Source: Amoeboaphelidium protococcarum X5 (lineage: Eukaryota; Fungi; Aphelidiomycota). Taken from it: DNA of 64,000 bases. The stretch is from NCBI GenBank assembly GCA_023515725.1, contig JALDTO010000266.1, positions 1,445,607 through 1,509,606 of the forward strand, given 5' to 3'. Positions 1 through 64,000 of this stretch are shown here, piece by piece. The notes beneath the pieces were generated by a model. The model did not search any database and was not told the origin of the DNA. It saw only the letters and a list, made by a program, of their open reading frames with translations. The position numbers and the translations under genes are program-made. Numbering within the stretch: position 1 is the first letter of the stretch; each line of letters begins with the position of its first letter.

Positions 1-3000
1 TAAAATCACTCAATTGCCCAGTATGAGGGACAAGGCTCCCTATTCTCAAAGCATAGAAGGGACAAGTTCAAGAGTGCCTCTATTGCTATCACTTATGGAG
101 TCGATGATTTTTAATTACTGAAATCCTTGATAAAGTCTGTGGATGTGTATGTCCATCCAAGTAGTCATAGCAGTTGTACTGGGAGAATTGTCAAGTTGGT
201 GGCGCTGTTATGTGAGACTCTCCATTCTCGTGTGCGTATGGAGAAATATGGTTAGACTAGATATGAAGAGAATGCGTTTATCTCGTATGAAGATCTATCT
301 CATCGAGTCAGATTATTCTATTCTTTATTAGAGGTGTCTGTGTTTGGAAAGGATTAGAAGAGTGTTAGCGAATCTTTGGCTGGTATTAGACACTTGGTAT
401 GGTTGGCGCCAGAGATTATCAATGATGCCGTTGTGAAAGTTCTCCCTAGTCTTGAAGGAGTTGATATGGCGCACAGAACTTCTAGTAGTTTATAAATGTT
501 GTCTTATATGAGCATTCCTATGATTCATAGATTCCATAATCCATCTGGTGCAGAGTAGATGAATATGCTTCTGCGTCTGTCTCTACCTGGCATTGATATG
601 AATGATCCCAACAAGACTTTTAATACTCTGTTAATGTACTGCAAATTGTTTGTGTTTATACCATTGCATTAAACTGCTACTGTTGGTGTAAAGTGTGAAC
701 TTCCATCTGATCTTGCAGGATACAGAGGTCCAGTCAATGGTTAGTAGACTCATGGCGATGCTCAAGATTTAGAAGCATATATAGAAAGTACCGCTATCCT
801 CACGTAGTATTTGCCAGAGTTTTTGTTCGAGTTACTGAACAAAATTGAAGTCTTGATTGAGAACTTGCCTAGATTGTCTGAGACTAATGCCACAATTGAA
901 GGCAATCTGATGCATGTCGTTGTGTTTCTGTGTGATATTCTGTTCCGCTAATGCAGTGTAAGTAATCTTGACATTGTAGAGACCTGGCTTATCAAGATTG
1001 TAAATATGGCGGCCATCCCTGCTAGTAAATTCATCTCGCAGATAATATCCATCTACCTGATTGCGCGTCCAATTGCCCTTAAAAAGATTGCTGATTACAT
1101 CCAAGTATCGATTGAGCGTGAGATTGAGTACGGCTCCGGTCGTAAGGCTTCAATTATCAAGCATTCTCACGAGTCTCAACAGGAGCTGGTTGGTGATTAT
1201 ATGTTGTGGTATTACCTTATTCTGTATCGTGGCTGTGCCATGTCTGTCGGTCATGCATTTGGTGCGAATATTTCAAATTCTGTCTCTGTTTGTCAGTAGA
1301 TGGTTGAAAATGCATCGCGCTGGCTCTTACAAGTGGCATCAAGGACGTGTTATTCTGTTATCACCCGTATTTTGCGTTGTGTGTTGAGCAGTGTGAGTTC
1401 TATATTTGTACTTGAACGCGGTGCTATCTCTAATGATTGCACACCTGATGCTGCTACTCAATACTCTTTTCTCTGGGGACTCAGCCCTTATGAACGAGTG
1501 TGCTAGAAGCTTGGATAACCGCTAGGATCTTTTATTTTGGATGAGAGACGCCACAAGAGCAATGTTGGTGAATCATTGTAAAAGGCTTTGCCTTAAGAGT
1601 AGTTTTGGAATGAAATTAAGTTGGAACTTAATGTTCAATGGCATATTCCTAGAGATCAAGAGAAGAAGTTGGCCTTGAGCATTGTTAAGACTACAGTTGA
1701 GCCTCTGATTGCTTAACTTAGCGGTTTCAGTGCTCTCGCTGGGCGATAATCGGCGACTTCTGAGTAGAATACCGCCCAGAATCTATGCAAATGTCTTACC
1801 CAGATATATCATGCAATCCAAGGAATGGCTACCCTTTTGGACGTGGATCACGCGAATGTGAACAAGGATGATTCTGCTCGTGCTCGCTTCTCCTCAGTGT
1901 CCAGTGTTGATGAAGACTTTTCATTGCCTGAACAGTAGGATATGGCCATGTAAGAGTCTCTGGAAGACTTGGTTGGCGGATAGGGAGGAGATTTTATGGA
2001 TCATGGCATTGAAGAGGGGCATTATCTAAAGAAACCTCTGCCTGCTGGATATGTTTTCACGGATCCCAACTCTGATGAGTACAGGTACGTACTGTCGGTG
2101 AGACATAAGATTGGTTAGTCGTTGCTGTAAGTTTGTCAATTCATGAAAGATAATCTTAGCGATAATATTGAGTGTCAGATCATGCTTGTGAAGTCCATTC
2201 GCGCGTATTTGGTTGATCGCGGTCTGGAGAAGGATCGATATGATGATTACAGTAGAGCCTACTTGTTTATGAAGAGTGTTCTGCGCATTGGTTCTCGCAG
2301 AGAGTATAAGATGTATTCACATTATTTGTGGCTAAAGAGACTGCAACTGGCTCATCATGCTAGATTGAAGCATAACAGTTTGAGCGAGAAAGGGAATCTG
2401 GTTGATATCTAACTTTGCCGTCAGTTACTTGGTCATTTGGTAGAGCTTGCAACTGGGAATTACACGGACGTTCGTATAGAATCTTAGCATGTACTGTTGA
2501 AATTGCTTAGCTCTTTTGCCAAATTGAAATATCATATTCTAGATCAGACTTTTGAGCTTATCAGAGAAACTTTGAAGCTCTTGGCCAAGTCTCCTAAAGA
2601 TTCTTTGTTGTTGAATAGACTCAAAGGCGCACTGAATATTCTGTCGTTGAAGCCGTTCAGCAATGTTTATCGTCGGCGATGGAAGTACATATCCAAGTTC
2701 TTGGTGTCAGTGGTCAAATGTTTAGCCGTAGATAATGCCCACGTTCAGGATTTGGTGCACAATGTCTTTCTAGATTTCATCAATAAGTTTCAGAGTCCCC
2801 CTTTGTCCGTCAACAGACTGGAGTTTGTAAAAGCTTCTGATGCGAATTTTACTCAAGTGCAGAGTAAGCGCTTTAGCGAGCACCTCTAGATCTATAATGA
2901 TTTGATTGTCTCGCTATTGCACTTGGAGTAGGTGGCCAGTCATTGGAAGAGTAGTGCTTTCATCTTGAATATGGTGGATATGTTGTTGAGACCCGATGTT

Positions 3001-5160
3001 CCGTTGAGGTCAGATGTTGTGACTTCTATTGTATCTAATGTTAATAACGAGTCTCTAGCTGTAAGAAAAGTTGCATAGGCAGCTTTTGTTGGCCTGGTGA
3101 AGAAGATCAAGGTGCGCAGCTAGTTATTGGATCCGAAGATGCCTTAAAAGTATAAGCTGATTGCTTCATAATCGCAGTATGTTGGCTCAGGGGCTGCAGA
3201 GTAGACGGAACTGTTTATTGATGATCAATCTCTTGGCTGGCTGTTCAGTCCTTCTAGTTTCAAGGCTTATTTGAAGAATACTGATGATGCAAATTTGCTT
3301 TTGTATAAGTTGAAATCTACCGCTGAATTGCCTGTGTATTAGAGTCTGATTAATTTGGTGTCTAGCTCTGAGTTTTGGTAGTCCTTACTGAAGTTCAATG
3401 CTTTAGAGTCGACCAAGTTTAATTCTAAACGCGCCGCATAGCCTGGAGAAGAGCACTTTTCAACTTTGAACGTAAACGTTTATAAGCAGATATTCAGAGT
3501 AATTGAGGATCAGGTTCTGTATAAAGTTATTAGTCCCATGGTAGAGCCGTGGTTCAACAAGTTGGATGATAAAGCCTTGAGTAGGGCGGCCTCTGAGTTT
3601 TCTACTGGTCTGGTGCTTGGCAGTAAGTTGTGGTCGCAGTAGAAGAAGGATAAATTGTGGAGTTGGTTAACTCCGCTGTTGAGAAAAGCTTTGCTGGGAT
3701 GTACTTAAGAGAATCTGTAGTTCTGGCATTACTTTATACGTTTATCCTGCTCTCATCACGACTTGCACAGAAGAGTTTAATTGCAATAGCTTCTTCTCGA
3801 TGATCCTCTACTTGCCATTAACATTGACGCGTAGACGTCGTCATTCGCCGAGTTGAAGAAGTTGAAGTTTAAATTCTATTTTATGGCTGCTTATTAGTTC
3901 AAATTAAAGCCACAAGCTTAGAAAATGGCTCTGGAGTATGCTCAACTTATCACATGTCCATCCAAGTAGGTTCGTGAAATGCTTGCTCTAAACATAAGTC
4001 AATGTCTTCTTGCATCTTATCAACCTAATGAGCTGGTAGATTAATTGCAGATGCCAAAGCTTGAAGGATGGAGAAAGTTACTCGCCGTAGATCAGAATAG
4101 CTTGCAACTGTTTGAGTCTCTATCATCAATCGACAGGTAGAACGGAGACTTGGTGGTAGGAAAAGTTTACGGATCAGAATTTGGATAATCTGCGAAATCT
4201 ATGTTGTAATTTATTGTGGAGCCAATATCTGCGGGGTAAGGTCACCGTATTTTGCCTCTTTTGCTACAAGGTAATAGTCCCTATATTCAAGATTTACTGC
4301 GGCTGTAGTCAGTGGACGATTTGGAACTTGCCAATGCGGCAGTAAATGTTCTGTCTATCGTTCCAGACATGAGTATTCCGCCTTATGAACGCATAAGCTT
4401 CACCAAGACTCTTCTCGATGCATTCCGCACAGGTTTAGTAGAATGCGCAGCCAAAGATGAAGAGTCCAAAAGAAAGATCAAGCTTCGTATTCTCGCAATG
4501 TTGCAAGTTGTCACCGTGAGAAATATTTTGTTCATTCTGAAGGAGTAGGAAATTGTCGATGTTGTTGTGTCGCTATGTCTTGAATTGTTGGTGGATTAAA
4601 GTGTAGAGGTGAGAATATTGGCTGGTATAACTATTGGTGGTCTTGTGAGATTATTCAATAGTCAATCACTGATTGATGTCTTGCGTAAGAAATTTGTATC
4701 TTTTATTGCCGCCGCTGGAAAAGAATCTACTAGTGGAGGAGGTACTATGTCTATTGCCAAGAAACACGGTGGAATTCTGGGATTATGTGCATTGATCCAG
4801 GCATATCCTCATGATATTAAGTCTTTTACTGCAGAAATTCTGGTTCAGTTATCAAGACATTTAAAAGAGCAGTCGCCAATTGACCGCTCTGTGAAATTGC
4901 TTTTCGCTAGTTTCCGCAAGTCTCATCAGGATACCTGGCATCAAGATGTTCTAAACGGAGAATAGGAAGATTACTATGACATTTATGGTTACAGTAGAAG
5001 TAAGAATAGGAGTGGCGGAACGCGTGATAAAGCAGCCAATCAGCAGAGTGCTGTCGTTCCTTCTGGTAGTGATGATGATGTTCGTAATGGAAAGTTTACG
5101 TAGGCGCAATTAGACAAGCTGGAAGGATTACTTACTAGTGCATCAACTTACTATGCATGA
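1..5160 (+). CDS. BLM10: Proteasome activator PA200/Blm10 (5'-partial)
   Basis: The frame-1 ORF fragments join into one reading when TAA/TAG=Gln. Recognisable segments include LPGIDMNDPNKT and HGGILGLCALIQAYP...FRKSHQDTW. It ends in the diagnostic C-terminal YYA (HbYX motif) followed by TGA at 5158-5160. Confidence 0.93.
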
Positions 5161-5542
5161 TGATGTGTACAATTCTTTGTATTTAAAAATAAAAATTGAT
5201 ACGAAAACTTTTACAGTCTTCTTCCATTTTCTTGAATTACTCTAACAACATGTTGAAGGACGCCGACTCTCACAACTCTTCATTTAAAGATCGTGATCAG
5301 GAGCGAGATTAGTCGAAAGCGCCAACAAGCCCCTGAACATGCAGCACAGAAATGAAATAGAGGCGCAGTGGGGCAATATTTTCGCATTGCCGCGTATTCC
5401 ATTCACCTTCCTTAACGGTAAACTCGCGCGTTATTCATCCTTGTTCAGTGGCTATTATCTGATTTTCAATATACCTTACGGCTGCTGTAAATAACACTAA
5501 TAGAATTTCCGTTGAAATTATAGATAAATCATCATCACTAAT

Positions 5543-7018
5543 ATGAGCGAAAGTACCACTAATATTCCCAAGGGAATTACACGTCAGGATGTATAGAATA
5601 GCCTGATGGCGTAGAATGAAATGCTAAAAGTGGCGTCTAAATATTATCGCAAAGTGCTGGAGATGAGCTAGACTAGTCTGGAGTTTGCTAACAGTCTCGA
5701 TGATGTGTCCAAATGCAAAGGAGCTGAATAAAGCGGCGTCGGTCTGAATAGCGCTGCTGAGTTGCACAGGCTTATCGCGAAGCACTAGGAGCAGTTGGCT
5801 GAGCTCATCCATAAAGAATATGAGGTCCCGCTGCAGCGTAATCTTGCCACTCATACGAAGCGTATTGAGGAGAATGATCGTCAATTTGAGAAGACCATGA
5901 AGAAGATGCAGGATGACATTAGCAAGACTGAGAATAAGATGCTGAAGGGAAGGAAGAAGGATCTGGCCGTATTCCAATAGTCCCTTAAAGACATGCAGCG
6001 TCAGGCTGAGGAGCTGGAGCAGATTAGAGAGCAAAACAACACGCGTGTCCTATAGGAAGAGTAGAGGCATTTCATGTTCCTTGTGTAGAAGGCTGCCGGT
6101 GTGGTAAAGAGCGAGTATGATCATTACTCTGCGCTGGCACTGCTCAGTAGAGATGTCACCGAGGAGATTATTGGTATTGCATTCGCTCCACCTGGCAAGA
6201 CTTTGGACCAGGCAGAGAAGCGGCGCGTCGTTGAGAAGTTCTTGGGCTCTAGTATCAGTGTCACTGGCAGTCCTCAGCTTCAGCATAGAGATTCTATGAG
6301 CAGCATTGGAAATACTATTAGCAGTGGAGGCAACAATTATAATGGTGGGTTTGGTGATGACGCTGAGTCTCGTAGAGTCAGTCAGAGCTCATCTGTTGTC
6401 GGTCAGGTTATCCATCATTATATCAAATCCCCTCAAGGAACTGGTCCCGCCGGTCAACTGCCGACTGTTGGTGGTAATAGCGCTAACTCTGCAGCACGAC
6501 CTGCAACTCCTCCAACCACTCCATAGCCACTGAATACAAGACGCTCATCCAATAGCACTGCAGAAAAGGCCGCTGCAAGACGATTGAGTTCCGGTCAAAT
6601 GAGTCCGCTGATCCAAGATTCACTGAAAAAGTTGAACTTGGCTGCATCTAATGTAGGTGCTTCCTAGTAGTAGTAATCTATAGAGAGTGGACAGCCTGCA
6701 TCGACGCAGTAGAAAGTTGCGCGTGCAGAATCCAACTCATCATCATCTGTTGCTAAATTGACTAAAGTTGTAGAAGAAGAATCTGCTGCTGCTGGTGCCG
6801 GTGCTGCCGTCTCTACTAAGAAGACTGATCTTGATCTGGTTGTTGCTATTCATGACTTTGCGGCTAGAAGTGAACGTGAATTGTCCTTTGGAAAGGGCGA
6901 CGTATTGCTGGTAAAGTAGAGAAATGATAATTGGCTGTACGCTACTCATCATCCTGCTCAGGTTGGTGCCAAGAGCGGCTGGATCCCGGTCAGTTATACC
7001 AACAGTCATTAAGGTTGA
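5543..7018 (+). CDS. I-BAR/IMD (Ivy1-like) domain protein with C-terminal SH3
   Basis: N-terminal helical domain (LKVASKYYRKVLEMSQTSLEFANSLDDVSKCKGA) resembles Ivy1/IMD. A Ser/Pro-rich linker leads to an SH3 (VAIHDFAARSERELSFGKGD...WLY...GWIPVSY). TGA at 7016-7018. Confidence 0.75.
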
Positions 7019-7370
7019 GAGAGTAACAGAGGAAGATGAGATAGTATGTTTGAATTGAATAAAAGTAGACTTAGTTAATAGCTTTTATTATTATCTTATC
7101 CTCTTAATGTTTAAGATCTTGAACATGATTTAATACAAAGAGCTAGTTTAATTGCGCATATTGCAGTCCAATCAACGCTGCCGTTGTGACTTGGTCATAA
7201 TAATAGACCATCAATCAATGGTGTAAGCGGTGGTATTCCCACGTCTTCTCTGCACTTAAATCGATAGTGTTAGCATTTATAAGTAGCAGAAAATAGTTTA
7301 TAGACTTTACTAAATACGCGTAAATATATTAATTGAAATTACAGACCTCTCAAGTGACCATCCACAAGTA

Positions 7371-8221
7371 ATGAATCAAAACTGTGCAAAGTGTAACAAG
7401 ATTGTCTACCCAACAGACAAGATTCAAGCTAATAACCAGTCTTTTCACAAACTGTGCTTCAAGGTATGATATTGTACTGCACAGAAGATATGATAACAAT
7501 ATGATTATATTTATTGTAGTGCAATGAGTGTGGATTAACGTTAAACTTGAAGAATTTTCAGTCGTTCAACTAGACGCCTTACTGCAAGGCTCATCTGCCT
7601 AAGCACAGTGCTACCGTTGTGGCTGATACTCCGGAGAATAATCGTATCAGAAATGTGGCCTAGATGGTCAGCAATGTGCAGTACAGAGCTGATTATGAGA
7701 AGATGAAAGGTGATGCTGGTGGATTTGGTCAGGCTGCTCTAGAGGCGCCCGAGATTAAGAATTCAATGAAGGCTGCCCAGTAGATCAGTCAGGTCAGGTA
7801 CACGCACATAGCTCATGATGGCCCAACTAATTCGGCTTAATCCAACAACAGCGTTCACTCTGCCAATAGATCTATTGCTAGTGCATCACCAGCTGTATCC
7901 AATGCAATGATCAACTAGTACAGCGCACCTGCACCTGTAGCTGTAGCTGCCGGAGTTGAAGTTTAGTAGTAATAGCAAGCTGTAAGAGCAAGTTAGCAGT
8001 AATTGGCACCGGAAGATGTTCAAGCTTCTGCGTAAAACATTGCTGCCATGCTTTACAAGGCTTCTTTCGCGTACCACCCTGATGCTGATGATGAGCTGTC
8101 CTTCGATGTCGGTGACAGCATTGTGGACGCACAAATCGTAGCCGAGGGATGGTTGTACGGCACGAATCAGCGCACCGGTAAAGCGGGTCTTGTCCCAGAG
8201 CCATACGTGCAGAAAGTCTGA
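7371..8221 (+). CDS. LIM-nebulin repeat-SH3 protein (LASP1-like); intron 7464-7519
   Basis: LIM domain CAKCNKIVYPTDK...FHKLCFK|CNEC...PYCKAH is split by a GT-AG intron. Nebulin-like repeats (VADTPEN...SNVQYRADYEKMKG) follow, then a C-terminal SH3 (DDELSFDVGD...EGWLYGT...GLVPEPYV). Confidence 0.88.
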
Positions 8222-8940
8222 ACTGATCATTCATTTTTTTCATTGCACGCATTGGTTTGCTGGGCTGTTGATGAGTGTTGATCGTATCGGAAGCGTGTAT
8301 TTTTTGGTACTTGAATGATGTTTCTCAATTGAAATGACTAAAATAGATTTGTCTCTTTGTTTCATGGTGATTTCTTCTTGCACACTGCATAAATGATGAT
8401 GGTCCCTTCATTCTATGAAAGACTCTGACGGTGAAAGCTGGAGCGGTAAAATTTCTCCCTAGAATATAGTTTCAGATTAGCTTCTCTTCGCCCAGAACTT
8501 TTTCAGTATTGAAAGTGTCGATACACCCACAGTAGTTGCTGATATAATCTCGATTCATCGCGGACCAAGAGGATGGATTTACGAAACGCAAAAACATCTT
8601 CAGTAGAGAGACTTTGCACAGAAGGAGATCTCAAGTCCAATCGCCTGGAAACGTTTCACCGTTGAAACAATTCAACTCTATCGATTGTTTGTTTGATTTC
8701 AAAAGTGCCCAGACTGTAGAAGCCACGTTCTCTTATTATTCTTTCACACAGCACTTGAATTGAACTGACTGGACTGACTGAGAAACTATCTTCACGCTCT
8801 CTTTCCCAGGCGACGTTAAGTTATTCTGAGACTAATATCAACAAAGTTTGTTTCAACTTGGTAATTAGTATTCATCGTAGTTGCCTTAATATACATCAAT
8901 CATATTGTAAAGTCAAAGTAAAGTCAGATTAAAATCAACT

Positions 8941-11890
8941 ATGGCCAGCAAGCAGATTGTGAATAAAGCTCCGTAAGAAGCCGGATTGTATCTGGTTCCC
9001 CTGGTTTACACTGGACAAGGAGACGTTCTAGTTCCCACACATCAAGTATCTTGCCAAGCTAACGGTATGTATCATATTTTTTCATGTTTTCTATATCATA
9101 TCTTCTATTGCTGTTTATGCCTCTTTCGTTTATGAATGTGTAGTAATTAATCTCCTCTGCCATAATCAAGTAACGTAAACTTTCAAGGTGAGTGCGATTT
9201 AGAATGCAGCAGACATTGTTGGGGATGTTGAAGCCATCTATCGTTTGCCACTTGTCGATAGAGCTCTCATTAACGGGCTGGAAATTAACATTGATGGAAG
9301 GAATATCACAACTTCCATCTCTGATACTGACACCGGTAACAATCAAGAGGATATGATTGCCTAGATGGACAAGCCCAAGCGTGAATTGTTGCAGATCAAT
9401 ATGGGTCAACTGAAGTCCAACTCTATCGTTACCGTATCTATCTCTATGCTATATGAGCTAAAGAATTATAACCAGCAATGTGTCAATTACGTTATACCTA
9501 CCCATTTGATTGGAAAGGACTGGAAGGAGGACCATAAGGTTTCTTTCAAGGCCAGTATTCATTTCTAGATGCTGTCTCAGATTAAGAATATTGTTTCATC
9601 CGTACCAGATGCGTAAATTGAACTGAATTGTGCCAGAGATGCTAATAAGCGCGTAGTAAAGGAGGAAGATAAGGCTAGACATGCACAAGTGAACGTCGAT
9701 TTGAAGTTGTCTAAGGAAGACTTGTCATCTGAGCACACTCTGTCCATCTTTACTGCAAAGTGGGGCTAGTCTATGGCTATTACTGAATTCAATCCCAAGA
9801 CTAAAACTTACTGCACCATGTTGGATTTGTGCCCATAATTCAAACAGGGAGAAGGTGAGATGAAGTGTGACTTCGTAATTTGTTTTGATATGACTTCCCA
9901 GATGGTTGGTGGCAAGGCATATAGAATGAAATAAGCAATTCAGGTGTTGTTGAAGTCGCTACCTGAAGACTGTTTCTTCAACCTAATTGGCTTCGGTGCT
10001 GGCTGTGCTGCCATGTAGCCGTATAAGAGCTTAATCAATGGCCCTGATGCTCAGGAAATGGCCACTGCTTTCTTGGATGGAATACAGCCAGACATGGGTG
10101 CTAAACGTGATTTAGAAGTGTTTAAGAATGCTTTTACTGAAATCAAATTATAGCCTAATTATCGCCGCCAAATTTTTGTGATTACTGGTGGAGAATTTGA
10201 GAAGGCTGATGAAGTGCTCAAGTATGTTCGTAGCTAGTCTAATGGTGGTAGAGGAAGATTGTTTTGTGTTGGCATTGGTAAAGCGTCAAATCCGGCGTTC
10301 TTGGAGAAGTTGGGCTCTTATGGAAGTGGCGAAGCATACTTTGTCAATTCTCAGGATAGGTTGGAGCTGAAGATGTTGGCCATGTTGAAGAAGGCTATGC
10401 AACACGGCGCACGTAATTTCAGAGTACGCTGGGTTGACAACAAGGTGTTTTAGTCTGCCGCGCCATCCACTCCCGAGAGTGCCAGTACGAAGAGTAAAGA
10501 TGGATCTACGAAGACTTTCGGTATGAAGGACTTGTTTACTGTGGATGAAGCTGATGTGGCCAAATAAGAGTCTTTCAAATTTGACGAACACGTTCTATGT
10601 CAGACCCCAGCTGATATTCATTCTCTGTACGTTGGTAAGAGAACTTCGGTGTTTGCGTTCACCAAGTTACCTGCTCAGCTACTGAAGGAACTATTTCTGT
10701 CTGCTGCCTCCACGGAAGGCCCATAAGACTTTACGGCTGAGGTTGTGAGCTCCGTCATGATTGTCGGTGAGAATGATGTGCCAATCATTCATACTATGGC
10801 TGCAAAGCGCTTGATCAATGATTTGGAAGACAATCGCTCCTACTTTCATATTGGTCTTCCTTTCCATCCGACGCTGGAGGCTAAGAAGAGATCTCCATCT
10901 CAAGTTGATGCGAAAGACATCTCTGCAACTATTGTCAAGCTAGGCAAGGAGTACAGTTTAATGACATCAAAGACTTCGCTGATTGCCACGAATGAGTTTG
11001 GAGAGTAGTTGAAGAAGACAGATCTGAGCATTAATTGGATCATTCCAAGTCATCGCGCGGCTAATGCTAAGGCTTTAAGTCCACGTGGTCAGACTCCGAG
11101 TCCGTCACCAACGAAGTCTTCACTGAGCGACAAAAAGGATTCAAGTTCCGGTGATGTTAAAGGATTAGGATCTCGCAGCAGTCGCACCAGTTTATTCTCG
11201 TTTAAGCGCAAAGATTTGGGCAAGACTCCAGCCAATGCTCCTGCACCTAGTGCTGACTCTGGTAAAGGATCTTCATTAGCTCCGGGAAGCAATCAGTCGT
11301 TTGTAGAGTCTCACATTTCCTAGGGATCAGATGGTGGAGCAAAGATGTCCTAACTCTCTAGTGATCATTACGGCAATACCTCCGCCTCCATGTCCAGAAT
11401 CTCAGCTGATGGAGAAGGAACAGCTACGGAGGCTTCCAATTTTCAGGAACCGCCAGCGAATGACAAGTATTCAATTATAGTGTCTCTGCTGCGTTTCCAA
11501 CAGGCTGATGGCTCTTTTGTGTGGAAGAATGAACTGGTTGATCAATTGTCTTTACTGCCTCAAGCAGTCGGCCAACAACAATAGTTGGACTAAATTTAAG
11601 CCTCTCTAGCTGAGGATGATAAGAGTACAATATATCGCAACGATATTTCAGGAAAGGTGAATAGCGGTAAGTCTCAGGTAATTCTGGATCCTAATGCTGA
11701 AGAATAGCAAGCAGTGTGGGCCACGCTTCTGGTGCTGGCTTATTTTGAAATTCATCTGCCAAGTGAACGTGACATTATTGCATAGAGTGAAAAGAAGGCC
11801 AACAAGTGGTTGGACTAGCCTCAGTAACTTGGCTATTTGAGCGTTTCTAAAGATCAGGCTGTCGATGCTGCAAGATCCGTCTATGCGTGA
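8941..11890 (+). CDS. VIT + von Willebrand A domain protein (VWA5A-like); intron 9065-9143
   Basis: VIT-like N-terminus (VEAIYRLPL...INGLEINIDGR) and vWA domain (LLKSLPEDCFFNLIGFG, IFVITGG, FCVGIG). The family C-terminal motifs LGKEYSLMTSKTSLIA and QQADGSF are present. Single frame after the intron to TGA at 11888. Confidence 0.85.
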
Positions 11891-12353
11891 AGTTTGCATG
11901 GTAGTGAGTGCGTCGATTACGATTTGGTATTTATGATGAGGTGAATAAATGTTGAGAATAAATTAGGTCGTGTACGTTGATTTATTTACGATAGTATCTA
12001 ATTGTTTGTCGTCTATAACTCAAAATCGTCTACCGATGTTGTACAACTACTGTACATCACCGGATCTGTACTTGATTCTCAGAAATTATAGCCAGCGTAA
12101 TGTTTGTATCGTTGATGTTTTCATCATGGCCAGGCTCGACTTTTTAACATTCCCACAGCTTTGTTTGATTTCCTGAAAGATGCCTTGGCAACGGATCAGG
12201 CTCGATCAGTTCAGCTTTGAGACTCAATTCAATTCAATGGTATTGGTAATGTTTGTTTTGGCCTGTGCTTGCTTGCCCACGCTGTTGTGTACTCTTTTTC
12301 CCATCCGACTCTGCACATTAAGACTTTTACTATAATTGCATTTTTGACTTATA

Positions 12354-14906
12354 ATGACAGTGTTTAATAAGGCTTTAACCTGTGCATGGCTGTTAACCGT
12401 TTCCTAGTTTACTCGTGCTGCTGTGCCTGTCATTGGTGGCGGGTCAACATTTCAGACTGATATTCAGATCATCTTTAATGATTATTATGCTTTCTCTTTG
12501 AATTCCACGGGTGTGGTGAGTTACAATTCTACTGGAAGTTCAGCGGGACTTAGTTAGACTATTGCTGGACTGTACATGTTTGGTGGTTCTGATTTCCGTC
12601 CTCCCGTTGGTTCAACTGTGCAGGCTATCCCTATCTACGCTGGTGGTGTGTCTGTGGTTTACAACGTCCCTGAGTTGTAATCTGCAAATATAAACTTGAG
12701 GCTATCTCGCAGTGCTCTGGTTGGTATTTTTAGTGGTCAGGTCAAAAAATGGAATGATCCTTTGATTGTGGCTGCTAATCCTTTGGCGACCTCTATACTG
12801 CCTAATTAGAACATCACAATCGTTCGTCGTTCTGATGGTAGTGGTACGACTTTTGCCTTCACATCAGGTCTATCATCAGTCGATAGTACAACATGGGTAT
12901 ATGGTGGAAACACAGTGTTCAACTGGACTTGGGCATAGAATATTGCCGCTGCTGGTAGTTCTGGTGTGGCTAAGAATGTTCTCGGATTGAGGTACAGTAT
13001 TGGATATGTCGATTCTTACATTGCCACTGATTATCAGATCTAGTCGGCCTCCATATAGAACAAGAAGCTGGAATACATTGAGCCGTCCTCTCAGTCCATT
13101 AATGCTGGCTTTCAGCGTATCTAAGGCGCCAATTTCGATATCCAAGACTTTATTGATGTGGATGAGACTGGTGCGTACCCGTTTGTTGTGTTTACGTACA
13201 ATCTTTTGAATGATAATATGAAGCAATTCTTCTCTATCACTCAGGTGCGTGAGACGTTGAAGTATCTGTATTGGTGTTTGACTGATAACTTTGCCACCAA
13301 CTCTCTGCTTGCCAATACTCTGATTCCTGTCCAATAGAATATTAGAGATGTTAATTTGAATTTGCTCAAGACGTACAAGTATGGTGATGTTTAAGTCTTT
13401 GGTTAATCTCCGTGTGACGCTCCCAACTAGTGCAAGAATGGTGGTTAGTGCAGTGTTATCTACCCGTTCACTGATCCTGTGGTGAAGTGCAAGTGTAATG
13501 CTTTGTTCACCAATGTCATTAATAGCGATTGTTCAGAGCTCTCTCCAGGAGAATTTGTCGATCTTCCTTAATTACCTGCAGTCTTGATGACCATATTCGC
13601 TCTGGCTGGCATTTTGTACACCATAGTCATGGGTCTCATGCTGGTCACCAGAGCTGATCATCCTGTGGTGAAAGCCATGAGCCCATTCTTTTGCTTCTGG
13701 ATTCTCGCTGGCTGTATTTTGAGTTATGTCTCTGTGTTCCTGTTCATCGGAGAGCCTAACAATTTTACTTGTGGTGCACGTCCTTGGTTCCTCTCGACTG
13801 CATTTGGTGCCGTGTTTGGTATGCTTGCTGCAAAGACGTGGCGTATTTACTCCATTTTTGGTAATGTTAAGCGTATGGAGGAGAGTCTTACCAACTTGAA
13901 TCTGTTCATTCGCTTCGGAGGTGTCGTGCTGAGCAGTGAATGGCTATTGGCGATCATCTGGTCCGGTGCGGGTATCTTGTAGCCTTACAACACATTCGCT
14001 GAGAACGGACTTAGCGTGGCTAGAACTTGTGCGTCTCTGAATGGAGATTTGTAGACGGCCATGTCTGTCTTATTTTATCTCTCTAATGCAGCCTTGTTGG
14101 CGTTCTGCATTTATCTTGCTTACAAGACGCGTAGTTATCAGTATCAGTACAATGAGAATCGTGAAATATCTCTAACATTGTCCTTGATCACGTTCCAACT
14201 GGTGATTGGTATCCCTTTGACGTATGTTGTCGCTTTGGATCATGAAGCTGTTTTTGTCATTACAGCTGTGACTCTCACCCTGGTGCCGTTCACTGTGACT
14301 ACAGTCATGTTTGGACCAAAGTTTTACAGCCTTTACTTGGCCAAGTTCTTCAAGAAGGAGGGCGCTTATGATATTGGAAAGTCTACGTTTGGTGCTAGTG
14401 CTACAAATGCCTCCACTGCAACTGGAGGTGCAGCAGTGAGAAAGAGTACCGAAATTCTGCCATCTGGACTGTCTTTCTGGCATTGCAGTCTGAAGCGTAA
14501 TCGTATCGGTTCTCCGTGGTTTATGTGCACCATTGCCATTGTACCGGAGATTAATTGGATTGCGTTTGTCGACGATTGGGCCAATTCCTCCCCAAAAGTG
14601 TACGAAGTCTTCAAGTTTACCGATGTGAGTTTCTCTGATCAAGTGCCGAAAGGTCAGGACCCTGAGACAAGTACACTGCTGAAAGTGGGCGCTGTTGAAT
14701 ACATCATGGAAGTGAAGACTAAAGAGTACATGGCAAAGTTCAATAAAGTCTTATCTAAAGTTTAGCACGGCGCTGAAGCCAATGTCAAGATTAAGAATAC
14801 TGCCACTGGTGAGAGTGTCAAGCAGCCAGCAACTATTGATCGATCGGCCAAGATTGATAGAACTGCAACTGAGAAAAAGATGATTATTGAGTAGGATAAA
14901 CTATGA
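12354..14906 (+). CDS. Class C (7tm_3) GPCR with signal peptide, PstS-type phosphate-binding ectodomain, EGF-like module and cytoplasmic PH-like tail (copy 1, ~850 aa)
   Basis: Single frame. PstS motifs GGGSTF, STGSSAG, FGGSD, YNVP...IFSGQVKKWNDPLI..ANP, RSDGSGTT and IGYV. EGF CKNGGQC...CKC. Class C TM signature HPVVKAMSPFF...CGARPWFLSTAFGAVFGMLAAKTWRIYSIF and YKTR...YNENREI. Confidence 0.92.
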
Positions 14907-15162
14907 TGATGTATTAGGTCGCACTATGATACATAAAGGATGATAATAATTGATTACAGGTTTATAATAAAGTTTAAAGTTGATGATGATATCTGTCTCT
15001 TTTAATGTACTGTATGAACAAAAATGAAACTTCAACACATGGAAATCCTATTGCATCAAAATCTAAACTTTATCAACCTTTATTACCAATTTCATCAAGT
15101 AAACCAAATTCTTTCACCTCAGTCATTATTAATTTCATAGCGGGTTGATACATTCATGTTGT

Positions 15163-16845
15163 TCAATCAGCCAAAATAGACTTTATCTCGGCAGACTGCA
15201 TGAATCTGGGGTAACTAGCCTTTTGCATCAGCTGGAAAATGTGGTCATACGCATCACGCAGAACATTAATGTCAAGAGATGTTGGATTGGCCTCTGCGGT
15301 CTTAATGTCAGCCAGGATTGTATCACGCGTACCTGCTAGCAAATTCAACTCATTAGGACTTCCAATGGCGACAAAGTTGTAACAAATCTCTTTACACTTT
15401 ATGAAATACTCCGTGCGGTCCATAATAGACTCCAGCTCTTGACAAGCTAAGTAGAACTTCAAGTTCTCAGTTGAGTAATCCTTCTCCAAGAAGGTCATGA
15501 ACCACTTCAATCCAAGAGGATCCTGTAGAACATCACGCAACCCCAAATTCCACATACGCGCATGACTGAAAGAAGGAGTATCTGGCACAGGTACCTCGAC
15601 ATACTTCTCCGTCTCAGACTTATCCCATGGGTTGTTCTTGTGCAAGTCAGAGCGAACCAGCGGATCAAATCTAGAGTACATGTCAATACGCGTAATAAGA
15701 TTCTTGACCGCCGTGGAGGTTGGCAGACGATAGATGTTCAGACAGGCAGTAAGATTCTCCACCTACTTCTTAAGATAAGCCTCCACTTTGGCTTCATCTT
15801 TCAACTTCTTCTCATACTTCTCCGGGCTATAGCGGTGCTTCTTGATCTTGGTGATTGGCGTCTCCTCAATGTAAAGGCGACTGGCTTTCAGCGGTCTCTG
15901 CACCTTCCAGAAGGCAGCTTCACGCAATTCAAATAGCTTCTTCTCACCACGATCCAGCCTGCTAAAGTGAGCCTTCTGCTTGTCCTTCATCTCTCTGATG
16001 AGATCTTATTTGAACTCAACAGCCTGTCCCAGGGTGGCAAGGCGCTCCTTCTCCTCCGAGTTCAAGTTGGATTTACGCTTCAAGTACAGGTAGTAATCCA
16101 GATCAGAAGTGTCCCAGAAACGACTAGGATAAAAGAAGTCAGCCTGGTACGTGTACAAGGAGTCATCTTCACGATACACCTGCTGACTATCATCGACCGG
16201 GATGATGTAGCCGTTGTCAGTCATGTTTTAGATGATCAACTTGGCATCAGCCGGGTTCAGAGCATTCAGCTCCTTCAAGAACCACACGGCAATATCATAA
16301 CCAGTAGCGCACAGTGGCTGAACATTAAGCAGTCCTTTGATGTCCTTAAAGTGGACACCATCCACGGGATCGCGCAACTTACGCAGCAACTTTTCGTAAC
16401 GCTCAAAGCGGGCCTTGACAGCGAAAGATTACCAGCGAGGCGCCACAGACAGCAGCTTTGATTAAAGCAATGCCAGCTTGTAGTCCTTCTCCTCAACATA
16501 AATCTCCTTCTTACCCGAGACTGTAGTGTTGATAGATGTACCCGCATTTTTGCTATTCAACGACTCACTCGATATGCTGATCCTACTGCCTTTGGTACCA
16601 GAGAAAGCCTTACTGATGATGGAGGTCTGCCTGTTATTCTTGGATACGATGGACATGTTGTCATCAACGATGGTACTATCTCTTGTGGTTGATGTAATGA
16701 TATCTCCACCAAGAGATGGTTATGGCGATATACCAGAGCTGGCAGCAGATGCAGTCTTCTTGCGATAGTAAGATTGCTCCTATTGTTTCATAGCCAGCTT
16801 CTTCAGTGCAGCCTTAGTCTCTTACAAATCTTCGGTATCACTCAT
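15163..16845 (-). CDS. R7-family regulator of G-protein signalling (DEP-DHEX-GGL-RGS; RGS6/7/9/11-like)
   Basis: Continuous frame with TAR=Gln. DEP (LRDPVDGV...TGYDIAVWF...NGYIIP), DHEX (FFYPSRFW...DYYLYL...EAAFWKVQRP), GGL-like (RLPTSTAVKNL...FDPL...NPW) and RGS box (LQDPLGLKWFMTFLEKDYSTENLKFY...LMQKASYPRF). Confidence 0.9.
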
Positions 16846-17370
16846 TTTAGTATTGATTGTATTGCTAGTGGGTTTTAAAAACAATAAATTTAAATTTGGT
16901 CAGTATAAATAATTAACAGATTATACACCAACTTTAAATGAGAGGAAGGCTGTATAAGCGTTGCCTAGTTCAGTCAGTGGCGAGTAAAAGTTTCATGATG
17001 AAGCCATAAACAATAGCCAGTAAATGGTTTGGTATAAAAATAAACTCTGATGGAAACCTCACCAAGTTCCCACAGTTTATGCCGGTAACTATGTAGGATA
17101 AACTCGGTTCTTAGATGCAATACTATATGTATTATTATCTGGGGGCCACTAATGCGTGCGTACATTAAAATCCATACAGTGTGTTACATGTGTTACCATA
17201 TAACACGATTCCGTACTATACTATTTAGTCTCGGTATATTTTGGCAGAGGGGGCAACTGATTACGCAAAAGTCAGCTGTCAACAGGCCAACCTGAAACGA
17301 ATCTAAACTATGACGTATCTATCATTTTTAAAGCACCAAGATACCGTTTACAAGATGGAAATATGCATAA

Positions 17371-18592
17371 TAGTCCGTTTGAACAACATGTCAAAACCTC
17401 AAAAAGTATTATTAACCAAAGCTTATTAACGTTCAAAGAAAATGACTCCCGGTGAAATCGAGGTCATAGAACGTCTTAAAGCTAAGGATTATGGCTATAC
17501 AGTTATGGCCGACGCTGTAGGCCGGTCTGAAGCCTCTATCCGTTATTGCTTTAGCCGCAAAGCAGCATCTTAGCGACTTCCCCCCCCCCCAAAGAAACGA
17601 TTAGAAATCCGAATAGAGGACGTCGAATTAGTACTATTTCGAAGTTGGCTGCAGCCAGAAGTCCGCGTTCTTCAGTTAGATCGTTGAGAGGAAAGCTTGC
17701 GTAGGAAGTCGGTACTGATTAGCCTCTGCCGAGCACAACAAGCATATATAGGCGCCTCAAATCATCTGGGATAGCAAAAAGAGTCTGTCCGAAGAAACCT
17801 GCAATAGCTTTGGTGAATTAAAGTCGTCGAGTTGCGTGGTGTAAGCTAATGAAAGAGGCGCTTCGGAAGGACCCAAATTTGATCAAACGTTTGATCATAT
17901 CTGACGAGTCCACCGAACGTCAATTTCCAGTGCGAGGCAAAGTTATGGCTTGGGCACTCTCTAAACTTGCTAGAAAGAAGCTTCCCATAAATCCCCAACG
18001 TCAGTAGGGTGGTATATCAGTGATGTTCTTCGGCTCCATGAGTTGGCATGGATTTGGACCCTTGATTCCTCTGGAGGGCAACCAAAATGGATAATCCTAT
18101 ATAAAAACTATTGATAATGCGGTAATTCCCTATATTAAAAAGTTGAGAAAAGATCATGGTGTAAGACCAGTTTTTCAGCAAGATAATGCACGCTGTCATA
18201 CCGCGAAAATTGTGTAAGAGCACTTCAAAACGCAGCGCGTGACGCTTCTCTAGGATGAGCTCGGACCTGACGGAAAATGGCCTGCATCTAGTCCTGGCCT
18301 GTCCCCGATTGAAAATGCATGGGCTCATGTGAAGAGATTGCGTCGTGAGAGGTATCCTACGCCAAAAACCAGAGAAGAGCTCATAAATCAGTTCACCGCT
18401 GTATGGGAAGGTTTGACGGTATAATACGCTCGTAAGCTCATGGAATCACTTCCAAATCGTATAGAAGAGCGTATTAAAGCTAAAGGACAGACGATTGATT
18501 ATTGATATCTTATTTTTTGACGAAATTGTGACTATAATATTGATTGATTTGATCGCTCGCTTTCGTTTGTGACAAAAAAGTGAAACGGACTG
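17371..18592 (+). mobile_element. Tc1/IS630-superfamily DNA transposon
   Basis: Contains a transposase. Imperfect terminal inverted repeats: left tAGTCCGTTT..TGTCA at 17371; right TGACA..AAACGGACTG ending at 18592 and followed by TA. The left boundary is less certain. Confidence 0.7.
17442..18505 (+). pseudogene. Tc1-like transposase (DD42E), frameshifted at a poly-C run (~17580-17590)
   Basis: HTH-like N-terminus, then KKP...N...RVAWC, SDES, VFQQDNARCH and WPASSPGLSPIENAW. The C-terminus is MESLPNRIEERIKAKGQTIDY-TGA. Confidence 0.85.
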
Positions 18593-18674
18593 TATCATCA
18601 TAATTTATAACCACTTTATATCATCTTTTATTTAAATCTTCCACACCATCTTAATTAATGTAACCCTTAAAAAA

Positions 18675-21218
18675 TCAATTGTCGTCCACAACGCTGGAAC
18701 TGATGGATGACGATGCCTTGGTAGCAACGGCCTTGTTCAACTCCAAAGCAGTCTGCTGAATACGCGGGAAAAACTTTTTGAATCTAGCCATCATATCCTT
18801 GTTCTTACTCTCCAGTGAATACTCACCGGTTGGGTGCTTGATTACACAACTCTCAGGCGTGTCACCATCAGCCAACTAACACTCGGTCAATTTCAAAGAC
18901 TCGTACACTTTCAACTGGGAGCTGGTCATATCTTCAACGGCGGCGAACCAGTTCAACTCTGGAATCACAAAAATCACAGCTTACAACCATGCAGCACCTA
19001 AACGCTTCTTACGGATGGAAAACTGCCAGAAACTCAAACCAGACTGACTGACATCACCAAAATTCTTATTACCTGAATTCTCAGCCGTGGCTGTACGAGC
19101 AAAAATGGAGTTGGACATATCATAGGCCAAACTCTTTCTGAAGAAGCGGGCAAAATACAACTCATAAACCTTGGAGCCAAACATGATCGACGTGATGAAG
19201 AGTGGGCACAAGATAAGCAGCAAGCACGTAAGAATATTAATGGAGTTGTAATCCAGCGATGGCAAGTACACTAGCGGCAGACCTACAAGCAGTGGCAGAA
19301 TGGTGGTATAGATGGCGAAGGAGATCGACTTGGACTCATTAAACTTTTCACCAGCATATCTAGTCTGAAATGCGACATAAATACATGCACAAAGCAAGAT
19401 TGCGTTAAATACGTACAACAAAGCACTCATAGTGGACGCGACGGTAGCATTGCCAGAGACACAAGTCTTCACGACAAAATTGGACGCATTCAGCACCACG
19501 GTTGGCTTCAAAGGTGATGCGGCCACCCAGATGATGCTCAACAACAACTCGAGACCACAAATGACTGATCCGAAACGCAGCAATAGACTTGCATCAGATA
19601 ATGATTAATTCACACGACGCAGATTACCAAAAATAGTGTACACACGATAATTCTTCGCAGTCATCATACCAAACACCAAGCCAAATGCAATGGACAACCA
19701 AAATGGACGCGCATTACACATAAAATCGTTTGGCTCACCCAAGAATAAGAAAACTCCTGTATAACTAATGGTACAACCACCCAGAATCAGTAAACTAAAG
19801 GTTGGTGAAATGGCCTTGATCAATGGGTGATTTCTACGGAACACCAACATCATAGCAACCACACCATTATATATAATTCCGGATATGGCAAGAAACAGTA
19901 GGAAACCATTAATCGGCTCCTGGTAAGTAATAAACAGGGACGGCGTTAATTCGCTACAATCATTATTAAGATTATTGGTGTACAACTTTGGACAGCTACA
20001 TCTTATAGTAGCCGGAATGAATGGACTCGTCTTTACGGGACACACACCACCATTCTGGCACAGGCCATCAAAATCACAGACAGAGGTGCCATACAATGGT
20101 TTGGAATCACTGTACACAAACTACTGTAGTGTTGAGATAGCATTCTGCAAGTTGGCACTATCCAGCTGCACGTAAGAGAATCTAGAGATAACACGCTAAG
20201 CATACGTATCAGTGTAGGTCCAGTAAATGTAACGCATAACAGATCTAAACTGATCAACGTTATAGTATCTAGAGACATTCTTATTCAGAGCATAGAACGT
20301 GAACGTGGTGATAGGATACGAGCCACTGGCAGTAGAATCAACATTACCGAGCGTCTCATAGTTACCCTGAGCAGCGGCCAGAGCAATCTGAGCAGAAGTC
20401 TAGTTGGCCACAGTAAGCTCATTCTGTCTGTTATAAAGACGAGCGTAATCAATCTACTTTGTCGCAGCATCAGCCAAATCAAGATATCCAACAGAGTAAG
20501 CATTACCAATGATGTTCTAAACCACACCGATGGAACCAGCACCACGAGCAAAAGGTGTCAAACCAGCATTGCCCCAATTAGGAAGACCATTCACACCAAC
20601 TTTACTGCTCCACTCCGGAGACACCTTGGTCAGAAACTGAGTGAAAGCCGTTGTAGTTCCAGAACTATCATTACGCACAATGACTTTGATATCCTGATTG
20701 ACACTAGAAAGACTAGGATTGTTTGCCACTAAAGCAGGATCATTCCATCTAATTATTGTGCCATTAAATATCTTCACAACAGTCATGCGGTCCATGATGA
20801 GGGAACAACTCTGAGAGGAACATCCAATATCAGGCACATTATAAGTAATGACGATTGCAGAACCAAAGGTGGGTAGAGTGACAAAAGAGTTGGCAAACTC
20901 AGGTGCAATAACAGATGGCAGAGCATCAGTACTACCCCAAGCAGCACCACCATTCGCAGCTGTTCTCACACCAGATCCGGAACCAACTGCAGAATACTGA
21001 ATAGAAGTGTTGGCATAACTAAAAGGTAAACTGTTATATGACAGAGCCCAATCAAACTAAACTTGAGCCTGCAGCGTAGATCCAGCGCCTTAAAGACCTA
21101 CACAATACTCATTTAAAGGTTATTCGAAACAGCTATCTTATAAAATGTTCTATCAAAACTTACTTGCTTATATAAGAGTTGCATACAATGCGGCAAAAGC
21201 AAAGTTTGTTAGTATCAT
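18675..21218 (-). CDS. Class C GPCR with PstS-type ectodomain, EGF-like module and PH-like tail (copy 2, ~825 aa); intron 21098-21163
   Basis: Signal-peptide exon 21164-21218, then a GTAAGT...TAG intron. PstS motifs GAGSTL, VGSGSG, WGSTD, WNDPALVANNP and RNDSSGTT. EGF CQNGGVC...CSC. 7TM signature HPLIKAISP...CNARPFWLSIAFGLVFGMMTAKNYRVYTIF and FQTR...FNESKSI. Confidence 0.92.
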
Positions 21219-22169
21219 CTTTCAAACAATGTACTGAATGATCCAACAGGTAATAATTAATGATGATGACGATGATGATGATATATGTTTCAGCAGAGTC
21301 TAGTGATGGATGATAAGTGATAGACAATACGCTGATAAATCAAGCCTATATCAGAAATATAATATCAGAATACTCGCCAAGCAGCACTATTGGACAAGGT
21401 GATAGTTGTATATCTAATAAATGAGAAGGATGGGAAAGCCCATAAATCGATTGTTTGTTGTAGTTTGCCGTTCTCTCATGAGTTCTTACAATAATACGCA
21501 TAAGCTTTCTGCATAGCAACGGCGTAATCAGTTGTAAGAATGGTCTGGCAAGATGAAATTGGGGAGATTAGTTCTTACATCGTCGATACATTAATTGTCT
21601 CGCTTTTGCAGAAAAGACACTTTACAAATAATGTGACAAAGCAGGTGGAAAATGAACCAGCATTGTATGAAAAAAGATTGATCAAAATGAATATTAGCTC
21701 GATACGCAGTTGTAATGCAAGTCAGCAATGAATCACGCGTTCCTCAAAAGAGTTGAGCAGATAAAAAATCTGGATATAGTATTGAAAAAACACAGGCTAG
21801 TAAAGTACGAATACCATTCCGTGCCGGATAATGTTATATGAAGAAAGCGAACAGTGTCAATGAAACCTCGACGCAGTACCCGAACTATTTCTTCTGTGCT
21901 TGACTGCGACTTGTGAACCCATCTATCTCCTCTGTGTATGTTCATCGTAAACGCGCACAATCACTCTCTCGAACAAGCTGACGATTTCTCTCATCTCCGT
22001 CCGACCGTTCGTTCAGTCCGTTCGTTCGCCGATTTCTCTCTCCCTTTTTCTCGCCTTTGAAAAGGACGATATCTCTTTTTCTTACACTGTTCCGTCAGCC
22101 GATTTTTGTTAAATCTATACAAAAGATTGATACTCGGTGGCTAACACACACACTCTCTCTCTCTATAGA

Positions 22170-23468
22170 ATGCCGTCACCCGCAAAGCCTTGGGAATCTG
22201 CTGCTGTTTCCAATTAAATAGATAACTAGTAGTAAAGCTAATCCACAATGGTCGATTCGACTGCTGCTAATACCTCTGCTCCTCCATTGCCCGTACAAGA
22301 TTATTAAGATAGTGGCACTTATGGCACTCAGTCTTCCTTCTATAATAATAATAATAATAATAATAATCTGATGTCCAGGTACGGTGGTAACAATTATAGA
22401 TATGGATTGAATGGTGGATTCAATAGCAACATCTCGTCGTTTGGAGCAGCGGCGTATTCTCCTTATTCGTCACCTTACAATTCATCGTACTCCACGTCGT
22501 ATGGCCTCAATAGCTCTCCTTATGGCTCATATGGTTACGGAAATAGATATGGCGGTGGATATCCATACGGTATGGGAGGCTATAATCAGTAATAGAATAT
22601 GTTGTAATCTCAATAGGGTGGTCCTTCGAATCCTCTTATGGTCCTGGAGCACGCGGTGTAAATATTGTCCTCTGTGACGCACCTGCTAGATTCCACTATA
22701 ATGGCCACTCATAGCTCTTTCATGGGAGTTATTGGATTGATTGAACAGGTTGGTGTGCTCAAGTCTATTGTCGGAGGTGTAGTTGGCTTGAAGTGGTTAT
22801 CTACATTCATGGGATTGTCTTCTAGAGATTATTAGTCGCATGGTTAATCCACGATGAGGTCTGCATTAAGTGTTGATGAGTTTAATAATAGTAATAATAA
22901 TAGTGCTGGTGGTTTAAATTCATCATAGTAGATGCAATAAAGAAACAGTGCAAGGCGGAGTAGATTCTTTAGATCTAAATCATTCATGATTATGGTGGCA
23001 TTGGCTGTCATTTTTGTAATACCATGGCTGATGAAAAAGGTATAGAGGCGGAGATAATTGCAGTAGACTTAGTAGTAGGAGTAGTGTTCACTTGATAAGT
23101 CATAAACCACTGAATCTTCTAATAAGGTCAATAACACTTTGGATATAACGTTTCCTGATGGTGTTAGCACGGATGGTTAATAGATTGAATTTGCTAGATC
23201 ACTTTATGATTTTACGGCGCGTAATTAGAATGAGATTTCATTTAAAAAGGGAGATTTGATAGCTGTTACTTTCAAAGGCGGTGATAATAGTCAAGGCAGT
23301 ATTACGAGTTCATTGCAATAGAATACTGATTCTACTTGGTGGAGAGGCAAGAAACGCCAAGGACATATTGGATACTTTCCATCTAATTATGTGTCTCTTA
23401 TTGGAAAGTAGGTGGACATATCTGCTGATTAGTTTATCACTTAGTCGAAAGGTTAATAGGTGTAATGA
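22170..23468 (+). CDS. PEX13: Peroxisomal membrane protein Pex13
   Basis: N-terminal MPSPAKPWE, a Tyr/Gly-rich region, LLDSTIMATHSSFMGVIG, a TM segment and a C-terminal SH3 (FARSLYDF...EISFKKGD...WWRG...GYFPSNYV). Confidence 0.92.
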
Positions 23469-23625
23469 TAATTTACTTTAAGGTTGAAAAAAATGTGAAT
23501 ACACCAGCAAATAAATCATATTCAAAATTTATTATTAATGACTGTTATAGCTTCACTTTGATATATTGTGATCCCTGATCAACAATTATCACTTAGATCT
23601 TCCAACTAGAACAATGGTATATTTT

Positions 23626-26529
23626 TCAAATCAGAGGTGGAGGTAAATCTACAGGAGAACTCAGAATCTTCTCCACCTGACTCTGATCATCTTCGCGGTC
23701 ATCAATGGTGGTGACCAGTGAAGTGGATATAAATGGCAGATTCTACTGCTGTGCATTGGGCAATCCAATGAAATCAGACGGTGGAGCAGGCCGTATTGAC
23801 ATTCTAAGAGCAGCAGCACTTGCAGATCGAGATTATGACGATGATGTAGTCGCTCCGCTGGATGAAGACTCTTTAGATCTCACACGTCGACTTACTCGGT
23901 CGTTCACGTTGGAATTAGTCTCAGCTTACAAAGGGGGTTAATATTCAACATTGTTAGCCGGGGTCGACGATGACAACTGCGGCGAATAAGAGCCATAACC
24001 ATCCATCATCAGCAGTCTCGACCTTCTCTTCTACTCATCGTGCTTCTCTAGAATGCGCTTCTTCAGCATCTCATCCAGGACACCATTACCGGGCATTTCA
24101 CGCCTCAGTGGAGGATAATCAGGCACAGGAGGGGCGGGTCGTCTAGAGGTGGGAGTATGTACGCCATTAGACGTGGAAATCATACTAAATCTATTATTCT
24201 GATTATTATTAACGACAGAGTGACGAGGTGATGCAGATTGAACGTCTACGGATAAAGCGGGAGATTAAAGGGAAGTACTACCTTGTGCAATAGGCGAGGA
24301 TGGAGGAGTCTTATCACCACTTCTAAGGCTTAGTCGTTTATCATTTAGACTAGTGTTGATGTCATTGTTGTTAATATTACTTCCAACGCTACACCGCAAA
24401 CTCTCCTTCAATCGATTCAACTCAGACTCTAACCTCTGGACCATGGCACTTAACTTCTCATTCTACTTTACCAGTTTGATATTCTAATCCATAAGCTTCG
24501 AATACTTCTTCTACAACTATTCATATTCGTCAGTCTAGGAAGATTCTTGCTATGTCTACTAACCTTACTGAGATGGACGCAAAGTAATTATGTCCAATAC
24601 AAGTTCAATATCAGAGCATATAACTTGCAGAAAATTAGATGGCACTAGACCATGAATCCCAATCTATGCCTATCCAGCACTGCCAATCTGCTCACACGTC
24701 CACCAACCCTCTTTATGGAAATCAAAACTGGAGTCAGCACGCGTATAGATAATAAAAAACTAATTTACCACGAATGACAACTCTTAGAGACCTTGAGCAT
24801 CCACTATATCACTTGCTGATTAATACGCATATATAGACTTGGCGATACCAACAACTTTGTATTGAATGCTACCACTTTAGCTCTAACTCGCCCACCATAA
24901 CCCAGAGTCCTCAGACTAAAAGAAATTGGAGCACAGATCAGATACAGACATGAACAACATATTCACATGCTTAATCATATCCAGAACAACGGCATTGATA
25001 TACGCTGCATTCATCACCATCTACTAGGCGCTAGTCTCTTCAGCCAATTCACATCTGAGAATATTAGGAGCCAGCACTGTGGCCATATTCTATAGAGACA
25101 TTTTATTATGAGAGCTATTACTCTCTTCAGATACTAAACTACTGAACTGTAACAATGTGCATAGCAAGTCTCTATTCTCGGACGGCAAACTATTGACCAG
25201 GACATACATCTACCATAGACGTTAGGCACCACCATGCTGTTAGTCTATAGACTACTGAGACTGAGCACATGCAATAAACGCATCAAATAGATCAAATGTC
25301 AACAGAGGATCAGGCAATTCACGAAGAAATAACTTTACCACACCAGCAACAGCATGTCCATCACCCAGATTGATATAGTCCAAAAGAGCATCTTCACCAC
25401 CGGCCAGAAACTTCATTCCACCATCAGGATCATTATCAAAAAGGTTCTTCAACTTTAACACGGTGGATTACGCGCCACTTAGTCTGAATATTCCCTCTGT
25501 CTACAAGTCATACTTTTTCAAATGCCTCAACAATACTTTAATGATGACAGGGATCTGAGTACCGGGAACTTTTGGCACAGCATAAAGTGGAATACCAAAT
25601 GTGCTATTGATCGGAGTATGAGGTGAAGCATCTTTACCATGTGCAGATTTACTACTACTTTTACTGTGACCATGACTGACAATCTTGGTCAACTTCTTCA
25701 TGGTACTGGAGGACATTTTCTTGGTCTCTTGAAAGAATTGGCCAACAGTTATAGATGCAGATGATGTAGTGGAATTATTACTGGCTTAGAGCTCGGATTA
25801 AATCTACTGATTATTATTATCTTTAGATACAGAGTGAAGAGATGGAGACGACTTGTGAGAGGACAATAACGTAATATCTGACGCACAATCACTCAACTGT
25901 TACTTATAAGCACCTGATGATGATGATGTTTACTACTGCTAAACTGTGAGCAGTAATGGCGATTAGTCACTCTAAGTCATTACAGATGCCTGATGGGAAA
26001 CCTTAACATCCGTTGCAGTGTTAACATCACCGCCATGCACGCTAAGAGTGGTAAACTGCTTCTATAAATTCTACTAATCTGCACGCCGTAATTTCCTCAG
26101 GGTCTTGGACTTTTCACCGGCAGCTTTCACCAATGCCTAATTACTATTGCTAGTATTATAATTATTAGTATCATAACTCTTCTTACTAGATACTTATTAT
26201 TTCAATGAATGGTCAAATTTGACCAACTAGATCGCGTCATTGTCCAGCCACGAGAATTGCGGGTACTAATTCAGAGAGAGGTTATGATCGAGCATCAATC
26301 CACTGCCTCCTTCATCAGTGCTGTTATTATTATTATTATTATGAGATTCAGTAGTAGATGCAGAAGGCTTGTATAGATTACAATCTCGCATAAATTCCGC
26401 GTCCAAATTACACTTCTTTTGCACCAGATGCATCACCGTCTTTAGAGGATCATCCCGCCCCACCCGAATACACTTCATCACACCCAGCTCTGGGATCTCC
26501 ACACGCAAAATAACACTATCCTGAGTCAT
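23626..26529 (-). CDS. RhoGAP protein with N-terminal ubiquitin-like (FERM-F0-like) domain, SH3 and coiled coil
   Basis: Arginine finger EGIFRLSG, plus [15 protein letters not shown] and [19 protein letters not shown]3 (ELSF...GWW...GLVPSNF). The N-terminus [17 protein letters not shown] is F0-like. Confidence 0.85.
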
Positions 26530-26968
26530 AATAAATGTAAAAGTAAGAATATTAATCTAGTAATAGCCAGTCACACAATAAATGGAAACTAAATTCCCTA
26601 AATTAGGCAATGACTGAATGGACAATAAAATAAGGCAAAAAGCTCGTGTAACACGCTCGCAGGGTTTCTTTCTGTTTATTGTACAGTCAGTCTCGCCGAG
26701 TTGATGTTGCCGCGTCTGGGGAAGGGAAGGAAAATGGTGTAAAATGGGCGCAAACCGCACAACACAAAGGCGCCCCTGAGAATATTTATTGACGCAGCTC
26801 ATGTGTATGATTGATCCTTCTTTGGTGGCGAATTCTTTCTGTTTCAGAACTAATGGAATTCTAGTGTCATTTATACGTGTGTTTTAATACTCGTTTAGAC
26901 GTCGTCGTCATAACCGTAATACTGTAATAAAGATAAAGATCAAAGAGTGAATTTTCTAGTAAACAAAG

Positions 26969-28039
26969 TCAAACATTATATTACTACTATTATTATTAGT
27001 TGGCAGCATTCTAGCTATTATGGTACATGTTTAGGAAATAGTCTAGTTCGTACATGAGAATGTCTTTGGCATAGTGTATGGTGACCGGTGTGGTGGGATA
27101 AAAGCTGACTGTGCGATCCCACTCTCTCCACATTTCAATGTCGCGCGGCAGGTGAGGAGTGAACGCGTCATTATGACTCAGCGTAACGTTGAAATGCTCC
27201 TTCACACACCAACTGAGAACCACATCTTCACCCAGCGATTCCTCAATCACCTGGCCATTATTGAGTCGCCGGCAGCGGTTAACATTAGGTGCAAACTGAG
27301 ATAAGAATTTACTGCTCAACACATACCCAGCACCACCCGACAGAATATAATTATCTCCCGTAAACGCAGTCTTTATCCTTCGCCCAATTACATAAGGCTT
27401 AGATTGCGGATCTTTATACTAGCTCAGCATTCGGACCAGACTGGGAATCAAAACGCTGGTATCATCATCAATCTTTAAGAACCACTAATACTTTATTCTA
27501 GGCAAACGCATTTTATCAATCGAATTATCAGACTCCAGGGACACCTGATGTTTGTACAAATACTTCCACATAGTCAGAGTCTTCTCTGTGATGTGATGTG
27601 AATTCTATTCCCATGTAGGTAGCTGGATAAACATATGTCTAGGTGGAGCGGTGAGATTACGATTGAGAAATGGGTGTACGTTACTACCATACTTGTTGTA
27701 TCTAGAGTTGCTGGCAATACTACTCCGGCTACCACCCAGATCTTAACCGAGATTAAAAATGTCTTCGTAATCCATAGCCAAGCCCGTCCTTCCAATAAAG
27801 AATCTGATAGTCACCTACGACCGCTCCGGAGCTCCCCAAGTATTAAATATAGCAAGACATCGCTGAATAGTCTATGGGGAAGTCATCACAGCGATAAATA
27901 TATCTCGTCCATTCTCACGAATTTCTCTGTCCAGCACTGCTTGATAATACATATTCAGCTGAAATGATGTAGCAAGTAGGATAATCACAACAACCAGTAC
28001 AATCACTGGCGATACCCAACTCCTCTTTACCAATTTCAT
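26969..28039 (-). CDS. GT31 family (Fringe/C1GalT-like) glycosyltransferase, type II membrane protein
   Basis: N-terminal TM, IFIAVMT...TWG, WFLKIDDDT (DxD), SGGAGYVLS and EDVVLSWC. A run of six TAA/TAG codons (poly-Q) lies shortly before the TGA. Confidence 0.85.
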
Positions 28040-28395
28040 TTTCCTGAATCTAGCGTTAAATTAAAAATCATAAGCCATCTTTTCTACTATTTCAATGAAT
28101 GTGTAAGAAGCTTTTAAATCTCTGTAGGATCTGACAGCGTTACGTAATATAGGGCAAGAAAATCTAAGGGAAACTTAACGGCAAAGAGAGAGAAAGAGCG
28201 ATCGGGAAAACGCGTTACGCCGCCACTCAAATCAACAAAAGGGAACAAGCAAACAAACAAACCATTTTGGTCATCAGATCGTTCTCAAGCTTATGATTTA
28301 GCTTATTCAAGTGTTCATATCGGAAATGTTGCTGCGCAAAACGTGATAATAATGATAGATTAATAGATCTTAGAGTTCTTAAGCACCGTCCGTAA

Positions 28396-30057
28396 TCATT
28401 ATTCAGGACCTTGGCCGTGGATAATCACATCGTCAATCTTGAGAATCATCTTGACCATTTGGGTGGCCAGCAGTAATTACTAGCGCTTTGAAGCCAGAGG
28501 ATCAATCACGAACTGAGCCTTCATGTCATTAGTTCCCTTCTGCATACAATCGATGCCAAATACGGCCGATCCGCTGACTGACTATTTCAACATTTTCACT
28601 TGCTCAGCTTTGACTTCGGCCAGGGACTCAATAGGGGACAATCCGCTATTTTCAGCCAGAGTCATTGGGATCACATCAAGCGCGCGAGCATAACTGCGCA
28701 TAGCATACTACTCCACACCGGTGCAACTGTCGGCAACCTTATCTACAGCCAGGCTACAAGAAATCTCCGCACTACCACCACCATACACGACACGATTGTC
28801 ACGAATGAGATTTCTGACAACACAAATTGCATCGTGCAGAGAACGCCTTGCTTCATCAATGATCATCTGATTTCCACCGCGAATGAACACGGTCACTGCA
28901 CCTACACCGTTAGTTCTAGTCGTCTCACCACCCTCAATCACTAGCATCTTGTCACGTGTGGTACCAAAAGTCAATTCTCTGACTAGCGCCGCCTTGCCCA
29001 ACTTGTCAGCAGTCAGATCTTCAAAGCGCGGCACGATACGACCACTGGTGGCAATGGCAATCAACTCAATCTCTGGTCCACCAACCCATCTGACAGCAGG
29101 TAGTTTATTCTACAGTAGCAAATGGTTAGCTTCATCATCAAATCCCCACTAACAAATAGCCAAGTTGGCACCACAATCCTTGATCTTCTTGATCATATCT
29201 TCGAAAGTCTTCTTCTCATACTCGCGCAGAGCCTTGAACTCCTCAACGTTAGTAATGTCCAACTTGTGCTTAGTCTTTGGCTTTGGTGGTTCAAACGGGC
29301 AGGTAAGGATGGCAATCTTGGCGTCTTTCACCTCTTTAGGCATCTGAGGATGGGAAAAGTCCTTGTCTACCAAAACTCCCTTGATCAAGGTAGAATCGGA
29401 GAGGGAACCACCGACTTTACCTTCAATCTTGATCAAATCGAACTGAACATCCTTGCGCTCCAAGTCAGCGACAGAGAGCACTGCATCGACAGCAATCTTG
29501 GTGAACAGATCATGATGCTTCGACACGATTTTGGAGCCCAGCGATGTCTTGGCAGTCTTCAGCAGATTGTCCAAATTCTTCGGGCCATACTCGATCTGGT
29601 CAGCAATGGCGTTCAAATGCTCACAGGCAACCTGACACGCACGCTCAAATCCATCAGAAACTTTCGCCGGGTGAATTCCCTTAGCAATAAGTTCCTCAGC
29701 TTCATCAAGTAGTGCACCGGCCAGAACGACAACTCCAGTGGTACCGTCTCCAATCTCCTCGTCCTGGCTCCTACTCAGCTGAACCATCAGACGCGCAATT
29801 TGATTGTTATTCGAGACATCCATCTGCGACATTATCGTGGCACCATCATTCGTCACAGTAACCTCACCATCTGGAGACATCATGATCTTGTCCAATCCCT
29901 TTGGACCGAGCGAAGACTTTACAATGTTGGCCACAGTCTTACCAGCCAGGATGTGGCTCTTGATCGCCTCAACACCGCGCAATCTCATCTACTTCTCCTG
30001 TTCTCTCACTATAATGAGCGGGCGTCCATACTCATCGACAGCGTAATATGCAGACAT
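28396..30057 (-). CDS. CCT5: T-complex protein 1 subunit epsilon
   Basis: [61 protein letters not shown] and MILKIDDVI. Confidence 0.98.
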
Positions 30058-30303
30058 AATATTTCACAGTGAAAGTTTTATAATCTTGTTCAACAACTAT
30101 GAAGTACTAACAGAACGTTGGAAAGAAATGAGTCGAAGCTTTACGAGGGAACGAACGAATGATGGAGCATCCTACGAGCGCGTCGTTCGTTACGATTTAA
30201 CTTGAGAGAGAGAGAGGCGTCACAAAGCAAACGAATAGGTAGTAATTTGTTCGAAAAATTAACAGCCATATCAAAATAGCCGCATTGCTATTACTTAAAA
30301 CAT

Positions 30304-30873
<570 letters not shown>

Positions 30874-31024
30874 CTATAGTGATCTTGCTATGTGTTTACA
30901 AGGTAGCGGGATTGAGTAAGAGAGCAAGTTAGTGTGAGAAAAAGGAACTCTTCCGTGATATATAGTCACCAAGCGAAGATTTGTAAATCTTAAATCTATT
31001 CTTTGAGTGGCTCAAAATCAATGT

Positions 31025-32896
31025 TCATTGCTTAGAAGCATTTAGACTTACTTTTCGCTTTAATGCGGAAGAGCTTGCGGAAAAATAGTCTTGGCCTTAG
31101 TTACTTCCACCACTATTCCCAGAGCGCGTTATTCTCAGTCCTTAAACATCGTTTGCCACTAGAGAGGACGCGCTCATATTTCTAACTTCTGTAGATGATG
31201 ATAAGCTGGCACTTTTCAGCGGTACACCCGAGCTATTCAATTGTAAGTCGCGCTCTAATTTCCTAGGCTGCAGCGGAACTTGCATTCCAGAATTGGTCGT
31301 CTTTGCCACAGTCTCGTAACCAGAGTTGGCGGAAAGCGCGAGATTAGTCAAGCTGGATTTTGTATTGTATCTTGCGGCTTCCTGTCTACCTAGTGCTTTC
31401 AACTTCTATTCCATTGATTCCAACCAGTTTTGCTAAGGGCCAACAACAGAACCTGGTCTCATCACGCGAATCCAACTGATGCAATCTTTAGCCGTCCATC
31501 CCAATGTTCTAATCATCCAACAGCAGATCAGCGACCCGGTTCTACCTAAACCAGCTTTGCAATGTATTGCCAAAGAACCACGCTGACCCACATTGTAGGC
31601 TTTCTATGAAGCTCCATACAGAGGTCCAGCGTAAGGATGTTTCAGCAAGTTGTATGGCAACGTTTAATCACAGATTTCCAGAAACTGGCGAACAATTTCA
31701 TCACTTGGTACAGATCCATCCGGGAAGAAGAGCTCGTAATGACTGACACCACCCTCAATGACGCGCTACCTATCATATAAAGGATTGTTTAGTCTAATCA
31801 ATCCTTTGACGTTGTTCTCTCTGTAATATCGCACAATATAATCTAGGTTGATCATAGGATGATAGCGGCGATTTACAGGCCTTAACGGGATCACTCGACC
31901 AGCTGCTACATCCTCGTGATATCGCATAAGATGAGGTAATGGCTTATCGTGAGGAGTTGCCAAGGCTAGAAAGAAATCTGGTATAATCCAATTCCAGTCG
32001 CCATTCTCAACTCTTTCATAGAAATCGTATTATTCCACTGGAAAAGTGTCTAAATCAATGAGCTTGTGTATCTTGACACCCTTCTCAAGCGCACGCAAAA
32101 TATCCAGATTATTAATCCAGTAAGTTGCACTACCGTAACCTGCATCTCTAAATGGCATCAAGTTACTGGAAGGTAATGAAGTCAGCTTTTAATAGGCTAC
32201 TTCTGGCACCATGTCTTGATTCAACACCATATAACTGGTGATGAGCAGAGAAATGTTGGAACACTTTTCAGCGGAGGGTGATGTGATGAGCACTAATCTC
32301 ATATTCTGTAGAAATGGGTCCTTCAGCTTCTAGTACATGAGCCTGCCAAATTTCACGATACAGCTAATGTTCAACGGGCCAAAATCAGAGTAGAATGGAG
32401 AGTAGACAAACTCATGATCCACAGAGAACAGGTACGCGTCTGATGGTACATTCTCTGGCTACTATGACATGGCGGTGAAATACAAACGACCAGGTATAAA
32501 CTCTGCACATTGAGAATAAAACTTTTTTCTAATTTCCAGTTCAGCATCAGATACTCTCGGACTGCCGGTATGAACCTTGTCAACACCTCGCAAGCTACCT
32601 TGAGGATGAGGCCAATCATGATCATAATAATCATCGTCGTCGTGGGAAACATGTCGATCCCTTGATGAGGTGGTGGGTGTCTCTGGCGACTACAGAGACT
32701 ACTCAGCTGTGGTCGACTTTTATCTCACACGCACCTATTTAGAATCTTTGGACTTTACTCTCACTTGAGATTAGCTAGAAGATCTTGCACTTGAAACAGC
32801 TTCAGATTCAACATTGTTGTTAACTCTTGTTGGAGTAGTGTCGAAAGGACGTCCTTGTACTTCTTTAACCATTTTGTTCTGGTACCTACTAGACAT
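31025..32896 (-). CDS. CDC14: Dual-specificity phosphatase Cdc14
   Basis: [44 protein letters not shown], catalytic [10 protein letters not shown] and [10 protein letters not shown]. The start codon was chosen as the upstream in-frame ATG. Confidence 0.95.
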
Positions 32897-33236
32897 TTTA
32901 TCTATTGATGGTAGCAAGGGAAGAGTCGTCAATGAAATCTATATCTCTTCCACTTCACACAGTATATATTTAGCCTTGGAGTACATTTATAGATGTTCGC
33001 GCGTTGTACCCTTGACTACGATTTGTACCGGTGGTTCAGTACTAAAACTAATGATACATAGATAGATAAATATAATAGTTGATATTAAAATTGGGACTTT
33101 ATGGCTCATAAATGTGCACAATTGTCGCATCGCTGCAAAATGTGCCGTCTGTATGTCCTATGATTGTGGTGACTGTATACGTGTCGCATTGTATTTATAC
33201 TGCCCGGATCTTGCAAGGTGAAGATATAAAATCAAG

Positions 33237-34993
33237 ATGCTCGAACTAAATCAATTGCGATAGCTGTGTAACTGCATAGAAATGTATGTTCTTAACGGGC
33301 CTAGTGAACAATTGATTGTCTTATTTATAAAGTGTCTTACTGAAGTTGTAAAGGTTTTTGATCTTCTGTATACCTCTAATCAATTCTTGGACTGTTATAA
33401 CGTTTGCGTTGGATTACTAACTAAGATGCTGTTCAAACTTTAATTAGTTCAGGTCCCTTTGCTACGTTCAATAATGGATTCGAGAGAGCAAAGATGTGCT
33501 GCTGATATTTAAGTGAATGGGTAGACTACTACGGTGTGTCTGGTCAATTCATACGCGGTCCCGGAGGATATCATTAATGCTGAAGATCATGATTTACGTG
33601 TGGTGCTGAAGAAGCAGCATTTGCTTGACTCTTAAGTGTCATCATCACAAGATGCATAGAATGGCAAAGTGGGAGCTTAAATGATTGGTCGGATATTGCC
33701 TCTGCCATCCTCGTACCATATCAAATGTTTCGGCGATAGTTATCTCAAATTGAATTCCAGCGTTCAATCTTTTCCCATTACATCTCTGTTCACATATTAC
33801 GATGGTGTTCCATAACTGTATCTTATTAGAACTGATGTGGACTGTCCATCCGAGGTTGTGGTAAACTAACAGTGTGGCAAGAGTATGAAATTGGCGTGTC
33901 ATAGTCCGTCGTACGTAGTTGATCATCTGCATTAAATAAGTGCATAGAAGATTTGGGCATAGTCATTATCATAAAGCAGTCTGGCTATTCCGTGGTTAAG
34001 TGGATTTTTGCGTGGCTCTACATATGAGCATTTTCAAGGATTGTATTCAGTCACGCCGTTCCATAAGCAAAAGATCCCTATAATATTTGTTCATGGATTC
34101 TTATCTAACGTGTCAATTTGGGACAAACTCATGTTTTAAGTCGCATAAAGTGGACTTGACAGCTCTTTCTTAATGCTGTATTGGCAAATGCCCACTAATA
34201 GTCCACTGCTATTTGAAGCTTTAGCATTTAAACGCGCTCTATCGCACTTGGCCTCAATGTACGATTAAGCTTCATATCGTAAACATTACTAGAACATGGT
34301 ACTCGTGGGAATGAGTTATGTAAGTTTCATTTGTTTCTACGCTATTGAGTGTTTAATGTATGATTGTAGGGTGGATTATTATGCAGGCTAGTTCTAACTG
34401 ATTTTGCATAGGGGCCGTAATCGCAGTTTAGTCAGTTTCTAATTGGTCATGACTAATATCTTCAGAATTTATTCCAGACTCCGCCGATCGCGGCCGCAGC
34501 TGCAATATTTATTGCTACACCTCATCACGGCGCGTCAGGAAGTAGGTGGCTGACACGCTATTTAACAAATGCCATTCTGCTTCCACGATCGGTTGAATTG
34601 TCTATCAAAAGCTGGCTATCAGGTAACAATGTAGAAACAGCGGACAAGATTCCTCTAAGAAAATATTCAGAGCTAACTGGCTCGTTGGATACCCATTCAG
34701 ATTTGATTAAATTCATATCTGGCACTAAGATTGCTTCGAATGTTCGATGCTTTTCATTCATTGGAGATGCGACTAATACTAGTCTGCGTCGTTAGCTTTT
34801 GTTTACGCTGCCAAGAAGTGCTCGGATTAACATTCACGATGGATCGGTGACGCTGTAAAGCGCGTCTCTGGGACTAAGAGCAGAAGCTGAGTATATTATT
34901 CCAGCTACCCATATGGGAATTTAGCATAACAGAGAACTTGTCAAGTAGTTTATATCAATACTTGCCTAACTGAGTGAACAGTATAATAAATGA
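33237..34993 (+). CDS. Alpha/beta-hydrolase (esterase/lipase, PGAP1/DUF676-like fold); intron 34320-34369
   Basis: IPIIFVHGF oxyanion motif. The nucleophile motif GMSY|GG is split by a GTAAGT...TAG intron. Also FIATPHHG, HDGSV (acid) and ATH (His). Confidence 0.78.
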
Positions 34994-35118
34994 AATTTGG
35001 ATAGTTAATCCTGAAGCTCATGTTAAATTCTAATTCATTTTTCATCAATCAAACTTCATCATTCACTCATTCATCAACTATAAATACCATCATATGATAT
35101 CAAGCAGTACTTCAGCAC

Positions 35119-37149
35119 TCAGCAAAACTGAATGTTCGAGTCAGAAGCACTAGATGATAGACAGCCAACTTGACCACCTCTGATACCACATCTCTTACCT
35201 TATGGACAAGCCAACACATCCCAGCGATTGTCATGATTGCAAGCAGCCAAGGTACTTCCAATACAACTAAATGAGTCGACACCAGAGTTACACGTGGCGA
35301 CTTCAGCAAGGCACAAACTAGAGCTAGGAGAAAACATATCATTTTACTAGGCTGGTATAGTATTCTCAGTTCCATTGTCCAGCAAAGGTAAAACCATATT
35401 GGCAATGCTTTGAACCAAGTCGCCAAGTCCTTATGGTTTGTTCAAAGAGTCGGCCGCATCGTTCTCGGGCATATTCTAAAGCACAGGCACATCAATTGAA
35501 GAATTGAAAGCCGGTAATTGATTATCTGGAATTGCTAAAGGAGTGTTTACTAGAGAGGAAGTGGACTAGTCCGCAGTGCTTTCAGTTTACGGAGGAGAAT
35601 CTTCATCTTCATTTGGAACCACTAAAGTATCAACAGAGTCATCGACAATAGTCTACTGAAAGGTTTGATTTTCATTGGCAGCAGGTTCGGTGGCACCAAT
35701 ACTTGGAGAAGTTCCTGATAGCGCTGTGTGAGCAGTGCCAACCAGAGACTTATCATCCTTGGTATCTCCTGACAATTCCCAGAACATTATTCCACCCAGT
35801 TTCTACTATTGGATATATGAGACTTTTGCCTTGATCGAATCCATGTCCTCATAAGAGATCATTTACTGCGCCCCAGAATTATACACGTATGGTGCTTTGG
35901 CTTTATCATCCCAATGACGGATATAGCCACCAGACGACATCTTGGTCAGCAAATCTTTGTAATCAAAGACACCCGTGTTTCCAGACGTAGCATCATCCCA
36001 AGTACCTTTAGGTACACTGGCAAACTTCTGATAGAGTCCATTATTCTATGAGCCAACACCATTCCATCCTCTGCCATACAAAGCTGCACCCATACAGATC
36101 TTGTTTGATGGCATACCATTCTTGATGTAATACTAGATGGCAACATCGGCTGATATCTTCTCCTTGACTTCAGGATCACCAATGGCTTCATACAAGTTAG
36201 TCATATGACCAGTTTGAGCAGACCATCCACCACGAAAATCATAAGTCATAACAGTGATAAAGTCCAGATATTTATCCAGCTCATTCATATCCCAGTGCTG
36301 CAGTTTATCGAGACCGGCAGGACCAGCAGCGGTAACTAGCAAAGATTTACCATTAGGTGCAGCATCAAAAGCCTCCCTGACAGCTTTGAATAATAAAATC
36401 AAATTCTTGCCATCATCTGGACGATACTTATTAGTTTCCAAACCGCCCAGTACAGGATATTCCCAATCGATATCTATTCCATCAAAGGCATACGTAGTGA
36501 CCAACTCCAGGCAAGAGTCTGCAAACACTTTACGAGTGCCTTCACTGGCTGCGATATCAGAAAACGGTCCAGACCATGTCCAGCCACCGACTGAGAGTAA
36601 AGTCTTCAGACGCGGATGCTTTGGCTTCACCACCTTGTTCAGCTACCACAAATTACCACGGAATGCCTATTTTGCAGTATCCCAACTGTCACCGGGAAAA
36701 GACTTTTCAATATCAGCGTAAGAGTCTCCCAACGTCACTTTACCAGATCCATCCGGCTTTGCAAAAGCATACAGAATGTGAGTCAACTTGTCGACCGGGA
36801 TATCACTGACTTGATAATTTCGCGCGTATATAACCCAATCTGCAAAGTAAGCAACCATGCGATAACCAGAGTCAGACGCGATTGGAGCAGGAGAACCGGC
36901 CTGAGACGAATTAAGAGGTGGGTCGGCAGGGAGAGAAGGGGTAGGAGCAACTGGTACATTGACAGAGGATACACCAGTGCCGACTGTACCAGAAGGAGGG
37001 GGAGTCGCAGGGTCATTGGGAATGGCAGCAGGGGTTTACAGCGGCGGTAGTTGAGACGAGGTTTATGAAGCGGTGATCTGAGCTGAAACACTTGACGCGA
37101 TCAGCAATGAGACGCACAGAGAAGCAATGATTACTCTGAAAGATATCAT
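35119..37149 (-). CDS. Secreted GH18 chitinase with Pro-rich linker and C-terminal CBM19-like Cys module
   Basis: Signal peptide, KTLLSVGGWTWS, catalytic FDGIDIDWEYP, MTYDF and GGIMFWE. C-terminal C-NSG...C...AAC...W...CPQG..C module. Confidence 0.93.
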
Positions 37150-38873
37150 GATGTACTATGAATGAATTCTATCTATATAAATGTATTCTAAGTGATTATT
37201 AAAATATAAAGAGAAGAAGAGAGTGTGCAACCATCACCTGTTAATCTAGTGTTCAATCCAATCCGATTATATTCTCGTCTCCAATCAGATACCTTTGTCA
37301 AATTGTAGAAATACGATAATCGATAAATTAGATTTGGAGTGCACAGTCGAAATCACAATGGAACTCTATAGAAGAAGAATTACTATTGAGACGAGGCAGC
37401 TTAGATGGAAAAGTAAGATCATCTAGAGGTGCTTGCGATAGACTCACGACGCTCTTAAACAATTTCTTCAATGAAGTGTGAGCAATTCAGTGAAACATCG
37501 CATGCGACGTTCGGAATGTATTTATTGTGTTAAGGATGATACCTGCTTTGTTTAGATTCGGCCAATACGTGTGTGTTCTAAATACAAGCGCCAAATAGAT
37601 AAAGAAATCTTACAAATACTATATCAAGGCAATATATAAAGTCTAATTAAGAATCATCCTTGTCGCACTTCTTAGGCAATACTCTAATTGTAAGACTGAG
37701 TGAGATCGACACACTCTTTCAGCATCAAATTGAAACGACGCGAATCTTCAGATCGACTTGGACGCGTCCTTGTCTAAGACAGCAGCCACTTTGGACTTTC
37801 AAGTACATGATTATTGAATGGACTCCAGATATTGAACAGATAATACATCACATAGACCAGAAGTATTAGTAAATTCAGAAGCACCCAATTAGGCACCAGG
37901 AATGCTACAAGCGGGAGAATAAGACATCCGATCGACCATTGAAATTATAATAAGACAGATGCATTGGCACTTCCAAGCTACTTTTATGGTTGAACCTCCT
38001 CCAATGAGCCGTCTCCAATGTCAATCACATCTTAATCCAAATTTTCGCCCTCTTCAAAGCTGGATTCAGTCTACTACTACACAGCAACTAATGGTCTTCG
38101 CTTAGCATTGGAGCTTAGTAGAGATATCAAAGATGACGGACTTTATGCAATTTCAGCGTCACTCAGTGGTCTCATAGACTATTTACGCTAAGTATCGATA
38201 TACTCGGTTATCATCTATGACGAAAATGTTGCCCATTCAACTCCCCAAACATAAGATATCACGCCATTGCCTCCTATTCCGGCGCCCATTAGAAGACGAA
38301 ATGTAAGAAGGACGTAATACATACCGCGACCATTGAGCGAGGATGATTGATCAACATTGTGCGCATTCAAGTAAAACAATAAAACGACTCCTACGGCACA
38401 TTATCCAACAATAGTCAATAAAGTGAATGCAAAGCTCAATCTCAACGCGTAGAGTCTACCAGCTCTATCGCTGATCCAGGACAGCACTGTAGCACCTAGA
38501 AGCCAGCCAATAAATACAACAGTGTTAAACATTGGAGTATCAAAATTTTACCCATAATCGGTATTGACTAGATACGGAAACATTGATTAAATGGTATTCA
38601 ATCTTTTTATGCCGCTCTCCCCCTACGCAGGATCAATTTTCAATGTGAACACTGGAGCAAGCACCAGGAATGCACCGATTAACCATACAAGCGATAGTCG
38701 GAAACATTATACCGTCTGATAATACGCAGTAAGTTCATCAGGAATCACTATTCTGGACGTGATCTAAAGCAATTTGGTAAACACTCTCATATCATATATA
38801 GTTAAAGTATAAAAAACCCAACTCAATAATAATAATAAGCAATATAAATATTACAATCTAATGAGGCGATTAA

Positions 38874-39830
38874 ATGCAGCAATAACTGAAAAGGTGGATA
38901 AACTCAAATCAGAGACTTTCAATCTCCAAAGAGCCAATCAGCATCGCCGCCTCTCTCAACTTCAAAGGCTTTCTTCTATCTATCCGGTAGTAAATTGATA
39001 TTAGAAATTACTTTAGCTCTTTATCATTCGAATTGGAATATATAGTGATGATCGCTGAAGATTAATAATAATTATAATAATAAAATATCATGTCATATGT
39101 TCGGAAAGGCATCGTGTTTTCAATACTGTGGTTCACCGCTGCAATGTCATATTATGGAATTACATTGACTAAACACAGCGAAAATGTGTACATAGGATCT
39201 TTTCTAGTGGCTCTTATTGGTATTCCTGGTTAGATTGGATCCGCTGCTTTTGTCAGGTTACTTACGCGATATAATCCATTGTATTATCTCAAGCGTGCAA
39301 CGTAGTAGTAGTAGTAATAGTATCAAGAAGTTGGAGATCATCCTTAGTAGACATCATCCCTTGCTTAGCAGTATCGCGAGTAATCTAGAAGTGATATCGA
39401 TGGAGTGTGGTTGGGGGTTGTCATGTCTACACTCATATCCGGCATTTTGTTTATACTTTTATTTGTGATTTAGAGTTAGATAGTATAATCTAGTAGCGGT
39501 ATGCGATGGCTTATCACTGTCATCTCTCTGATCGCCCACTTTTTTGTGTCTCTGGAATTCACGCTCTGCTACACTCTGACCGGTGCCGCTTTTCATACCA
39601 GTATCAGAGGCCGTGCTGTAGGACTTTGTGTGATGGTTGCCAGATTCGGTGCCATACTGTCTCCGTTCATTACTGAGTACAAATTGCCGGGAGATTCTGA
39701 CGCGCCGTCTGATGGACTGAGTACGCTTGCCTGTATTGTATTGGGTACATGTAGTATTGCATCCTCTGTCGGTCTCCTCTTCATAAGGAATGATGTCCAC
39801 TGCAATGACTTTGACTAATTATCACGCTGA
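38874..39830 (+). CDS. MFS (SLC22/sugar-porter-like) transporter, C-terminal half only
   Basis: ILWFTAAMSYYGITL and FHTSIRGRAVGLCVMVARFGAILSPFI correspond to TM7-12 motifs. An in-frame TGA at 38862 precedes the ORF and no N-half is visible upstream, so the start is uncertain. Confidence 0.6.
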
Positions 39831-40127
39831 TCTTAACGCGTTAAATTCAATACATAGAGCTTTGCTATTAATTTCTTTTAATTTTATATATATAGCAATT
39901 TGACATCTGTAGTACTTCATTGAAGTTTCAGTCGAATATGATCTTGTTGCAGGTCGTTTCGTCAAGTCCTTTTCCACTCCATTGGGGCCGATCACTCGGT
40001 TAATCTTCGTTCCGGTTGAGCGTTCGGCACTGTTCTCATCAGCGCACTCTCTTCTCTCTTTCTTCATTCTGTGATTTATTTATGCAACTCTGTGACGCGA
40101 TATTGGGCAGATTAGACGTTCAGGAGT

Positions 40128-41789
40128 ATGGAGGATAGTGGTAAAGTTGATCAAGGAGTCTAGGTGGTGGAATAAAGACCTGTTCAAGAGCTTCTCAATG
40201 GTACCGCTAGTTAATAGTAGCCATTATCATCGTCACGACTATAAGAGTAGTAGTAATAAGAGTAGAATTAAAGTAAAAAGAAGAAGCGAATAAGGAAAAA
40301 GAAGACTAAATTAAAGCCGGACGGTGGTGATACGGCAATATAATCTAGTAGTACATCTCAAGGCGGTCAAGTAGTTGAGCCTTCGTCATCCAAAGACAAA
40401 TAGGGTGAGCAATAGAATTCCAAAGTAACTGGACAGCGTAAAAAGAATAGAAAGAAGAAGAGCAAACCGCCTAAAGATGGACTAGATAAGACTTAGTCTG
40501 GTGACGTATAAAGTGCTGTGGTGACTAAGAATTCAATCACTGAGGGACCTGAATAGTAGCAGTAAAGTCGCAGTAATAAAGCACGAGACTAGCAAAAGAA
40601 AAGATAAGCTTAACCGCGTAAAACTAAGGCAGAGTTGCTGAAATAGTATGAAATGGAATCACTAAACTAGTTGAATCTTAAAGAGTCTTTGAAGAAGGCA
40701 CTTGATGCTGAGGTTTATACTTGTTCAATCTGCTGTGAAAATGTTAGATTCCGTGACGCAATTTGGTCTTGTGATAATTGTTATGGAGTACTGCATTTGA
40801 AATGTGTCTCCGAGTGGGCCCAGCACTCTGTAAAATCTGTATCTTTAGTCGGCTCCACTCAGTCTTAGCAATAATAGGTATGGAGATGTCCCAATTGTCA
40901 GCAATAACGGTCTGCACTTCCTAAAAAGTACTTTTGCTTCTGTGGCAAGTTGGAGAATCCAGCGGGTGATAGATTCATGAGCGCTCATTCATGTGGCTAG
41001 TAGTGTCAGAAATTGTTGGGATTGCAGAAGCTTTTGCAATAAACATCACGCTCGCTGTTTGATGACAGCTCCAGTTCTTAGCTCTACAAATGTCCTCATA
41101 AATGTACCAGTTTGTGTCATGCGGGTCCGTGCGATCCTTGTGATGCAATGGCCCCTCCGTCTGTTTGTGGTTGTTATTGTGGCAAGACGCGTCTGTAGTT
41201 GAAGTGTCGCTATTTAATTATGGATTAGTAGGCACTAGGTGCTGGATAATTGTTGGAGTAGAAGAGCTGTGGCTAGTAATGTGATAAGATGCTAAGCTGT
41301 GGTAAACACAAATGTTAGAAATCGTGTCATGCCGGTAATTGTGGACCATGCTCGGTGACTTACAACGTTAAATGCTATTGTGGATAATCTGCGAAGGATG
41401 TTTTATGCGTATCTGGCGGCCTCGGCCAATAACTACTTCCTTATCAGTGTGGGAGAACGTGTGGTTAAGCTTAATTTCCACAATTACGCGCGAAGAAGCT
41501 CGAAAATCAGTAATAAAGTAATAAAATGCAGTGTGAAAACTGTGGTGATGATATTGTATCCAGCAAAAGTATGTGTGGTGTATGCGCTGCAGCATCTGAT
41601 GTTCTGTCTGGTATTGGTATCGGTATCTCTTTGAATGATTTGAGTGTAAAAAGTGCAACCTCTTCTGCCGATAGTGTGCCCTGTTCAGTGAAAGTGGTTG
41701 TATCGGTGCCTGTAGGCTCATCAATATTAAAGGACCTAAAAGCAAACTTCCCTGCCACGCCCGTCACTCTCATGCCAAATCTGGCATGA
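40128..41789 (+). CDS. NF-X1/Fap1-type RING/PHD + NF-X1 zinc-finger protein, apparently C-terminally truncated
   Basis: CSICC...IWSCDNCYGVLHLKC..EW...WRCPNCQ, YFCFCGK and HSCG, plus repeats CPHKC...CHAGPC and CGKHKC...CHAGNC. Homology stops at ~41470 and the frame runs through unrelated sequence to TGA at 41787. Confidence 0.75.
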
Positions 41790-42970
41790 GAGTGAAAGGA
41801 GGAGATATTGCTGCTACGTAACGTGATAAAAAGCCAGTTGATGACTACGCATCCAATCTGCAAGACAGGTTTGATAATATGTCCAAGGAGGAGGTTATCT
41901 AGAAGTTGCGCTCAAGTCGTATGTTCTAACACAAGTCTGGTTCAAAAGAGGATGATACTGAGGCTGCACACGTTCTCGGCCGCGCCATAGCATTGGATGC
42001 AATTGAGGCTTAAAAAGAGAAGCTGAGTAAGGATGAGATTGTGTAAATGGTTCGCGTAATTGATTAGGGCACCAGAATCAAACAGCGCAACTCGCGTGCA
42101 ATGACGAAAGCTTTGAATTCAGCAGGAAATGCCAAGGATAGTAAAAATGAGCGTGCACTAGTTAGGTCTATTAAAAATGGTGAAACTCTCAATAAAGAAA
42201 ATACCGCTCACGTGACGAAGATGGTAAGTTTTGTACTGAAGAATCCTGATTTGAAATAAAAACAAGCAGAAATTCTTCTGGATCATGTTGCCAAATGCAA
42301 TCATAATGGTGCTTCTGTTATGGTTCATATAAAAAAGAATATTGAGCTCGGTGGGAAGTCTGATACTGGAGTTCGCAAGGCATTTGACTAGGTATATAGC
42401 AAACAAGTCGACGATTTTATTGAATGCGTTCAGCATGCTAAAGAGAAGAACATTACAGTTGACGGCGTCATCGACAAAAGGTCGGCATTGGTGACACGTG
42501 GCTATGTATCATATACTCAGGAAAAGAAGGTTAGTAAAAAATGCACGGCCTTTAAACGTGGAATTATTGACGAAGATGGCCAATTCATTAAAGACGCTCC
42601 ACTGTTGAAGGTTGAATCTCGAAAATCGGTAGCAGGTGAGAAATCCAAACCTTCAACTGGTATCGGTGAACGGGAATTGACTCAATACTCTGGAATTGGA
42701 AGGCTTAAAGCGACTGACTATTTGCCTTCTGGCGAGGTCAATTATGGCAGTCCTAAGGTTGCGCCAACAATTTACTAGGGAATTGGCAGACCCAGAGCTA
42801 CAGATTACATGCCCAGCAGGCAGATCAATTATGGGAACTCATATTCAAGTTCAAGTTATAGTGGAAGCAGTTCTAGCTATAGCAGTAGCTAACAAACTAC
42901 GTATTCAGGTAGAGGAAGGCCTAGAAATTCAGACTACTTACCAGGTGGCGGTATCAATTACGGTCGCTGA
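41786..42970 (+). CDS. Hypothetical protein with three C-terminal YxGxGRxxxxDYxPxxxxNYG repeats
   Basis: ~390-codon TGA-free frame with three clear ~21-aa repeats. The true start may lie upstream (~41526). Confidence 0.6.
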
Positions 42971-43276
42971 ATTTCAATTTGCGTTTGAATTAGCTAATTG
43001 AGTTTAAAATTGATTGAATTATGATAAATATATGTAATACACTTTGGATATCCTCTTACTTAGTCAGCTGCAACGCAACCTACGATTGTTAAATCGATAC
43101 TCTCTCTCTCATGTAATGATACGATTTCTGACGTTTAACTATCGCCATTCAAGATGGAAGCCGTTATTGTTTCCATTTGCTCAAGCCAATGCCTGAACCG
43201 CTTTGAGTGGCGATTCCAACTTGGAATATTTCATACGAATTAAATTAGCAATAAAGAGTATTTTCCGAGGTGTCGG

Positions 43277-43509
43277 TGTTGTTGATTATTTGTGTTGTGG
43301 TATGAGTAAAATGATATACGGTTAAGTAATTAGTATTAATTTCACGTAATCATAAAAAAAGAGAAATCATTATTCAGATATCGACCTTGATCAATCGGTC
43401 AGCTGATTAGTTGGTGTAATCTGTAACATTCCGAGTCCAATCATTGCTGTACTTGATGCTTGGCAGTCTTGCCAAGTGATCTGAACATCACTGTAGACGT
43501 GCATCAACA
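43277..43509 (-). repeat. Putative 3' LTR of truncated Copia
   Basis: On the minus strand it starts TGTTG just after the pol stop and a purine-rich tract, and ends CAACA. There is no second copy in the window to confirm it. Confidence 0.5.
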
Positions 43510-46165
43510 CTCGGCCTGTTCAGTATTCACGCAGCAACCCCATACCAGCACGATGTTTTGCCTACGCATCTCTTGACAATGCTTTTGTAAGCGCATCGGC
43601 TGTTTCAGTTAGACAATATTACAGTTTGACTACTCCATCAGCAACTAACTCTCGTACAAAGTGATATTTCACTTCGATATGTTTGGTCCTCTGAAACTTT
43701 TCGGGATTTTTGCTCAAGGCGATACAGGCCTGGTTATCTTCCATAACAAATAGAGCATCCTTTGGATGAGATTTCACTTGTTTCAGCATCAACTTATTCA
43801 TAGAGACAGCCCCACAATTTTAATCAGTTTCAAACATGCCTATTTCAATAAGCATTTCTTTCATCCAAACCAACACCTGACAAGCCTAGTATACAGAATA
43901 GTATTCAGCATCTGCTGTGCTCTGAGCAATCTTGATTTGTAGATTTGATTTCCACGTGACAGCTTCATTACACACTTTGACTATTAGGCCTGTGATCGAT
44001 CTTGCGGTAGTCAGATCAGACGCAAAATCAGCGTCCGCATACGCTAGGGGCTTCCAGTCAGTGTTCCCATCAAACGTGAGCTTGAAGTCACGCGTAACTT
44101 TCAAATAGCGCAACAACCTCTTGGCTTACTGCAGTGCAACATCAAATCGATGTTCGAGACAGGATGACAGCTAACTTACGGCAAATGAAATGTCTGGTCT
44201 GGTTGCCACCATTAAATACATTACGCTTCCGATCAGCGTCCGATATTGAGACTTCGGAATTGAATTAGCGATATCAGATTTAGCAGCTATTGGCTTAGCA
44301 AATGGAGTCAAAGCAGGATTACAATTACTCAGATTGAAACGCGATAAGATCTTGTCTATGTAAGCGGGCTGACTTAGAGCAATAGTCTTCTTCTCCCAAT
44401 TGCATTCAACTTTCATGCCAACAATGAATTCAGCAACGCCAGGATCTTTCATATCAAATTTCCTTTACAATTCTTATTACAGTCTCTTAACGTCATTGCT
44501 TTCTTTTGCAATTAACAAAATGTCATCCACGTACAATACAATCAGAGACAACCATCCTTTGTATCTTCTGAAATATAGGCAATTGTCTGCACGTGATCTT
44601 TCAAATCCAAGCTCTTTTAAAAGAGAATCAACGGCTGTATTCCAGCATCTTGGAGCTTGTTTCAAGCCATAAAGACTTCGTTGCAGTTTAACAATTTTCC
44701 CTTCAAGCTCAGTCCCACTTGGACCATGCATATAAATATCTTCCTCCAAATGACCGTTCAGAAATGCAGTTGAGAAATCCATTTGACGAACTAGCAAATC
44801 ATTATGAGCAGCTATGGCAAGTGTAAGTCTGATGGTAGAAAATTTTGCAACAGGCGCAAAGACTTTGTTGTAATCAATTCCAGCTTTCTGTTTAAAACCT
44901 TTGACGACAAGTCTTGCCTCATATTTCTCTACCGTACCATCAGATTTGGTCTTGATTTTGAACCCACTTGCATGGCAATGGCTTTCTATCAGCCGGAGCT
45001 TGGTCGCCGACTTCCCACGTCGAGTCCTTGAGGAGACTTGTGTACTCGGAATTAATGGCTTTCTGCCATCCGCGCCAGTCTGATTATTGACGCGCTTCTT
45101 CTATAGTAGAAGGAATAGGATGCAAATCTATACTCAGTGCAGTAACAGGTGGTTAAGTGCAGGCAATCAAGGCATTAAGCAACGTATCTTCAGCTTCAAT
45201 CCAACCAAAGTCTGGTTGTAGTATTTATGTCAGCAAGGAAGAACTTTCATCTTCGGCTGAATCCAGACGTGGAATGGGCCATTCATCATCTGCGCACGAC
45301 AATGTGGAACCAGGAGAAGCGTTATCAAACACGTGCAAGTCGTCAGAGCTCTCGCCCTTTGTAGACATACCTTCAAATTATGCTTCTTCACCAAGAGTCG
45401 CTGACGCATCTGAATCAATGTTGAAGGGAATGGGGACACTTTCTGTGTCAATATTCGAATAATCTGCCCAAGGCACATGCTTTTAGTTTTCTTCGCCCTG
45501 TTCATGTTGATCGTTCTCATGTTCCGAACATTTGACCAGAACTTTAGAGTGCACCAGCATATCATCGTGTGCTTGTTTTTGCAGACTATGGAGAGCTTCC
45601 TCTGACTGGAACGACATCATGTTATCAGAGTTTGGAAGACTTGCAAACCATTTCACCACTTTTTGATCAGAATGAGTATCATCATTGTTGAACGCGGTCT
45701 CATAAAAGACAACCTCATTAAATGGAACATCAATGACCAACCTCTTGTTTTTGTGAAGAACTTTGTAAAAATTCTTGCCATAACCGACAAAATAGCCTTA
45801 TTCGGCTACAGCTCCAAACTTAAACTTGGAGGATCGTGCTTCTTTCCGTACATAATAGAGTACCTTACAACCAAACACTCAAAGTTTTGACAGATCAGGT
45901 CGTTTACCATAATAAGACTCAAATGGAGAAATCATTTTGGCTTTGGCATCACTATTGGAAGCGGTTAACTGACAATTTTGTAAATGCACAGCGACTTCTG
46001 TAGCCATTCCCCATAAACTTGGTGGCAATCCTGATTACAACAGCAACGCTGTAACCATTACAATACTACTGCGATTTTAGCGTTCAGATTTGCCATTCAG
46101 TTACGGAGTGTGACGAGTACCAGGTTCAAACTTGATACCACGCGTTGCACACCATTAGATTAGAA
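43277..46165 (-). mobile_element. 5'-truncated, degenerate Ty1/Copia LTR retrotransposon (partial integrase, RT, RNase H, putative 3' LTR)
   Basis: TPQLNGKSERQNR (IN); QMDFSTAFLNG, LYGLKQAPRCW and YVDD (RT); ADADFA, EDNQACI, RTKHIEVKYHF and ADALTK (RH). The frame shifts between IN and RT. Pol ends at TGA 43520-43522. Confidence 0.9.
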
Positions 46166-46618
46166 TGTATTTAATAAATTCTCCATATATAAATATTTAA
46201 GCAGATACTTGTAGCGTTTGTCACGAATTAGTAGGAATGCATTTAAAACGAAGAAAAGGCAGTTAAAGACTCTGTGTAGCAGCAGGCCATTGTCGAAAAT
46301 AGATGTTAGTGTCTCGACCAATAGAGCTTTGTCAACAGGCACACATATATATTTTATCAAAATTCATGTCTATCTTGGTTATATTGAACAAATTCGTACA
46401 GGATATAATCAAAGGAAAGGAATTGTAGATTTAAACATAGCAGCCAATAGAATTGGTTCAAGCCATCTTTTTTCAAACTATAATCCTAATCGATCGAATC
46501 AGCACATTGTTTCACAAATTCTCAATCCATGTTTATTCCTTTATTACAACTCTACCACATCCACAACAACTATTTACAATTGCTTCAAACTCTTGTAAAT
46601 TATTATATCGTATTTAAA

Positions 46619-47262
46619 ATGGACAACTAATAGACATCTCAAATGCTGATGAAATTACAATTTGAATTAAACGCACAGAAGCAAAGGCTTGACGCGTAAG
46701 AGGATAAATTGGCGGTTCAAGAAAAGTAATTGGCGGTACAAGATAAGTAGATAGTGCAGCTCAAAAAGGAAAATACGGCGCTTAAAGAAGCAAATTTCGA
46801 ACTGAAACAGCAAAACGACTCGTTATAAAAGCAAATATCTGGTAATCATATTAGAATTGCTCAACTAGCGGAGGAATATAAGGATCTCCGAAACAAGATG
46901 CGCGATTCGCGCTTTGCTGTAAATTCATTTGCTGCTGCATGTAAACTAGCGAAATAAGTGGTAAAAACATAGTCTTTCTGCAATTGACTCTATCATCACT
47001 GGGTTCTTTTGCGTAGGTAACCGTCTTAAATGGAGTAATATTTGCTGCTTTGCTCTCTTATACTATCGCCATCGGTATAGTGTTGGGCGGTGTTAACGCT
47101 GCCATTGCTGCGTTGTTGGTCGGATGGCCTCCGATATTATCTCCTCTAATGGCTGCTTATTGGGTTGCAATGAAAGATATAAATCTTAATGAGGCGAATA
47201 TCGAAAATGATAAACATCTGTAGCAGTCTTTAGATAATTTATTGTAGTTGAAGACTGACTGA
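46619..47262 (+). CDS. Hypothetical coiled-coil protein with two C-terminal TM segments; probable intron 46961-47016
   Basis: Heptad-rich exon 1 with a duplicated LAVQ(E/D)KQ unit. A phase-0 GT..TAG intron joins it to a hydrophobic exon 2 ending in TGA. Confidence 0.5.
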
Positions 47263-47696
47263 TTGACATATTACAGGACGTGGTGTGGGGTATTGATCCA
47301 GACAAGATGTAGCATGGCCAATATATTGAACTAAAATGTAGCAGATTTGCATTCACTCGTTTTTTTCAAATCAATTGAATTTCCCTTAATTAATCAATTA
47401 ATAGTAAGTGTACTTGTGGAGTCACCAAGATGTAACAAGGATTCAAGATCAAGAGCCTATACTGTACTGTACATTGCCAAGTTGCAAAGACGTCGCTACT
47501 GCATCACACGCGTCCAGCTTCAATTTTTCATTGAAAACATGGGTATTATTTAAAAATTGGTTAAATTAATTAATTAATTAATCCCAAAGGTGAATGGTAC
47601 AAATGTGATGATGAAGGGCAAATGAAGGTGATAATGTGATAATCAAAATCGGACAAGCAATTTTTCTTTGCAAATGATCACCACGCTTTGTAAAAA

Positions 47697-49073
47697 ATGT
47701 CACTCCAACAACTCCTGAGCACACACTTGTCGGTCATTCCGAAAGCAGCTAATACTTAAGAAGTAAAGTCTCAACTGGATTACGCACTTCATAATGCTCG
47801 GAGCTCACTCAGCGACAAGTACGACGAGATGGCCATTTTTTGTTGCCGCTGGCACACAGATGATACAGGAAGCGATCAAGATTGCGAACTCTTCAGCGAA
47901 ACTATGTCCTCTTTGTTTTCTGTATGTAAAGCTAAGCGTGTATACAGCATCATGGAGGACGAAGATTATGATGATTGGTTGACAGCATGCGCCGAGATTA
48001 GGAAGTCATTGAATAAATCGAAGCGAACGTTGTTCATATTCTTTTACGCCGGACATGCTACCAAGTCTTCTACGTCATCCTCCCTCATTCTGACTTCGAA
48101 ATTTGAAAATGCCATTGACGATGGTATTTGTAGTACCTAAAGGAATTTTTCTCGAATCAACACGGCGTTGTTGGATGATTGTCGCGCGAATCCTCTGATG
48201 GATGTTCTCATGGTTGCCGATTCATGCTGTGCAGCAGTTGGTGGACGAGGAAATGTGACAACGAGTGGAAGAATTGAATTTATTGCCGCCACGACTGAAA
48301 CAGGAATTTCGAATACAAGAGATGACGGGCAGACATTCACACAGGTTTGGTGTAAGGCGACGAATGAACCTGCCTCGAGCAGGGCAGAATTTACCACGGA
48401 TGATATCGCAGAAAAGATCAACGATGATCGTGAGTTGGCCCAGTATCCGCGCTTATTTGTTAAGCATCAAGGCAAGGGCCTACCGATTTCATTCTCAAAG
48501 CCTCGAGGTGATGCAGTTGTCGTCCTTTCTAAGAAGCCAACCCAGTTGCCAGTTGTATTGGTAGCGTTTCACCTCGCTGAAAGTCCCAGTGATGATGCGG
48601 TTAAAGACCTCACCGAATATTTAGCGAAAAGTGATATTCCTATTTCAGTTCTTGCTGCTTTGCTTGTTGATTCCACTTTGCTGTTGATCGAGTTACCCGA
48701 GTTGTTGTTGGACTTTCTTCATTTGGATCAATGCTATGTGACTTTGTGGCCGCTGGCGAAAACTTTAATGATTGATCGAAACAGTTTGCTGCACACTGTG
48801 TTCTTGTCAATGAAAACAAACTCGTACGGATCTCTTGACGCATTGGAGGTCAGATTGCGTGAATGGATTGCGGACGAAATCCCTTGGATTAGTCCAGAGA
48901 GGAAGCAAGAGGTTCAGAAGATCGCGGTAAAAGAGCTTCGTCAGAAATGGGTGAACTTGATGCAGCAGTCCAGCATAGTTGAAGTGTCCTTCAGTTGGAT
49001 AACCAACAATTTAAATTTGAACTTCAGCTATGTCGAAAGCGGTTAGGAATTTCATGGATCATAAAACAGCTGA
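47697..49073 (+). CDS. Caspase-like (clan CD, peptidase C14-fold) domain protein
   Basis: Continuous frame with TAR=Gln. His motif LFIFFYAGHA and Cys motif VLMVADSCCAA, followed by IEFIAAT...TFTQ. Confidence 0.7.
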
Positions 49074-49572
49074 TTAAGTAATTGATTTAAAGCTGATGTC
49101 ATGGTATATATTAAAAAAGATCATCCTTACAGATATTACTAGAATTGTCATCACTCAACTTTAAAACACAGAAGCAATTGATGAGACTGTCACCAACCTA
49201 CAGCTGACTACGATTTGATTTACGATACAGATCCACAGGCTGCTCAATCCTCCCTGTATCCATCGTGACTACATTTGGCATTGGAGGTATCAGAAACGTC
49301 GTCTTGGACGTAATGCGCCAGGTCTCTCTCCGTCATAAGTATTTCTGAACAGTAAGATATCGCGGGTGTTCCTCGCGGCGTTGACATAACGATTTCATAT
49401 AGTCATACTACAAAAGTTTTAACTTAAAGTGCGCATCATTCAATCAATTAAATTAGGGCAATATAATATTAAGAGAATATAAAACAGGGGTTGGGTAAAT
49501 ATAATGTATATAGACATAATGTAAAGAATAACTTTTCGTTTGATGTTTATAGAAAAACTGTGGTGAACAACT

Positions 49573-50604
49573 TCACTCTGCTGATAGTCTTTCCAGTTCT
49601 TCGACCTACAACTCGTCCATTACGCGGACCTTGGTGTAGATAGGTTACCCATCAATATATCTTGAAACATATTAGGGAATTATCTTCCTTAGAGAACCAG
49701 GACGAGCCTACTTCTTCGACGATGCGTCTTCCCTCTTCCTTTTCCGACCTTACTCCTTCTCACAGGTAAAAGCATCAGTAGAAGATGCCTGGATACTCTT
49801 CGAAGGCGTCGCTTCCACAGCAACAGGATCCAAGGAAGAAATTAAATCGTCTTCTCCACAGGCCAGTAAGCATATCGTAATTACATGCATAATAACACTG
49901 GTCATGACTTGGAGAGTATAAGAACGCGCCACCCTATCTCTAGAGTAAGGCTCATCATTTTAATAAGAATTGCCGCTAACAAAAGGCCAGGTGAATATCG
50001 CATCTCGACTATGATTCTCAACAAACACTTTAAAACATTTCTACGAGTAGATTATAGTGGGACACCCAGTGCGATATAAAGTGCAAAGCGTTTAGATCCC
50101 GCGAGAACCATGGTGCCACAATTTAGAGACTGGAAAAGCGGCAGCTCTTTTGGCCTCAGTCGCTAACAAAGGATTACCGGATAAACCTTTAAATATAGTG
50201 TCGGATTAACCACGAACATCATAGGTGGGATGTGCGAACAGGGCACCAACTACAAAAGGACTAGAATACGCGCGAGCGACGTGAATACCTAATGAAACTC
50301 CAATATTTATAACCACGTCATCAAATGCGCTTTATACCACAATCTCAGGACAATTATCTTCCAAATCAACGATTTTCTTAAAATACGGCGCAAGAGAGCA
50401 TTATTCATTACATTTTCCGTATAAGCATTGTACCAAGTTGAGGGTGCACCAAATATTTCCGCCAAGTGATTTAAAGTCGTAATCTACTACAGGCCACGAT
50501 AGAGATAGGGATTTAATACCAAGTGCTGCAGCTGTGACGCGGTTGGCTTCTTTATAACGCGTATAGTATCTGGAATAATGGATGAAGGACTCATAAACTC
50601 CCAT
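49573..50604 (-). CDS. Hypothetical protein with putative PD-(D/E)xK (REase-fold) nuclease domain
   Basis: 343-codon frame with TAR=Gln. GQSDTIF...LLATEAK matches D...ExK spacing and is followed by SRGIQTL..LY. The fold call is motif-level only. Confidence 0.5.
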
Positions 50605-51134
50605 TCATGTACTTACCCATTCAAATATTAGCAATTGATATTCAACTTTGCTTCCATATCATCCTATTACAAATTCTCATCATTCAAGGACTCCACGGAT
50701 TATACAGTCGCTGCATCACTTTCACTTTCATAATTTTCTATATCCTTATTGACGCGAATATTTATTTACTCTTATCCACTTAAGTATGATGGTCCTTGAA
50801 GCATATTGATAATAATAAAAAATGCGGTTTCTCTGTCGGAAGAAAGTTTGGTCTTTCACAATCAGATATACCAAGAGCCTCAACCAGGTCCAAGCAAACA
50901 CGATAGGAAGGCCCATTTCATGTACTACGTCCTTCTCTGACTAAAACCGCCGCGCAATTTAAATGCTCCTACAACGGCAATCTCATATGAGCTGGTTCAT
51001 TGTTGGAAATGGCCTGCTGATACTTGATCTAACTCGACAGTCTCCAAGCGAATTTGATTCGGGCGCATCGACTTGTGGCAATAGTAAAGTTTGACTTGAG
51101 TTACTACAAAAGGGGGTGTCCAAGCGATGAGTCC

Positions 51135-54100
51135 ATGCAAATGTCCGAGCGCGTCCGAGCCGAAGCATCCAGTCCGAGCGGACTTGAAACAATAATCTAA
51201 ACTTAATAAAACCGTATTTAGAAAACTCGTAAATTTTAAATAGAGATGAATTTTAAAGCTTGCTAATTACAATGACCTAAAGCACAAATCTAGTTTATCC
51301 CCGATATTGTCGTTCGTCCTCCCAATCCACTGATGCTGAAAGCCCCATCAACCATGGATTTCATGCCGAAGCCGGTATAATTTTGGATGCCAGAGATATT
51401 GCTCTATAAGCATTTGCGTCACATGCCGTGTGTAGCGGTACGTTAGTGGAATCCTGACGGGCCGAGATTAGTCTCTAATCTAGGTCAAGACTATTATATA
51501 ATCTGTATTAGATATGTTTGCAATGCGTGTCAGAGAGAGTTTTGTGGATATGACAATGCTTCTGTGGAGAAAATGCCTCAATTCATCTAGAATCTGCTTC
51601 CGCGTCGAGTTTTTCCCAAGACTGCTGTGGATTACAACGTCTAGTCTTTAATCAGTGCTGCTGTAACTCGTGGGATCAGTTTTTCTGCTGTAAAGTAGAT
51701 AATCACTGAGGTCAATTTCACATTTTATGTAAGGGCTGTCTGTACTTACTACTCATTCAAACAGCACTTCTCGTAGACTAATGTTTCAAGTATGTTGACC
51801 AAGAATTCTAAATTGGTTGAATTTGGAGAATTTCACGATAAGGATGGATGGAATTGCTTGATTCCGAATGTTAATGTCCTGAAGAAAGTTTTCACTGAGC
51901 GTGGTGTGCGGAGCTACTTGAATTAAAGTGCGAGTATGATGCGCGTGGTTGGAGACGTATTGTCCTCCGACCACACTTTTAAAGTATCCAATATTGTGAA
52001 ATCCGACTACTAGAGATTTTTTAAGGCCTGTTATTCAATCATGAATGAGTATGGGATGATTTGTGCGTATTGGCAGGTGAATAGCACGTCTCTGGCTGAG
52101 ATTGAAACTTAGCTGCTTGCGTTTGCAGATAGATATCGAAATCTTGGCGCTATTGGACCGCTGTTGTGGTATATAGACATTTGATGTCAAGATCGTGGTA
52201 GCCTGACAGCCTCTTTCCATCACTGAAGGTAGATTTGATTTTCAAGAAGTAGAATTCAAAGTTGACGTTTAATGGTCAAATTGTCATTGTCTCTGACTTA
52301 GGGTAATTGGATGGATTTCTTTCTCTTTTGCGTGCCTACAAGTTAGTTGGATTGGACATGGAATGGACTACGGCATTCACTAAAGGCGTCTCCCCGGATA
52401 AAGTCGCTGTAGTTTAGATCTGTGTCGCAGAATTCTGTTTGGTTATCTGTCTCAAGGCCTTTCCAGCGATCCCCCAATCTCTTTAGTCATTTTCGGGCCA
52501 CAAAGACATACTAAAAGTTGGCTGCAATATCAAGAATGATGCCGCTAAATTCTATAAGGATTATGGCGTCAATGTTGGGCCTCTTGCAGATTTAATGTAG
52601 ATATATAGAGCTAAAGGAGTGCCAAAGGTGGGTCTTGAGGCTTTAGTTTCTACCGTGCTGTCTCAACTATGGAAAAAGACAGGAGTACAAGAGTAGAGTC
52701 TTGGGACAACCTGCCTTTGACTCAGGCTCAGATCCGTTATGCTGCGGATGACGCCTTTGCATCTCTATAACTTTACGAAGCTGCTCCGTCTTTCTCGCTA
52801 GAGGCATAGTCTCAAATTCTTTCTGATGTCGTTGATGGCTCTTACCACCGAGTTCTTTTGGATCCTTTTCATTTTATGGATCGGTATCCTGTAGCAAAGA
52901 GTCATCGGCTTTACAATTTTTTTCTGGTTTGCCTAAGCGATGCTATATTGGTCAGCAATCCTGATGATGTCGCCAAAGTTAAGGAGCATTTAGGAAAGAA
53001 GAGTGTCCCAGAGCATTAGTAACAGTGGGTGTTTCGTAGATACATCTCTCAAGGCCGTATCCGGAGGTTCATTCCAGATGCTTAAACAGTTTCGAGCAGA
53101 GTAGATGCTGTTGTAAGATTTTTCCAGTAAATGTCCTCTGACTTCATCAATGACAAGGTGATGAAGTCCCATCTTAACTGCATGGAACATCTTAGATCCG
53201 GCTGCTTGTCGGACCATCCACTGGTGCCTCTTTATACGGATGTGAAGAGTACTTCAGCTGAGCTATAAAAGTACCGGTCAGCTCGTGGCAGCTCTGCTTA
53301 AGAAGGCTACCATAGACATTTGGCCAAATCGATTGCAGCCACTTCACTGTCTCCTCTGACATACGAGATTCTGATGATGGATGTCACTGCTCGATGGAAT
53401 TTTAGATCTTCCTAATTCCTTAAAGACAGCAAGCAGTTTTACACAAGTGACTTGACTCAACTCATGTTCATCTCTAATTTGAAAGTTTCTCAGTAGTCTC
53501 CGTTCTCTGCCAATTATATTCATTCATCATATTGGAGTTTTTTCGTGCCATTGAAGCCAGAGAAGTTTGGTACTTTGCGCGTTATGAATCTACCTTCTTT
53601 GAGTGAATTTTATAATAGTCCAGACTCTTTTGATATAGATGGCGCAATGGTGGAAGAGGAGACCGAAGACCGTTTCGACACTGTGTCCGATGTACTCTCG
53701 TCAGTCAATCAAGGAAGTCTTTAGAATTGCTCTGCTGCTTTATCCATTGCACGGTGCGAAGTGATTGTAAAGAGCGTTACTGTGGCTGCTAATTTGCCAT
53801 ATCCTAAGACCTTTCGCTTTGCCGAATAGATTGAGCTGGCCTTGCTTCTGTTGAAGTGCAATATTTAGTCCAACAAGATCATTGAATTGACTTCTGTCAC
53901 CTGATTAGTTCAATAAAGTTGTTAAAGAGCAGATGTCTCAGTCTACCCACACAAGAATGGCATTCAAGTCAGTATCTCATTTCAGTGAGTTAGTATCAGA
54001 GATTGTGAAGAAGAGTCAAACCAAAATGATGATTGAGCCCTTTTGTCAAGATTTGAATCGTCTCCAATCTGCTTTACATTAATCCAAAGAAGTATCATTT

Positions 54101-54347
54101 GAATCTGTTAGGCGCCCGCAATTGCCCAAGCGTTCTTTGGACAATGCATTCTAAGTCGATTAAAATTTCTCTGCGCAGCTACCGATTCAATCTAATCCGT
54201 CACTTTCAGTTGCAACTGCTTCAAGTCGACCAGCATCAGCTAAAAGTTAAGAAGGCAGATTCTCAGTTGAATAGATTGAACGAGCAAAGAGCCTGCTTAG
54301 AGACAAGTCGATTGAAGTTTGCTCCGGCTGCTTGGATGTTTAAATGA
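51135..54347 (+). mobile_element. Degenerate Dada-like DDE transposase with embedded DEDDy 3'-5' exonuclease
   Basis: N-terminal Cys region (GPRLV...RYVCNAC). D1 SSDHTFK (51969), NEYG, D2 YID (52176), exonuclease VGLDMEW...LKVG...D...YAADDA, DPFH (52861) and RGSSAQEGYH (E at 53302). Internal TGAs and frameshifts are present; ends are approximate. Confidence 0.7.
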
Positions 54348-54667
54348 AAATTGGTTACAATGGTAAGAAGGTCTTTGTCTCTGGGCATAATCAGAAATGT
54401 TGTCCCATTTTGGGTAGTAATTTGGTGAAGGAAGATGCGAAGGAGAAGGATGCTCTGAGGAAATAGATATCGAGAGAATAGGACAGAGCAAGATGATAAT
54501 CAGTGAATAAATGACACCATATCATATATCTACTTTATTATCGTGGAAGTTCTCCTGTCAAACCGAAAATTCGCCAAATTTGCCACTACCGCAGCAAATT
54601 TTTCAAGGTTTCCCCTTTTCTTCAAATTTGTTTAAACCGTAATTTTACCAGCCGAAAAAAACTCAAA

Positions 54668-55363
54668 ATGAATTACGATAGCAAACTTGACGCCGTTGAA
54701 CAAGAAATCAAGGCATTAGAGAACAGTGAAGAATACAAGACTTTGGCCAAGAAGAACAGCGTTTGGTTTGTTCATAAGGCAACTGATGAAGAGAAAGCCG
54801 ACTGGGAGCTATTGAAGGAAAAGCTTGCTAAGCTAGAGAAAGACAAAGAATTCTATCAAAAGGCCATCTTGTCTTCAAATGCTCAAGCAGTGAAGAAAGC
54901 CGACCCTATTCGTAAAAGGTACAAGAAAGATACGGCTATCAAGGATGAAAGATTGTTATTGTCTACAGCGGCTAGAAAAAGGTGGCAGCAATTTAATTAC
55001 ACTCTTGAACGTAAAGGAAAGCCAACGTTTGGGGATTTGAAGAGGGCCGCTGGATTTAGAGGTGACGAAGATGTGCGGGAATATTTTGAAAAAAGAGCTT
55101 TAGGCGAGATTGAAAAAGATGATATTAAGGAGTGTATGAGAGAGGACGAATGGATTTTTCTGATTACGTTAAATTATCGTGTCAACGGGCTTTTGCAGGA
55201 TGAGTTGATTGCGAATGAAGATGGGAGCATTCGTTTGGTATTGGAGCATGATGTTTACTAAGCAGCCGCCGAAGTTGCTGAAAATATTGTAGTCGATTTG
55301 TATGAAGGTGAGAAGAAGGTCGACGTCAAAGATGCATCCAGTGATTCGTCGGGAAGCCCATGA
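54668..55363 (+). CDS. Hypothetical protein, charged N-terminal coiled coil
   Basis: 231-codon frame from ATG to TGA with one internal TAA=Gln and protein-like composition. No family recognised. Confidence 0.6.
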
Positions 55364-55952
55364 GTCTTATTAAACTGGGCATTGCATTCCTCATAATATT
55401 ATGCTTTGACTATTTCACATTTTAATCTTTTATAAACTTTTTTACCTTTACATCTTCGTTTTTGGTTTATTTGACTAGATAATATGGTCAATAATTGGAA
55501 CTAGAACTCAAAAGATATGATTTAACTATAGTTTTAGTCTATCGAAGAACATAGTTGCTCTTAATTAGGAAGTAAGACTTAAACGAATTGCCCGATTTAA
55601 CAGTAAAATTTGATAAGAACTCAAAAAGTCTTTCGCATGACACCAAAATCAACGTGTAATAGAAAGAATGCAATCAGATCAGCAATAACCTGGTAACTAA
55701 AGAGCGAAAGTCGAGTTTTAATTTGCAAAACCCGAAACCTTCTCATAAAACTTCACCTATAAGAATGGAACCGCCTGCCATAAAAGATATAGATTAAAGG
55801 TGGATGATGTTATTCACCAAAAACAACACAAACGCGGCAGCTACCACGACTAAAAACAGCTGGATATCACCTTGAGCTTCCACATTTCCGCCATTAAAAT
55901 GATCCTTAATCTCAACAATCGTATCCCATTAAACAAAAAAAAGTATAATGAA

Positions 55953-56669
55953 CTAATACTGAGTTTCTTTGTAGCTGATAACATCGGCGCGACATTTAGG
56001 CGCGATCTTGACGTGCACTAAGTCGCACTCATGCACTAGGTCTTTCATTGTAGAGTTCCCAGCGCCAAAGTCCAAATACCCAGTGCATCGTGGACTCGAT
56101 TTCCGAGGCTGTAAATAGATCGCTTCCTGATGTGTACATACAGCGAAAGAGATTTTTACAATGGTCCAACATCGCTTGTGCCACTTCAGTCGTGTTTTCA
56201 GGGGAACATCGCTGTCCCAAATGGCACGCATCCTCTGCGCCAACCACTCGGGATGTCCGCCATCGCGTTGCCCACTACAGACATCCAAGACCCAGTCACT
56301 TCTGTAGCTTGGAGAGAAAAGCATTTATCTATACTTTGACCAATTCAGAAGCAGGAGATTCAGCTTCACATAACCAGCCACAACACTCATTTTGCTTCCC
56401 AAATAGCCTTGCCCTCCAGACAGCTGAATCGGCTAGCCATAACTACATTTCCATGATCTAATATTGTACCGTTCACTCTCTATGAGAGTACTCTTGTCGG
56501 TTGATTCAAACTCGGTAATGGCGTCATGAAGACATCGCGCAAAGTGTCCGACGACAGAGAGCCCAGCCTCGTCAACTAAGAGCCGCTTCTTATTCGGATC
56601 TTTCGGGTGCTGTTCAAACTTAAGGACTTTGTCCAGAGCACTCCACGGAATTCGATGTTCCAGATGCAT
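55953..56669 (-). pseudogene. Coding-like fragment of unknown family, abutting the outer Copia LTR
   Basis: Two same-frame ORFs join when TAR=Gln. There is a faint resemblance to the C-terminal part of HD-domain dNTPases, but no catalytic motif is visible. Confidence 0.25.
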
Positions 56670-56700
56670 GATTGTGATAACTTTGATGGTAATTACAAAC

Positions 56701-56889
56701 TGTCACTTCAATAAATAGTGTTAAGAAATGATAAGTAAAATAGATGATATAAAATTACTGTATTTCTTATCATGAAAAGATTCTCATACTTGACCTTATC
56801 TGAGTCCGTTTCACCTCTAACCTTAGTGTGGGGATATTGTGGCATGAGGCGCAGCGGCTCCATGTGGATGTTTGATCATAAATCTGACA
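56701..56889 (-). repeat. Putative 3' LTR of outer Copia
   Basis: TGTCA...TGACA inverted termini, beginning at the end of pol after a G-rich tract. The partner LTR lies outside the window. Confidence 0.6.
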
Positions 56890-57402
56890 CGCCGCCGTGA
56901 TCCTCCACAGATTCAGACATTCCCATCATATCACGAAGCGCAAGAAACTTTTGAGTCGGCAGTGGCTTTGTGAGTATATCTGCAAGCATTAGATCAGTAG
57001 GGCAATAGACAACACGTAGATGACCATCTCGCACGCAAGTTCTGATGAAGTGATGACGCACGTCTATATGCTTTGTTCTTGAATGAGTCTTGTTACCATT
57101 AATAACGGCGATAGCACCTTGATTGTCCTCATGTATAAGTGTGGCGGCGTCCTGTGTCCACCCTATTTCTTGCAGTAATCTTCGCAACCAAATAGCTTCT
57201 TATGCAGAGTTGGATAACGCGATGTACTCGGATTCACAACTAGACAGAGCCACTATATTTTACAGCTTACTTTGCCAAGATACTGGAGAATTAGCAAGCT
57301 TAAACAGATAGCCGCCAGTAGACTTCCGACCATCGGTATCTCCTGCCCAGTTCGCGTCAGACCATCCTTAAATCACGGTCCCGTGTTCTCCACCTAACTA
57401 AA

Positions 57403-57556
57403 TGTTAAGATGAAACCAAAAAGGTAAATTATATCTTTCGATAATACTGACTTTATTCTCAATTGAGATGAAAATATTTTTCACACTTCAACCTAAGCCA
57501 CTCGGATCAGTGACCCCTGAACCGACAACCGAAGCTCTGGAACACCAACCTTCACA
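57403..57556 (-). repeat. 3' LTR of nested Copia
   Basis: 154-bp direct repeat of 62108-62261, preceded on the sense strand by the purine tract CAGGAGAGTG. Confidence 0.97.
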
Positions 57557-57567
57557 CACTCTCCTGT

Positions 57568-60500
57568 TCAAGAGCTTTTAAAACCAAAACGACAAACATG
57601 CTGAACAAAAGCCTTGGCGACAGTCATCGGCTTTGTAAGAATGTCAGCAGCTTGAGCTCCAGTTTTACAATACACTAACTTGATAATACCACGTTCAACC
57701 ATCTCGCGTATGAAGTGGAATCGCACTTCAATGTGCTTTGTGCGACTAAAGCTTTCAGGATTTTTACTTAAGGCAATACACGCTTGATTATCCTCCAGCA
57801 TGACAGTTGCTTTCTCTTTAGGATTAGTTTAGGTGATATCAACCAAACTGGGATAGCCCAACAATTCTACCTATTCGTTACTAAAATCAAATCCAATTTC
57901 TTTCAACAGTTCTCTGACCCATGCAACTTCTTGACTAGCAAATGTACAAGCATAATACTCTGCTTCGGTTGAACTGAGTGAGACTTTAGGTTATAACTTA
58001 GACTTCCAACTGACGGCAGCACCAGCCATCAACAAAGCATAACCAGTTTGAGAACGACGCGTATCTTTATCGTTCGCATAATCTGCATCAACGTAGACAA
58101 ACGGAGTCAGATCATTATGACCATTGTATACCAATCCCATATCTATAGTACCTCTCAAGTAGCGCAGGACGCGTTTAGCAGCTTGCCAGTGTCTTTAACT
58201 GGGCCGACTTACAGCACGTGAAAGTTCACTTACAGCAAATGCGATGTCAGGTCGCGTAGCTACTAGTAAATACATTAAACTTCCGACTACAGATCGATAC
58301 ACATCAGGCTGTTCAAAGTCGACATCAAATTCAGGTCTTTCAACCATGGGCAAACTCACAGGTGTACTTTTATCCATATCAAACTTCTTCAATATTCTAT
58401 CACAATAAGCAGTTTAGTCGAGAGTAATCGTTTTGTTCACTCTATCTCTACGAACTCTTATGCCAACAATGAACTCAAGGTCACCCAAGTCTCTCATATC
58501 GAACGCTTCCTACAATAAGTTCTGCACCTCACATAGCTACTGTTGGTCCTTTGTGATAAACATAATGTCATCGACATACAAAGCAATTATGAACAGCTTT
58601 TCACCTTCACCTTTAACGTACACACAATTGTCAGCTGAACATCTCGTAAATCCGAGATTGATACGCAGAAATTAGTCGATCTTATTATTCCAGCACCTTG
58701 GGGCTTACTTAAGACCATACATACTCTTCTTCAACTTTAATATCTTACATTCAAACTCAGTATGAGAAGGTCCAGCCATATAAATTTCTTCATCCAAATC
58801 TCCATTTAAAAACGCGGTGCTAAAATCCATCTGCTTTATTTCAAGATCATACTTAGCTGCAATAGCCATCAGCAACCTGATCGTGCTGATTTTAGCCACA
58901 GGAGCGAAGGTTTCGTTGTAATCAACACCACTCACTTACTTAAATCCTTTCACAACCAATCTACTCTTGTACCTCTCCAATGAACCATCACTGTTCAATT
59001 TTATCTTAAACACCCACTTACAGGGCAACAACTTCCGACCCACTGGTAACTCACCAACGACTTCCCACGTCTCATTCTTGATTAAGCTCCGAAGTTCAGA
59101 GAGTAATGACTCTTTCCATTACGGCCACTACTTACTTTTACGCGCCTCTTCAACACTCTTTGGTGTAGATGGAATAAGAGGATCAACCAACAATACATAC
59201 TTATCAAACTCTTTGACTTTATCATTTATGAGAAGATTAAGTAATAATGAATGAAGCTCAGCAAGTGATTCAGGTAATGGCCATTCTTCATCCGCCTCAT
59301 CAGCACTGTGACTACTTTCACTGTCACTACAGACATTGGACTTTACACTTTCACTATCACTAGTGACACTTAACAATTCAGTCTACTGAACACTTTGCAC
59401 CTATTCACTCTCCTGTTCTGAAGGCTGAAGTGTCCTTGTTTAAATCGGAAGAGTTGTACGCGCCAGAGATGATCTAGTGTTACTCCTTGTTTGGACTTTA
59501 CGTCCCAGAGTAGGTGCTTACTATCTCCTTGTTTGCACGACACCACTCTCCGACTCCAGACAATCGTCAGACATATCCTCAGACAGGGACTACTCCATTT
59601 ACTCACAACCAAACGATGGCTAATTACATTTATCAGAACTGGACATTGGAACTTGATTCTCGTAGAATTCAACTTCCCCAATGGGAACATCAATTATCTT
59701 ACGTCTATCTGCCGTCAATATACTGTAACTCGACGGTTTATAGCCGATAAAATATCCATCTTCAGTCACTTTGCCAAACTTAATCTAAGACAAGCGAGAT
59801 GCCTTGGGAACATAGTATGTAACTGCGCAACCAAAGCGATGAATTCTTTCCAGCGGAGGACTACTGCCATAATACACCTCATAAGGACTTTGCTTAGTCT
59901 GACCGGCATAATTCCTCCCATTAGATTAGCAACGATTGTGTACATGCGTAAAAGCACGCAGAGCATACGGCCATAGATTACCAGATATTTTACTGGAATG
60001 CAATAGAACTTTAGTACCTTCAACAACAGTTCTGTTGGCTCTTTCAGCTACACCATTCAACTGGGGTGTTTTTCTCGGTACCAGATCCAGTAATATACCT
60101 TAAGAGAGGCACCATTCCTTGAACTCATTAGAGATAAATTCTCCACCTCTATCGGAACGAATTGTGTTAACGCGTTCATTGGTCTCCAAACATATTCTTG
60201 TGTGCAACTATTAGAACGCAGAGAACGTTTCGTTCTTGGACTTCAGCGGTATAGTCCAAATACAACCACTGAAGTCATCTACCACAGTCAGAATATACTT
60301 TTCATGATGAATAGATTACGGCTTAATATCGGTGATCGAATCCATATGCAGTAATCCTGACAGACGATTAGAGCGCAATTTTGTCACATTAGAAGCTATA
60401 AAGGACTACCTTGTCATCTTCGTTTGCAAGCAGTCAGGACAATCACGCCAACTAAGATTCTTATTCCTAAAAGCATTTTCAGCTACGGCTATGTCTTCAA

Positions 60501-61095
60501 AATGCCCATCTCTGTGCATCTTCTCTAAAGTTTTGAAACCTTTGTGACCAAATTTACAATGAAGATCCAGTGCAGAGAGCTTGGGGGACACGTTATTTAG
60601 CTTGAGAGCAGCTGTTGAGACAGATTCGCTCTTAGACACTTGACAGTCTATGACATACAGCCTGCTTGGAGTGAGGAATCCAGATCCAACAGGTTTACCA
60701 TTCTTTTTAATCTTGACCTTTCTGTCTCCATACGATATCTCATACCCTTCGAGATCAAGCAGTAAGACAGGAAACAGATTATAGCCAAAGTTAGGAGAGT
60801 AAAACACGTTTTCTATCTCCATATGATGAGGGACACCATCATAAAATAGAGAGCAAACCAACTTTCCTTTACCAGTTATGAGTATCTTCTAACCATCATC
60901 AGCTGTACTACAAAACGCTTCATATGGTTCGAAGTCTTACAACCAATCCTTCCTATTCACAACACATGCAGTCGCTCCACCATCACTGATCATGATATCT
61001 CGGTTAGACATGCCTGGAACAATTTAGGAAGTATTCTCCATCAAAGAAGATAAGATAATAGGATTAGAAACCTGTATATTTGTACCACTCGCAAG
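57568..61095 (-). CDS. pol: Copia pol (protease, integrase, RT, RNase H), in frame behind the gag UGA
   Basis: PR ISDGGAT; IN H...GH...CPDC, LHMD, IRSDRGGEF and PQLNGVAER; RT YVDD; RH ADILTK. No in-frame TGA until 57568-57570. Confidence 0.93.
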
Positions 61096-62094
61096 TCATT
61101 CTTGCTTGACGCGTTTATCTCTACCGCGGATACTGTCAAACCAGGATGGGCGCCTCGCTTTGTTCTTCTCTAAATTCCAGCACTCATCTTCTACATGATT
61201 GCCATATCTCTTACAGTTAGAGCAGAACACCTCATTATCCTTGCGAGATCTCTTTTCACCTGACTTTCCATCACGCGTCATTAATGCTTTGATACTGCCA
61301 GTTAGTTCACCCAATCCTTTGCTGAACATCGCGACCAAGTCACTTTGAACTGAATGAGGTACAGAATTAACTACTTCGACCGATTAAGTCGCAACAGCTT
61401 CTTCACCTCTCTCACTTGACTCCTTGTCCTGTTGTTCGCTCACCTCAAAATTCGTTAACAGCTTCTTCAATCTCTTACAGGTCAGTCTCTTCTTCGTATT
61501 TAAGGCATAATAAGTCCTCACGGATTTCACTAACTCGCCATATCTCTACTTTGGCAGCTTGTTTAAACACTTCAGAGCCAAAGATTCTGAGGTTATACTC
61601 TTGTCGCCGCACTCTCTCAGATCTCTCTGCAGATCCTCCATCTTGAGAACAAATGTTATAGCACTAACCGTATCAAACTGCAGATTGTTAATTTTAGCGT
61701 TGAGTAAGTTAATGTTCTCAATTGACTTTTGATTAAACAGATTTTTGATGACTTTGATACATTTATAAGCAAACTTCTAACTAGAGATGTGGATCTTCAG
61801 ATCCTCCTTCACAGTTGATTGGATAATCCCAACGGCTTTACTGTTCATGATCAGGAGTTAATTCTGCAGCTTAGCCACACGAGATTGGCGTTTTTACTTC
61901 ACTTCGGCGAGTTCTAACTCTTTAAGATACAGATGAGACAGTGATGGTAAATTCTAAATTTTCTTGTAGAATTCCCTCTCCACTGCTGCATCACACTCTT
62001 CTTTACGCAGTAGCATCATAACGTACCGCAACCAAGAGCGGAAATTGGAGCCATTGAACAATACGCGCATAGTATCCGTATCAGACATTACCAT
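61096..62094 (-). CDS. gag: Copia gag
   Basis: LFNGSNFRSW N-terminal motif and zinc knuckle CSNCKRYGNHVEDEC. Ends at TGA 61096-61098. Confidence 0.9.
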
Positions 62095-62107
62095 TGGTGA
62101 GAATAAA

Positions 62108-62261
62108 TGTTAAGATGAAACCAAAAAGGTAAATTATATCTTTCGATAATACTGACTTTATTCTCAATTGAGATGAAAATATTTTTCACACTTCAACCTA
62201 AGCCACTCGGATCAGTGACCCCTGAACCGACAACCGAAGCTCTGGAACACCAACCTTCACA
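62108..62261 (-). repeat. 5' LTR of nested Copia
   Basis: 154-bp direct repeat of 57403-57556. Confidence 0.97.
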
Positions 62262-64000
62262 CTAAATACCCAACTTACTTGTGCCCTTCAAATACTTACA
62301 AATCCTCTTTACAGCAGTCCAATGCTTTTGACCCGGATTAGAAGAAAACTTGCAAACCTTTCCAACAGCGGCTGATATATCAGGACGAGTTGCACATGCA
62401 GTGTATAATAGAGCGCCGACGACTTGTTAATAAGGAATTTCTTACATCAACTCTTGTTCTTCTTTCGTCTAAGGACAGTCCTATAGTGACAAAGATACTG
62501 TAGAGTCCATGGGGGTTGGTGCTGGTTTCACGAGACTCATCTAATAATCCTCCAACAGTTCAGCAATAAATCTGTGCTAGTGCAACAATATCGTCTTCGC
62601 TTATCTGTCACGCTCGATATGAAGTCCAAGGAAATACGATGCCGGACCGAGATCAGTAATCTCAATCATGGCCGCGATATCTTTCTTCAGCTTCTATGCT
62701 TGATCAATCCCCTTAATACCAAGTAGCATATCATCAACATGCGCCAGTATGAGGGCATCATCTTCTTTTCTGTAGAACAGGCAATGATCAGCCTCTGTTG
62801 GAACGAATCCAAGTTATGCTAAACATTGCATAAGGTGATTATACCATTCTGCCGCAGCCTACTTCAATCCATAGAGTGTCTTGAGGAGTTGAAGTTTAAC
62901 ATCGTCTCCGCAGTCGAGTAGGCCACCTTCCGGGACTTCCATATAAATTTCCTCCTTGAGTTCAGGCACGACGAAAGCCTAAACGGCATCAACTTGCTCT
63001 ATCTCGTAATCAAGAGAGGCGCATTTGGATAGCATTATTCTGAGTGAGTTCGTTCTTGCTGTAGGTGCATAAGTCTCCTAATAGTCCACCCCGGAAACTT
63101 GTGAATAGCCCTTCGCGACCAATCTAGCCTTGAATTTAAAATCGCCAGACGCAGTCTTCTTCTTAGTAAATACCCATCGACACTTGATTACACGGTCTCC
63201 CTTTTGTCGCTAGACCTTCCTCCATGTCTTTCGATTCTCAAGTCCATTAATTTCTTTCATCATAGCCTTGTAATAATGATCTCTGTCAGGTCCTGATAAT
63301 GCTTCGCGCACACTTTGCGGATTTCTCTCCAACTTTGTAGTGAGTGCTTTAAATTGCTTTCGCACTCTTTTTCCACTGACTATATTAGAAGGATCAACTC
63401 TAGACACAATCTCTTTAGGCGCAGATGGAGTAGGGTCTGGGACAACAACATCGGTAGATCCAGGTTAGGCATTGTTAGGAGAAGAAGAATTCATTGCAGG
63501 CGCAGTTGGCTGTGGAGCTTACAGAATGTCAAGATCTTAAGTCGGTTAAGATTAACTTTATGACAGTATCTGAACTGCGGCCTCTTATGATGAATGATGG
63601 TGCACCGGTGACATAAGGGGAACAGTGAACTCTTGCAGAGTCGTTTCTTGACTTGCCGATTTAGAGTTTTAGGGGGAGTCATAAGCTAAATCTACACCAA
63701 ACTTCTTTTCTTTAGGAAATGTAAATGCGTTGGAGGTTATCAACTTTTGGCGCACAATATCATAGAACCGCAATATCGATGTAGACTCAGTATAGCCCAT
63801 AAAAATGCATTCTACAGCACGCCGATCCAGCTTGAACCGCTTTTCAACAGGAACATGAACAAAGGAGTGCTGGCCAAATATTTGCAAATGACTCGTCTTC
63901 GGCAACTTACCTGACCATACTTCATAAGGGCTTTTAGACTATGGGTTGGAGCTAGATGGACTAATATTGCTTAGATACACTGCAGTCAGCGCAGCCTGGC

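Follow-up and report, generated by a model that had tools for sequence, protein, structure and literature searches.

Two class C GPCR genes with a PstS-type ectodomain in the aphelid Amoeboaphelidium protococcarum: candidate phosphate receptors

Canonical class C GPCRs (GABA-B, mGluR, CaSR) carry a clamshell ahead of the seven-helix (7TM) domain. This clamshell is a type I ANF_receptor/Venus-flytrap ectodomain, and the linker of most members is the nine-Cys NCD3G. The bacterial phosphate-binding protein PstS (TIGR00975, PF12849; structures 1IXH and 2Z22), of the type II fold, is by contrast free in the periplasm and works with the PstCAB importer. Receptors that unite a type II ectodomain with a class C 7TM have been reported before. 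A PBP_like_2+7tm_3 protein of Spizellomyces punctatus, SPPG_06488, was listed by Krishnan et al. in 2012 (PMC3251606). For the PBP_like_2+7tm3 proteins of Plasmodiophora brassicae, Rolfe et al. (2016) showed the fusions to be single transcripts, annotated them as phosphate transporters and proposed phosphate as the solute and horizontal gene transfer (HGT) as the origin (PMC4815078). Gut fungi possess class C GPCRs with type II solute-binding protein (SBP) ectodomains (PMC5168858), which are sugar-type, unlike the PstS described here. In the Spizellomyces, Plasmodiophora and gut-fungal receptors alike, the type II periplasmic-binding fold replaces the ANF/Venus flytrap, as it is predicted to do in the present proteins. 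The architecture is thus not new, having been published in 2012 and 2016 and being present in public databases, and chytrids, mucoromycotes and Plasmodiophora are all on record as having the fusion. None of these reports (PMC3251606, PMC4815078, PMC5168858) considered the phosphate-site residues, which are examined here, and full-text literature searches found no functional study of PstS/PBP_like_2 GPCR fusions.

Here we describe two such genes from an aphelid. It is fairly likely, in our judgement, that they encode class C GPCRs whose PstS-type ectodomain binds orthophosphate and which signal to G proteins; the ligand, the coupling, the signalling and the role of a neighbouring RGS protein are what we infer.

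Two receptor genes flanking an RGS gene

The window, i.e., the whole stretch of DNA that was analysed, is 64,000 nucleotides long. Across all of it, long open reading frames (ORFs) are interrupted by TAA and TAG only and never by TGA, which justifies reading TAA/TAG as Gln (table 6). This code has been reported for the aphelid Amoeboaphelidium (PMC5304391). A ciliate source, which the code might suggest, was set aside on this ground and because the introns begin with GTAAGT and the nearest homologues are from fungi. With this reading, the following features were assigned.

12354-14906, plus strand: copy 1 gene, a single ORF from ATG 12354 to TGA 14906, with 18 in-frame TAA/TAG as Gln; about 850 aa
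12354-12419, plus strand: copy 1 predicted signal peptide, a hydrophobic N-terminus before the PstS domain, read from the sequence
12423-13340, plus strand: copy 1 PstS domain (TIGR00975, E 9.9e-50; the match spans 12435-13340)
13368-13571, plus strand: copy 1 EGF-like six-Cys linker (C356, C362, C368, C381, C383, C395)
13578-14321, plus strand: copy 1 class C 7TM, 7tm_3 (PF00003, 141.5 bits; hydropathy)
14433-14765, plus strand: copy 1 cytoplasmic tail domain, PH-like, common to copy 2 and the Mucoromycota receptors
15163-16899, minus strand: RGS gene between both receptors, with DHEX-like, GGL and RGS domains (Pfam RGS, 4.8e-22)
21218-18675, minus strand: copy 2 gene, whole, with one 66-nt GTAAGT intron
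21164-21218, minus strand: copy 2 exon 1, with ATG at 21218, an 18-residue predicted signal peptide and a GTAAGT donor from 21163
21098-21163, minus strand: copy 2 predicted intron of 66 nt, GTAAGT...TAG, inferred from the sequence
18675-21097, minus strand: copy 2 exon 2, through the TGA stop at 18675-18677
20163-21095, minus strand: copy 2 PstS domain (TIGR00975, E 3.0e-45; PDB alignment to 2Z22)
19923-20120, minus strand: copy 2 EGF-like six-Cys linker (cysteine pattern; iterated search)
19170-19928, minus strand: copy 2 class C 7TM, 7tm_3 (PF00003, 150.7 bits; Pfam on stop-free pieces)
18756-19064, minus strand: copy 2 PH-like tail domain (conservation)

Both paralogs are full-length, comprising signal peptide, PstS domain, six-Cys EGF-like linker, class C 7TM and PH-like tail, and they are collinear over 797 aa with 37% identity. 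In copy 2, the predicted splicing restores the frame (...Q-A | S-L-Q-G-A-G-S-T-L); introns are of the GTAAGT type. Database searches were run with stop-free pieces as queries (for copy 2, pieces of exon 2 rather than the joined spliced model), and the read-through translations were used in local analyses only. In profile searches of the table-6 translations, a check put forward in an earlier note on this DNA, TIGR00975 and PF00003 match in the same frame in both copies at the scores listed above.

Each gene has a homeolog on contig C316. Genome-wide, there are four PstS matches and four 7tm_3 matches, and all of them belong to the two copies and their homeologs, which makes these the organism's only class C receptors. 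Relative to the homeolog, dN/dS is 0.044 for copy 1 and 0.022 for copy 2; taken part by part (PstS, EGF, 7TM, tail), it lies at 0.02-0.06 in both paralogs, with a dS of about 0.22. Every domain is thus under purifying selection.

RNA of the gene was found in one run only, a freshwater metatranscriptome, as seven short contigs for which DNA carry-over is possible. They side with the C316 haplotype at 37 of 40 differences and span the PstS and the 7TM/tail parts, with none bridging 13466-14002; one runs unspliced over 12330-12546.

The PstS domain, its phosphate site and the probable ligand

The earlier note had claimed that a PstS domain stands in place of the Venus flytrap. This is borne out by the TIGR00975 match, which extends over the domain (model positions 3-302 of 315 in copy 1 and 1-299 of 315 in copy 2), and by a search for ANF_receptor, which has no match anywhere in the genome. 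The scores of 172.2 bits (copy 1) and 157.5 bits (copy 2) are under the NCBIfam equivalog cut-off of 205. Judged by sequence, both domains are homologous to the ABC-transporter component PstS but are not equivalogs of it. Taken by itself, a stop-free piece of 179 aa from copy 2 matches TIGR00975 at 4.4e-32 and PF12849 at 5e-15, and in the PDB it finds the PstS structures of Yersinia (3.5e-22) and E. coli (2e-18). PF12849 (PBP_like_2) scores 56.4 bits on one stop-free piece, against a cut-off of 27; Pfam searches with copy 1 pieces of 40-70 aa stayed below threshold. For a 49-aa N-terminal piece of copy 1, the sole PDB matches were designed beta-propellers, which we regard as spurious. Mean identity to single-domain PstS is 32.5% for copy 1 and 29.2% for copy 2, and the two domains are 34% identical to each other.

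The motifs that the earlier note had picked out are present as described, namely GGGSTF, GSS, FGGSD and RSDGSGTT in copy 1 (frame starting at 12348, plus strand) and GAGSTL, GSG, WGSTD and RNDSSGTT in copy 2 (minus strand, from 21097 downwards). These matches to PstS are far beyond chance. With the site of E. coli PstS as reference (T10, F11, S38, D56, R135, D137, S139, G140, T141), copy 1 has nine of nine equivalents (T34, F35, S64, D82, R161, D163, S165, G166, T167; TFSDRDSGT) and copy 2 eight of nine (T26, L27, S58, D76, R160, D162, S164, G165, T166; TLSDRDSGT). The only change, from F11 to L27 in copy 2, concerns a backbone-only contact. The claim that both paralogs retain the phosphate-liganding residues therefore stands. 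By residue mapping, the codons lie as follows.

12447-12449, 12450-12452, 12537-12539 and 12591-12593, plus strand: copy 1 T34, F35, S64 and D82
12828-12830, 12834-12836 and 12840-12848, plus strand: copy 1 R161, D163 and S165-G166-T167
21075-21077, 21072-21074, 20979-20981 and 20925-20927, minus strand: copy 2 T26, L27, S58 and D76
20673-20675, 20667-20669 and 20655-20663, minus strand: copy 2 R160, D162 and S164-G165-T166

Compared with bacterial PstS, therefore, the homology covers the whole domain and the nine site positions are identical or equivalent, whereas the present domain scores under the equivalog cut-off, falls in a eukaryotic subclade and is tethered to a 7TM receptor through the EGF-like linker. 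The PstC/PstA-type permease with which the bacterial protein works was not found in this genome: the ABC permease domain BPD_transp_1 has no match in the 23.6-Mb assembly, with the control search positive in 14 of 14 prokaryotes.

For a structural view, the ectodomain of P0030, the closest homologue (35-40% identity), was modelled (pLDDT 89). The model superposes on phosphate-bound PstS with a TM score of 0.92 and an rmsd of 2.1 A (2Z22 and 1QUK), and its top 49 PDB matches are all phosphate-binding proteins; 1IXH and 1IXI are among the PDB matches. It resembles the E. coli-type PstS rather than the DING type, whose structures come no higher than 21st among the matches and, at TM scores of 0.63-0.68, are much more distant. 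The DING and human phosphate-binding proteins are likewise eukaryote-associated phosphate binders of the PstS fold, but are soluble and untethered.

Both paralogs retain the full set of phosphate ligands, which makes orthophosphate the most economical candidate, and the conserved site suggests that these receptors probably sense phosphate. The two PstS lobes would close around extracellular inorganic phosphate and hold it with bacterial-like hydrogen bonds from the Thr, Ser, Asp, Arg and Ser-Gly-Thr groups.

It is unlikely, though worth weighing, that the same receptor answers to another ligand, be it a similar oxyanion (arsenate, vanadate, phosphite, sulfate) or some phosphate-bearing compound that the algal host or the environment supplies (e.g., the end of a polyphosphate). 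Such a shift would be in keeping with the identity of only about 30% to bacterial PstS and the scores below the equivalog cut-off; in addition, the Dictyostelium class C GPCR GrlD is reported to mediate polyphosphate sensing, as cited in PMC10445921. Every hydrogen-bonding residue is nevertheless kept, including the equivalent of Asp56, and the full enclosure of the PstS pocket speaks against esters or polymers. In E. coli PstS, Asp56 reportedly accepts a proton from phosphate, according to structures from the Quiocho laboratory (1IXH, 1IXI), and this residue thereby discriminates against sulfate.

Alternatively, the ectodomain could be a ligand-independent structural or adhesion module, or the receptor could be constitutively active, with the conserved site a relic; we hold this to be improbable. 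In its favour are the two-domain relatives, where the membrane-proximal second PstS-like domains have lost the phosphate-site residues yet persist. The same domains serve as an internal control, for their loss of these residues indicates that keeping the residues is not a requirement of the fold as such. In contrast, nearly every related receptor retains the site in its first PstS domain; the site is intact in both paralogs here despite their divergence to 34% identity, and the PstS domain alone has a dN/dS of 0.03-0.06.

The membrane domain and its likely output

Between the PstS and 7TM domains, both copies have the cysteine pattern C-x5-C-x5-C-x12/13-C-x-C-x11-C, for which the Pfam EGF and EGF_2 matches are sub-threshold (E 0.5-0.9). 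A similar EGF-like linker occurs in the Mucoromycota and Paraphysoderma receptors, as opposed to the nine-Cys linker of most canonical members. PF00003 then follows in the same frame as PstS, covering model positions 8-251 and 2-251 of 251 at a cut-off of 33.5. Hydropathy peaks correspond to TM1, 2, 4, 5, 6 and 7, and TM3 is less hydrophobic. The nearest solved relatives of this domain are GABA-B2 (1e-12), the mGluRs (mGluR4, 2e-11) and GABA-B1. The AKTWR sequence of TM3 aligns with GABA-B2 and the PK motif of TM7 (FGPK) with GABA-B1, and both copies keep the TM3-ECL2 cysteine pair, one Cys ahead of TM3 and its partner in ECL2. Thus, homology to canonical class C GPCRs extends over the 7TM with its AKTWR/PK motifs, and the clamshell stands ahead of it in both; the clamshell itself is predicted to be type II PstS instead of type I. 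Unlike canonical members, the present receptors also have a PH-like domain after TM7. The tail model reaches a pLDDT of 80, with weak matches to PH domains (E >= 0.015, TM 0.5-0.6). The density of N-glycosylation sequons does not distinguish ectodomain from tail.

On this architecture, hinge closure of the phosphate-bound clamshell would pass along the EGF-like linker, rich in disulfides, and reach the 7TM bundle of GABA-B/mGluR type; the bundle would in turn activate one of the organism's heterotrimeric G proteins. The genome holds about five G-alpha genes, each in duplicate. The signal would plausibly be ended by the RGS protein encoded between both receptor genes, whose GGL match (5.6e-06, 26.7 bits) is just below the cut-off of 27.1 and whose DHEX match is weak. 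Class C receptors signal as dimers, whereas bacterial PstS is monomeric; a homodimer prediction for the homologue's ectodomain scored 0.00, which counts as evidence neither way.

Could the binding domain instead hand phosphate to a seven-helix permease, making the protein a solute transporter or transceptor? The annotation of the PBP_like_2+7tm3 proteins as phosphate transporters by Rolfe et al. in 2016 (PMC4815078) is in its favour. The membrane domain is however a bona fide 7tm_3 (141-151 bits) nearest to GABA-B and mGlu, with the TM3 and TM7 signalling motifs in place. To our knowledge, no class C 7TM transports a solute. Together with the signalling-type, PH-like tail and the G-alpha and RGS genes in the genome, these observations render a transporter very improbable, and a receptor that signals to G proteins is the reading we retain.

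Relatives, origin and meaning

Sequence comparison places the two receptors in an old fungal-lineage family, also present in Mucoromycota, which is part of a wider group of receptor-tethered PstS sensors that spans the eukaryotes. The Mucoromycota receptors (Endogone, Jimgerdemannia, Calcarisporiella; P0132, P0151-P0154, P0030, P0015), which the databases call 'hypothetical' or 'GPCR family 3 profile', share the PstS-EGF-7tm_3-tail design, with full-length E values of 1e-100 to 1e-110 and identities of about 35-40%. An iterated search from copy 1 recovered both linker and tail in P0030, P0132 and P0151-P0154, with collinear modules. Their ligand residues are kept, yet with Ser at the T10 position and, in the Calcarisporiella proteins, Glu at the D56 position. 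The Paraphysoderma receptor (P0041) has the EGF linker as here, and no tail was detected in it. Different again is the Plasmodiophora type (P0012), with two PstS-like domains, the second degenerate, from another PstS subclade. The same eukaryotic PstS subfamily also heads receptor guanylate cyclases in molluscs and annelids (Haliotis, P0155; Littorina, P0165; Owenia, P0159) and in Fabomonas (P0011). There, PstS with an intact site (SFSDRDSGT) replaces the usual ANF_receptor domain, and a single-pass module of kinase homology and guanylate cyclase takes the place of the GPCR as output.

In the phylogeny, whose bacterial sampling was drawn from the 150 best matches to copy 2, the PstS domain falls in a clade of receptor-tethered eukaryotic PstS domains with an SH-aLRT of 99, apart from 88 single-domain sequences. 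The hosts are fungi, Ichthyosporea, molluscs, annelids, CRuMs, ancyromonads, Rhizaria, Discoba and green algae, a distribution to be taken as a lower bound (the homologue searches gave at least 14, 9 and 3 proteins), and the outputs are GPCR, guanylate cyclase, PDE and others. Among the proteins found, the receptors of Mucoromycota come closest, and they share the EGF linker and the cytoplasmic tail. In both trees, the PstS domains stand beside them on one side of a branch (91, FastTree SH-like; 56, IQ-TREE SH-aLRT). The AU test rejects the grouping of every GPCR-linked PstS domain in a single clade (p 0.008).

The earlier note had supposed that PstS was acquired horizontally and then fused to a GPCR, which finds no support here as an event in this genome; the pan-eukaryotic clade and the mucoromycote nearest relatives argue that bacterial acquisition, if any, was ancient and not lineage-specific. 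Recent transfer of a bacterial pstS into this lineage and fusion to a resident GPCR, as the overwhelmingly bacterial distribution of the family and the E. coli-type rather than DING-type sequence might suggest, is hardly credible in view of the clustering with receptor-tethered domains of many eukaryotic supergroups (99 support against the 88 single-domain sequences), mucoromycote nearest relatives with the same linker and tail, in-frame TAA/TAG throughout, a predicted spliceosomal intron in copy 2 and paralogs already only 34% identical in the PstS domain.

Eukaryotic extracellular phosphate sensing is poorly defined; the known routes run through transporters that double as transceptors, or through indirect effects on other receptors. 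Having favoured a phosphate-binding receptor, we would note a broader view, which we put forward tentatively, that these proteins belong to a conserved class of eukaryotic 'metabotropic phosphate receptors', in which the two paralogs flanking the RGS gene might pair up as a heterodimer in the manner of GABA-B and steer how the parasite senses nutrients or its host. Within such a class, the intact PstS clamshell would report orthophosphate directly to G proteins and, in the sister architectures, to guanylate cyclase, phosphodiesterase and others.

As the architecture goes back to publications of 2012 and 2016, the locus is of value as a clean, compact example and not as a new kind of receptor. 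Its merits are two diverged paralogs, a homeolog pair under strong purifying selection and an adjoining RGS gene. In many eukaryotic supergroups, the comparison shows one and the same sensor head coupled to GPCRs, guanylate cyclases, phosphodiesterases or further outputs, and a fully conserved, high-specificity PstS pocket on a GPCR provides a directly testable candidate for a dedicated phosphate sensor.

Two receptor genes headed by a PstS domain

Long reading frames fill the window (G+C 40–46%), and they are interrupted by TAA and TAG, never by TGA; region 1–5160, for example, contains 56 TAA/TAG codons. A code in which TAA and TAG specify Gln suits an aphelid, as do the GTAAGT intron and the fungal nearest relatives, and has been reported for Amoeboaphelidium protococcarum (PMC5304391). 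Read in this way, the two paralogous receptor genes, copy 1 and copy 2, and their surroundings are laid out as follows.

Features of the receptor locus (window positions)
8963–11890, plus strand: 975-codon TGA-free ORF directly upstream of copy 1
12354–14906, plus strand: copy 1, a single uninterrupted ORF from ATG to TGA
12435–13340, plus strand: PstS domain of copy 1 (NCBIfam TIGR00975, E 9.9e-50)
14433–14765, plus strand: conserved tail domain of copy 1, about 110 residues, after TM7
15163–16899, minus strand: RGS gene between the receptors (RGS match 4.8e-22)
21218 (ATG) to 21164, minus strand: copy 2 exon 1, with an 18-residue hydrophobic signal peptide predicted from sequence
21163–21098, minus strand: copy 2 intron of 66 nt, inferred from sequence, with canonical GTAAGT donor and TAG acceptor
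From the intron to the TGA at 18675, minus strand: copy 2 exon 2, as read from the sequence
20163–21095, minus strand: PstS domain of copy 2 (NCBIfam TIGR00975, E 3.0e-45)
18756–19064, minus strand: conserved tail domain of copy 2, about 110 residues, after TM7

All motifs quoted in the earlier note were found in the sequences of both copies, and a profile search of the table-6 reading, the check it had proposed, placed TIGR00975 (PstS) and 7tm_3 in the same frames. TIGR00975 was searched by reading through TAA/TAG, whereby each copy covers about 300 of the 315 model positions, and for copy 2 also by stop-free pieces with the exons unjoined. One such piece, of 179 residues, matches TIGR00975 (4.4e-32), PF12849 (5e-15) and the crystallized PstS proteins of Yersinia (3.5e-22) and E. 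coli (2e-18). On these matches, the PstS homology of both predicted ectodomains is beyond doubt.

The 7tm_3 domains (PF00003) score 141.5 bits in copy 1 and 150.7 bits in copy 2, against a cut-off of 33.5. They are nearest to GABA-B2 (1e-12), mGluR4/2 and GABA-B1; the alignment to these receptors includes the TM3 AKTWR and TM7 PK motifs, and the cysteines before TM3 and in ECL2 are conserved. Between PstS and 7tm_3 sits a six-cysteine EGF-like module, whose Pfam EGF match is sub-threshold. A Pfam scan of the tail domain gave no match; the best structural matches of its model (pLDDT 80) are all PH domains, albeit weak (E at least 0.015, TM 0.5–0.6), and include the G-beta-gamma-binding PH domain of GRK2. 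The two copies are collinear across 797 residues, with 37% identity.

The claim that a PstS domain replaces the Venus flytrap holds: PstS lies ahead of a class C 7TM, and no ANF_receptor (Venus flytrap) domain was found anywhere in the assembly. TIGR00975 and 7tm_3 each have only four matches in the 23.6-Mb assembly, namely the two window genes and their two homeologs, so that in a genome free of ANF_receptor the organism has no class C receptors beyond these genes.

The homeologs lie on a second contig of the assembly, C316, where the receptor–RGS–receptor order is repeated at 93–94% DNA identity (locus L001, 1–9201, against window 12054–21401). Protein identities are 97.8% and 98.4%. Under the table-6 code (Nei-Gojobori), dS between window copies and homeologs is about 0.22; dN/dS is 0.044 (copy 1) and 0.022 (copy 2). 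Taken separately, PstS, EGF and 7TM of both copies and the copy 1 tail give 0.02–0.06, and the copy 2 tail has no non-synonymous changes. The low dN/dS from PstS to tail confirms the whole stretch as one coding unit, and ORF and selection together strongly imply that copy 1 is a single transcript. In a 2024 freshwater metatranscriptome (run X1), an RNA library possibly including DNA, copy 1 is represented by seven short contigs within window 12330–14581, which cover parts of the PstS half as well as of the 7TM/tail half, excluding 13466–14002. These match the C316 version at 37 of the 40 listed differences; therefore the organism, or one parental genome, was present in that sample.

Overall, the assembly looks like that of a diverged diploid, hybrid or duplicated genome. 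G-alpha genes are likewise paired, near-identical, on different contigs. In the interval from the RGS gene to copy 2, a segment of about 1.23 kb (17366–18593) is absent from C316 (L001 5728–5734), which is otherwise collinear; it is thus an insertion that one homeologous copy carries and the other lacks.

The phosphate site

E. coli PstS numbering was transferred with HMMER by aligning the copy 2 piece with 2Z22 and the Calcarisporiella receptor P0030 with 1IXH, and then extended through a 177-domain alignment; T10, F11, S38, D56, R135, D137, S139, G140 and T141 were scored. At these nine positions copy 1 reads TFSDRDSGT, the commonest bacterial pattern (75 of the 177 aligned domains), and copy 2 reads TLSDRDSGT, bearing out the earlier proposal that both paralogs keep the phosphate-liganding residues. 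In the E. coli structure, position 11 supplies nothing but a backbone NH. The conservation of the site contrasts with a low overall identity: the two PstS domains share 34%, and their mean identity to single-domain PstS is 32.5% (copy 1) and 29.2% (copy 2).

For the ectodomain, the closest full-length homologue, P0030 (residues 40–445, 32-row alignment), was folded to stand in for the window's proteins. This model (pLDDT 89.1, pTM 0.84; low confidence in the EGF-like region) superposes in Foldseek on phosphate-bound PstS structures with a target-normalised TM of 0.92 and an rmsd of 2.1 Å, and its 49 highest-ranked matches are without exception phosphate-binding proteins. DING/HPBP proteins, in contrast, are clearly further away (TM 0.63–0.68).

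Many relatives (P0014, P0040, P0105, P0086, P0029, P0010 and P0001) carry two to four tandem PstS-like domains. Relatives with two such domains offer a built-in control: the first domain almost always retains the site residues, whereas the membrane-proximal one is without most of them (e.g., Q---RDCEE, --SDENSEA and KVNNRDCSE). Judged from these sequences, it is selection for ligand binding, not for the fold, that maintains the site, and its loss in the membrane-proximal domains suggests a spacer or regulatory role.

Relatives and origin of the sensor head

The copy 2 piece, used as the query of an exhaustive HMMER search, returned 4,917 proteins at E ≤ 1e-3, and multidomain proteins are numerous among the best 150. 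Their architectures were taken from Pfam scans and source names.

Architectures of PstS-bearing relatives
PstS with 7tm_3, among the matches listed: Endogone, Jimgerdemannia and Calcarisporiella (Mucoromycota); Paraphysoderma (Blastocladiomycota); Plasmodiophora (Rhizaria); one MMETSP protist and several metagenomic sequences
PstS on receptor guanylate cyclase: Haliotis, Littorina, Owenia, Fabomonas
PstS on other outputs: phosphodiesterase (Tetraselmis), PARP protein, SulP transporter
Four-PstS protein: Chromosphaera (TRP-channel match sub-threshold)
PstS-PstS-ANF protein: Rigifila
Further PstS proteins: Andalucia, Willaertia

The guanylate cyclases P0155 and P0165 (molluscs), P0159 (annelid) and P0011 (Fabomonas) have an intact-site PstS where ANF_receptor normally sits. 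These cyclases are labelled 'atrial natriuretic peptide receptor-like' by NCBI.

Trees were built with FastTree (143 domains) and IQ-TREE (LG+C20 PMSF, 54 domains), and the first tree was already known when the test group was examined. In both trees a branch with support 99 separates all the PstS heads listed above from the single-domain, presumably bacterial sequences, which were drawn solely from the best matches to copy 2 and mostly carry no taxon label. The earlier note had envisaged a horizontally acquired PstS fused to a GPCR; taken to mean that this genome recently received the domain from bacteria, the idea is incompatible with the trees. Copy 1 and copy 2 form a sister pair (support 95 and 93), and the gene was therefore duplicated inside this lineage. 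With the mucoromycote receptors they form a group supported at 91 in FastTree and at only 56 in IQ-TREE; no other receptors share the EGF linker and tail domain with the two copies. The AU test rejects a common clade for every GPCR-linked PstS domain (p 0.008); the sensor head has therefore been combined anew with output modules on more than one occasion.

Proposed signalling and known receptors of this kind

No BPD_transp_1 permease was found in the 23.6-Mb assembly, while a control search matched 14 of 14 prokaryotes; hence there is no ABC importer that the PstS domains could serve. The genome has about five G-alpha genes, in two copies each. The RGS gene between the receptors also matches GGL (5.6e-06; 26.7 bits, just under the 27.1 cut-off) and, weakly, DHEX; this is the layout of R7-type RGS proteins, seen here outside the animals.

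We consider it moderately likely that both genes encode phosphate-gated class C GPCRs. Our inference for ligand, coupling and pathway is as follows: phosphate would close the PstS clamshell, the EGF-like linker would pass the closure on to the 7TM, the 7TM would activate a G protein, and the neighbouring RGS protein would be a candidate terminator of the signal. The type II PstS-type domain is normally monomeric; class C receptors signal as dimers. In GABA-B only one subunit binds ligand, whereas here both paralogs retain the site; a GABA-B-like heterodimer of copy 1 and copy 2 is therefore possible, but not indicated by the data.

Our literature search found no study of phosphate-site residues, binding or signalling in PstS–7tm_3 receptors. 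The architecture itself has precedents. Krishnan et al. 2012 (PMC3251606) listed a Spizellomyces punctatus GPCR of the Glutamate family that carries PBP_like_2, as well as Allomyces receptors with other PBP domains of type II. In Plasmodiophora, PBP_like_2 or SBP_bac_1 is fused to 7tm3 in single transcripts; four of these fusions were predicted to handle phosphate, HGT was suggested, and they were interpreted as transporters (Rolfe et al. 2016, PMC4815078). A 2025 survey counted 918 fungal Glutamate-class GPCRs, mostly in early-diverging lineages (PMC12842992). The PstS/PBP_like_2 plus 7tm_3 kind of receptor is thus already known, and this locus adds one more case.
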